A stretch of 63,653 bases of DNA, counting the filler, from Rhabdomonas costata (lineage: Eukaryota), in the NCBI GenBank assembly GCA_019059605.1. It is 49 parts of 49 records of this genome, joined end to end, with 100 filler letters (N's around TTAATTAATTAA, not from the genome) between each part and the next. Parts side by side here need not be neighbours in the genome. Positions count along the whole stretch, not along the records: positions 16,923 to 18,124 come from JAHMHO010023818.1; 48 more parts are not named here. One strand, written 5' to 3'. The notes under the pieces were generated by a model. That model was not told where the DNA came from. It saw only the letters and a program-made list of their open reading frames with translations, and did no database searches. A program made the position numbers and the translations under genes. Positions 1 to 63,653 of this stretch are shown one piece after another. How positions within the stretch are numbered: the first letter of the stretch is position 1; every line of letters begins with the position of its first letter.

Positions 1-1199
1 TGCTCGGCGCTTGATAGAACCGGTGAAAGCGAATTGGGAGGGGGTGAGGCACTGGTGCCGCCTGCTGAGGTCAGCACGCTCAAGTCAGCACAGCTGCCAG
101 CTTGCTGCCGCTTAGCGTATCTGCGGGTGCTGCGAGCATCAAGGGGTCGCAGAAGTTTCGGTACGGGAGGACCGCGCTGGGCGCCCTTCACCATTATGAA
201 AAACAGACCACGAACGAAAAAATGATTACACTCAGTAAGTTCAAGCATGCAGCCACCCGGCTTCCATTGGGCCCCCTGACTACTATTGTTACTTGAGCGG
301 AACCGATGACATTCTGGTTGCAATTTTACTGTTTCTTGTAACCCGATTTCGTTTGAGCCCCTGTAGGGTTTGTATAGGGTACTCTTTCCCTGTAACCCTG
401 ACAGTGGGATTAAAGTTAGTTCAAGAAGGTAGGAGTAGATCCGAATTCGTCTGAGGGGATCGGGCTCACCCAGGAGAATCTTTTGTTCAATCCGCTGGGG
501 GCTTGGGGAACCCCCCCCCCCAAAAAAAAACGTCCTGTTTGGGGAGGCTTGCTTAGCGTACTCAGGTAAACAGCCCTGGTGCAGTTGGCACTCAACAGGA
601 ATGCTTGCCCAGATGCCTTGTTTCGGCCATTTTAAGACGATTTATTTACCTTGCTTGGCAAGAGGACAAATCAATGTGTGTCTGCCACCTTGTCATCCGT
701 ACCCCCGGACCCCCTGCCCCAGTGTCATGGATGTTTTGTAAACGCGCATGTGGGTATTGGAATTGAGCGACAGAGAGAGGGCTGAAAAAAGAAAAGCCGA
801 AAGACGTCTCCTGGGTCCCTAGGTCCTGTATTCCCCTCAGCCCTTCACAAGTGTAAAGGGCCCCCATGCCTGGAATGGGGCTCCCGCAGACTTGCTGCAA
901 GAAGAGCTCTACCGACGGATAATATGAACTGGACTGGACCACTCCTCCCCCTTATCTTAGCATCCATTGAAATCGCTTGAAACCAACAACCGCACCGACC
1001 TCCAGTTTCGATTCCAGTTTTTTCTCACGGTGAGTTTCAAGCGCTGGCTGCATGGACACTGTGCATTTTATCCTTTCCAGTCGATCAAATTACGTTGTAA
1101 GCTGCTCTCAAGAAGTGGTACTGGTTCCTCCCAGTCGTTCCTCCCGGGTTAACTTTGGGCGCTGCTTTTAGTGGAGCCTTTCCTGCAACCTAGTCATTT

Positions 1200-1299
1200 N
1201 NNNNNNNNNNNNNNNNNNNNNNNNNNNNNNNNNNNNNNNNNNNTTAATTAATTAANNNNNNNNNNNNNNNNNNNNNNNNNNNNNNNNNNNNNNNNNNNN
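1200..1299. other. Artificial contig linker N44-TTAATTAATTAA-N44 (first of 48, repeating every ~1300 nt; last at 62353-62452)
   Basis: Identical 100-nt spacer with stop codons in all six frames separates 49 contigs of ~1195-1202 nt. Confidence 0.99.
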
Positions 1300-1753
1300 C
1301 CTTCCTTGAGGGGGTGGGGTCTTTTCTCGCGGGAACGGCCCTTCGGGCTTTTCTTTTGGATGGGTGAACGGGCAGCACCGGTATCTGCAGAGGTCGCCGT
1401 GCCAGCACCTCGCTCTGTCTTTGCGGTACGGGCTATTCCTGACCTCTTCCGCTGAGCCTCCTGTACCTCGAGGCTGCCTCACTGACTCTTTGCCCTGGTG
1501 CGTCTGCGAATACTTTGGCTTCCCGTTGGCCCTGTGTGTGTGTGTGTGTGAAGGCGTGTTAAGTTTCAATGGATGAGACCAGCGAAATGTATGCACGAGA
1601 ATGTCATGCGCACTCGATGCAACAAGATTAATCAAAGAGACGGCGTCCAAAATGCAGGTCGACTCAGATCTCCATTCAAGCGCACGCGCATATTCCTATT
1701 CCTGCACGGCATACTAAAGCATACAAAACAGGCGCATATCAACCAAATCATAC

Positions 1754-2100
1754 CCGAGCGGTGACATTGAAGAGCTGCTCGGTCACACTGATCTCCCCAA
1801 CTCGACTGAGCCAATCTGTGTCCCATAGCACACGCCTCTGTACGCAATCGGTGTTTCCCAAGGAATCCCCAGTGCAGTTGGAGGACCCCGCGGCGACGGC
1901 AGGGAAGCTGCCAAAGTGAAACCCCGTCATTGCACTGGACAGGGACCACCTCAGGGACCCGGTGGTGGCGTCCGTGTCGATGCCCAGGAAATGCCCGTCC
2001 GGGGTGCCCAGGAAGCCGCTGGTGGGGCTCTGATCCTTGCCCGTCAGCACAGTCATCGAGAAAGCGATTTCCTTGCGAAGGTCCACAGGCGTGGGATTGC
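1754..2100 (-). CDS. Hypothetical protein exon (possibly an extracellular/receptor domain)
   Basis: 347-nt GC-rich open exon bounded by TTTCTTGCAG acceptor and GTATGA donor. Confidence 0.55.
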
Positions 2101-3296
2101 CTGCAAGAAACAGAAAAGGCACACGCATAAAAACAGCTGACCAACTCAAGGATCCTCTCCATAGTAAAAGATGACAAATAATTCCGAGACTGTGTGGCAC
2201 TCGTTGCCCGAGGGCTTTTTGACCCCAAGGCATAGTCTTCCCTATAAACTCCTTCTTGCACCACAACCTTCCCTTGCTCGCTTGTGAAGTCCCCGGGAGG
2301 CCCCAACAAAGATTCAAAATCTAAAACGACCATAAAAAGCTCGAAATTATCAAAATTAGGTATAAAAAAGCAGCCCCAAACAGGCCAAATGACCCGAAAT
2401 AGGCAAAAATGGACAAAAAAAATAAGCAGGATTTGCTCATAAAATAGCATCTGTGTCGTCAAATGTGTCCCATATCCCCTGAAAAGTCAATGTTGAGATA
2501 CNNNNNNNNNNNNNNNNNNNNNNNNNNNNNNNNNNNNNNNNNNNNTTAATTAATTAANNNNNNNNNNNNNNNNNNNNNNNNNNNNNNNNNNNNNNNNNNN
2601 NGGTTTTTTGTAACATCCACTCGCTCGCTCGCTCACTCAGTCTTTGCACAAGGGTTGAACATGACCTCTCTGCGTTTCACAACTCCATTTTTGCAGACCC
2701 TACCAGTGGTTTGCTTCAAGTTCTTCTCTTTCCGGCTGGAGCTTCCGATGAGAAGGTTTGCTTTGCGTCCGTCGGTTTCCAAGCCGGAAGGTTTGGCGTA
2801 CTCTGAGCTGGCTTTAGTTAGTTTAGTCTCGATGGTCACGAGATCTCCTCTGCGCTGCAATGCCCCGTCTGTGCCGACCGTCTCCACAGTTCAGTTCAGT
2901 GAACGGCATTGTTAGTGCACCGGCTGAGTGCAGGATGTTCAGGATTTCGCCCAAGATGCAAAAGCCAACAACCTTGTTGGGTGTAGGAGGGTGAGAGCAG
3001 CACCACAGCTTTCGCTCCCTCTTCCTCTTCTCTCTCTTATTCTCTCTTCTCCGACCTTTCTTTTTTGGCGGCCCTTCCACACTTCCATTCACTGGTTCCT
3101 TCTCCTGCAGTTCTCTGTTCCCCCCCTCCCCTTCCCTTCCCTTCCCTTCTCACACCAAGGAAAAAAGAGCGGTCAAAGATTGGAAGGGAAGGGAAGAAGG
3201 GAATGATGCTAAGGGATAAGGATTCAGAAAGAAATCGTAGACATACAGACAGAATGAATTTACAATATGCACAGAAGAGAGTGGGAAGGAGGTGTG

Positions 3297-3351
3297 GTGT
3301 GCGTGTGCGTGTGCGTGTGTGTGTGCGTGTGCGTGTGCGTGTGCGTGCGTG
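3297..3351. repeat. (GTGCGT)n microsatellite; a second tract at 3911-3992
   Basis: Direct inspection. Confidence 0.95.
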
Positions 3352-4054
3352 CAAAGAGCCAGAGCGGCCCTTGGTGTCACACAGAAATGTTTTCCGGGAT
3401 GGAAATGCGGTTGACATAATTGCATTAATTGCGAAGAGAAATACATACCCGAATGCAGTTAATGCTTAGGATTCTGACCTAAAAGCAACGCAAATGGGGG
3501 GGGGGGTCGCCAGCCGGTCGGCCAAGAGGACGGGCGACGGCCTGAGCTACAAGGGAAGACATACAACGAGAGAGAAAGTGGAAGAGCATTTCTTAGAGAA
3601 GGTTCTGATGGCCATACAGGTTGGTTGCGAACTTGACGAACTTTGTGAAGGAAGTGAAGACCAGGTGCTCTTGCACCTTTGCAGGTTTTATTAAGGCCAG
3701 GGTTGACACATGTTGCCAGGTTGAAGAGCTTCGGCGTCATCCTGGGCTGAGTTTGAATCCTTTGCGACATCCTGTGCCCCGATCCGCGTGCTGACCCAAA
3801 ACANNNNNNNNNNNNNNNNNNNNNNNNNNNNNNNNNNNNNNNNNNNNTTAATTAATTAANNNNNNNNNNNNNNNNNNNNNNNNNNNNNNNNNNNNNNNNN
3901 NNNGTGTTGGGTGTGCGCGCGCGCGTGTGTGTGCGTGTGCGTGTGCGTGTGCGTGTGCGTGTGCGTGTGCATGTGCGTGTGGGTGTGCGTGTATGATCGA
4001 CGAGCAGAGACTGACCACGAAAATCGGGGCTCGGAATCAAACGAAACTAATTAC

Positions 4055-5105
4055 CTTCGAAAGCTGCAGAAACAAGCTCAGTGCACTGCTGCTTGAACTC
4101 TTCAACGTGAGGTGGATCCTGAGAAAGAAATAAGAAAGCCACTGCAACCCGCACGGGTGTCGATGGGGACAGCTGGACAGCAAGCAAGCGTCCCAGAAAG
4201 AAGGCCCGACAAAGGGTGACCTCGGAGATCAGCGCGTCAAAGTTCTTCAGCCATTGTTCCGCTCGGCAGCGCAGGTCTTCGTCTCTTTTGGCCGAGCTGA
4301 GCCCATGAGCTTGGTCCTGAAGCAACCTTTCGAGCTGAGGGCAGTCATAAAAATTGTTCTGAGCAAAACACAACAGAAGAGCACATTTTGGCCTCAAAGA
4401 CGTGCAGGTTACATTTCTTTTGTGAATGTGAAGTTATTTTAAGGTGGATATATCAAAACCCTCAGCGGGTTTCCCCTCACCTCCGGAATCCGGGAGTAGT
4501 GGTAAGAACCACTTTTTCTTTGGGGGTGGGGTGGGGGGACCTGACATTTCTGATATCCATTCCCTGACCACACAGTGACACAACTTTGACTTGTTGGCAT
4601 TCCAAAAGCAGCACACATTTCGGTCACACGTTGGGCCCACATTGGCACAGGCGTTGGGAGGTTGAGAAGACTGAAGAAATAACCACGAAATTAACGCCTC
4701 TACCCCTCGGACATGGTACCAGCAGATGCTCTGCAGCATAACCGCATTCGATTTCAGGTGCCGCCACGGCTACACACCGGCTTTGTTGCTGTGACGTAAA
4801 CTAAAATTTCCGAGAAAGACATGAGCAGTTAAGTAAGTTGGCGAACTTGTTCACGCACCGTACCGCACCCAGCACCACAAATAGGCGAACGCCGAGCACC
4901 TCACTCAGCTCCACGGAGAGGGCGCCCCTCAGAGCCTTCAAGAAGCCAACCTCGTGTTCCAGCCCCAGTAGAGCGCTTAGCGTGGCGGCGGCCTCGGTCT
5001 CCTCGGCCTGCTTGGCATGCAGCACCCGCCGGAGCTCCGCGCTGAACTCGCAGTCCCGGGCCTGCTTCGCAGCCACCACCGCCTGGCTACGCGCGGTCTC
5101 CGCGG
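4055..5105 (-). CDS. Hypothetical coiled-coil protein, three exons
   Basis: Exons 4900-5105, 4221-4334 and 4055-4118 are flanked by GT-AG and phase-compatible; A/E/L/Q-rich helical sequence. Confidence 0.7.
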
Positions 5106-5395
5106 NNNNNNNNNNNNNNNNNNNNNNNNNNNNNNNNNNNNNNNNNNNNTTAATTAATTAANNNNNNNNNNNNNNNNNNNNNNNNNNNNNNNNNNNNNNN
5201 NNNNNTGTTTTGGGGTTAGTTCTTTTCTAGTTTTAGTTGATGTTATACTTTACGTTTCACAAAGTTATTGTTCTCGCCAGGTTGGTGAACAAGTGTGAAA
5301 AGTGGCGTGATAATGAATTGAATAAATTAGTCGTTTTGTTAATCTCGATGAACTTTCGACACGGCAAAGAGGAAACAGGCCCTTTCAGTGGGTCC

Positions 5396-5860
5396 CTACA
5401 CGACCCTGTGTTGGACAGAGTGCCAAGATGGATGACGGATGAGGCGCTTGCCTAGCCAAGTGATGGACTGCGTTGGAACGAGCTCGGATTTGTGGTTTAG
5501 CAGAAGACCTGCAGACATAATGAGATGCGCACAGTAGTGTGTGACGCAGGAATGGAAGTGAGGATCGGGACATGCAAGAAGAATATCAACAAGACACTGA
5601 AAGAAGAGAAGTGAGGGGTCAGATGCCCGCGAGAGTGTGTTGTGCAAGGAAAGGAGACCAGGACCACCCGAAAGGAAGGCGACGTCAGAAAAAGGTGCTG
5701 CCCAGCCGTGAGAACAAGACAACCACAACCTCCACGTCGCTCCACGTCGGAGAGAAGGGGAGCCAATCGGATTTCCGGCCGGAGGGGGAGGCGGAGAAGG
5801 CGCTGGAAGAGGGAGAGTAAAGCTGGAAACGGGAAGGGAGGGAAGGGAAGGGGCACTGCA
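5396..5860 (-). mobile_element. Degenerate DIRS-type reverse transcriptase C-terminal fragment
   Basis: FQCLVDILLACPDP (decayed YLDD) followed by AGLLLNHKSELVPTQSITWLGK, typical of DIRS/YR-retrotransposon RT. Confidence 0.65.
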
Positions 5861-5947
5861 GGTCAAAAGGCCGGGCGGATTGGGAAGGGGCCCAGCGTGG
5901 CTGAGCTGGTCAGGAGTGGTGCCGAGCTGGACAAGGGTGGTGGCCCC

Positions 5948-6400
5948 ATGCACGACATTGCCCGTCTCCCCGCTTTCCGCATCTACTTCCCAACCCCCGA
6001 AGTCACATCGTCCCCATTCACCGCACTCCTCCTCCACTCTCTCGCCCCAACTACACTGCGTGCGAACCGCGACGTTATGGGCCACTTTCGGGAATGGACT
6101 ATGGAAATCTCCCCTTCCCCTGTCTGCCTCTCCGAAGTCATCTCCACATATATGCTTACGCTCTCATCTCCACCGCGCACCTCCACCGTTTGCACATTTT
6201 TGGCCGCTGTCACATTCGCTGACACCATCTCAAACGCTTCATTGGAGATCTGCCAGTACTCGTCTGTCCAGAACCCCCCAACGAATGTGGTTTCCCATTT
6301 ATGCTCTCACGCTTTCGTCCCCTCAACGCTCCTCTTGCCCTCTCGTGCCAGATGTCTCTTCGTGTTTGCCTTCCTACTCCGCCAACCCACACCAAACACC
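5948..6400 (+). mobile_element. Degenerate tyrosine-recombinase N-terminal (SAM-like) fragment of a YR retrotransposon
   Basis: LLLHSLAPTTLRAN...FREW ... STVCTFLAAVTF resembles the SLAxxTxxxY...FxxW / STxxxYLxAI pattern. Confidence 0.5.
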
Positions 6401-6508
6401 CAACACANNNNNNNNNNNNNNNNNNNNNNNNNNNNNNNNNNNNNNNNNNNNTTAATTAATTAANNNNNNNNNNNNNNNNNNNNNNNNNNNNNNNNNNNNN
6501 NNNNNNNC

Positions 6509-7709
6509 GCGGTCGAGGGTGCGGGGCGGGCAGCGTGGGGAGAATCGAAAGTCCGCGGCAACCTTTCGTATGTCCTACTGGCCAAGGGGCTTGCATCGGA
6601 GGTCGGAGGAGAGGTGAGAAAACACGAAATGGACAGAGTTTTTGCCGCCGTACGACCCGAGGTCCCAGCGTTCAGCGCCGAGAACGTGTCGGTGACCTCC
6701 CTGCTTGCAAATGGTGGGGAGGGCGCCAGGCTGCTCCGTGCCTTTGTGACGAACCAGATCATGCCCATTGCCGGGATGAGTGGGATGTCCCTGGCCGTGG
6801 TGGAGGGCGGGCAGGTTGTGTTTTGCGAGGGGTTCGGCCGGCTGTCCTCCGCCCCTTCGTCAGCTGCGGTGACCAACCACACCCAGTTTATGATCGGCAG
6901 CGTGACGAAGAGCTTCACGACTCTGGTGATCTCCAGGCTTGTCGAGGAGGGAAGGATCGTGGGGGGCTGGAACGCCACGGCAGGGCGCCTGCTTGGGCCC
7001 GGCCTGCCTCAAGTCGCCGGGGCGGAGTGGGCCCAGCTGAGCCTTCGTGGGCTTGTCTCCGCGGGGACGGGGTTTGCTCGGAAGGACGCGATGCTTCTGG
7101 GCTTATTCTTAGCTGACCTGCAGGATGACGCGAAGTGCGAGGAGGCGCTGTGGAGAGCCCTGTCCTCGCTGCGCAGGGTGCGGCAAGCGGGCGAGAGCTT
7201 CACTTACCAGAATCAGCTTGTGGCGGCCGCTGGGTTAGCCGCAGCCGCGGCTGTGGCGGAGAAAACCCCAGGGGAGTCCTTGCTGCAGCGCTATGAGAGG
7301 CTTCTTGGAGAGAAGATCTTTCGCCCGAGAGGAATGCAGAACAGCGGCCTTTCCCCCCGCGGCAGTGACGTGGCGAAGCCCCAAGGGGTTGAAGCAGATG
7401 GCACTGTGCGAGAGATGCCTGGGGCGGTTTCGTTGAATAGGCTTACAAAAACGACAGCGCCCGCTGGGCTTATCTGGAGCAACGCAGTGGACATGGCGAA
7501 GTACGTGATGGCGGAGATTGCGGAGCCATCGGAAAGGCACGTAGCGATTCAGCCAATCACGGAGAGGGAGGGCTACGGTTTGGGATTCGGTGTTGCGGAA
7601 GGCCTCCGGAAGTTAAAGGCTGTTTATCATAGTGGTGGCACATTTGGCTTCACCTCCCATCTTTTCTTCTTCCCCACGAAGAAGAAAAGATGGGAGGTGA
7701 AGCCAAAAA
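6509..7709 (+). CDS. Beta-lactamase-family (class C/AmpC-like) serine hydrolase, partial, open at both contig ends
   Basis: Uninterrupted frame across the whole contig with SxxK (FMIGSVTK), YxN (FTYQN), PAGLIWSNAVDMAKY and HxG (VYHSGGTFGF) motifs. Confidence 0.9.
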
Positions 7710-8285
7710 NNNNNNNNNNNNNNNNNNNNNNNNNNNNNNNNNNNNNNNNNNNNTTAATTAATTAANNNNNNNNNNNNNNNNNNNNNNNNNNNNNNNNNNN
7801 NNNNNNNNNACATCCCAGACCCATATGTCTCGCCAGTGCCAGTGCATCGCCCTGCAACCGATGCACTGCGAGACCCAAATTAATGCGGGGGACATTTTAT
7901 GGCAAGGAACAGGGGGAGCTGGTATGACCAAAATGAAATTAGGTCAAGAAAAACTCAATTCCGGAGACCTGATTTCTGGAATCCTTGGATTTGGCCAAAA
8001 TCCATACAAGTTTGGAAACACACCCCAAATTCTAAAACGAATGGGATAGCATCACCACATACAAATGCTCCAAAGTTTAAAAGCCTCCAAATCCCAAATT
8101 GGTAAAAAGTGTTCGTGTGTTTGTGAAATAAAATGTCCGAGGAGATATATCAGTTCCAGAAGGCACGGAATTTCTTCGAAACCGGATCATGAAAGGTAAT
8201 CGATATCTGTTCCCAACAACCCAACAACCCGACAACAACAATAAGTGGATTTTTTTTACAAACAAAAACAATTCACGGCACAGCG

Positions 8286-8732
8286 TCACCACTGTTCAGT
8301 GAAATACCCACGTGCAAACGGCAAATAGCAAACAGAAAACAACACACAAGGAACAAGAAAGAGATGAAAGTCGGAATGGTGGTACTGAAGACGTGTGCAT
8401 CTTTTATCTGCTGCTTTTTTCACGAGGCCACCCTCCCTCCCATTCTCAACATACAACACCAACTGATCTTGATTTCCTTTAAAAATAGAATGCGGGTGGC
8501 GGTTGAATGCCTGTGTTACAACCTTTGTGCGAAGCAGCCATGGGAACCATCGTGAAGCCTGCCGGACTGTGTGGTGGGGGTTGTCCTTGCCCACGGGGCA
8601 CACCACAGGCTTCTCAGGGCAATGGAATCCAGGGTGAACAGGCCCGAGGGTTATGCTTGGTGTAGGGCGGCACTTCGGACTTGAGCCCAACACCCCAACC
8701 ACAAAAAGCGCCGCAATCGCAGTGCGGAGCAT
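8286..8732 (-). CDS. Possible secreted protein (N-terminal signal-peptide-like MLRTAIAALFVVGVLG); 3' extent uncertain
   Basis: ATG followed by a basic-hydrophobic-small residue pattern; no recognisable domain. Confidence 0.35.
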   Translation of the reverse strand: MLRTAIAALFVVGVLGSSPKCRPTPSITLGPVHPGFHCPEKPVVCPVGKDNPHHTVRQASRWFPWLLRTKVVTQAFNRHPHSIFKGNQDQLVLYVENGREGGLVKKAADKRCTRLQYHHSDFHLFLVPCVLFSVCYLPFARGYFTEQW

Positions 8733-11700
8733 TGCTCGATAATAGAAACACCCCCTGGGCTTTCTTTCGCTCTCCCCCTTTTTGTAATACCTGTTTATAG
8801 AGGAGTTGCTGGAGTGAAATCAGGACCAAACATATGGCAGAAATAAGTATATGAGGTGATGCTAAAAAAACCGTTGAGCTTAGGAGCATATTTATTTTCC
8901 TCAACGCCGCAAAACCGTGACCACAAGCCCGAAAACGCTCCACGGGAATCTAGACAGTTAACTGGCGCAAATAGTCAAAGCTCCCTTCGCTGCAAAAAGC
9001 AAAAAAAAAACNNNNNNNNNNNNNNNNNNNNNNNNNNNNNNNNNNNNNNNNNNNNTTAATTAATTAANNNNNNNNNNNNNNNNNNNNNNNNNNNNNNNNN
9101 NNNNNNNNNNNGTGTTGGGTGGTGGGTGGGTGTCCGTGTGTTGCCATGAAAGGACTGATACAATGAGATGCCAATGCTTTCCCCGCCTCCTGCCGGTCAA
9201 GTAGTGCCCTTCTGGATGACACAGCGCACGCCGGACCACACTGCGCATGTTCTCCGGTTATAGTTCACTACCCCAACGTATAAGCCTCTTTGAGGATCCT
9301 CTAATCCAATACTGTAGAAAGGGGTTCAGAGTTCATGGTGCAACGCCTTATACATCACACGTAGCAATGGTTCACAGGCTACCCACCGCGTGTGGTGTGT
9401 GTGTGGGGGGGGGGGCTCCTATTCTATTGAGATCCTTGAGGCACCTCCCCTGCGTCCGTATGCACTTTAGCACAGAGATTGCAGCCCCGTCTCATTTGTA
9501 AGGTATTCGTTCGAACCCTTCAAGTTCGAACGGAGAATTTGTTAGTAGGTGGTTCATCGGATAAAACTCCCAAACACGAACAGAGTGAGAGAGAGAGAGA
9601 GGCTGCAGCCTCTACACACAGCCTCTACGAGCCGAAGAGGGGATCCTCTCTCCCCCTTAATTGAGAGTGTGTCATCATCAAGGATCCGGCTCTAGCGGGA
9701 CCCGAGCTCCTGCACCACCACTCATTTCCACATTCCTCACCCAAAGAGAACGAAGGTAAAACAGAAAGGAGCACGTGTGCATTCCCCAGCGGAACAGGGG
9801 CTCTGGTGAAGTGGCGTGTGTGGGGGAGTACCCCGGTACACTCGCCCAGGGGTAAGGTGGCGATGCGCGTGTCCTCTGAGATTCCAATAAAAGCTTTTGC
9901 AGGGGGTTTTGTGACGTGGCATGAGATCTGCGGCGGGATGCTGTCCGACATATTGGTGGTTTCGGGGAAGAACACGGGCGCGGCTTGGACTGTTCAGCTC
10001 GTGGCATAGTGGTGTTGCATACACAGAACCGTACCGGCAAAATATGGGATGGGAATTCACAAAAATTCACATTTACTTATTTTCTACGACAGACTTTGAC
10101 CACCATTTTTATAATCTCTCTATCGGTACGATGGCGGGCACTTCTTACTGTTGAGTTCAGGGTACGGCTGTTCCGGCTGAAGACAGCCCTTCGGCTTTTA
10201 CTTGTGAAGAAGCCGGAGGAATAAGTGGGCTTATACGTGACCCTCGTCTCCCTCCCGGCCGAATACTGACTGATGCAAACGTTTCCCTAACGGTGTTAGC
10301 GGCAGGTACGGGGNNNNNNNNNNNNNNNNNNNNNNNNNNNNNNNNNNNNNNNNNNNNTTAATTAATTAANNNNNNNNNNNNNNNNNNNNNNNNNNNNNNN
10401 NNNNNNNNNNNNNTTTTGTGGTGGTAAATACGTCAGCATTAACATATGTCCATTCTTCTTCATAAATAAAATGTTTAACCTGCGGACGCAACGGACTGTC
10501 TTTCTCGTTTTCCCCATGCACGGGCGCAGGTTTGAAGAAACTCACCAGTAAGCAGCACAGCATCAGCAAGTCGTGGTTGGTTTTTCAAACGTTCGGTTTC
10601 AGTTGTGCAAACAAGATGGCCTTTTAGCAGAGGCAAAAAAAAACACAACAAAGGCAAATTGCCTTTTCTTCGGGCGGTGGGTGTGGGGATGTGAGTACTG
10701 CGGTGGGGTTCTCCGCAGCCCTCTGGACCTTTCAGAGCCCCAGGCAGGCCGCCGCTCCCCGCACCGCAGGGCGGAGTCATGGCCTGTGGCGCCGGGGGTA
10801 CCCCAGCCACCCCTCAGCCCCAAAGGGTGTGCCTCTTCGAACGTCACCCCGATAATGGAGTTTCATAATTTTTTGTCAAGTTTTCCTAGGCATGAGGATA
10901 TTCTTTGCCCATGGGTGGAAGTGGGGTAGTCCCCTTCAAAGGCGTGCCCACCGCGGGTGTACGGGCCGAAGGCTGAGGAGAGCATGAGCATCAGATAAAA
11001 GAGAAAACTCACTCCGAGCGGAAAGGGCAGGTTCATATCTACAGCAGCGGGCGGACCCGTTCCAGTTCCAGCAGTGGCAAACAAAGCAAAGAAACAAAAA
11101 ACACGCGAAGCTCGAAAGGGGTTGGGGCCCCTTCTTTCCGTTGCATAGACACAACGCTGACGAAGGAGAGCAAAGGCCAGAGCTAAAAACTCACTCCAGA
11201 CATCGTTGATGCGGCACAACCCACGATTGCACAAAAAGTTCCGCAGCCGAAAATATCACTCACCGGAACCATGACCTGCAAGGCAGCCAAAATTTCACAG
11301 AAAATTCTCAAAAATTCCCCCAAAAGCGCAATTCTCGCACTGCCCCTTTACACGTCCTCGGCAGCGAATCGAGCAGCGGCTCCTTAAGTTGGGGATGCCG
11401 GTTCTCATCTTCAATTCACTGTCAATTTTCTGCTTCCCCTAGAGCAGGAAGGGGGAGGGGTGCCTTCCTTCGTTGGCTTCTATTTGAGCGCACCTGTCGG
11501 CTGCCCCCGTCCCGGGAGGACCCAGGGGCGGACAAAGGGACCATGTTTGGGGACCCCAGCGGGGGCTTCGCCGTGAGCTTTGGGGTCTCAGATAAGCGCT
11601 CCGAGCCCCACACCCNNNNNNNNNNNNNNNNNNNNNNNNNNNNNNNNNNNNNNNNNNNNTTAATTAATTAANNNNNNNNNNNNNNNNNNNNNNNNNNNNN

Positions 11701-11934
11701 NNNNNNNNNNNNNNNGGGTGGTGGAAGCACGCTGTTAGAACTATAGAGGACAGTGTGGCATTCTTGCGTTTTCACTCTGCAGGTTTGGTACCCTGGTGAA
11801 GCTTTGCTGTTTTTCTGCATTTTCTTGGGTGTGAAGGACGTCTAAGAAAAGGAAATCTGTCTCTCAATTCCCCCCTACGTGGCGATTCACAACTTCCACC
11901 CCGTCTGCATTTCGCCGGTGCGTAGGAATCATAC

Positions 11935-12238
11935 CACTCCTTGGAAAGGGCGGGGTCCGTCAGGATCCGCGTCGCCAGGCGGGCGCCATGGGCCGGGGGA
12001 TTGGAGTACATCGGCCGAACTACCATCTTGAGCTGTGCGAGGAAACGGCACGGATCAACCCCACAGATCACACCATATCACATAACTCCAATGGGTGGAA
12101 GGCTTGCCGGCAGAAAAGAAGAAGGCCACCACATTTTGCCATCGAGCCCCACGCTGCCACAAACACAAACCTGGCTGGAGACTCGGGCAGCCGTTTCGGC
12201 GTTAACACAAACCATGGAGAGGAGTCCGATTCGCTCGC
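11935..12238 (-). CDS. Aspartate aminotransferase (GOT2-like, RPMYSNPP motif), two internal exons
   Basis: Exons 12171-12238 and 11935-12032 (GT-AG) give GERIGLLSMVCVNAETAARVSSQ|LKMVVRPMYSNPPAHGARLATRILTDPALSKEW, the hallmark class-I AAT motifs. Confidence 0.92.
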
Positions 12239-13297
12239 CTGCAAGGGGTGGGTGCGCGCAACCTGCAGTGGCCCGTTCGTGTAGCCCAAACCATATATGT
12301 GTATATATGTGTGTTAGCCGCCAAAGACAAGGGTCTTGTCAAGTAGTGCATGTGTGTGGGCACCATTGGTACGTTTACGAGAAATAGTGAGTATCCGTGA
12401 AGCTTTTTTTTTGGGGAGGGGGGTGTTAAACGGCCACTACGGCCGCACCTCGGGCTCGCCTGCGCGACGCTGGCATTCGCCACTATAAAAACTCTGTGCC
12501 TTTTCGCCTTTCTTGGGCACTGCTCCCAAAATCGCCCTCTAACACACCTCTAACACACAGGAAAGGCATCTCGATAAAAAACTTCCGGTATCGTGACACA
12601 CCGTTTAACACCCTCCCACCCCCACCAAAAAAGAATGCACCGGACCGTTCTCGTGTTCCTTCTGGTGAATTGTCTGTGTGGTGCTGCACCGCAACCCCTC
12701 AACTGCTCATGTGCCTGAGTCATGACCTTAAGTATCCTCAGATTAAATACCAAGGGCCAAAACAATACAGGATAAGTACTGTACAGCCCCCCACCCCCTC
12801 CACTTTAGTGTTTTGTAATTCAACGTGATGGCAAGCAAAATCAAAGGGGGGCAAAGAAAGGAACAGGAGATGAACCAACATTGCAAGACTGCGTTCCGCG
12901 TTCACTTACCACCAAAANNNNNNNNNNNNNNNNNNNNNNNNNNNNNNNNNNNNNNNNNNNNTTAATTAATTAANNNNNNNNNNNNNNNNNNNNNNNNNNN
13001 NNNNNNNNNNNNNNNNNTGTGTGGTGTAGAGAGAGACATCCCCAGCTTTCCCGCGGGGAGTCCTGTGCCTGGCGTGGGTGGGCTCATTCGCCTCTCCTGG
13101 CGTGAACGCATAGAGAACCAATGTCGGGAGTTGGCTTTCTCTTCACCTGGACTACGGTTGCAGCTGATTTATGACTTCGTCATGCTCGTGACGTCTTTGG
13201 GATTTTGTGCATCTGTGCTGAACGACCACCTCTCGGAGACTATGCCTTGGCTTTTGCATGGTAACAGGAAGGATTTGTGTGCTTGTGCGTAGAACAG

Positions 13298-14104
13298 CGG
13301 TACTAAAGGTTCTATTGGTTGGATGGTGTTATTATTATCATTAAATGTGGCGCTGTGCCATCCCTTGAACTGGGCACACCTGTATCTTCAGTTTGCTCGC
13401 ATACTTTTGGGGACCTCGCGTGATTTTGACGACCACGCCAAGCTCGGTAAAAAAAATCACGAAGCCTCTTTTGTGGTTGGGGAACTTTGGCATTTGGCAT
13501 TTTGTAGAATTTAAATTATTAAAAATCCTTCTCACCCGAAACCGGATTGTTGCCAAGAAACGTTTGCTATAACACACGCTTTCGCTGACCCCCTCCTGTC
13601 TCGTTTCCATTGCACACAGGTCTCGCCTTCCTTGTCGTCAGCCTCTCCCTGGTTGAGGTGTTTATTTGGGCTGGCTCTTATGGTTTTCGGATATCAGAGT
13701 TTCTGGCACTTACTTCCACCAGATTCATTGTTCTCATCACGATTCTAAATGTACTGTGCTGCTTGGCATACGAGGTAGGTTTATTGGATGCCATTCTACC
13801 GTCACCGTGGGTGCAGTATTCCTTTCTTGCAGTCTTTGGCCTTCGTATACTTCACGAAATAGCTGCTCTGTACCGTGGTTGCACTCACTCTCCTTTGGAA
13901 GCTCCCCTCAGGGTACTTCAGAGCTCGGAAGGTACATCCTCTTGTTTTGTTATGGCCGACTCCCCAGGCCAGTCAAACTTTTCGGAGGAAACCCCGCTAC
14001 TGCACCAGGAATCTGTTGCACTTCCTTCCTTCCGGAAGACTTTGTGGAAAGGACCGCTGCAAGCTCTAATGTTTCGGGATGCCCTCAAGAACGGCACACA
14101 GTGA
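13298..14104 (+). CDS. Hypothetical multi-pass membrane protein, two exons
   Basis: Exons 13298-13446 and 13620-~14100 are phase-compatible (GT-AG). Several hydrophobic segments are followed by an EETPLL dileucine-type motif. Confidence 0.55.
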
Positions 14105-15747
14105 GGCGAAGGGAACTGAGGACGCTGCCAATCACGTGCTGGCCCGTTTGTGAATTTGTTGTTTGTCTCGAACATTTTCTTGTGCGGTAGCGATTTTGTT
14201 CGAGACAAACCACAAACCNNNNNNNNNNNNNNNNNNNNNNNNNNNNNNNNNNNNNNNNNNNNTTAATTAATTAANNNNNNNNNNNNNNNNNNNNNNNNNN
14301 NNNNNNNNNNNNNNNNNNGTGTGTGGTGCACCCTGTCACATGGATCCATCCGGCGGTTGTGAACCATATCCTCAACTCCCGTAGGCATGCAAGAGCGGTG
14401 GGTGTCGAAGTGTGAGGCATTTGGGTTGCACGAGGATGGGGAGGGGCAGCCATTCGACTTTAGATTGCATTGGGCGTATGCTGCACGAGCAATCAACTGC
14501 ACCGGTGCAAAAAAGCCCCCAATGCCAAAACCTCAGGGCAAACCCCGAGTAAACCCCTATTTGAAGCAATCTTTCAAGGAGGGACGCAGGGAACACACCA
14601 CGTTGTCCTGAGTGAGCCACTTCGCGCCCGTCTTCGAAACCGCGGTGGGCTCGGTGGGGTACGACCACATCACCTCGGCCTCCTTGGGGACGACCACGTC
14701 GGGCTTGAACCACAGCATCATCTTGCCTGGAAGAGCACCCCACAGACTAACAAAAACCTTCCTTGTAGAACAACTCAGGCCGGTGGAAAAACAAAACGCA
14801 CACGCCGACAGAAAAAAATCAGCCTCCTTCGGAATTCTTTCGTTTTCCCGAGGAAAGCCAAAAGACTCTATTGCATTTGGTTTGCCAGTGTTAGCTTTCT
14901 TCGAGAAGGCTTTTGTGCATTTGTAAGCTTCCCTTGCTTTCACCACTGCAAAACCCGGGGGGAAAATTGACTTGAACAAAATGCTGACCACACAAAAAAA
15001 GTCCAGTCCTTCACAACCAAAGAAATAAAACATGATAGAAAACATGCGCAAGCGCCAAGCCTTGAGAGACGGGCAACGTAAAAGTCGAGTGCGGTTATGT
15101 GTAACTTATAACTGCTGTTTCCAGGGCTGGTAATAGAAAAATGCAAATTTGCGACACAATTAGCGAAAATTCGTGTCAAAAAGTGCAAAATAAAGTTCAA
15201 ATATGCAAAAGAAAAGTTGCACTGCAGCCAAATTTTCGCCCTGCGTCCATTTCGTCCACATTTACAAAACCGTATTACAGGCAAGCGTCGTGAATTTCCG
15301 TCTGCTTCAGCAGCGGGCACTGGCGGTGCCAATGTGGGGACCGGAAATCAGCGACACTTGAGATCAAAAAAAGGGTCAATAATGCGATGCGAAAAAGCAA
15401 AAAAAAAAAAGGTGCATTGCAGGCCAAATCTCTTGGGATGGTTGAGCACAAAAATAGTTGCGAATTTTGCAGTTTGCACTTTTCCAGCCCTAACCTGATT
15501 CCTTCCCTTCTCACCAAATCNNNNNNNNNNNNNNNNNNNNNNNNNNNNNNNNNNNNNNNNNNNNTTAATTAATTAANNNNNNNNNNNNNNNNNNNNNNNN
15601 NNNNNNNNNNNNNNNNNNNNGGTTGCAGCGTTCAGGGAAGAAACTCTCGTAAGCACGTCCTGCCGCGCCCAGACTGAAAAACGGTGGTGAACTGCAGTGC
15701 AGAAGTGAGAGAGAAATCGACAACGGGGGAGATGACCAAAACATAAA

Positions 15748-16810
15748 TTAGGGGCCGTGACGGGCGAGACGATGACCTTCACGGAAGAACGGGTGCTGCA
15801 ACAGGTCTGCACACGACGGCCGCGCCCATGGATCCTTGCTCAGGCACAGCCTCAGCATCTCTCTCAGAGCCCCAGAGGGGCACGCCTCGGGGCTTGGCAG
15901 CAGCGCCTCCGGACTGCGGTTCCCCGAAGCGATGTCGTGGATGCACGCGAACAGCATCATCGCATTCTGTATGCTCTGGTAGGGCACGGGAACTTTTCCC
16001 GTGAGCAGAACGATGGCAGTGATTCCCAGGCTCCAGACATCCCACGTCGGTGTGCGCCGGGAGTGGGACGCGGCCTCGGGGGGAAGGTAGAGCAGGGTAC
16101 CCAGCTTGATTTCGGCTGAGCTGGATGAGCCAGTCGACTCGAAAGGAAGGGCCAGGCCAAAGTCAGCGATCCGCACGACCCTCTCCGCAGTGAGGAGCAC
16201 GTTGGCCGGTTTGAGGTTGCCGTGCACCAAGTGCACTGCGCGGTACACAGGGTGCACCAGGTCCCCTTTCGGGCCAAAAACCGCAGCTCGGGTTAGGGCG
16301 GCGCAATGCTTCTTACACCTCAAGGCCAGTTTCTTCCGCTCCTATGCCGGCATCCGGTCCGGTTGTGCTGCCACAACGCAAGGTTCAATGCGCGCGACAG
16401 GAAAAGAGGTGGGCGCGCACCTTCGTCATGGAGGAACTGCAGCCCCTCGACGACTTGCCGGAGGTAAAATTGGCACATTCCTGTCTTGATACTTCCTCCA
16501 CTTTCCAGGACGTCCTCCAGGGAGCCGCTCAGCCACTCCATTACAATAAGCTGCCGCGACTGGAGGTCAATCACATCATAGAGGTGCACAACGTGACAGT
16601 GCTCGATTCGCTGCAGAATCTTTGCCTTTTCGTTTTTTTTTTTCAAAAAGCTAATAGCAGCAAGGAAAAATTGCGACTGGCAGAGCTACAATCACAAGGG
16701 GGACGCACAGCACCTCTCGAAGATGAATGGTTCTGTACTTCCCCCCGGTGACCTCCTTGATGGCCACGCGAATCCCACGGGTCTTTTCGATTGCCGGGTA
16801 AACGAACCCG
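15748..16810 (-). CDS. Ser/Thr protein kinase-fold protein (STE/MAP3K-like), probable pseudokinase (HGN instead of HRD)
   Basis: Exons ~16714-16810, 16421-16625 and 15748-16235 with GT-AG introns 16626-16713 and 16236-16420. Motifs: VAIKEV, LIVMEW, HGNLKPANVLL, IADFG, GTLLYLPPE, DVWSLG, RPSCADLLQHPF. Confidence 0.88.
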
Positions 16811-16971
16811 CTCCCAAACACCNNNNNNNNNNNNNNNNNNNNNNNNNNNNNNNNNNNNNNNNNNNNTTAATTAATTAANNNNNNNNNNNNNNNNNNNNNN
16901 NNNNNNNNNNNNNNNNNNNNNNTGTGTTGGGTGTGCTTGATTTTTTACTGAAAGGCTAGGGTTTTTATCAT

Positions 16972-17034
16972 CGCACCTCTAAGAGCCAGATGTTCGCACG
17001 ACTCGACATTTGGTGTCATAGGGTGCGCAGATAC
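16972..17034 (+). ncRNA. Single-hairpin AGA-box (H/ACA-like) pseudouridylation guide snoRNA, copy A; predicted target LSU rRNA helix-69 3' region (yeast 25S Psi2264 equivalent)
   Basis: Basal stem CGCACC/GGUGCG; upper stem GCCAGAUGU/ACAUUUGGU. Pocket strands UAAGA and GUCAUAG are complementary to conserved LSU CUAUGAC-UC-UCUUA. AGA box at 17029-17031, 14 nt below the upper stem. Confidence 0.85.
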
Positions 17035-17131
17035 GCACGGTTTTGCTCTTTGGGTGTTTTCGTTCTGCCCCCCTTTTTGCCATTGTCGTAGTTTATCTTT
17101 TCTTTCCTCAGCAAACCGACTTCTCTTCCGT

Positions 17132-17192
17132 CGCCTCCCTGAGACGAATGTCCTTCTCCGTGGACATTTGGGAACTCTGAGTGCGCAGATCG
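17132..17192 (+). ncRNA. Single-hairpin AGA-box guide snoRNA, copy B (different pocket; tentative target LSU GAAGUUUCCCUCAGG region)
   Basis: Basal stem CGC-CUC/GAG-UGCG; upper stem CGAAUGUCC/GGACAUUUG. Pocket CCUGAGA / GGAACUCU; ends GUGCGC-AGA (17187-17189) like its neighbours. Confidence 0.7.
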
Positions 17193-17393
17193 CTTCTCTT
17201 TTTGGAGTACTCTGAATTTACAGTGGCCTTAGACTTTTTCTTATGGATGTTTTCATGGACTTCTAAATGGCGTTAGCTCCAGGCGTGGAAGGGCACCTGG
17301 ACCTGTCTCATGAAGGTTGCCAACGTGTTGGCTCTTCGTCAATAGGCTACATCGTCTGGCTTTCCTGAGTTATTCTTTCGCGATTCGAGTGCC

Positions 17394-17456
17394 CGCACCG
17401 GTGAGAGCCAGATGATTGCATTTTTCGGCATCTGGAGTCAAAGGGTGCGCAGACTA
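17394..17456 (+). ncRNA. Single-hairpin AGA-box guide snoRNA, copy C (diverged paralogue of A/D)
   Basis: Basal stem CGCACC/GGUGCG; upper stem CCAGAUG/CAUCUGG (a G-U pair of A is G-C here). Pocket GGUGAGAG / AGUCAAAG; AGA at 17451-17453. Confidence 0.75.
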
Positions 17457-17778
17457 CTTTGTGAATTTCATCTGAAGCGAAACGTTCGATTGAGGAGCAT
17501 CGTTGCACGTTTTGCGGGAGCGTGTCCGAGGGCACCGCGACGCTGATGAAGTGCTGTTTTTCGCTGTTGAGGCCTGTTAGGTAGGTGCCCTTGAGTGAGG
17601 CTTAAGGGCAATCCCCAGAGAAAGATAGGAAGAGGCCGGCCCGAGACCTACCTCTCCCCCGCATGTGTCGGGTATCTCCCGTTTCTCCCCTGTTCACTTG
17701 CTCCTTTGCCAATTGACCATTTCGCTTTCTTTTTCTTTTTTTCTTCGGTACTGAAGTGGAAGGGGGATCTTCTAGCGC

Positions 17779-17841
17779 CGCACCTCTAAGAGCCAGATGT
17801 TCGCATGAATCGACATTTGGTGTCATAGGGTGCGCAGAACT
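17779..17841 (+). ncRNA. Single-hairpin AGA-box guide snoRNA, copy D (near-identical to copy A)
   Basis: Identical to 16972-17031 except for 2 substitutions, both in the apical region above the upper stem; AGA at 17836-17838. Confidence 0.85.
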
Positions 17842-18475
17842 CTTCTGGTAGGATGCAATATCCCCCTTTTGCCCTTTGTTTATGCAGTTTTTCACCGCAG
17901 CCATGGGCAAGTTTTGTTTTCTTTTGGCCTTGGGCGACTGCAGCGGCACACTGGGATCAACCCTGAAAGGTTTTCCAGTGAGATTTGTATCGCGAATCTT
18001 GCCGATGTTGTGGCAAGGTGAGCGAAGATCAGGAAAGACTGGTTTCAATTCCTTCGCCTGGTCATCGATTTCGTTTTTTCTTCAGCTTTCATTAGCGGTT
18101 GCAGCGGTTTCTTTCTTCGAAAACNNNNNNNNNNNNNNNNNNNNNNNNNNNNNNNNNNNNNNNNNNNNTTAATTAATTAANNNNNNNNNNNNNNNNNNNN
18201 NNNNNNNNNNNNNNNNNNNNNNNNTGTGTGTGGTGGTGATCACGCCCCTGCCTGCCTGGCATTGCGTTCGATTTTCATGGGTAACCGTGCCAAGCAAAGA
18301 TCCACGGTGAGAAGGGAAAAAAATGCCAACATTTTTTTTGTCAAGAACAACGGAAGAGGGGCGATGGGAGGAGTAAAGTTGGAGGACAACAATGAATTCT
18401 GACCATCGCCACTTAGTAGTGTGGCACGTGTGGCTTCCCCTGCGACGCAACAAAAAGGAAGGCAAAACTGTATAC

Positions 18476-19231
18476 CTCCGTGCTCCTCCTCTAAGTTCTT
18501 GAGAACCTAAAAGCAAGTGTGCGGCGGGAAAGCGGGTAAAACGTTAACTCAACGCAAACAAACAAACGGAAGGCTGCCCTTTCTCTGCGCAGTGGAATAA
18601 CGTCACAGTGGCCAACCCAGAAAAAAAAAACACTCGAAAGATACAGCAGAGAAAGCAAAGCGCAAAAAAGCAGCTGGCCAGTGGACCCGTCAACTTTACA
18701 CGAATTTTTTTGGGTACACATTTTATTTTGCTCCTTGGGTTTTGGATTACATCACCAATCCGCTAATTCCGTTGACGGACGTTGAATCGTGCAACCTGGG
18801 CAGAAGAGCGGTCCTTCTCGGCCAGTGCGGCGGAAAGCTCAGCGACCGTGTCCGCGTGACGGTTGGCTTCTGCCTTGAAGGCAGCAAGCTGCGCCAGGAG
18901 TTCCTCGGTCTGCATTCAAACCCAGTGCATGTGTTGAAAACCTTTTCTTGGTTTCTGAGAGTCACGTCTGGGACCCAAGGTTGTGAAATTCGTTTTAAAT
19001 CAGATATTTCGCAAATACACCAAATTCACGTGATGCCTGCCCTGTGAACTGTAGGGCAAAAGAGACTTGTGGGACGGGATGGCTCGGATTGGCTCTCAAA
19101 AGCCTCTACCCTATTCCTCTGGTCACCGATCTGAACTGCCCAAGGCTCTTCTCCACCACAAGCAAACCTTACTCTTCAGTTCTGCCTCGGCATTCCACTC
19201 TTGCCTCTGCAGAGTCTCAAGCTCTTCAATC
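18476..19231 (-). CDS. Hypothetical coiled-coil protein, three exons
   Basis: Exons 19168-19231, 18796-18909 and 18476-18506 splice in frame: IEELETLQRQEWNAEAELKSK|TEELLAQLAAFKAEANRHADTVAELSAALAEKDRSSAQ|VLKNLEEEHG. Confidence 0.7.
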
Positions 19232-20915
19232 CTGAGGGCAAAAACCCGTTCAGTGGAGGGAGCAGGGTCTGTACTAATCGAGCGGTCTTCTGACAAAACG
19301 CACCGACAAATTCACCACGAATGAATCGTGGCAAATACAATGAGTGGGATAAGTAAAATGGGATGAGCGCAAAGAGCTGGAATAAGCAGAGCAAACGGTC
19401 CAGCTGGGCAACGATACAACCAAAANNNNNNNNNNNNNNNNNNNNNNNNNNNNNNNNNNNNNNNNNNNNTTAATTAATTAANNNNNNNNNNNNNNNNNNN
19501 NNNNNNNNNNNNNNNNNNNNNNNNNTTTTGGTGTGGCCGAACTAGTGAATAACCTGACTTCTGTAACTCCTCAAAAACAGGCAGACTACTGACGGGACCG
19601 AATAAGATTAAACATGAGCATTGTCAACATTGTAAACCACTTGACGTCTTCGCACCCATCCCCATGGGTCGCTCTCCCAACCCGAGTTAACCACGCAAGG
19701 GATGCATCAGGGAGAAAAGCGATACCTAATGCAGTGCGGCGAGTGTCGTACATGTCAAACCATTGCTTGTCCTGCGCCAGAAGTTGGTCTGCCAAGAGCA
19801 TTTGCGCAAGAGCAACACAGACACGGTAGAAGATTGCCTCCGCACTTGTGCATCTAGGAGCAGGCATGGTTTGAAGACGACTACTGGTGCATGTTCGGCT
19901 CTGAAAAGGAAATCAGCTTCAACAGAATGAACATAAAGAACCTCAGCACACTACACGTTTCATATGAAAAACAGGCAACGGTGTCGCCGGAAGCAGGCAA
20001 AGAAGTGGCACGCAATCCTCATACCCATGGCAGATCCTGATGCATCGGGCACGGCACTCCCAGGACTATCATCATGACTGGTCGAAGGCTTCGGCTGTGG
20101 TGCACATCACATCACAAACGGTGTGAGCGTGGTGGAAGTGGGTTAACAGCATTTCTTCATTCACATAATGGCGGGAGTTTTTTTTTAATATTTTGGTGTC
20201 TAGTGCAGTTTAGTTCGGTTACTTGTTCGTGTTCCTTCGCTTTCCCAATTGGTCTTAGATTCAAGTCTCCCTCAACCTACACTCCCGTTAGATTCTCCCC
20301 TTTGACCCCTTGGCCCGACCCACCTTTGCCGAGTTTCAACCGTTGTATGGCTCACTGTATTTCGTGTTTGTTTCAAAAAGCAGAGACAAAAAACACAACG
20401 ACATCCCCCTTCCTGCTCTTTTCCCAGCTGCTTCTGCCTCACGGGTTTTTTTTCTGCCGCATGGTGACCACTGCAAGGAACAAGTTGTTTACATACTTTT
20501 GTTGGCGACAAAGTTTCCGATTTATCTGTAAATTATTGCCTTTTCCTTTCCTACAAAATGTGAACAATGCTGTCATGATGGGCCTTGCAGTGAAGTTTTT
20601 CTTGGTGATATTTTGTCGGGTTTTCCTTCGAAATGGTAGAAAACCTTCGGCTTCGTCCTGTAATCATCGGTACTTGAATTCCAGAAGAAACAGTTTTGCT
20701 TCTTCCCGTCCTTTTTTCAAAACAACCNNNNNNNNNNNNNNNNNNNNNNNNNNNNNNNNNNNNNNNNNNNNTTAATTAATTAANNNNNNNNNNNNNNNNN
20801 NNNNNNNNNNNNNNNNNNNNNNNNNNNGGTGGGGTGGGGGGCTCAAAAACACCCAACAGTGCCAGCAAAACGTTCGATTATGGCTGATCACAGGATGCGG
20901 AATAGGGCGACATAC

Positions 20916-21840
20916 TTGTTGAACTTCAGATCCAAGCAGTGCTGAACCAGAGACTTCAGCTTGGGGTGGTACCTGCCAGAGAGTTCACAATGGCACGAAA
21001 ATCGAGAGAGAGCGAGAGAGCGATAGAGAGAGAGAACAACACGTTTTTAGCTGCTCGATATCACCCTAACAAACGGATTAGGTCAAGGTTTCGTGGTGGC
21101 TTGTGGCTCGTGGCGTGGAGCGGTATGAAAAGTTGCACATTTGCAAATCCGACTTGTGACTGGGTGGGCACGTACTGCGCACCGAATTGCTTCCCCATTT
21201 CCCGCTCCGTCTCCTGCTCACCTGTCATTGCAGATGCATATTATCGGGACCTTGGTGCGCCGTATCATCGCGATGATTTCCCCAACTCCACCCCTGAAAT
21301 GAGCCGCAAAAACAAAAATGCCGCCGGAAGGCAAAACCAACGAGTTTGCCAACAGCTATGGCAGTATGCTGTGTCAAGTCACAGCAATGTGGTCCCCCAC
21401 CAAGTTCGCAGCGGCAACAAAAAAAGCCTGTGCGGCAACCCAATCGTTTGCTTCAAAAAAAAGATGAAGGCCCCCCAAAATACAAAACAGTGACACTGAA
21501 TAATTTCCTAACAAGACCATCAGCCTTTTCGCGGGGGTAGCAGCGGCTAATCTTGATGGGAGTCAAAGTGGGCTCAGTAGCACTGAGCAAACACCACAGC
21601 AAAAGCTGTCCACCAAATGCACGGCTGACTGCAGATTCCCCAACATTGCCCACCTTCACCTCGCACTTGCACACTTCAAAGAGCGGCAGGGAAAGAGAAC
21701 TGAACCGATGGTGCACTTCACCTGTCGCAGCCGTCGACCTCGTCCATGACAATGCAAAACCTTTTCCTGCTGAGCTGCTGTGAAAGCTGCGGAAGCAAAC
21801 TCCTCACGGACGTGTTACCGACCATGTCTGCCACTAAGGC
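20916..21840 (-). CDS. RFC1: Replication factor C subunit 1, three internal exons
   Basis: Exons 21722-21840, 21222-21293 and 20916-20972 with GT-AG introns splice in frame to ALVADMVGNTSVRSLLPQLSQQLSRKRFCIVMDEVDGCDRGGVGEIIAMIRRTKVPIICICNDRYHPKLKSLVQHCLDLKFN. Contains Walker B MDEVDG, DRGG and PIICICND motifs of RFC1. Not called in the ORF track. Confidence 0.92.
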
Positions 21841-22221
21841 CTGTGACAAACGTGATCACGGGAACCAACGGGAACGCGTTGGAAGTTTTAAAGGTTTTGC
21901 GCGTCTGTCATACATCACGACGTGCATGGAAACATGGACTTTCAGACAACGAGTAGTAACCTCTTTGGTCAATGAGTATGGGAGGGTCCAGAATCGGACG
22001 TATGAAGAAATTCACAAACCCTCCGCAGCNNNNNNNNNNNNNNNNNNNNNNNNNNNNNNNNNNNNNNNNNNNNTTAATTAATTAANNNNNNNNNNNNNNN
22101 NNNNNNNNNNNNNNNNNNNNNNNNNNNNNGGTGGTTTGTGCTGCTGACCGCTGTACTGAATCATTTATTGACAGAACCGTCGCGCCGTGCGCTGTTTTAC
22201 CATTGGTGGGCTTCTCCTCAG

Positions 22222-23076
22222 GAGTGTTGGACTGTGGCCAGAAGCTCTACTCTGAGTTCGGTGTGCGAGGGTTCTGGCGCGGGGTTTGGCCCAACGTCAA
22301 CCGTGCCGCGGCAGTAAACCTTGGCGAGCTCGCCACCTACGACCAGGCCAAGGTTATCCCTCAATTAGAGCTCGCGATTTCCCACCTGTTTTTTCCACGA
22401 ACCGTGTGTTCACCTCCGGGTTCGTTTCCATATTTCTCAGTAATCCCGTATAAGACATTCCTGGGAGACTGGGGGTAATGGAAAAAGAAAAGAACACCCT
22501 GTAACCAAAACAATGAATACACGTTACTACAAATCTCTGCCCCCATTGCCCCATCCCAGTTCCATGCAGATGGGCTCCCGCACGCTGCATGCCTGTATGC
22601 CACTAACGAGCAATAAAGCCCCAGTACTGGCCGCACGTCATCATTTCCGCTAAGTCTTCGCGAGGGTGAGGAAGGTGCTCACGGTCTTCTTTGAGAATGC
22701 ACTGTGTGCATAAGCGCTTTGGCAAGGATTTTGAATGAAAAAAAAATCAAAAAACATGTGAAGACAAACCACCAGGACATGACATTGGTGATTGCCAGTT
22801 CTCAGCATTTTCCCCCTCCCCTTCCCAATCGGCATGAATTCCCGGCGGACTTTTGCCTACCATTGCGGTCTTGTCGGCATTCTTTGCGAAGAATTCCGGA
22901 AATATAATTGCGACGGTGGTCTGCACACCTGTTGCTTCTCCCTCTCTCTCCCTCTCTTCTAGCGAATGGTGATCCAGACTACGCAGTGGCCGGACGGCCC
23001 GGCGGTGCACTCCTGCTCTGCCGTGCTCTCTGGGTTTGTCAGCTCCCTGGTCAGCACCCCCTTTGACGTCCTAAAG
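22222..23076 (+). CDS. Mitochondrial carrier family (SLC25) protein, UCP4/plant-UCP3-like; two internal exons
   Basis: Exons 22222-22352 and 22963-23076: VLDCGQKLYSEFGVRGFWRGVWPNVNRAAAVNLGELATYDQAK|RMVIQTTQWPDGPAVHSCSAVLSGFVSSLVSTPFDVLK, including the carrier PxDxxK signature. Confidence 0.88.
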
Positions 23077-26000
23077 GTTTGGTTTCTTCTTTTCATGCGG
23101 AACCGTTGAGCCGTCGATGGTGGGTGGATTCGCTCAGATGTCACCGGTTTTTAGCCCCGAACCTCGCGCGTGGTTGTTATCACATGGACTTCCTGGGGAC
23201 AACGGCCCACGACATGCTCTGAAGTACTGAGAGTGGTCGGTAAATGGACGTTGACAGTTCTTTACAGTTCTTTCTCTTATTGCTGTTCTGGGGGTTCTAC
23301 CAGGTGGGCCTATCTAGCCACACCCCCCACCNNNNNNNNNNNNNNNNNNNNNNNNNNNNNNNNNNNNNNNNNNNNTTAATTAATTAANNNNNNNNNNNNN
23401 NNNNNNNNNNNNNNNNNNNNNNNNNNNNNNNGTGGTGGGTAGTCAAATACCGAAGTGGGAAACGGCTCAGGACACGTAGGAGATAGTTCGAGTGGACAAA
23501 AGATGAAGAACACGTTGGTGTTCGTAGGTGCACTCTGTGCACTCGGATAAAGCCAGTGGAGGAAGTCACGGGAGATATATTGGAGCAGTTGAATGGAGAG
23601 AAAGTTGAGGAAGAAGGCACAAGGCAAAAGCAAGAACACTTGACCGAGGCAAGACTGGAGAAAGCACAACCAGAATAGAAGAATGACACAATGGAGCGCA
23701 ACCGAAATATAAGAAAAGAGGCGCTCAAATAGACGAGAAGGGCTTGAGTCAGGGCAATGGCTAAACAGAAAACTAAGCTTAAAGATGATTATATAAGACA
23801 AAAATGAGATAAAGGCTTGCAAAGATAAAATCAGTGGATACGCACGTGCGTGGTTTTGTTGGGTTTTTGCCCAGATAACATCGACGAGGTGTATACCAGC
23901 AAATTAGAGGAATTTCAAAACGAGTACATGGAGAATAAAAAGAAGAACAGTCGCTGCTATTCAACGCCGATTTCAAGAGAGGAGAGATATCTCATTAAAA
24001 GATCTCCGAGGAATCCGACTTCTGACCTCGGAATATTTTTAGTTCATTTTGATTTTGGTAAACATGACAACCCTGCATGAAATAAAAGCACAGAGATAGG
24101 GGGTAGTGCATGACACTTTGTTGCTTTTGATTTTGGTATACTTTGGTTTTCGTGGTGTTTTTTGTGTTGTAAATTGAAAGATGTTTACCTATTTTACAAA
24201 GCTCAGAGGAGCCAGGCGAAATTCAGTTAGAGGAGAGTCAGGGCTAAAACGTTTGAGAGATGAACTTTCTCACCATCCCCTTTGCTGTGCTTTTGTGCCG
24301 CTCCATTATTTCTTGCTTTGTTTTTGTGTGGTAAATGAGTAAGAGGACGGCTGGTTAGAAGCAAAATCTCCAGGAACCCACCTCCAAGTGTAAACCTCGG
24401 AATCAAAGGCCTTTGAAACGAGCAGCAAAGAAAAGCGACAGCACGAGAAGTCCAGATAAACCACCCGTTTTGCCAAAGACCACGTCCACTCTTCAGATAA
24501 AGAGCCCCCGTCCACAGATAGATTAAGCAAGCGCGGATACGGAGAGCCCAACGCCATACACAAAATACACCAATACAGGAAAAAATGATATAACACACGC
24601 CGCGGCGACAGACCGAAGCGCACAACCCCACACNNNNNNNNNNNNNNNNNNNNNNNNNNNNNNNNNNNNNNNNNNNNTTAATTAATTAANNNNNNNNNNN
24701 NNNNNNNNNNNNNNNNNNNNNNNNNNNNNNNNNGTGTTGGTTGGTATTATGCACGGCTTGTATGTGTGTGTGTGTGTGTCGATGAATCAAGGCAAGAGCG
24801 CGGGTGCGTTTGGCTTTCCCCTGTGGTGGTGTTCTTAAATAAGAGTGTGGTCAAGCACCATTGCCCATGAGCTGGGGCTCGGTCCGGAAGGGGTGCCGGC
24901 CACACAGACTCACCTCCGCACACGCAAAGCCGTTCGAGTATGCTGAGGCAATGGGAGGAGCAAAGACCTCAGTACACACAGGCAACGGCATCCTTCGGGA
25001 TCGCGCAAGCAAACTGCGCTGATTTCTTGGGTGCCGCACAAAAAGGTGCAGCTGCGCAAGTTACGCGTCTTTTCTCGCCATAGAGTCATCCAAAATTTCG
25101 ACAACTTTGCCCCACTGCAATTTTGCAGTGACAAACCACACCCGCGTTTTATCATTTACTAGTCTTTCCGAGCGTCGGGTTCGGATCCTCACCTGGTGCT
25201 GGCTCAGGGGTGTATGCAGGAGCAGGCCTCCTTGGCGGAGATCGTGTTCTCCCCGCGGAAGTCCCTGTGCCTCAGCGGGGGACCCAATACCATCCCCACC
25301 TTACTGTCCTCAGTTAGGGCGAGCTCCGTTGGCTCGGACAGGGCCTTGGACAGGTTACCCCTCTCTTCCTTTCCCCTCCTCTTCAATCAATACCTCTTTC
25401 CGTTTTGTCAAGGCTGCTTTTCCCTTTTCTTCTCCCTTTCTTTGTTCTATGTTCTGTTTTCTTTGTTCGTTGTTCTTTCTTTGCTATGTGCTTTTTGCTG
25501 TTTGCTGTTTTGTGTATACATATGGACCTTTCACTGAGCAGATCGTTGTGATTCACAAAATACAAGCACGCACTTCGCGATCCCTCCTCCTTGCCTTTCC
25601 TCGCCTTGCCTTTCTTACTCTACACTCTACACTGTCTCCGCCGTCGATCACATCACAGTGGCAATTATACCTCCTTTTTACGGGTGCCCCCCCTCCAAGC
25701 ACTCTTTCCGCGTATTTTTCCCGCCCGGGGACCTGGCGTCCTGTGATGTGCCATCCCTAAGAAAATGTCTCAGACTGCCAAAGGGTGTGACTGGCTCTGA
25801 GCAATCAACATGTGCCAAAACCACCGTGCTCACCTGTAATATTCGAAACACTTTGAACTTTTCATTCCATTTTCGTATGCGGTGAAAACATCAACGTCGT
25901 CCCTCCACAATTGAAAATTAGTTGCACACACCACNNNNNNNNNNNNNNNNNNNNNNNNNNNNNNNNNNNNNNNNNNNNTTAATTAATTAANNNNNNNNNN

Positions 26001-27572
26001 NNNNNNNNNNNNNNNNNNNNNNNNNNNNNNNNNNCATGACAAAGATCTCGGACTAGCTTAGCGAGAGGTGCAATGAGGCTTATCATCATTTGAGGTTCTT
26101 TTTTGTTATTTTGGCATGTACTCGTGCAATGTGCCTGCAGGCCGAGATTCCTGTCCAGTTGTGTGGTGAACCGGTGCCCTGCTCACAACAGAATTCTGAT
26201 CTCTGTGTGAGCACCCAGCCAGTACGCTAGGGACATATTTTCATTTCATCCATCGTTCAGGTCCTCGCTTTCTGCCTTTCTTCTTTCAGCCCTCTGTCCC
26301 ACAAATCCAGAACAGCACTTAAGCAACCCATCACGGGCCTTGGGATAAATAAAGAGGAGAAGAGGCCTGCGCTCGCTCGCTCGCAACACAAGAACCCCCC
26401 CCCCAAACTTCACTGTGGACGACTTGACCCGACGTCAATCCGCTGACAGATATCAGATCAAAAAATGCACGGATGCAAAGAAACAAGCAAAGGGAAGAAA
26501 TGAAGAAATGTCATGGCCATGAGATCGCATACCATTGGAGTTTACAGAGCCTTCATTTCCATTTCAGCCCGTGAAACGATAAAATTTCAGCACGGGTGTT
26601 CAAAGCCAGAAACAATAGGGGTGGAGTGGGGGGTGAGATTGATCTGCGAAGAAAACACTAAGCACATGCTCCGAAATGCCAATGGGCTTCCAGCGCATGG
26701 GGCGCTGTTCCGTTCGCTCTGGCATGACAGGAATGGGTTGACAAAGCATGATTTTTGAGTTTGCGGTGTGTGTGTGTGCGACCTTAGTCGTACGCACCTG
26801 ATACGGCGCTGGTTTCTCAGAGGTTTCCGACATTATGCAATAAAGAAAACAGGAGCATTATCGCCAACACGATCCCAAAGTTCACCGAAGACATAAAGGC
26901 ACACAACTCTTGCACTGGAAAATGCCCTTGCCTTGGACTTTTTCAAAGGACGCCATCACCTGGAAGCAAGGTGAGAGACTGGCTGTGCAGGATCCTTCTC
27001 TCCAACTACCGCAGTGTAGCAAAACAATCACGGAAAAACAACATTGCGATTCAGGACGAAAAGCTACGGATCGTCCCCCACCCCTCCTTCAAAGAAAGGG
27101 GAGCGACGGGAGAGTGAATTGTACTTCCACCTCAGCCGTGACAGTGCACTTGCGCTACCGTTGCAATCCGATTCTTCTTCAACCCCACCCGCACCCCCTC
27201 TTAAACTTTTACACTGAAACCCACACAACCAACACANNNNNNNNNNNNNNNNNNNNNNNNNNNNNNNNNNNNNNNNNNNNTTAATTAATTAANNNNNNNN
27301 NNNNNNNNNNNNNNNNNNNNNNNNNNNNNNNNNNNNGTGTGTGTTTTTGATCAGTCAGCAAAAACCAAGGAAGGTTCAGCCTAAAGGGCCCCAAAAAAGA
27401 AAAGAATTCACTGATCCCCTCATTCCTCATTGAATCGAAAGCAGCAGAGGACGTCCACGTCGACATTCGCATCCGAAATTCCGAGGCCCTTTTTATTGAT
27501 TTGGACGCTGAACGCCGTTTACCGTGTGTTATTACAAATAATGAAATGTACGCTGTACGCCTTTTTCGCCAG

Positions 27573-27860
27573 GCTCGTGCTCTGGTGGTGTGCCCCGGGG
27601 GCTATGGCACGTTTGACGAGCTGTTTGAGTTTCTGACTCTGCGGCAGACCGGCAAGGTGGCAGAGATCCCCGTGGTGCTTCTGGGGAAGAGCTTCTGGAG
27701 CTCCGCGGTGCAGTGGCAGACTCTGGTGGACTTTGGGGTCATCTCCCCGGAGGATCTCTCTGGGCTGGTCATCACGGACAACGAGGACGAGGCCTTTGAG
27801 CATCTTGTGAAGCACATTATCCCGCCTCACCAGAAGCCTGGGGCCTCGATGCAAGGGTGA
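27573..27860 (+). CDS. LOG family (Lonely Guy / 'lysine decarboxylase-like') phosphoribohydrolase, 3'-terminal exon
   Basis: PGGYGTFDE matches the LOG PGGxGTxxE motif, followed by LRQTGK..IPVVLLGKSFW. Preceded by a TTTTTCGCCAG acceptor; ends in TGA. Confidence 0.88.
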   Translation, partial: ARALVVCPGGYGTFDELFEFLTLRQTGKVAEIPVVLLGKSFWSSAVQWQTLVDFGVISPEDLSGLVITDNEDEAFEHLVKHIIPPHQKPGASMQG

Positions 27861-29187
27861 GGAGGAGGGCTCTGCTGCTGCCGACCACTCCCCGCCATCT
27901 AGCAAGACACCCATCTGGCCATATTTTCTACGAATCGATTTGGGTTTGTGTGCGTAGTACTTTGTGCCGCCAGAGGCACGTTTGTAGGCTGTTCGCCAAA
28001 TCTATTTTATCACAATGGCGGATCGGTTCAGTAGTCCCGAAGCCTTGTTCTTCGTTGCAAATTCCTTGCTGCTTGGGTGGCAGAGGAACCAGACAGGCCA
28101 CTTGGAGGGTGTGACACTTGGAGTAGTCTGGATTGGATTGGGTTTCCCAAATTCTCATCGATTCCACTGCTCTCTAGCGAAAATGCCCACTTTAGTGGCC
28201 GCCGGGTTCCATTCCAGGCCTTACGGTCGTGCTATGACTTTCTACGGAGGTTCCTTGCAACCTCTCTTTTCAGTTTCACTGTTCTTTTCTTTTGCTTCTT
28301 GCCGTTTTCCTCTGCTTCCTCTCCATCGCTCTCGCTCGCTCATCCACTTGTCCTTTGTAAAACATTTGTGGGTGTCTGGGTACTTTTGTGCCTTGTGCGT
28401 CCTTCGGTGCCCCGCCGTTGCCCTCTTCCGGCGCTCGTTCCTTTTTTCCACTGATTTCTGATTTGTGCCCCGGCACTGTTGTAACGCATGTCAAAAACCA
28501 ATACGGACATTCCATCCGTCCTGCTCGAAAAACCACANNNNNNNNNNNNNNNNNNNNNNNNNNNNNNNNNNNNNNNNNNNNTTAATTAATTAANNNNNNN
28601 NNNNNNNNNNNNNNNNNNNNNNNNNNNNNNNNNNNNNTTGGCATGTCGAGAACCTCGTCTGGGACGAGGACACCGCCAGAGGCTCCAAGGGAAGGTTTGT
28701 GTGTGTTCGTGTGTTTGTGTTTGTGTGTGTGGGGGATACTGACTCACTTTCGCATCGTGCAGCCTCAGCCTACCGCTTCGGAGAGGGGGAGGGAGGGCCC
28801 GTGTGCTCCACCGGAAGCATCGAGAAAAGAAACACACTGGAACAATTTCAAGAACCCAAAGCAAAATTAGGATTACCGAATTCTTTCACTTTATGGAAAC
28901 CGGTACTGCTGTTACCAAGGCTAAACTGTAATATCGAACCCTTTTAGCTCGGGTCACGCTGGAGCGAATGGAAATGCCCCAATGCGCAATTCGATGTTTC
29001 CATGACTTTAATGAAAAACCCCAACCATCTTAAACTCAGAATTTCGTATTGTAACTTACCTTGCTGTAGCCGGTGACTGTCCTCTCCAAACATCCTCAGC
29101 GCAAGGGCCATTGATTGTGTCCATCCTCACATTCTCTCGCTTTGTCTGTGTTTGTGTGTGCCTGGCTCATGCGCTTTGTGTGAGCAG

Positions 29188-29817
29188 GCCTCCACCAGAG
29201 GGCTCCTCCGCGGCGCCCGACTTGCTGGGCCGCCTGCCGCCCGTGATCGCAGAGCGGGTGCGGCCCACCCTGCAGCCTGGAGAGCACGTGCTATGGGCGG
29301 AGAAGCCCGCGGTGTGGAGGATCGCGCTGTTCAGCTGCAGCCTCACCGTGCTCACCCTGACCAACCTCCAGGCGCGCACCCCCCATAATGGACCCACCCA
29401 CAGAGCTCCATTGGTCTCATGAGAAGCCCCTTTCCCTTTTCCAGTGGCGGCCAACCGTGATCCGCTGTTATGCTCATTGCATCCTGTGAGATGGAGAAGG
29501 TCGACAACGTTACAAGCTGTTGCCATGATAACATTCGCCCTTTTCGTCATTCATTCATACGCTCATTCTCCCCTTGCCCACAAAGTTTCTTCTCACTTCT
29601 CCGTCACACTGCGCATTCTTTGTGACTGAACTGTTTTGTCTAATTTGCTCCTTCCCGCCTCAGCCACGGTCTGCTAAGTGCTCTTTCTTATCTCACAGTG
29701 GCTCCTGTGGGCATGGGGTATGCGGCACATGACCAGCATGTTTGTGGGGATCAGCGTGGTTGGGCTCGTGATGAGCCTTCTAGTGGGCTGGATGGAGTGG
29801 ATGCAGTGCAATGTCGC
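29188..29817 (+). CDS. Membrane protein with LxPGExVLWxxKP motif (bacterial PH-domain/bPH_2-associated N-terminus-like); two exons
   Basis: Exon from 29188 (..LQPGEHVLWAEKPAVWRIALFSCSLTVLTLTNLQ) and hydrophobic exon 29699-29817 are in compatible phase. Confidence 0.55.
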
Positions 29818-30797
29818 GTATGTTTCACCCCCCCCCCCNNNNNNNNNNNNNNNNNNNNNNNNNNNNNNNNNNNNNNNNNNNNTTAATTAATTAANNNNNN
29901 NNNNNNNNNNNNNNNNNNNNNNNNNNNNNNNNNNNNNNGGGGTTTTGTGTGCAAGTGGGTGTTTGCCTTTGATTCTCCCTGTCCTTGCAGGTGGGGTGCA
30001 GAGGGCCAATTGCTCTGCGGCATTTAATTGAGCGAGCGGCATTCAATCCTCAGGATTCTACTTTGTATTTCTCTTCATTTTCAGGTATCTCTTCTCTTTT
30101 TTGTACGCCTATCTTCCATCGAAACTATTTGCGGTGACAGCGGTCCTTCGAAGGTATGCGTTTTGCTGCAACAGCTTTTAATTCATGTGTTTTCAATCAT
30201 GCACTTGCTTTGCTCGTCTCGTTTTTATTTGAGGAGTTTTCCCTTGCGTACGAGGGATGGTGGGTTTAAGGTGGTCAGACAACTGTCATGGCCTGCAATC
30301 TCGACTACGATTTTTGCGAGGGCGACTTCCGGATAGGGATGCCAGTACAGTTTCTATGAATTATTGGAAAATTCAGAGTTTTGAGCAGCTGATAGTTTGG
30401 CACATTTCACAGACATTACAAAGCACCTGCTGAATGCGTCTTCTCCCCAGGGAAACCTGGGCAAGGACCGGATGTGTACGAACTGAATGTTGCTCGTGAG
30501 ACCCTATAAAGCTGTGAAAAGTGAGTTGTTAGTGAGGGTATTGTTCTTCACGAATGCCGAAAATGATTGGTAACGCTGAGAGCGAGAAAATACGCGGTGT
30601 GTTTTTGAGCCTATTTTTTGGGAAAGGAGGTGCCTTTGGTTGGTTTTTATTTTTTATTTGGTTCATTTAGTTTCAACGTGGTGGTGCATTGCTGCTCCCT
30701 GGCTGCCTTCTGCAACCTGTTTCCTCAGTGGCGTTCTGCTGCCCACGTCTTGTTTGTATGAAGTGCTTTGTGAGTGATTTTTTTTATTATGAATTAG

Positions 30798-30826
30798 CAT
30801 TGTCCACATTGTCCACATTGTCCACA
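30798..30826. repeat. (CATTGTCCA)x3 tandem repeat
   Basis: Direct inspection. Confidence 0.9.
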
Positions 30827-31345
30827 CCACTGTTCACACCTTGGATGCCGACAATACGTAAAGATTGAAAAATGGTAAATAAGAGCTCTGCTCATCTTTT
30901 TAGCTTACCTTTCTTTCTTTTTTACAGTTGCAGTGATTTACAGTAAGAGCAGAAACTGAAGACCAGCAGGTTGCTGGGAAAAATAGGGATTGCAAGGCAC
31001 AACGACTGGGAAAAAGGGACAGAAAAGGAAGCTGGGTGGTGCGTTGGTCGATTTGCCGTTCTGTTGTTTAGAGAAAGGGATACGCACACAAACGAGCTAG
31101 TTGGCAGGAGGGGAAGAAAAGAAATCACTCAAAAACCACCNNNNNNNNNNNNNNNNNNNNNNNNNNNNNNNNNNNNNNNNNNNNTTAATTAATTAANNNN
31201 NNNNNNNNNNNNNNNNNNNNNNNNNNNNNNNNNNNNNNNNATGATGTCCTTACGATGTGCGGTGGAGGGGTGCTGCTGACGGTTTGTTCGTGTGCGTGTA
31301 CTTGTATGTGAGTGCGTGCGTGGAAGGGCGGGGGCGGGGTCACAG

Positions 31346-32213
31346 CTTTTTCGGCTGCGGATGAGGCGTCATGGGCACAAATACTGGAGGATTTCCAACG
31401 AATCGTGGGCTACGCCCGCGAAGGCTCCACCGTCAACCGTGACAGCGTCTCCAACAAAATGCGTACCCATCAGTACGTGCCTGCCCGGGAAAGTAGGGGG
31501 GGGGGTCCTTAAATGCGCATAACGCCGCTATACGAAAGTACAGAACTCTGGTGCTTCGCCAGCGCCTTCATTCTGGCCCTGTCCACTTCACAGCGGATGA
31601 CCTTCGTTCCCATCACAGCGGAGCACCTTTGTCCCCCGTAACTGCACTCATCCTTAACCCCGCCTCTTTCCAGCTATGAACTCTCCTGTTTCGTCCCATG
31701 GGTGGATAGTCCAGTGAGAATTGGAAAGAAATATGATATGAATCTTCAGAGATCATCCGCAAATTGGGGTAGTGCTGACTTTCAGGGTGCACCTCTTGGC
31801 TGCATAGCATACCTCCCCCGAAGCCGCACTGCTTCCTACTGACATCCCAAGATCCGAAGTGCGGCGGGGTGGTTTGGTTTGTGTCGTTGCAAGCGCTTTA
31901 TTCCTCCTTGTTTGTTTTCTACCACGCGATAGAGGGAGTAGGCTAAATCTAAATCTAAATCTAAACGTGCTGAACTGAATTTTAGTCTTTGTTGCTCCCC
32001 GGGATGTACACATGAGTAGTTTTCTGAAATATGAAACCAATGGGCAGATTCTTCGTGAATGTACTCATTCTTGAGCAGAAGGCAAGGCAAAGTGAACGAT
32101 ACTACCCCCCAATAAACGGGGCCTTTATTGATGTTCGTGTCTTGGTTGAGGACAATTCCTCGTTTTGGTTGGATTTCTCAGACTGTGTCACAGCATCTTG
32201 TACACCAATATAA
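31346..32213 (+). CDS. Hypothetical protein, last two exons
   Basis: Exons 31346-31472 and 32048-32213 join in frame (..SNKMRTHQFFVNVLILEQK..TPI*). Confidence 0.5.
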
Positions 32214-32541
32214 GGGAAAAATCTCGGGTGTGCTCCTGCTCGCTTGTGTCTTCTTCGCCGTTCTTGTATGGCCCTTTTTCATCCCTATAGCGCCTCTTTT
32301 TGAAGAAAAACAGAAAAACAGATGCATCCATCTCTTTGATCTCGAACCCCACTCAGAAAAGTCATTAATGTGTCTTTGCGCGGATTTTTGTACCAACTTT
32401 GACCTTGGGTCTGAGCTGTTGTTGAGCAGATGGGTCTGAGCNNNNNNNNNNNNNNNNNNNNNNNNNNNNNNNNNNNNNNNNNNNNTTAATTAATTAANNN
32501 NNNNNNNNNNNNNNNNNNNNNNNNNNNNNNNNNNNNNNNNN

Positions 32542-32797
32542 TGGCGTCTACGTCGGCGCGACTTCGAGGGCTGCCCGCGACGGTGTTGGGGATCAGCAGG
32601 CACACCGCGACCCCCTTCTGCTTCCAGTCCTGGACCAAGGCCTTGTAGCCGGGATGGTGGACGGCAATGAAGACTAAATCTGGGATACTATCAGGGACAC
32701 CCTCAGCCAGCACGTACACCCCGATGTAGCGCAGCATGTTGAGCAGGGCCTGCTTCCGCTGCTCATGAGGGTCGAAAACAATGGCGGACAGATCGAC
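32542..32797 (-). CDS. Hypothetical protein exon, degenerate receiver-domain-like alpha/beta fold
   Basis: Acceptor TGTTCAG, then VDLSAIVFDPHEQRKQALLNMLRYIGV...DLVFIA, with the alternating beta/alpha pattern of CheY-like domains. Assignment is by pattern only. Confidence 0.4.
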
Positions 32798-34059
32798 CTG
32801 AACAGTGGAGCAAAGGCTGGAAACTTGAACACAATGAGAGAGATAAAAAAGGGGAATCCAGACGCAAAATACTTTAGGGCAGTGTATCGGCTGAAATGAC
32901 ATTCGTCCTTTTTTTATAGCGACGTTAGGACCCAAAATCCCACGTGCTGGTGGGTAGGTGCATTGTGTGTGTTCCCGAGGAGAGGGAATTGATCTCATAG
33001 GGGGTTCGGTGGCGATGCACGCGCCGGAAGGGGGGGAGCCCCCAGGCAACTTGGGAAGAGTTTTTCGTTCCGGTGAATGCCATTTTGGGTCCATGAACTG
33101 TCTACTTTCCTTGTTTTACGGTGGTAGCGGTTCGCCGCGAAGCTGTTTGGGCTACATTATTTTAAATGACGTCAGTTCCTCTTCCCTCGGATGTTCGATA
33201 GTCGGTTCAAGGCACTCGTCTATCCCTTCACTGGCCAAACGGTCCACTCAATGGGGAAAACGGAAATACAACGCCCCGTTAGTCCAAAAGAGCATTAAAC
33301 CGCTTCGAAACATGAATGAGCAGGCATTTCCAACTCTTTCACAGGATGAAACTTTGCGTACCTTTCACCTGTCTCCTCGCCTTCTCTGCCAGCTTTACGG
33401 CGTACATCGACTTTCATCGACTCCCCAACCCCCTCCATCAGTTTCTCGATTTCCCAGACTCCCATCGGTCGAGCTTTTTTTTTATTTTCAATTTTTCTGC
33501 ACAGCATGACTTCATGGGCATGCCCGAACAAACGGGTGTCAACCCAGCCCAAACAAAGACACACAAGACAGATAGAGGCGCAAAAGTAGTTATTAAGCGA
33601 AAGTCGAAAGGCTCGGGGCAGGCGACGACGAAGCCGGCCAAACATAACCCTGTCCAGCCATGCTGATGGCAGGGCCTTTGAAAAAATTTCCCCTCTTCCC
33701 CCTCCTTCCCTCCGCGGCGTTGCCCTCGGTTGCCCCACAAAANNNNNNNNNNNNNNNNNNNNNNNNNNNNNNNNNNNNNNNNNNNNTTAATTAATTAANN
33801 NNNNNNNNNNNNNNNNNNNNNNNNNNNNNNNNNNNNNNNNNNTTTGTTGGGTCATTTGTGCTTGCCCCACGATGACCACGGACAGCGCACTGGCTGACTG
33901 GCCAGATTTTATGTTCTTAAACGAGACTCGCTGGATTTATTTTCGGTGCGGTTGGGGCATTCGGAGATGACGCGGCGTATGTCCTTATCCTTATCCTTAG
34001 AACTGCTGGTGGTCCCAGGCCCTTCCACTTGCGGGCTTTTTTTCTACCCTGCCGTGTAG

Positions 34060-34268
34060 AGGTTAGCTTGGAACGAACTTTGGACGAGCTCAAGGTGGTG
34101 TATCAGGCCACTCAGAAGCGCCGGGCCCAGGTCGAGAGCTTGCTGCCCCAGGCTGTCCTCCCATTGGTGAGGCGGATGGGGCGCCCCCCGACCTCGGAGG
34201 AGATGGTGATGCTTGTCGGGGTTCCTGCGGCCATGCTGCAGTACTGGGTCGTCTCTCGGGTCGAGAAG
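34060..34268 (+). CDS. Hypothetical protein exon
   Basis: GC-rich open frame between a polypyrimidine-TAG acceptor and an AAG|GTATTG donor. Confidence 0.5.
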
Positions 34269-35144
34269 GTATTGCATACTTTACGCAATGCTGCACCTGA
34301 AAGGCCCCACACACAACCACCAAAATAGAAGAGAATATTTGTCCCGGACATCTCAAGTGTGTCGTAAAGCAGGGGTTGGTAGTTGGTGGCGTTGTTTTCC
34401 ATACACTCCTGTGATCTTCAACTCTTACCTGCTGTTTTTGAGATGACACGGGCCACCCGATTATCCCCCTTTGTGCATCTTTGCTTCATCCTGCATGTCA
34501 CACTCCCCACTCTTGCATTCTTGCATATCCAATCCCACCATGCCCACCTTAACCACCGCTCCATCTGCTCGTGCGTTCATGTCCATGCGTTCTGCTGCTT
34601 TTTTCCAACAGTTTGTATCTCTCCCGCGTTTCCCCGTTTCGACTGCTCAGGATGTGCTTATGGCTGCAAAAACAACACTGTTTCAATTGAAACTTCAGTT
34701 AGCGCAGGGAGTGGAAAAGGATGCTCAGAACGCACAGTCATCGCAGTGGGGCCTGCACAGCAGTCCGCTGTTCTGTCACAACAACTGGGTTGGGTGCGTG
34801 GGAGGTGAGGTGCACCACAGAAAATTCTAATGAGGGCTGAAAGGGCAGGGAAAAGCAGCAAGAGACTGGCGCTAACTTCAGTTCTCGTCTTTGTCTGTCT
34901 GTTTGTCTTGTGCACCGGTTCTTGTAAAGGAATATGAGGGGTGCCACCAGTTCCCGTCTTGAACGCAGGTAACGGATACCCCCCCTCCTATCGGGCGCAC
35001 ATCCTGGAAAGAGTCCCAAGGAGCACGTCTATCGCCTCCTAACCNNNNNNNNNNNNNNNNNNNNNNNNNNNNNNNNNNNNNNNNNNNNTTAATTAATTAA
35101 NNNNNNNNNNNNNNNNNNNNNNNNNNNNNNNNNNNNNNNNNNNN

Positions 35145-36036
35145 GGAAGAGGTGGCCGTGGTCGTGGCCGAGGGCGGGGAAGTGGCAGCAAAAGGGGCCG
35201 CTCCAGTGGCCCCAGACGAGGCGGGGCAAGGCATAGCGGAAACCGCTACCATCCCCACCGCTCAGCCTACCCGGGCGACCCCCTGGCACCCTTCTTTTGC
35301 CCTCGGGAGGTCCCCGTGATGCCTGTCCCGCTGGAGTTTGAGAGCCCCACTCACTACGCCACAGTCATGGCGAACAACATCCTGGCAGAGTTCTGGCACA
35401 CTTTTCAGCAGGTTTGTGCCGGCCCGTGGTGTGCGCTTCAGCCGCGACGCGCTCCTTCTCTCTTTCTCTCCAATTGCTGTTCCCTGAATTGCATGGCCGA
35501 ATGCTGCGTTGAGTAGATTTTCTGGGTCGTTTACGTAGTGGATTTTGGTCCGTTTACTTGCAGACTTTTAAGCGTGTGTGACCAAAAGTTGAGACTCTTC
35601 ACGCCAGTTTTTGCTCAGCAACGTTGTGCACTCAATATAGGACGCCGCAGGTTTCGTTTCCTCTTGTCCACGTTGACGGTGAGTTATTTCTGCAACGTTT
35701 TGTCGATGAGCCATTTCTTTCTTAGATGTGTGATTGCTTTCGAGTTTCCACTGCGCGAGCGCGCGCGAAGACAAGAAAACAAAGGGGGACTTCGTCAGCA
35801 ACAAACCTGCATACGACAGAAGCAACTCATGAACTTACTCTCGCACTATACTTTCACTCCGATTTCTGGTGTTCTTAGGCCCAGATGCTGGACTCGCAGG
35901 CCTTCACTGCGGTGGCCGTCGACGGCTCCAAACTTGCTTCCGACGCTGCGTCGGCGATGCAAGAGAGCTTGTTCCACAACCTCATCGCCGTCAGAGCGGG
36001 AGACCACTCCGGAACTCAGCTTCATGTGATCACAGG
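35145..36036 (+). CDS. RGG-rich protein, possibly Sen1/Upf1-like SF1 helicase upstream region; two exons
   Basis: Exon 35145-35411 (GRGGRGRGRGRG...VPLEFESPTHYATVMANNILAEFWHTFQQ) splices in phase 0 to 35879-36036. The P-x-x-F-x-S-x-x-x-Y...E-x-W pattern resembles the Sen1-family pre-helicase segment. Confidence 0.45.
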
Positions 36037-36949
36037 GTGTGCGCTAAGTGCCCAGGGAGATTGTTTGATCGTTGTTTGGTCGTTTGATCAACCGTGTTTC
36101 TTCTGACCCGCTCTTTTGCTCTTTTTGCTTTTTTTCCTGCATATGTTTTATAGCTGTTTCTTTAGCCTCTAGCCTCAAGTTTTGTAATGATTGTTACAAC
36201 CCACACGGCATTTCGGATCAAAACTACCACATCTGTCGCCTCGATTCTCCTCTGGTGGCACAAAAATTTATTCGCCTTATTGCCACCTATCCGCCCCTTT
36301 CCCGCGCATCCCACCACGACCTTGTCCACTGTTTGCACCCACACCNNNNNNNNNNNNNNNNNNNNNNNNNNNNNNNNNNNNNNNNNNNNTTAATTAATTA
36401 ANNNNNNNNNNNNNNNNNNNNNNNNNNNNNNNNNNNNNNNNNNNNGTGCAACGTTTTCCCAGCATGCTTTGCGTCTTTACAAACACGGATTTCTCAAAAA
36501 CTGTCTGCAGTCCGGCTAGGCTTTTTGTTTCCTCCTTCCAAGTGATGCACCCCGCGTCTGCTGAAAAAATCGCTTCACCTCGTTTTGAGGAAATGCCGCG
36601 CAACGGGCTTTCACCCGAATTTTGCGAATCATCGTTTATTCCTCGATGAAATGTTAGATTGCTCAAAGCACAGCAGCAATTGGGTGTTATGGTGGGGATG
36701 GAAAGTGGCAAGGAATGTAAAGGAGGCAATTTTGGTATCGCGCCGCTGTGTGCACCACACACGCAAGAAGTGAAATTGCCATTTCAAAGCAACCGCGGCG
36801 TAGTCGATTCTGCGCGCTAATGCGTGTGTGTCGTTTCGATTTTCGTGTATTCGTTCTTAGTTGTCAGTTATTTTTTGTGGTGTTGGTGGCTATTGTTTTT
36901 GAACCCGGTGATTTTCTGGAAGGGACGGCAGCGTGTACAACAACAATGT

Positions 36950-37646
36950 TGATGGGGTCGGGGCCCCATGTAGACTCCCAAACTTTTCGGCCTGGCCCCG
37001 AAGCATAAACCACAGCTTGTCTACGCAAGTAGTGGCCAAAACAACTCGGAAACAATCGTGTGCGCCCTAACTGGGCTGAACGATGTTATGGATTGGTGCT
37101 GCTGTGCCTGGGTTTGGTTGCGCGCCGCGCCTCTCTGCAACAGCGCCAGCAGTGTATGGCGGCCATGTTGTTAACGCGGGCCGGCCGTCATGGCACAAAA
37201 CGTCTCGTTTCAAAGCCCGTCTTTCATGCACCAGGTATTTTTCGCTGGAGGACGGTGCGGTACGGTAGACCACTAAGCCGTGCAAGGTGGATCTTTTGCA
37301 ATGCCTTCAACCAAGTCAGTCGCCAGGCCTTCTGCCAGCCCCTTGCCGACATCGACCCACTGTTGGACGCCTGGTCCCGCTAGTCTCTCTCGGCTGCAGT
37401 GCCGATAGTCAGTGGAGGCTTCACTTTTAGAGCCACCACGGGAGAGCTGCACCTAACTGTGGGCGTCGCTGACATTTGGTTCCAACCACGGCACGGCGGG
37501 GCCCAAGATTCTTTAGACAAGGCACACCACCACAAGGATAAGCGATACCAGCAGCGATGCCAGGACGCAGGATGGAGTTACTCCGTGTGGGACGCGGACA
37601 GGCATGGCGGATTACACCCCCAGGCCATCTCTTTTACACAAACCCC
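36950..37646 (+). mobile_element. Decayed CRE/SLACS-like (RLE) non-LTR retrotransposon 3' region
   Basis: Frameshifted remnants LWIGAAV..VYGGHVV (CCHC knuckle-like) and HHHKDKRYQQRCQDAGWSY...DRHGGLHPQA (RLE C-terminal K..KY..C..G pattern). Nucleotide-level paralogue at 47629-47711. Confidence 0.55.
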
Positions 37647-37749
37647 NNNNNNNNNNNNNNNNNNNNNNNNNNNNNNNNNNNNNNNNNNNNTTAATTAATT
37701 AANNNNNNNNNNNNNNNNNNNNNNNNNNNNNNNNNNNNNNNNNNNNGGG

Positions 37750-37840
37750 GTTTTGTTGGCTCACAAAGACAACGAAAGGGGATGAGATACACAATGGTAC
37801 CTTGATAGTGGTGCGAGCAACCATATGTGCGGACGAAAAA
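37750..37840 (+). mobile_element. Ty1/copia retrotransposon aspartic protease fragment
   Basis: VLLAHKDNERG*DTQWYLDSGASNHMCGRK contains the canonical copia protease WxLDSGASxHM motif. Confidence 0.85.
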
Positions 37841-38925
37841 CCAGTTGCACAATTTCTTTTTCTCCTTTCGATCTAGAGTGTACTTTGCCGGTGGTAATTT
37901 TGTTTTTTTCCCACCCCCTCCTCGGGATGCAAAATGCTTCTAATATTCATCTCTTTGAGATCCAATCGAGATTTTATTCCGTCTTTCGATTTATTTGGAT
38001 CATCAAGAAGTGTACCAATAAGCGATTCGCAAACATTTTTCTCGATGTGCATAACATCCAGACAATGCCGGACGTAGTGTGTCTTCCAATAAGGAAGGTC
38101 GTAGAAAATCGATTTCTTCTTCCAAGGATTCTCTTTGAACGATTCTTTAGTACTAGCACTCCGCTTTCTTTTCCCAAGAACTTCATTGACGTTTTTAACC
38201 ATCTCATAGACATCTTCACCAAACAAAATTCTAGGAGGGGGTCGTTCTTCTGAATTTCCATCAAACGCTTGTTTCAATCTTCTATACGAGTGATCTCTTG
38301 GTAAGAATCTTCTATGACCAAGAAAAATAGTTTTCTTACCATGCTTCAAACGGATGGAAGATGTGTCTTTCATACAAATAGGACAACCAATCGAGCATTT
38401 CACAGAATATCCTGACAAATTTCCATAGGCCGGAAAGTCGTTAATAGTCCACAATAACATTGCCCGTAAGTTGAAAGAATCTCCACGATAAGCGTCTTTA
38501 ACCTCATAGCCCTTATCCCATAACATCTTCAAATCATCAACAAGCGGTGCCAAATAAACATCGATATCATTACCTGGTTGACTCGGTCCTGATATCAGAA
38601 GCGTTAACATCAAGAACTTTCTCTTCATACAGAGTTTTGGAGGGAGATTGTAGTTCACAAATATAACCGGCCAAACACTGTATTTACTGCTCATCATGCT
38701 AAACGGGTTCATACCATCAGTTGCTAAACCAAGATGAAGATTTCGGGGATCAGCACTTAAATCCTTATACTCAAAATCAAAGGATTTCCATTGGGCAGCA
38801 TCGGCAGGATGTCTGAGAACACCATCATTGACACGTTTTTCGGAGTGCCAAACCATGTTCTTCGCGTGTTTGACACTATTAAACATTCGTCGGAAGCGTG
38901 GCATTGGAGGAATGTACCATAACGA
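37840..38925 (-). mobile_element. CACTA (En/Spm) transposase, Transposase_21/TnpD region, angiosperm-like, frameshifted near 37900
   Basis: LRHPADAAQW, DPRNLHLGLATDGMNPF, YNLPPKLCMKRKF, GPSQPGNDIDVYLAPL, TINDFPAYGNLSG, VRHCLDVMHIEKNV. Homology continues in a shifted frame (KLPPAKYTLDRKEK). Confidence 0.95.
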
Positions 38926-41643
38926 CTGTAATCATAAAAAAACAACANNNNNNNNNNNNNNNNNNNNNNNNNNNNNNNNNNNNNNNNNNNNTTAATTAAT
39001 TAANNNNNNNNNNNNNNNNNNNNNNNNNNNNNNNNNNNNNNNNNNNNGGTGGGGGTGGTACCCTTGAGATGAGTTGGTTGGCCGCTTCGCGAAAAATGAC
39101 TCCTCTACACCGAGATATGCCTCCTTCAAGGTCCCATTTTGGCACTTTTAAGGGCACTTTCGACGTATAATTTCAAGGGCCTGGGGTGAACTTTTTGGCC
39201 CTTTGCAGGCCTGCATACTGAGCCTAAGCTTTCGGCCGGGGCTGATTAGCATATCTAAGGGTAGAGCCCAGGAGTACTTCATGCTGGTACCGGAGTGGGC
39301 CGGAATGCTATGGTTTGAGCCACGCTAGAGGCCATTTCAGGGTCATTTTTGTGTTTTTGAGCCCTTATTGCCTTTACGCAGGCTTGGAAGGATCGTTTTT
39401 GTCACGTTGCTTTACCTTGGGCTTGGGTTTGGATAAGAGAAAGAACTGCAGGCTGGCACACCGTCCGCCCACCTGCACGCCGGTGTGCCAGCACTGATTT
39501 TTCTATTGTTTTGAATATCACCATGACCATAATTATTTTTCCGTTGGGTTCGTTTTACACTGACAATGTGCTATTAGTCTTTCCCCGCATCCGAAGTTAT
39601 ATCCCGTCTTATCCCCGTGAAGCCGATGGCAGCGCCGTTTTACTGCCCCCGAAGCTGGCGCCGCGCTCCGCGTCCTGCAGGAGGTCGCCGCAAGGCAGCG
39701 AGGCGTGAGGAGGGCAGTCGTGGGTAGTTCCACCCAGGGGATGCCGTCCGGCTGGCCAGCAAGGGGGCAAGGGAATGCTCGGCCCGGCACCACCCCTCGC
39801 ATCGGTAGGAAGGCAGTGGACCGGCACAGAGGCCACCGCCTCACCGAAAGACGGCGGGCCGCCGCCGCTGCTGGTCTCTGTCATACACATACACACAGGC
39901 ACAAACCCGTAGGCACACGGCGGGCTGAACTAACACTTGTCAAAAAGCCGGCAAAGATGGCGACGGACAAGTCGACAAAGGCCTTGAAAGGCCCAAAATG
40001 GAACTGTCAGATGCCATAACTGCGCGTAGAGATGCATCCAGAGGCTGCGAAGCTGCCAGTAAACTTAACTCGGGAAAATTACATTATTAGTACTATCCCG
40101 CAGATTCGAATGGAGAAGTTTTGAGAGATGAGCATGGACCCAACCGGCCCCAGTCTTGGTCAAGTTATGACAACCGCGCCAGGTCCTCGGGCTCCAGTCC
40201 ATGGGGATCCGAGTACATCTGCCCCCAGCAACCAACCACACCCAACACNNNNNNNNNNNNNNNNNNNNNNNNNNNNNNNNNNNNNNNNNNNNTTAATTAA
40301 TTAANNNNNNNNNNNNNNNNNNNNNNNNNNNNNNNNNNNNNNNNNNNNGGGGGGTGGGTGCCTCGCTCAGCACACTGACATGGGACAAAACCCGGCGTAA
40401 AATTTCACTTCGCTGGTGAATATCTCTCGTTGAAATGTCTTTGTCTCTTGAAAGCTTTTGCATGGCTCCTGTTTTTTTTTCATGCAGTTCTGCAGCTCCC
40501 CAGCCGCGGGGATAACCCAGCCCCCCGCCCTTAGCGGGACATTGTTGGCCCTTGTGCTTGTGCACCCATGCAGCCCGCAGCCCACAATCTCAGCGGCGAG
40601 GAATGCATAGCAGAGCACACTACCAAAGCTTGTGACAAGAAGCCTGTTAACAATATGGTACGTGGCCACACTGATTTGGCGTGGTTAGGACTCTATTACA
40701 CCAGCAGCTGCGGGGGTCATGTCAAAAGTGAGAGTGACAGAACCGGTACTTCTGCAAAAATTGACCACGTAACCCCGAAGGCAAGAAACCCCGAAAGGGG
40801 GCTTAAAAATTCCGTAAACACCCCGTAAAGTCGCCTGCAATGAGAGATAACCATGTTATTAAGTCGCCTTCTCAGTGGGCTTTTTGTGAAGAAACCTGTT
40901 CCCCAACAATCATGCTATTCAAATGCACCATTTCCATTTCAAATGCAACAGGAATTCCACAGCACACTATTTATATCGCTTGAAGGATAAAAATGCCCCC
41001 TTCAGAGTAAATATCAAAACTCTCCCTTTACGGTGGCGCGGAGAACATGTCAACATGTCGTGGCTCAGATCAGATTACCCCAGCCATTACCGCCCGTTCA
41101 CTATTTGACGACACTGTCGGAAAAGCGGTGAGATGAGCGAGGGCATGGGGGGATGTTGCGGAGGAGGCCTCAGGGAACTCACAGGCCGAGGTGTGAGCTA
41201 GCCGGAGCACCGAAGAGTCGAACTCCGGAACCCAGTCATACCCCGAGGAAGGCACCACAGGAACCCGCACCTAGATGTTGATATGGCCAACGTCACCTCA
41301 AAAGTGTGGGGGTAAGAATAGAGGATCAAAGGAGAGTTCGCAAAACATGCACAACTGATGTTCAGAGAGAACCCAGTTTTTTTCACCCTCTCATTTTTGC
41401 ATCTAAGTCCGAAAACTCCTGACACGGTGCATACTTTTGGAAAATGCGACTTTTGGAAATGAAACGGAAAATATCAAATGAGTGGGAAAGAACTCTCACT
41501 TCATTGGGGGTAGAGCCTGTTTGCTGCACCCCCCCCCCCGGGANNNNNNNNNNNNNNNNNNNNNNNNNNNNNNNNNNNNNNNNNNNNTTAATTAATTAAN
41601 NNNNNNNNNNNNNNNNNNNNNNNNNNNNNNNNNNNNNNNNNNN

Positions 41644-42827
41644 CTCCTCAGAAACGCCTTAGTCTGGAAATCCATCGCCCTATGTGGATGGGTCTTCAAA
41701 CCATGCAAACACATGAAACGCCTCTCAACATCGTACTTGGTCTGTGGAGGAAGATGGTACTGATCTGGAAGGATATGGAGTCTTCATGACAAGATATCCA
41801 CTGGAACCAACCAGCGCAAAGCCTCCCAATACTCTGCATCCTTAGTTATGGGCAAAGCTCCATCTGGAAGTGGTCTGCTATCACTCTCCTTCACCACTGG
41901 GTCTGAATCTGGAACTGTGGATGGTTTGGGCTTTGCAACCGCTTCACTGGGTACTGTGGATGACCTCGAGGGTCCGGTCTGTGTAACTGTGGAAGAAGTG
42001 GCTGGTGTGGTGGCTACTCACCCTGGTCCATCCGTCTGCATGGCTTCCTTTCCACCACTTCCCCAACCCCAACTTACCTCTGCATGGTCGCAAACCACTA
42101 CAGTCCGAGTCTTCACACCAACGTTCTGAAGAGCTCCCGCATATGTGGATGTGGGCGACGGTCTGTTGCCTGTGGGAATCCCTTCAATCGGGGTCGTCTG
42201 GCTTGGTTTAGTTTTGGGAAACTTAGCCGCCGGTATGGAACTAGTCCCTGTACACGTATGATCGTAGACTGCACCAGGGGCCTCGCTACGCTCCATCTTG
42301 GTTTCCGTAACCGGATGCTGTACCAACGCTGGACTCAACTTTGGAACTGCCTCTGGAGCCACCTTGGGAACTGCACTTTCTGTGGAAGTCGATGGCGTGG
42401 CTCTGGCCACCCCTGTCATTGTGGTTCCCGTCCCTTGCTGTGCATTACCTCCTCTGGGATGTTCCACCAACGGTCCCCTACACATCTTCAGCTGTCGCAA
42501 AATCTCACCCAACGTATCTGCAACTGGTGGCTGTGGAAGGGGCTTCGGGTCTCGAGGGACATACTTCACCCACTGTCTCGTCTCTGGAAGCTGGGGCAAC
42601 AACTCTCTTGAAACAAACTTCCTCCTCAGAACCTCATTAAGCAACCACTCAATATTCTCCCGTTCTGAAATCAGAACCAATCCCTCAATCTGTTCAAGCA
42701 CCTCCATCACATACGTCACCATGGCATGATCCTCCAACACTGGTGAAATGGTGCGCAGGGTCGGTAACTGTTGAGATCCATGGGCAACCATCCTCCACTC
42801 GTTCAACTCCTGCATAGCCTTAGCCAT
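41644..42827 (-). pseudogene. Long intronless retroelement-like ORF with in-frame stops (probable RLE/CRE-like LINE N-terminal region)
   Basis: The 269-aa ORF continues in the same frame past TGA stops to the contig end (..YWEALRWLVPVDILS*RLHILP..); contains a STYAGAL motif and no introns. Confidence 0.45.
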
Positions 42828-44291
42828 CTCAACTCACCACAACAANNNNNNNNNNNNNNNNNNNNNNNNNNNNNNNNNNNNNNNNNNNNTTAATTAATTA
42901 ANNNNNNNNNNNNNNNNNNNNNNNNNNNNNNNNNNNNNNNNNNNNGGGGTTTGGTATAATGACAAAGGTTCACCGACGGATGGATGGCCTGCAATCAGAG
43001 TTCGCCCAGAGTTCAATGGCATGGCAAGGGCAAGGGCAAGGGCAAGAGTTCAACAGCACGGCAAACATGGCAATGGGTCCCTTTATAACCGAGGCAACCA
43101 TTCGCACAAGGCAACTCATATTCGTTTCTGTTTTGCCCCTATTCGAAGTGGTGGCGTGTTAGTTGACAATCTGGTGTTGGGAGCTGATCAGGGACGTGCA
43201 GCAAAGTTGTTTTAACAGGTACTGAAGCAAAATACGTCACCACTATGGCTTGAATCAACCTTCCTCCCAGATCCCAGATGAGCCTCATGCACTCGCTGCC
43301 CAACGTTTCCTCGTATCTTTGGAGACGCCACCGCTGGCACTGGAATAGCAACAGAATTAACTTATCCTCAGCAGCCGTGTAACTGAGTGCCACACAAGAT
43401 GTCCCTCAAACGTAAAAAGGCGTAGTCTTGAACCTGTATGTGTGTGTATGTTGTCGTGGCAAGAAGGCAAAATGGCGCGAAATTGGGGAAAATCGTGTTA
43501 GCACATGAGCAAGCAGCCGCAATGGCTTCCCAGGCTTTCGCGCCATAATAGTATATTGGGACGCGCTCGTTGCGGCTTCACGAAGGGTGGAACCAGAGTC
43601 ACTCCTGTACCCTTACCTCCACATCAAAACAGGCAGCATGCCCAGCCCAGAAGTATGTACCCCAGTAAGCCCAAAGCATGGACTTGGATCGCACCCCCCT
43701 CCTTCCCAAATTCCAGCGGTGGCAGCTACTCACTGTGCGCAGGAGCTGGGCGCAAGCCACAGCCACTCCTCCACAAAGGCCGTAAAGAAGCCCACGGCGA
43801 GCCACAGGTTGACCGAAACGTGCTGATGGGCCTCACACTCCCGTACCTGGTGCACAAGTTCCTGAGCACCCAACCCCCACTCCCAGACAACAAGGTCCAA
43901 AATACATCCTGGTACCACAGCAAAGCCACCGGAAAGGTATCAATGATAGTTTAGTACATAAAAAGGATTAGAAAGCACAAAGTATATATCTCATAGCAAT
44001 TGGCACAGCATCGAATAGCAGTGGAGATTGGAAGATCCAAATACACAAAGGACAGTCTTTCGCGGGGCATCGGCGAACATGCTGTGACAATAATTTGGCG
44101 CTAGTACCAGCCACCCAGACAAGGACCCCCCCCTTACACAAACAAANNNNNNNNNNNNNNNNNNNNNNNNNNNNNNNNNNNNNNNNNNNNTTAATTAATT
44201 AANNNNNNNNNNNNNNNNNNNNNNNNNNNNNNNNNNNNNNNNNNNNTGTGTTGGGTTGAACAAGCTGTTGGGGTAAGGACCTTAGCGGGCA

Positions 44292-45060
44292 CTATGGAGC
44301 CCCCTCGTAAACGCTGGCATTGCCGGAACCGGTGAGGCAGATCGCTCTGATCACCCTCCGGATCTTCTGCTTCAGCTGTCCAATGGAGCGCACTGGAAGT
44401 TCATAGACAAGGTTTTTGGCGTGCCCCCAGTGGAAAAAGTCGTTGAACTGGAAGTCGGGCGACCTTGGTGGCCATGGCACGCTACCTCCCTTTGAGATCA
44501 TCTGCTCAGGAAATTTTTCCACAGCGTGTATCAAGCACAAGGTGGGCAAGGTGAGCTGAGGCTCCATTCTGCTGATACCACACGGCTCATTGTGGTGTGC
44601 CCAGCTGATGAGGGTAGGGAACGCTTTGGCCAAGAGAAGCTCGTGATATCGATTTGTGTTCACCGCAACAGGGTGACGACCTTCTTCAAAGAAGAAAGGT
44701 CCAATTGTATCACGAGCACTGTGAGAAAGGGCGATCCTTACTCCAGTCCCAAATGGCAAGAGGGTTCTCCAATCCCCATACTCTACAGTTCTGTTTGTTC
44801 ACATTCCGGTCAGGGTGAAATGCAGTCTCATCGGTCATGGCCGAAGGCGCCGCACAAGCTGCAGGTGCAGCAGGGAAATAGCCCAAGTAGTGCCTTAGTA
44901 ATTCCTGGTTTGTGCTTCTTGGAATGCTCGTGCGAGCCTCCAACCGGGTCAGGAGATTCCGACCTTCCACCCTCGGCCGTTTGTGGTGCCCCTTGGCGGC
45001 TCTTTCATATCCCTTTTGCGCCGCTTGTTGCACCACGGAGCTTGGGGTTTACGACAGCGC
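44292..45060 (-). mobile_element. Degenerate IS630-Tc1-mariner transposase, DD41D (rosa/VS)-type
   Basis: Across three frames: TDETAFH..NVNKQNCRVWG.ENP, IGPFFFE..VAVNTNRY, WYQQNGASAH, WPPRSPDFQFNDFFHWG. After repairing one frameshift, 41 residues separate the 2nd and 3rd catalytic positions. Confidence 0.85.
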
Positions 45061-45726
45061 AAGTACTCACCCTCAAGTGACCATAAGGCTTAACAACTCA
45101 CAGAGCCTGTGGGCAGGTCGTTGTTCGATAATGCGCTCGAGGGTATTTTAGAAATGTTCGACATCGACAGAGCCCAGGCCATGGAAAAAACACCTGACGG
45201 GACTCCTCGCATCAAGCGGGTAACGCAGCATATCCTCAGACTCGCCCTTGCGAGCGACAGCGTGAGGATCCTGCAGTCGGCCCAACGCCCCATGGAGTGT
45301 CTTTTGGAGTGTCCCGCCACCACCGCTGCGGGTTGAGTTCCCTCCTCAACTTGCAACTATCCAACGCCATGACGACGATGCATCTCCTTGGACAAGTTTT
45401 GGCCAGTGATGGCTGATTTACTGGCATTTAGAATCAGCCCATNNNNNNNNNNNNNNNNNNNNNNNNNNNNNNNNNNNNNNNNNNNNTTAATTAATTAANN
45501 NNNNNNNNNNNNNNNNNNNNNNNNNNNNNNNNNNNNNNNNNNGTGTTTTGTGACTTGCAATATTGCCGCGCAAGAATCCTCTCGCCTCTCGCCGAATGCG
45601 CAGACGTCGAAAGACTGTCTCCTCGCCAACATTGCAAGTCACAAAATGATTCAACATACGCTCGAAAGCATGTATAAAGGGCACTGGGTGGACCGGAAAG
45701 CAGTGAGAGTGTAGCAAACGCAGTAC

Positions 45727-46660
45727 CTGGGCAATGGTGTTTGCCATAATCTTCCCAAAGCCAAAATCCCTGAAAAAAAAAAAGAGTGGAGCAGAGCCAT
45801 TTCGGCAAAGGGCAGGCAAACGTTCCGAGAGGCTCGAATTTCACAAAAGTGGCACCAGAGGCAGAACAACAGCCCACAAAAGATTTCAATTTCTCATATG
45901 CAAAACGATGTGCTTTCGGAACTCGGAAAGGCAGGAAGGCAGGAAGAAAGACAGATAATACAAAACCACTGGAAAAGGACACCTCCCCTCGTTGTCCGCC
46001 TTTGGTTTGGGTTACAGGGACAATGTTTATGTTTGTTGCTCCTCATTGGTGTATTATGCATCACATCAATTAGGAAAAGGTTTCCGCACAAACCATTACC
46101 GCCGCATCACAATCAGTGTCGTCAAGTTGTATGGTTGTATGGTGATGGGCATTTCGATGTTAGTGATGAGCTAGCAAAAGAAAGCAGTTTGACCCGATTT
46201 TCACGGCGTTCTCCTTCGTCAGGAAGATATTCGCGGATTTCTACGAAAACAGATACACAGGCTCAGATAAGAGCAAGTGCAAAGAAAAATGGAATGCAAC
46301 ACATGACTGGGCGAAAGGCTCCAAAAAGTGCAGAAACTCGCTCCAACAGATTCCTCTTTCCGCACAGAAATTCCGAGGACTCGTTCGACCGAAAGAATTC
46401 CGAGCTTTGTAAAGAACACCTTATGCATGATAAACCCTTGGAAACCCTTGGCCACTCTTCACTGCCTCAAACCCCACAAGCCACTTCACCCGCGCGGGTG
46501 GGGAGGGGGCGCACCAAGTCTCGGTGAAGGATCTTGTTCTCGTGCATGTGCTTCACGGCGAGCGCCATCTGGATGAACCATGTCATGATCTGGTCTTCCG
46601 AAAACCGAGCCCCTCCAGGGTCCTTCTTCTGCAACTGAATCTTCTGTAGGAGATCTCCAC
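45727..46660 (-). CDS. NIMA-related (NEK) protein kinase, three internal exons
   Basis: Exons 46515-46660, 46194-46240 and 45727-45769 splice in frame: GGDLLQKIQLQKKDPGGARFSEDQIMTWFIQMALAVKHMHENKILHRDL|KSANIFLTKENAVKIG|DFGFGKIMANTIAQ. Confidence 0.9.
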
Positions 46661-47129
46661 CTGCATCGGCATCCATTCATTCCACCTGATCTTCAACGTT
46701 CAAACCCCCTTCCCAGATCCCCAGGATACTTAACAACACACACNNNNNNNNNNNNNNNNNNNNNNNNNNNNNNNNNNNNNNNNNNNNTTAATTAATTAAN
46801 NNNNNNNNNNNNNNNNNNNNNNNNNNNNNNNNNNNNNNNNNNNGCGCCTATATAGTGACGACCCCGCACCCCGAGCCTCAGTCCACTAAAGCTGTTCCTT
46901 GTGCCCGCTGTGCTCGTTGCTTGACCTTCTGTTGTGGCGATGCGGCGCTTGCAGTTGGTTTCTGACAAAATACTCCCCTTCACCGTTAATTCAGTACCAC
47001 CATCACAACCTGCTTGGGATTATTTTCTGTTTCCTGGGATTTGTGTCTGTCCCTTGTAACCGCTGTCACGGGTTGCTAGAGACTGGAAGCGTCGTTGCAC
47101 ACAAGCAGCCCAAGGCAAAAGACTTGGAG

Positions 47130-47711
47130 GCGATAAATGTAGGGACAATATCGTGGAGATGGGAAGCAGTACGCAGTGTCCATACGATCCACCAGACAGT
47201 CCGATTCCTCGCCCTCTAATTGGCCGCCACGAGTCCCAGCAGGGCAGCCGTCATCCGATGGCGGTGCTCCTTTTCACGGCCCGGTCGGGTACCGTGCCAC
47301 GCTCGAATAATCCATTTACTTCCCAGATGTGCTGTCCAAGCCTTTCCCCGGAAACTGCCCGGCACCGCTTCCCGAACACCTTTGGCACGCATTGGGGGCC
47401 GCCAGGCCAAACCTTTTCCCACCAGCGGGCTGTTGACAAATAGCATTCAAAAACTTCCCGAAAAAATTCTACGAGAGGCTTTTGTTCAGTACCGCAATAT
47501 GATGAACTATGACTTTTTGACTGCCGCTACTGCTGGCTTTTTTGCTTCTATTTTTCTCCATCCCTTTTGTCCCTTCTTCTGGCCAACTCTCTTTTCCAGC
47601 GCGCCTTGTTTCCGCTCATGCCCTCCTGCACAAGGATAGGCGGTACCTGCCGGGACGCCGGATCGAGTTACTCCGTGCGGATCGCGGACACGCCCGGCGG
47701 TTTAAACCCCC
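47130..47711 (+). mobile_element. Second decayed copy of the same RLE non-LTR family
   Basis: 47629-47711 aligns by eye to 37531-37621 with one 9-nt deletion. Confidence 0.55.
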
Positions 47712-48675
47712 GCCGTAACGGCTCAGCATATGTAGGAAGAACGTTTTGTAGTCGAAAAAAAGATCAGCTTGGTGAGCCAGACAAGATTTTCGTAGTAGCT
47801 TGGAAGTTTGGTTAGTCGCAGTAGTATCGTTTAAAGAAAAGAGATCAGTTGAAGGTGTTCAAGAAATTCGCAAATCTGTGCGCGAGCAGTAGAAAAGCGA
47901 GTTAGCAGCAGCAGGCAGTTCGTAAGGACAGCTTTTTGGAGAAGGCAGTGATGCAGAGCAAAGGCCAGTGGAGAAGCGAGTGTGGAAAGCAGGTTTATCA
48001 AAGGAGAGGTTCAGAAAGAGAGTTTTAGGAGCAGAGGCGGTCAANNNNNNNNNNNNNNNNNNNNNNNNNNNNNNNNNNNNNNNNNNNNTTAATTAATTAA
48101 NNNNNNNNNNNNNNNNNNNNNNNNNNNNNNNNNNNNNNNNNNNNGAACTTCTCAAGACCCCAGCGGGTGGACCCCCACCCCACAAACACAAGTAGGGACG
48201 GGCTGTACAGTTTTGGGGTTTGGGGTTGCGCAAGCAAGGCTGGAGAGTGTTCTTTTGTGTATGAGCCTGTGTCATACACATAGGCTACCAAAGGGCTTGT
48301 ATATCTCCCCCCCCCCAAAAAAAAAGAAAAACGCACACAACGGTCACTTCTCCACCTTTGCTTGTTTTGCGGGTCGTTCTGCGTTGTGTTTTTCCTCTCT
48401 TGCTTCCTTTTTTGTCGTGCCAATGAACCTGGACCTTGTTGACCTAGTAAATCTGCGTTTCGTTTTCTTTTCGTCTTCGTGTTTTTTTGTCATACACAGT
48501 GCACCTGTCTTCTTGCTTGCTGGGTACAATAGTTATACCAGCTCTTTTTGCTTGGTATGTTGCCTCTCTCTGCATTCGACGTTTTGACTTCTGGGTGCGG
48601 CTTCGGCTAGTTTCCATCCTCTTGGGGGGATTTTTTGCAGGAGCTGAACGGCATTCGCTTCGGGGACCTTGACAG

Positions 48676-48855
48676 CCTCCCTATGGGGTCCACTCTGAGG
48701 AGTGGCGGCTGAACCTGAACCACAACAACTTCGCCGTGTGGGGGCGCCCCTGCGTGGCGCCAGGCTCGGCGGCGCAGGTGCTGTGCAAGCACGACCGGTG
48801 GGTGGCTGGACCCACCCTGCAGCGCTGGCGGCGGCTGTGCAACGTGAACCCTAAG
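48676..48855 (+). CDS. Hypothetical protein exon (PPYGVHSEEWRLNLNHNNFAVWGRP...)
   Basis: 180-nt GC3-rich open frame between CAG and AAG|GTAGG. Confidence 0.45.
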
Positions 48856-49150
48856 GTAGGTATTGTCCACGTTCCTTGAGAGAGTCGCAATTTTTGCCAA
48901 GGAGGTTTTGGTGACGATTTTCTCTCCAGTATTGCTGTGCGCGTGTGGATGCTCCCCCATTTCCTCTTTTCTGCTGTGCCATAGGACGAATAAAAAGCGA
49001 GATTGGAAAACGGATAGGGAACCCTGCCGTGCTTTGTATTGCAGAAGTTCTGTCCAGTGCTTCTATGTTTCTTCAGAAACTGCTTTGCCATTTTTCTCGT
49101 CAGATGACTTGGTCCATTGCATCTGCAAATCATTGAGTGTTTGGATCCGC

Positions 49151-49340
49151 GGGTGTCATTTCCGAAGTTTTTCGTGGGTGTGGGTGTATATGCGCATTTG
49201 TGTTGTGTGAACTGTTTTGAGTAAAATAATAATACTTTGCCTACCTGTAGGAAATGTATTATTATTTTACTCAAAACAGTTCACACAACACAAATGCGCA
49301 TATACACCCACACCCACGAAAAACTTCGGAAATGACACCC
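49151..49340. repeat. Perfect 85-bp inverted repeat at contig end (fold-back)
   Basis: 49151-49235 is the exact reverse complement of 49256-49340; the centre holds a CCTAC-ct-GTAGG mini-hairpin. Confidence 0.95.
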
Positions 49341-52300
49341 ACCCCNNNNNNNNNNNNNNNNNNNNNNNNNNNNNNNNNNNNNNNNNNNNTTAATTAATTA
49401 ANNNNNNNNNNNNNNNNNNNNNNNNNNNNNNNNNNNNNNNNNNNNGCTCTGGTTCTCACTACCCGGGAAGGTTCCGAAGCAAACTGATAAAAAAAGCTCT
49501 TTCACAAGGTCGGTTGTTTAACCCAACCGTGCAGAACAAGGGGGCCTCCCGTCTCCTTCCATTCCTACATCCCATGAAGAATTCAACCAAAAGAGCATTT
49601 CCCTTTTGCTGGTTTGTTCTTGTCCAAAGGTGTATAATCGGCTGAACTTGCCAAATCCTCTGTGGCCTCGCCCTCTGCAAAGATACAACCTAACTCAGCA
49701 CAAACATATCTGCGATACAAGCTGGATGTTTGACCCCTGCTGCACACATGCTCGTGTATACGGAGACAAAAGAAACTTACCTACTACTCTACACTGCTTG
49801 CGGACTTCCCGAGGCTTAGCCGGGTCTGAAAGCAGATCCTACTGAATGACATTCTGACATGGGCCCAAATGCCACCGGCCAATTTTGCCTGAGCGATGAC
49901 CCCATTCATAAAAACTTAGCAAGGTTCTTTCCTTGCGGACGATCTTTAGGTGGACTGTGGTCCATGCTGAGGTGTGCGCAGTACCCGCTGGTGGCTCCAC
50001 CTCAGCCCCAGGCTGACTAAGGAGCCCACTGCCCACAACACGTGGGGCAGCCACAGGAGCGAGGCAGCCAAAACGGTGCTCCCGATGGCTCCCACCACAC
50101 ACGCGGCCTGCAGGGCCACCGCAGTCCATGGCGTGCACACAAAGGCAACAAACCTTTGGGGCGCAGAGAAAGCTGGCGCTGGGTTAAGCCAAACCCCATT
50201 GTGCACCATTGCGTGTGGGCACACTCCTGCGCCAACCACTTTATGATTAAGGGTGCTTGGAGATTGCAGTAATTGCCCAGAAAACGTCGCCAAACATTTT
50301 CTCGATCTCTAAAATCAGAAAGGTGAGAAAGAAACCAACACAAATGGGCTGGCAAAGCAGAATTGGCTCAATGGCTCATTTCCGAAGAAGAAGCTTTCGT
50401 TGGGAAAACCCGTTACTGTGCCCCCCGTTAGGCCAGGGTCTGTTTGTTTAAGTATGTAAATGCAAGGAACGCCGCAGGGGGTGGGGTAGCTGAGCATGTT
50501 TTTAATGCACAACGTTTTCAAAAAGTAATGAGCAGTTAACCTTGCACGCGAAAAGCACCATAGGAATGTTTCGGCTTCGACTTTAACATGAAGTATATGT
50601 GAAAAAAAATCCCAAGGGCAGATGATGAAACCCCAAAACCACCCCCNNNNNNNNNNNNNNNNNNNNNNNNNNNNNNNNNNNNNNNNNNNNTTAATTAATT
50701 AANNNNNNNNNNNNNNNNNNNNNNNNNNNNNNNNNNNNNNNNNNNNGGGGTTTTGTGGGACTGCTGAGGCCTGGAGGAGTTCCGCAGAAAAGCCTTTATG
50801 AAACCTGTAAACCCGCAATAGCCTGCATGAATTCTGCAGAAGCCATGAAGTGAGCAGGGTCCAAAAAGGTCCGAAGTCCCGTGCCCCAGCTAAGACGTTT
50901 GCAGTTCTTTGTGTGGTCAGAAAGTGTAGTAGGACCCCACGCAGAAAAAGGGGCGAACGAGAGGTCCTCCGAGCCGTGAAGTCCGGTGATGTGGATGACC
51001 GCAGAGAGTGAACTGCTGTGATGGTTGATCGGTGTCACTATGGTTTGTCAAGGATCTCATCCTCCAGCACGAGAGGAGTGATCCAGGGCCCGAGAAGTGG
51101 ACGTGAGGCCGGAAACTCCGAAAGCTGCGCTGGGGGAAGAAGAGCCTGCACGCAACAACACATCGTGCTCCTCCTTTATGTCACTATTGATTTGGGTCTG
51201 TGCAGGTGACTGACTCACTTCACCATACGCTGTCGTCGCGGTAGCTGCCGCTTGTGGTTCGTTCGCGCCCATCGCTTTTTCTCACTGACAAAAAAATGGG
51301 AGGAGAGATTTGGGAAAGGGGAGTGGGGGGGGGGGCAGAACTTGCGATCCTTTTATGACATGAGTTATTATGAACCCGTCCCGGAATAAATTATCTTTTC
51401 GCTGCCAGTAGTCATCACCCCTGCATCATCCATAGCAGGCACTCGCCCACATGCACACCCCAACACACAGAGCTCCGAGAAATTCTCCGGGTCCTTCTCC
51501 TTCACTGCCTGGAGCCTCGCCCTGGCCTCCCACCCGACCGCAGCGCCTTCCTCTCCACCGCCACCACCTCCTCCAACTTCCTTCGCCCTCCTTCTTCTTC
51601 GTCATTGGCGGCCTCTGCTGCTTCTTCGGCGGTGGAGGCTGCATCCTGCCCGCCTCCACCACCCCTGCTATCGTCTGTTGCACCCTCGCCCTCAGCGTTC
51701 CTACCCCCGGGGCTGTGGGGAGGCTCTCCGCGGCACCCCGGTCATAGCAAGCCCGGATTCCTGTTTGCGCTGCAGCACCGGATCTGCCAAGGGGAGCCCT
51801 CGCTCGACGACAGCGGAGGTGAGGGTGCAAGGGGATTTTTATTGAGCTGAGGAGGAGGAGGGGAGAAGGTGCATTTGCCTCGCTTTGGCCCTAGCGTGGT
51901 TCAAATACCAAAAGCCTGAAAACCTGAAGAAAAAAATCTCCACACACNNNNNNNNNNNNNNNNNNNNNNNNNNNNNNNNNNNNNNNNNNNNTTAATTAAT
52001 TAANNNNNNNNNNNNNNNNNNNNNNNNNNNNNNNNNNNNNNNNNNNNGGTGGTGGGGGGGTAAGGTGATGCGCCCCAGCAAAGGTGTCATAAAAGTGGCG
52101 CTGCCGCAGGAAGAGCTCCCAGGAGTCCCCTGAGAGTTCCACTTGCTCGACACTGTCTGGTGCGCTCATCACAGAAACACAGCGCAGGAAAAAAAACTCC
52201 CACTGGGTGCACAACCAGGAACACAAGGGTACACCCGAGAAGACATCCACGCTTTCCGTTTGCTACAGTTAAGGGAAGCAGAATGACGCTTGAATGACGA

Positions 52301-53373
52301 GAGCTTGCGGTGGATGGCAGCCCCCCACCCCCCACCCCAAAAAAAGAAAAGGCTTCTGGATTGAGGGGTGGAGGGTGGGGTGGAAAGGGAAATAACCCGT
52401 CGAATATGCCGCTCTTGCTGAGCAGGGCCCTCCCACCGCAGCACCTTAAATCGGGCGGTGTCCCAGAGGGTGTGCGCATCGCTTCCGTATGCGTGTCCCA
52501 GTGCGTGTGTGCTCGGTCCTGGTTGGTTGGTGAAGGCAGGCATTCCTCCAACTGCCGCCCCTTAGCTGAGATTACTCGAGGTTTGATAAGAATCAGTTTG
52601 GGCGAAGCGGGGGTCAATCTTCCTGAGGTTTATCACCTGAGCTCACCCAAAAGGTGGGCTTGGAAAAGCAACAACCCTTTTTCTAACCTGGCTTCTGGAA
52701 GTTGGGGAGATGGGGTTTACACTGGTAACGGTGACCAGTGGTAAAAACTTTTCTATGGGAACTGTTTTAAAATGGTTATTATCAGCCGCCCAGGTCACAC
52801 TCCGCCCCCGGCGCGGAATGGCCTTCGCCCCAAAACTAATACCATCCAACTCGTCCGGCAATATCCCAGCAACTGGCGAGTCCTAAGCCAACAGCAGTTT
52901 CAGCTGCTATGCAAAAACAATCATCTAGTGGGCATTGCCTAAGCTTATCTAACCAGTACACAAAAAGGCATATTTTACGGGACCGTTCTAAGTTAGTTTT
53001 ACATAAAAGACTTCATGTAAGAAGTTTTCACCTGAAGCAAAAACAATAATCTAAGGGCACGCAACCCGCACCTACTCCCCTGCCCCCAAAAAGTCATTTC
53101 GAAGGTGCTGGCATATTTTACGTGACGCTTCTGGTTAATTAAGCAAAAGTTTTATGGCAGTCCGTTACAACTGGTAACTGTTACAATTACCCTCCCCAAA
53201 CTTCCATTGCGCCTGGCTTCTCGAGAGGAAACAAGGATACCACAACAANNNNNNNNNNNNNNNNNNNNNNNNNNNNNNNNNNNNNNNNNNNNTTAATTAA
53301 TTAANNNNNNNNNNNNNNNNNNNNNNNNNNNNNNNNNNNNNNNNNNNNTGGGGGGGCCGCAAGCACTGCCTAC

Positions 53374-54387
53374 CAGTAGAGGTGCCTCAGGGCCGCGAAC
53401 TGCTTGGCGTAAAACACGCAGCACGTGAACACGGTGCGGCTGCACAGGTCAGCTTCCTCGTCACAGGACGGGCACTCAACAAACTCTAATGGAATGATGT
53501 GCCTATGTGTCTGTGTGTGTGAATGTATCTGTGTGCTTATAAGTTCGTTGTGATGCAAAGCACATGCTTCCGCGAGCGCATCCATAACTCTCCTATCGAG
53601 GCGGCAAACTCGCGTCATTGTCGGGCGTGCAAAGCGAGGAGGTGAGAACCCCCCCCCGCTGGTTTTTCGATCATTCATACTGACTACACATGGCCAATAC
53701 GGCCCCCACCAAAGCATTTCCAGATGTTTCTAGTGACTCCACTTTGTATACGTAGCCAGATTGGTGATTGCATCGGGGAGGACTACTCTTTTTCTCCCAA
53801 AAAAAACTGTCAAAGGGTTTTATGAAGGTGAACCTCCCCCCATCGCCAATAAAATTCGGCACAAGCTCACCAAAAACCCTCCATCCGTGGGCACACCAAA
53901 ATGAAAAGTAGCACGTGTACAGGGAGTACATCGCAAAACTATCCCTCAACACTCCGTTCCCCGTACCTTCCGCCACAAGTGCCACAAGAACAAACATAGC
54001 ATACTGTACTCCACGTGGGTCTTCTCCTTGCACAGCAGCGCGGCCACAGCTGAAGCAAAACGACCCCCCGTGCGCAGAGCCAGTGTGGCCATTGGTTTGC
54101 AAGCGTGATTTTGGGTTCACAGGATGCCACACGATCCTCTTCCTTTCGCGCCTCCTGCCACTGCTTCCAACTTGCAGGCATGCAGCCTGGGTTGTGAGCG
54201 AACGAAGACATTGGAGCACTCTCTTCCACTGAGCAAAGATAGCCTAGGGGCATACCAAGCTCGCCCCCCATAAGTGTGGGGGAGCGGGTGCCCAGCAGAG
54301 GGGAAGCCGCGAACGTTGGAGGGGTGCCCTGGTCCTCGTCGCCCGCCGGTGCTGCACAACACCCCGACCCCCTCGTTCCCGGAGGTT
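53374..54387 (-). CDS. Probable Fab1/PIKfyve-like phosphatidylinositol-3-phosphate 5-kinase, exons at start of PIPK domain
   Basis: Exons 54256-54387 and 54005-54049 join in frame (..MGGELAVAALLCKEKTHVEY). Exon 53374-53439 gives RTVFTCCVFYAKQFAALRHLY, resembling the Fab1 FxxxxYxAxQFxALR motif. An intervening exon was not resolved. Confidence 0.55.
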
Positions 54388-57300
54388 CTAGATCGACGAA
54401 GCAAACCGAGAAGGTGCGCGGATTCATCCCGCGGTGGGGGATGGTTTTGGGGATATCTTTTTCCGCTTTAGACGCTTCGTGGATTTTGCAAGAGACAGCA
54501 ACAGAAAAGAAAGCTGAGATAACGTTAGTTGAGAATGTAACAACCCACANNNNNNNNNNNNNNNNNNNNNNNNNNNNNNNNNNNNNNNNNNNNTTAATTA
54601 ATTAANNNNNNNNNNNNNNNNNNNNNNNNNNNNNNNNNNNNNNNNNNNNGGGTTGGGGTAAATAGATCTGGTGTAACGTGTTTTTTCAAATCTTTGGAAA
54701 ACTTGACGGGATGGTAATTAGCGTTTTTGAAGTTGGAAAACATCTCTCCCCTAGAACTACGTGTTTGGCCATGGATATAATAGCGCCGTGGTTTCACCAC
54801 GTTATCGTCTCATCTGTCCACAAGCCAAATGTGGTCTGCTTGCGTCATTTAATTCAATTCCTTTATTGGTGCACGTCATTCCGCCATCCGTTCGCCCGCG
54901 TCATTCTCTTATCGACGCGGGTATTCTACAATATCTGCGCTGCTTTTTCGCGTTTTGATAAATGAGGCGCAGACAAGTTTGTGTATTTGACGCGCTTTTT
55001 TTTCCTGGGGAACAACCGTCTTAATTTCGACCACAAACATTACCTCGGCGTACTTGAATGGTTCTTGAAGGGTAACGGGTTTGTATCAGGCCCAAAACTC
55101 CATTCAAAGCAGTCGAAGGCCTAACCACTTATCAGCACCAGGGTGCTGAGGCAAGCGGTTCGCGATATAAATGGTGGCCATGGGACGATCCGGGCCCGCC
55201 GGCCCAAGAGACCGGCGTACAGAAATTGCCCGTTGTTGGTTATTTCCGGTGATTCCAAAGATTCCACCGTATGGGTTTTGTGATGCACAGGCTAGGGGGT
55301 CCTGCCCCCTCCGGCCGCGGCGCGCGGGTGGTAAACGGTGATCGTTGCATTTGCTTGTTTTTGCCTTATGCCGCCGGAATCTCTGCCTACCCTCTCCGAC
55401 GGGGCTCGCATAAGCGTTTTAACATTTCCTGCTGCAACGCCTTTCCGTAGAAAGCTTCGCGTGGAAACCACACCACGCTGACTTTTTGGCACAATCGTAC
55501 GTGTGAGAAAGGCCCACAAGCTTTCCGAAAGACCATGCCATTTCCATTAACGTTTCCTGCAGCAGCGACAAGTTGTGAGAAATGACCAAACTGGCGAAAC
55601 ATGCTTGTCCTCTCACACAAGTACCGCCAGTTCCATGAAGGTGCCCTTCAGGGGCAGAAATCGAACCACAGGGAGTGGCGACGAAGTCCGACGACCACAA
55701 AATAGTGAAAGCAGGCACCGGAACTGTCACATGTGTGGGTGTGGGTGGTGGCGTGATGCGGTTGTGGTGAGATGGGGAGAAGGTGCGTGAGAGGGTGCGC
55801 AACCAACGGAAGAAAAAAGGCGCACAACCGCACCAGGTACAACCCCACANNNNNNNNNNNNNNNNNNNNNNNNNNNNNNNNNNNNNNNNNNNNTTAATTA
55901 ATTAANNNNNNNNNNNNNNNNNNNNNNNNNNNNNNNNNNNNNNNNNNNNGTGTGTTGCGTGATCGTAAGGAAGTGGACACTGAGATGCAATACATCCACA
56001 ACCATATCCAAAGAACCAAAAGGCTCTGCCCAGTCCTATCAGTGGAGGCACTGCGAGCACTTTCGGGCCTTCTGGCGGGGTTGGAGCTCTGGGTGGGCCC
56101 CCAGCTCCCCCGCTGCCTCCGGAACTGCTTCGGGCGAACCCGGAGCTGTGCAACCTAATGCTGTCTTGGTACCACAGTGGGTACTGGACCGGCTACGTTG
56201 CGGCAATGACGGGATAGCCCGCCCCAGCCCCTGCCCCTTCCCTTTGGCCTCAGGCTCGGCCTCAAAGATAGTGACTCCTCTGGTGAAGGAGCACTGCACA
56301 TCCCCAGCATGTCACATTTTGTGCTTTCTGGTGTACTCGGCGAGGTGTTTGGCTATTGCCAGGAAACGACAGTTTCCGTTTCTGCGGTGATTTACTTCCA
56401 CGGATGTACCAGCCTTTGATATTTCTGTTATCTGGTTTTGGGAGGTTCGTCCGAAGTCCGCATTTTGAAACCCGTTCAGTTGGCTGCAAAAGGGCGGGGA
56501 CACGGGTGGGATCCAACAAGGAGCAACAGCCTGAAAGATACCGGCACATGACAGCGAACACCTCCCGCCATTGCACCATCTACTGGGTCATTTCTTCGCG
56601 GGGTTCCAAACTCCGGTCCCCACTGCATCAGGGACTATTGATGCACACTCGTGGCTGAGAGTCGCTGGTGTGCTGACATTGACATGAAACCGAATTCCTG
56701 GGTTAAAAATTTTCTTCTTTTTGATGCTGAGCTCACTACAGTGTATTTTGCAGATTTGCGCTCCTGTGATGCTCATTACAGCGGCCACAGCCGACCTCAA
56801 ACAAAACCTCACCCCTGCACTTCTGGATTATGAAGACTTGGTTCTGACTCTGTCACCGAATTTCTTTGTTTGCAGCGTAAATATGTTGCTCGCGGGAGGA
56901 AAGGGGGAATCGTAGTTTGAAAGGGTGCCCAGGTGGTGTCTGACAAGTGCGGGTATGTGGTGTTTGCATATGATGACAATGGTGGTTGGCGGTCTGGACT
57001 TTCTGTTTGCATTCCGAAGTTGCGTTTTCAGAATTTAAAGGGATATCTTGCTTTCAGAAGATGAGGTTTCCGCTGGCAAGGCTGTGTCAGTCAGAGATGT
57101 TGCGGTGGATGCAGCCGAGACTTCGACCCCGGGCTGTGAACCCGCGTCCTNNNNNNNNNNNNNNNNNNNNNNNNNNNNNNNNNNNNNNNNNNNNTTAATT
57201 AATTAANNNNNNNNNNNNNNNNNNNNNNNNNNNNNNNNNNNNNNNNNNNNGTGGTGGGTGTGTTTGGTGGGGGTGTGGAACACCTGGGTGATCTGGACCG

Positions 57301-58552
57301 TTACAGCGTGGGTGTGGGTGGTTCGTACCGTACTTGTGTGCGTGGTTGAGAATGTCGGGTTGGGTACGGGGTTTACCATTGTCTTACTTGTGTGTGTGTG
57401 TGTGAGTTCGATGTTGTATTCAATGGTGTCGCGGACTGTCAGGGTCACGTGTAAGAGCGTAGTTTGTAGTGGATTTGATTGGATAGGAGTGTTGGTTCCC
57501 CGGGTTGGACATTGGTGTCAGGAGTTGTGGTTGAGGTGTTTGGGTTTGGTGTGTGGGGGGGGATTGACGGGTAGATGTGGTATGGTGGTTGGCTCGGCGG
57601 GTGCTGTGGTGTTGGGGTGTTGGAGCGGGCGTTGGGGTGTTGTTTTATGGGGCAGGGAGTTGGGATGTTGGGATGGGCATTGGGAATCGTGGCGTCGTTG
57701 GATGTGATGTGGATGTGTGATGGAGAGTAGTTCTCTTGAGGGTGTAGTCAAGGTGTGGGGTTGGGTGGTGAGGTCTCGGGTAATGTGCGGAGACTTGACG
57801 GGGGACTTGGGTGGTGGTGTGGACTAAGGGTGGGTGAAATGGAGTGGATTCGTATGGTAATGCGTGATGTGATGACGTTGCGCAATGTGGGGTGGGATTT
57901 GCATACCGGAGTTAGAGGGCTGGAGGTCTGAGTGGAATGGAGGGCTTGGTTGCTGTGCGTATGGTAGGTTTTGTGTTCTGATTGAGCTTGAGAATGGGAT
58001 TGAGATTGAGATGGGTAATGTGTGTGATGCTTTGTGTCGGGATTTCGGACTTGGTGGTTTCTGACGTGGGGGTTTCGGGCGTGGGTATTGGTGCTGGAAT
58101 TCCCGCTTAGTTGTGGATGTCATTTAGGGAAGTTATATGGGCAAATGAGCGTTTACATTTGAATTAACGAGCAGCTGGAAACGGGAGATGGTGAACCACT
58201 TTCCTCAGGCTATAGTGATTTCATGCTTACCGAAAACACCTCAAAGCAGTCGATGTAAAAGCACTCCTCATTGCCTTCATTAAATGTCTGGGTGCGCATC
58301 TTGTTTTTCTGGCAGCACAAAGCAAGTGAGATGGCTGGGTCTCCCAAACCTCGTACTGGGCTCAGGGCCCGGTTTACTGATACTTACTACTTTACAAAAT
58401 ACTTCACTGATTTCGGTAGGAATTTAGTTTAAAGTCCTCTCTTTCCCAACNNNNNNNNNNNNNNNNNNNNNNNNNNNNNNNNNNNNNNNNNNNNTTAATT
58501 AATTAANNNNNNNNNNNNNNNNNNNNNNNNNNNNNNNNNNNNNNNNNNNNGG

Positions 58553-58664
58553 GTGGTGGGGAAATAACTTGCGAAGCAAAAAATTTTGTGTTTAACGGTG
58601 ATAAACGTTTAACCCCGAAAAATCACCCCAAAATTTTTTGCTTCGCAAGTTATTTTCCCACCAC
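58553..58664. repeat. 36-bp inverted repeat with 40-nt spacer at contig start
   Basis: 58553-58588 vs 58629-58664, one mismatch. Confidence 0.9.
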
Positions 58665-61600
58665 TGGGGTTAAATAAAATGTACCTGTAGCCAGCGCCCC
58701 TACCTAACGCCTTTTTAAGTTCAAAATTTTAAAACAACAATAACTACAATAACTGCAGCAGTCCCAGCCGGACATTGTCGGTTTTCGGTGTGCGGGAGAG
58801 GGTACCCTTGACCTTGCGGGGGAGTTGGGGAGGGTGATAACTGTTACCCGTGACAAAGTGGTCAGTGGTATTGTGGATCAAAAGCTTATTCGGAAGGGCA
58901 GCCACTCCACACGGCACACGGGCATGATGTGCGCCGGCTCAATGAGTTCACTTCAAGCTATCCCGCTGCCTTGAAGGGCTTGACGGGCCTGGACTAAGGT
59001 TTGAAATAGGTTATTGTGGGAACTGTTGCGGGAGCTCAAGATTGTTGCGACAGAAGCCTGCACACACAGTAATCCATAGTGTCGCTTGAGCGAGGGAAGC
59101 TGGGAGTGCGTGTGCGTGTGTTGGGGGGTGGGCGTTCACCATTGAACTGCGAGGAGACATGACTGCATCAATATTGTCAAGCAATATTGTGGCTGCATGT
59201 GATCACCGAGGAAAGCAGCTGAAGCAAACGCATGAGACCTGACGATTCCTACCGGTGCCGGTGAAAGAGGAAAGAGGCGCGTAGAAGCTGTCGAGCTGCA
59301 CACCTGTGCCCCACAGAGAGACGTGAGACTCTCCCACCTGCAGCCTTGCTAGGGCCCAGGCCGGTGGAGAGGTGCTGTCCAGATACCCCCCGATGACCAC
59401 AGTGCTGCAAAAAGAGAACAAAAAGCTCCACAGCATAAGAGTTCAGCCAATGTGTCACGTGCTTAGACACATAAAGGAAAGAAGGTTCGCGTGCAAGCAG
59501 TACTTTTCTGACAAGCAATACCTGCGCGTCAAAGTACAGGAAAAGTTGCGAAGAACGTAACTGTGCAGCGTTTCGAGAAAGAAAAGGATGTCTCTACGAC
59601 AGAATGACAGCTGAGCCTCATCGCCGCTGTGGTGTCTTTCCACTTCTTTCCACTTCGGCCGCTGACATCGGATACAGGGCCGAACTCGTCAATTACGACG
59701 ATCGTATACCTAATTGGAAAAATCCCCACAAAACTAAACACACCCAACTCANNNNNNNNNNNNNNNNNNNNNNNNNNNNNNNNNNNNNNNNNNNNTTAAT
59801 TAATTAANNNNNNNNNNNNNNNNNNNNNNNNNNNNNNNNNNNNNNNNNNNNGGGTGTGGGGGGCGAAAATGTTAATGTTTGTGGCATGAACAGGACAACG
59901 AAAAAAGAGAGAAGGGAGAATGGGTACGTGTGCGTGTGCGTGCTGGATGAGCCGGTACCATGTCCGCTGGCAAAACGGAAAGTGCCAGCGAAAGTGCGAT
60001 ATGCTGATGCTTTAAAGCAAATTCTTACGGTCTTGAGCTCAGGCCACAGCACGGACCAGCCGGCAGCGCCGCAGGACACGCCAACGGCAGCTCAAGGGCA
60101 CAGACAGTACCAAGCCCACCGTAAATCTGCCACCGGTCTGCGAACTTGCAAGCTTTCCGGAGAAAACATCCAAAAGCCCACAGCAGCAAAAGAACCAAAA
60201 GCACCTGCTACGCCGCACGTTATTACACGTTACGAGATGGAGAGCACACCCCCTTCTCGCCACGTCCAAAAGTACAAAGATGCAAGCAAGTCCCCAGCCG
60301 CGGGCCCGCAGGCCGCCACGTCCAGATGCGTAAGGGCAGGTGATGAGCCGAGGACAACAGGTGCCAGGAATAGCAGCGAGGTCTGCGACCTGACCTGGCA
60401 TGCAGATTCGTTGTACGCCACCTTAGTCGAGGCTCGCGCTTCCGCCGCGGCGCCGGTTACCACTGTCGCTGGAGTTTGCGCTGATGGGTGCAACGGGTGG
60501 GTCAGGGTGCGCGACTTCCCGTGATGGCATCCCACACTTCCGCTCACAGTGTTGTCAGCGACATTATCACCCTTATCACGGAGGCTGGGTAGACAGCGAG
60601 AAATTGCACACCACCAAATCCACATCACGAGACGAAAAGACAAAGAACCCTCTGCAAACCCACACCCATTAACAGACAGACGCAGCACCACCCTAACCCA
60701 TGAACCAGACTAGCGTACCCACGAAACTAGAAACAAGAACCCACAAAAAAGAAGGAGCAATCAACGCAGAAGTCGCCATAGGGTTAGCAGGCAAAAAGTT
60801 GTCAGAATGTCCGAAGCGATGGTCCCAGAAAGCGCGCATACCGAGAATGAGCGCAACAGCAGCATCACGGCCCAACAACAGTGACTAGAAGTTCACACGA
60901 TCCGACCTACCGACGACCAGTCCAGCACCAAACACACCGCCAGCCTGACCCGTAGAATTCAAAAGATGCAGCACCAACAGATGGAAATGACTAACATAGC
61001 AAGAACCATGTGAGAGAATACAAGCACCGAATGACCGTAAAACCAAAAACCCNNNNNNNNNNNNNNNNNNNNNNNNNNNNNNNNNNNNNNNNNNNNTTAA
61101 TTAATTAANNNNNNNNNNNNNNNNNNNNNNNNNNNNNNNNNNNNNNNNNNNNGGGTGGTGGGGTTGAAGCTTGCGCGCCCTCGCACCCTCGTAGCCCCGC
61201 CACCCCAGAAGGTGTGGTCGCTTGATTGGAGTGCGTGGTGTAGGTGGAATGTGGGGTGGATGTGGAGTGGTATTGCGTATCATATGGTCTCATGATTGTT
61301 GTATTTGGATGGAGAATGTGTTAAGAATTTGTGGTTTGGGTTTCGCGTTGGTGTTTGGTTTTTGTGTTATGTTTTACGTCTTCGCCACCAAACCACGTAT
61401 TTGTACCAACCAAGTCAGAAGTATCACCATGGTTTAGCAGAGAGAACGCCTATTTCAGCGACTGGTGATGAACAGATTTAATAGGCAAATTACCCATTTT
61501 GACTTGTTCTAGTTTGTGTGTGCGTCCTGGTGGTTAGTGGTTCTGTTGATGTTGGTAAGTAGGCGTATAGTGTGATGGTTTGTGGTTTGTGTGTCGTGAT

Positions 61601-62499
61601 TATGGTATCTTGTTTCTGTGCTTGTGTGTGTGCTTTTCACCAATTGTAGCTCTATTGCAATGTTTGGTGCCGTATCTCTAATTCTGCTTCAAGTCTCTAC
61701 GTCTTGCATACATCAGCGAAATGACGGAAACCTCCAGACTCCTTAATTACGTTCCGCATGTACAAACACTTCGACGAGTGACTCGCATTACAAGTACCAC
61801 ACGTGAACAAATTCAAGTGTGCGACGTTGTGTCATTGGCGTCATCTCCGAGAGAGCAATTAGCAATGCTAGCAATGCACCAACGCCTAACCGTACCGCGA
61901 GTACACGTGATATTCCTGTGGCTGTACCACTGATAAAAGTCCTAGTGATGGATGCTGGACAATGGCGTGAACCAAAACCACATGGCAAGGTGCGTGGTAA
62001 CCGGTGATGCAACGTCACTCAAGCCATGTGACTGAGCCGGATAATTGTGCCTGTGGTGAGCTTTCTGTGTAGCCATGAGAAGTGGCAATGATTGTTAGCC
62101 ACATGGAGTCTGGCTCTGCATCACATCACATACGAGGCTGGGTGCTGAATAAACACTTACGTTCAACCATGCGTGATGGCAACTGTGTAATCCAGGTTTA
62201 TGAACCAACGTACAGTAGTAATAGCGAAGGTCATGTTAGTAACAGAGACCCACTTTTGGATGCACTATCTAGATCTTTTGGATACTAAAACTCCGTACCT
62301 CCAACCAAAGTTTCCACAGGCATCGCCAATAACGCCCAACACTCTCAACACANNNNNNNNNNNNNNNNNNNNNNNNNNNNNNNNNNNNNNNNNNNNTTAA
62401 TTAATTAANNNNNNNNNNNNNNNNNNNNNNNNNNNNNNNNNNNNNNNNNNNNGACTGCGTTCCCGTCTGATCTTTGCCTCTGTGTATGATGGGCGGGGC

Positions 62500-63300
62500 C
62501 TACAGGATCCGAAGGAGCGTCCCCCATGGGGTCCTCCTACTGATCTGTGGTGGGTTCATCGATTTCCACTTCATCCGAAACCTCGAAAGTTGGCAGTGTG
62601 TTACATCGAAAACTTCCCCCCATCGAATTAGTGACAGAATAAACAAAGCCGAGAGGTTCGGCTCCATTTTGCGATGGGGAAGCTTGCAACGATGGGTGCG
62701 TGTGAATAGGTTTTGTATATAGGAACAGAACGAGAAAAACGGTGGCGTGGAGTTGGGTTTGGTGAGTGATGGATGAGGTCGATGTAGTGCTGGTGAATGT
62801 GTGTGTGGGATGGTGGTGAGGGTGTTGGGAGTGGCGGCCGTGGTCGGGGCGGCAGATCGGGCCACCCTCACTGCGCTGTGTGCGATAAATCGTCCCGAAA
62901 GCACTTTCTGACCTCGTGCAACACGGGAATGTGAAAGCCAGCGCGCCAAAATAATGGAATAGCTAAAGATCCACAAACACCTGATGCGGTATGTCCCCGA
63001 CGGTTACCGGTTTTTGCGCTCTGTTGCCGGGTGATGGGGTGGGGGTGATTTGAATTGAAAATGCTTGGAGTCCCATAGAAAGCCAGCTCTGCAAAGCGTC
63101 CTGCCTGCGGGTCTCCATGATGTAATCGCTAAAATGATCGGGCAAAATGACAGTGTCCGCGTCATGGGTCTTATAGTGTGCCTCCGTCTTAATTTTTGGG
63201 TTATTCGGACTTTCTTCGGGAATGCAAAAAGTCAACTTCAGCCATCCATTTTTCCTGTCCGTCCGTTCGCTAATGCGCAATGGTCCTGGAGTTGGTGACT
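62500..63300 (-). mobile_element. Possible decayed APE-endonuclease LINE fragment
   Basis: Remnants GRFI, IQNLF, LIRWGEVFD resemble APE motifs (GR.I, N.YAP, IWGGDFN); weak. Confidence 0.3.
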
Positions 63301-63653
63301 TTTATGGCTTCGGCCATGCCGAGACAGAGGAAACTCGACCACAGCAACCGAGCGACAAAGACCGAAGCCGAAGCCCAACATCACACACCGGTCCCATCCT
63401 CCCCCCCTTCCTCGTAAGCACAATGCTCCAGTTTCTTCATCGCTTTAAAGCTTTTTAAGACAGAAAAGCCGACTAAACCGAACAACGCCAAGGCATCAAC
63501 GTCCAAAGACTTCCTCCTTCTTGCACATCGCTAAAATGATCGGGCAAAATGACAGTGTCCGCGTCATGGGTCTTATAGTGTGCCTCCGTCTTAATTTTTG
63601 GGTTATTCGGACTTTCTTCGGGAATGCAAAAAGTCAACTTCAGCCATCCATTT
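63125..63653 (+). repeat. Exact 127-nt direct repeat (63125-63251 and 63527-63653)
   Basis: Identical copies 402 nt apart; the second ends at the contig/window end. Confidence 0.95.

Follow-up and report, generated by a model that had tools for sequence, protein, structure and literature searches.

Single-hairpin guide RNAs with an AGA box that direct pseudouridylation are established in trypanosomatids, where they are encoded in clusters and processed from polycistronic transcripts (PMC2613932). Clustering of modification-guide snoRNA genes has been described for both trypanosomatids and Euglena (PMC2784804; PMC2613932), and the known clusters usually mix C/D and H/ACA-like genes (PMC2613932). 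The criteria for the class used here are those of the Psiscan paper and derive from 100 known trypanosomatid H/ACA-like RNAs (PMC2613932). According to that source, the RNA is a single hairpin of 57-91 nt with a stem I of 5-8 bp that is usually perfect, followed by 1-3 unpaired nucleotides and the AGA box, which lies 3 nt from the mature 3' end. The 5' pocket strand comprises 5-11 nt, a perfect stem II of at least 3-7 bp adjoins the pocket, and the apical loop has at least 5 nt. The target uridine is placed 13-16 nt upstream of AGA, with 3-9 bp formed with rRNA on each side of the unpaired U-N (PMC2613932). In Trypanosoma brucei, four adjacent pseudouridines on helix 69 in large-subunit (LSU) rRNA are guided, the guides being TB7Cs1H1, TB9Cs5H1, TB3Cs2H1 and TB11Cs6H1 (PMC4855143).

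In Euglena, more than 200 snoRNAs have been catalogued. Russell, Schnare and Gray in 2004 and Moore et al. in 2018 reportedly described single-hairpin pseudouridine-guide RNAs from Euglena gracilis. Other eukaryotic guides are built differently: yeast snR3, which guides Psi2264 of 25S rRNA and two further sites, and the guide of human 28S Psi3747 are two-hairpin RNAs with H and ACA boxes. Archaeal guides carry an ACA box and a K-turn in the upper stem that binds L7Ae. The archaeal single-hairpin H/ACA sRNAs nevertheless demonstrate that one hairpin with one pocket suffices as a complete guide (PMC2613932), and this is also the architecture of the four elements, A to D, that are the subject of this study.

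We consider it likely that the contig analysed here carries a genuine cluster of four single-hairpin AGA-box H/ACA-like pseudouridine-guide RNA genes. Likened by description and not by sequence, A-D share with the trypanosomatid H/ACA-like snoRNAs the single hairpin of about 60 nt, the AGA in place of ACA, the 6-bp stem I, the single nucleotide before AGA, the 14-16-nt spacing, the bipartite pocket, the clustering of genes on the same strand and, in A and D, the predicted role as helix 69 pseudouridine guides. They differ from them in that the trypanosomatid clusters mix C/D and H/ACA-like genes, whereas the cluster described here is H/ACA-like only, and in that T. brucei is a kinetoplastid, whereas the host of A-D appears to be a euglenid. 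The single-hairpin guides of Euglena gracilis, again likened by description, are of the same class as A-D and probably of the same lineage. With the guides of yeast Psi2264 and human Psi3747, elements A and D share the predicted target nucleotide and the pocket logic, but with one hairpin and AGA instead of two hairpins with H and ACA boxes. A-D belong to a well-known class of guides, and they may already be present in Euglena snoRNA catalogues.

The window, i.e. the whole stretch of DNA analysed, has a length of 63,653 nt and does not represent one stretch of a chromosome. It consists of 49 contigs of 1195-1202 nt with a G+C content of 0.40-0.61, which are separated by 48 copies of the linker TTAATTAATTAA, each with N runs on both sides. 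The guide cluster lies entirely inside the contig at 16923-18124 (1202 nt, G+C 0.494), which has an N...TTAATTAATTAA...N linker at either end. This contig had been described as devoid of open reading frames, which is nearly right: the exception, and its sole long frame, runs from stop to stop over 159 aa on the minus strand (17605-18081), and a Pfam search gave no match for it.

Elsewhere in the window, 120 of the 124 stop-to-stop frames of at least 110 aa were scanned against Pfam. Matches were obtained in five frames. Four exceeded Pfam's own threshold, two of them kinase pieces, one a LOG domain and one a fragment of a mitochondrial carrier; the fifth, Pol_BBD, was below it. Two of the four frames outside this set were scanned separately together with seven other frames, with slightly different coordinates, and there a beta-lactamase fold was recognised on a contig with a G+C content of 0.614 and a Transposase_21 domain on one with 0.402. 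The best homologue of the kinase piece on the contig adjoining the cluster contig, at 44% identity, is from the euglenid Rhabdomonas costata (EukProt EP00906), and the beta-lactamase-like and LOG-domain frames had bacterial-type best matches only. The probable assignment of the host to the euglenids is based on this one kinase match. A search of the window with a Euglena spliced-leader motif gave no match, and ARAGORN found no tRNA in it. With its sparse coding, split frames and contigs of about 1.2 kb, the window resembles the Euglena gracilis draft genome of 2,066,288 sequences, N50 of 955 and less than 1% coding sequence (PMC6366073), but this does not identify the host.

All four elements are located on the plus strand within 870 nt. 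Element A (16972..17034) is a predicted guide of 63 nt, in which the basal stem pairs positions 16972-77 with 17022-27, the 5' pocket strand occupies 16978-84 and the 3' pocket strand 17015-21, and the upper stem with its apical loop extends over 16985-17014. The spacer nucleotide C at 17028 and the AGA at 17029-31 are followed by an assumed tail of 3 nt. Element D (17779..17841, AGA at 17836-38) is near-identical to A and has the same predicted target. Element C (17394..17456, AGA at 17451-53) is a predicted 63-nt paralogue of A and D with altered pocket strands, GGUGAGAG on the 5' side and AGUCAAAG on the 3' side. Element B (17132..17192, AGA at 17187-89) is predicted to be a 61-nt guide, and its pocket strands, 5' CCUGAGA and 3' GGAACUCU, are distinct from those of A and D. 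The spacers between A and B (17035..17131), B and C (17193..17393) and C and D (17457..17778) measure 97, 201 and 322 nt. The first of them is pyrimidine-rich and unconserved in related loci, and the second is likewise unconserved. About 30 nt at the end of the third represent a diverged copy of the 26-nt stretch upstream of A. The initial annotation had placed four same-strand elements at 16972, 17132, 17394 and 17779, separated by partly pyrimidine-rich spacers of 100-320 nt and each ending in GUGCGC-AGA. Reading of the sequence confirms the positions and the strand, the spacers are in part pyrimidine-rich, and GTGCGC-AGA is found in four of four elements.

Folded without constraint, A, B, C and D form hairpins of -25.5, -20.8, -21.6 and -26.3 kcal/mol, respectively, corresponding to z-scores of -3.3, -1.7, -1.7 and -4.3; of 200 dinucleotide shuffles, 0, 13, 9 and 0 folded as well. 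When pairing in the pocket and the AGA tail is prevented, all four adopt the previously proposed arrangement of basal stem, internal pocket and upper stem, at -21.9, -19.0, -20.8 and -21.9 kcal/mol, with an internal loop of 7-8 nt per side. Stem I has 6 perfect base pairs in A, C and D, and 6 bp plus one bulged U in B, and a single nucleotide separates it from AGA in all four elements. The 5' pocket strands comprise 7, 7, 8 and 7 nt in A, B, C and D, and the distance from the upper stem to AGA is 14, 16, 15 and 14 nt. Adjoining the pocket, the upper stems have 7-9 consecutive pairs, G-U allowed, and the apical loops 7-8 nt. The predicted sizes, from stem I to 3 nt beyond AGA and thus with predicted ends, are 63, 61, 63 and 63 nt.

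In size, stem I, AGA spacer, 5' pocket, distance from U to AGA and pocket-adjoining stem, A-D fall inside every range given for the trypanosomatid RNAs (PMC2613932). Clustering of genes on the same strand, a further criterion for the class, was found for A-D and also for the related clusters L025 and L026 described below. The proposed reading as single-hairpin AGA-box guides is therefore supported by every structural criterion that could be tested. On the other hand, A-D do not qualify as canonical box H/ACA snoRNAs, which have an ANANNA hinge between two hairpins and ACA 3 nt before the end, since A-D are single hairpins with an AGA box, separated by unconserved spacers of 97-322 nt. Searches with Rfam release 15 gave no H/ACA family match, either in the window at the gathering threshold or in the contig at E<=10, and the lone match on the contig at that cut-off, a lncRNA with an E-value of 3.8, is attributed to chance. 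As predicted, Rfam thus misses the locus, and the term "unannotated" applies only insofar as Rfam lacks a model for it. The spacers contained only two loose C-box...CTGA pairs as candidates for C/D snoRNAs, neither with rRNA complementarity of at least 10 nt in the stand-in rRNAs described below, and no C/D snoRNA was recognised in the B-C and C-D spacers. The lack of accompanying C/D snoRNAs, unlike the usual mixed clusters, counts against the preferred explanation.

A generic AGA-hairpin scanner was constructed from the published criteria and applied to both strands of all 49 contigs. It reported six candidates in the window, three of which were A, C and D, and it misses B because of the bulge in the basal stem of that element. 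On 20 mononucleotide shuffles, the scanner returned a mean of 1.45 candidates per window with a range of 0-5. The other three candidates, at 12796, 29148 (minus strand) and 50897, have no good rRNA target and fit this background rate. The exact 9-mer GTGCGCAGA occurs five times in the window, four times in A-D and once at 54070, where there is no hairpin and where the covariance model described below finds nothing. Because A-D are paralogues, they do not count as independent events.

To find rRNAs that could stand in for those of the host, prokaryote genome contigs were scanned for an exact 22-nt LSU motif, and at least 24 loci were obtained; the same scan of viral contigs gave no match. Five of these loci were annotated with Rfam, and about 25.5 kb of rRNA was searched. 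All five contain a complete eukaryotic LSU, and four contain a complete and one (L012) a partial small subunit (SSU) rRNA, so that they are evidently eukaryotic rDNA inside prokaryote assemblies. The best site for both A and D is the sequence CTATGAC-TC-TCTTA of the eukaryotic LSU, with which the two pockets form 7+5 pairs by Watson-Crick pairing only. The initial annotation had paired GUCAUAG and UAAGA with CUAUGAC-U-C-UCUUA and placed the unpaired UN 14 nt from AGA; the pairing is correct for A and D, and the upper stem lies 14 nt from AGA in both. The presence of the site in five of five stand-ins is circular, the target motif itself having served to retrieve these loci. The informative comparison is that with shuffled pockets, of which only 3 of 3000 reached 12 Watson-Crick pairs anywhere in the approximately 25.5 kb of stand-in rRNA, whereas 91 of 1000 shuffled A/D pockets did so in the stand-in rRNAs when G-U pairs were allowed.

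The LSU motif has been published as the conserved rDNA site at which I-PpoI-type homing endonucleases and R2 elements are directed. The I-PpoI-type target is given as bases 1915-1938, which overlap helix 69, a universally conserved element located at 1906-1924 (PMC2602781), and by our own count along the oligonucleotide in that paper the predicted U would be bacterial position 1921. Yeast Psi2258 and Psi2260 correspond to E. coli 1915 and 1917, and yeast Psi2264, the snR3 site, and human Psi3747 are placed in the helix 69 stem (PMC2794176, Table 1). The offset between yeast and E. coli is thus 343 and position 1921 equals 2264, so that the earlier assignment of the site to yeast 25S Psi2264 holds when counted from these two sources. 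The predicted target assignment for A and D is well supported.

Relatives of the elements were sought by scanning metagenome contigs for an exact 22-mer from the 3' part of A/D. Two contigs were found, L025 and L026, both with same-strand clusters and together with nine further family members. L025 has 1167 nt, with a repeat unit of about 1063 nt. In it, an A-type copy occurs twice, together with a C-like copy whose 3' pocket is different and a B-like copy that is truncated. L026 has 1490 nt and contains five A-type variants on one strand. A covariance model, R1, was built from nine copies with B left out, and the window, L025 and L026 were searched with filters off. The model recognised 13 members at E<=0.01, clustered and all in the same orientation within each locus, and recovered B with 21.6 bits and an E-value of 0.0023. 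The remaining matches in the window, at E>=0.069, were antisense on A-D or noise. Some of the metagenome copies appear degenerate, in that L025_b lacks an upper stem and the boxes or stems of L026_3 and L026_5 are altered.

BLAST comparison of the three loci showed that similarity is limited to the elements of about 65 nt and that the spacers are unrelated; no other conserved block of the cluster contig was found in L025 or L026. Over 69 nt, the alignment of A, C and D shows 71-91% identity, and the part that B has in common with them is the 3' 28 nt, at 75%. The duplication that relates A and D extended about 26 nt into the 5' flank, with 83% identity over 90 columns between 16946-17031 and 17749-17838. 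From stem I to AGA the two are identical in 58 of 60 positions, both differences being in the apical loop, whereas in the 5' flank about 17 of 30 columns are identical, by arithmetic from the alignment. The differences between A/D and L025_a are likewise all in the apical loop. When the 13 members are compared in pairs, identity amounts to 0.84-0.90 in stem I plus AGA, 0.64-0.77 in stem II and 0.62-0.68 in the pockets, compared with 0.40 in the apical loop and 0.38-0.48 in the flanks. In 88.8% of cells the proposed pairs can form, as against 33-51% when the 3' strand is slid. A model-based alignment was used instead of a MAFFT alignment of 12 copies in which B was misaligned and pairs were under-counted. 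Covariation is weak, with one pair showing a two-sided change and 66-169 of 500 shuffles reaching the observed measures. The structure is conserved but unproven by covariation, because the copies are too alike, and the conservation of the stems could in part reflect recent duplication or gene conversion, because the copies are close paralogues.

For B and C, no convincing target was found in the foreign stand-in rRNAs. In C, both pocket strands differ from those of A and D, and the closing G-U pair of the upper stem is lost. Its best stand-in site is the helix 69 site, with 10 Watson-Crick pairs, one G-U pair and one mismatch, and 50 of 500 shuffles match as well somewhere. When contiguous arms are required, 779 of 1000 shuffles equal its score in the stand-ins. 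Among the stand-in rRNAs, C thus fits only the A/D site, and that weakly. The pockets of B form 7+8 pairs around a U in a variable SSU hairpin just upstream of a conserved block, in the eukaryote locus L024 only. Although only 1 of 1000 shuffles reached this match, it is a lead only, because the rRNA is foreign and the pocket self-complementary.

This leads to the question whether all four elements are functional. A possible, though rather doubtful, alternative to four working genes is that the elements are genuine guides of which only the A/D type functions, B, C and several metagenome copies being decaying pseudogene isoforms that arose by local duplication and have no targets of their own. 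The failure of C to find a significant target agrees with this, as do the 10 Watson-Crick pairs and one G-U pair that it keeps at the A/D site despite the mismatch and the lost closing pair. The bulged basal stem of B, its relative in L025 that has no upper stem, and the less distinctive folds of B and C (z-score of -1.7 for both) point the same way. Yet both elements keep the basal stem, an upper stem of 7-9 bp, the AGA box and a legal spacing of 15-16 nt, and B is recognised by a model built without it. Furthermore, the rRNAs searched are foreign. Euglena rRNA is described as having 349 modifications, the highest number reported to date, very many of them lineage-specific (PMC7672448), and because of this a target missing in foreign rRNAs says little.

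It is very unlikely that the elements are instead a MITE-like or satellite hairpin repeat that spreads or is duplicated locally, has no guide function and matches rRNA fortuitously. In its favour, 6-bp terminal inverted repeats are one possible reading of the basal stem, the copies are paralogous with some degenerate ones in the metagenome, the covariation statistics are non-significant, and with G-U pairs allowed 9% of shuffled pockets match rRNA as well. However, dispersed MITE or SINE copies, which the initial annotation had named as evidence against its reading, are not what was found: the 48 remaining contigs of the window, a sample of about 59 kb from the genome, yielded no copy with the covariance model, and the 13 copies are confined to three loci in which they are clustered in one orientation. 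Conservation stops at AGA, and close copies differ only in the apical loop. In addition, the Watson-Crick-only match is rare (3/3000) and falls on a known pseudouridine site. Two variants of the 5' pocket in L026, ATTAAGA and TTTAAGA, even lengthen the pairing to the helix 69 site to 7+6 and 7+7, which is what selection on a helix 69 target would produce. That A-D are expressed AGA-box hairpins but not Cbf5-dependent guides, belonging to an "AGA-like" class or to rRNA-processing or chaperone RNAs, is highly improbable in view of the canonical complementarity and spacing of A and D to a known pseudouridine site, even though a trypanosomatid class with the same structure is described as resisting destabilisation by CBF5 knock-down (PMC2613932) and B and C have no assigned targets.

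On the preferred explanation, a cluster of guide RNA genes in the nuclear genome of a euglenozoan, probably a euglenid, A-D would be transcribed into one precursor, by analogy with the guides of trypanosomatids and Euglena. Trimming of this precursor would yield RNAs of about 61-63 nt with their 3' ends some 3 nt beyond AGA, and these would, by the same analogy, bind the pseudouridine synthase complex of Cbf5, Nop10, Gar1 and Nhp2. The pocket strands of A and D would then flank the U of CUAUGAC-U-C-UCUUA in the 3' strand of LSU helix 69; we infer that the host LSU carries this site, with the predicted sequence CUAUGACUCUCUUA. The target U (bacterial 1921, yeast 2264, human 3747) would thereby come to lie 14 nt from AGA at the foot of the upper stem and be converted to pseudouridine. 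B and C would be paralogues with the same scaffold but other pockets. For C, the role may be that of a weakened isoform directed at the A/D site or, as for B, that of a guide for a site specific to the host rRNA.

The 13 copies in the three loci have in common the basal stem, the core of the upper stem and GUGCGC-AGA, and they carry at least six different pocket pairs. With one scaffold and this number of pocket pairs, the family may document how new specificities originate. It is conceivable, and we put it forward only tentatively, that new pseudouridylation specificities arose when a helix 69 guide was duplicated locally and its pockets mutated, and that B, C, L025_c and L026_4 are neo-functionalised for lineage-specific sites in the unusually densely modified rRNA of euglenids.

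The cluster leaves the current understanding of RNA-guided pseudouridylation unaltered. It does show that AGA-box guides of this kind can be recognised from raw sequence even in a highly fragmented, unannotated assembly, and that no Rfam model detects them. The covariance model R1 together with the two metagenome clusters provides a starting point for the annotation of euglenid helix 69 guides. The common scaffold with its varied pockets is, furthermore, a small concrete case for a change of guide specificity after duplication.

The window (1-63653) strings together 49 contigs, each ~1.2 kb long, whose sizes fall roughly from one end to the other and which are connected by linkers of the form N...TTAATTAATTAA...N; contigs that adjoin in the window are therefore not neighbours in the genome. 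The contig at 6508-7709 has a G+C content of 0.614 and a single frame open from end to end, in which a beta-lactamase/CubicO-peptidase fold was recognized (Pfam E 1e-33). The closest homologues of this frame are bacterial-type metagenome proteins with ~32% identity, and the contig could represent a contaminant or a transferred gene. The contig at 37747-38947, with a G+C content of 0.402, carries a Transposase_21 domain (tnp2, CACTA-type) on the minus strand with strong support (E 3.5e-95), as well as a weak Pol_BBD match on the plus strand. A protein kinase domain at 15751-16685 on the minus strand is spread across two overlapping frames, indicating a frameshift or a short intron. Its top homologue, at 44% identity, comes from Rhabdomonas costata, a euglenid, and no other pointer to the taxonomy emerged. 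Two GTGTGC hexamer microsatellites, of 9.5 copies (3292-3347) and 13.7 copies (3911-3992), are located on separate contigs.

A generic AGA-box hairpin filter was also passed by 12796-12860 (+), 29080-29148 (-), and 50897-50965 (+). The rRNA target search yielded no good site for these three candidates, and their count matches the background rate.

Further copies of the guide family are present on the metagenome contig L025. One of these, at 309-356 on the minus strand, resembles element B: its basal stem is intact, and it still ends in GTGCGC-AGA followed by the conserved tail ATCGCTT. Its entire upper stem is missing, however, and it is probably a dead copy. L025 (1-1167) repeats itself with a unit of ~1063 nt, indicating a tandemly repeated cluster.

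The pocket of element B itself, the guide-like hairpin at 17132-17192 (+), was compared with the SSU rRNA of L024, which is eukaryotic rDNA located in a prokaryote MAG and not host rRNA. A variable-region hairpin at SSU position ~1319 (minus strand of the locus) pairs 7+8 with the pocket, a pairing equalled by only 1 of 1000 shuffles of the pocket. This match could serve as a pointer to the target region of element B in the host SSU.
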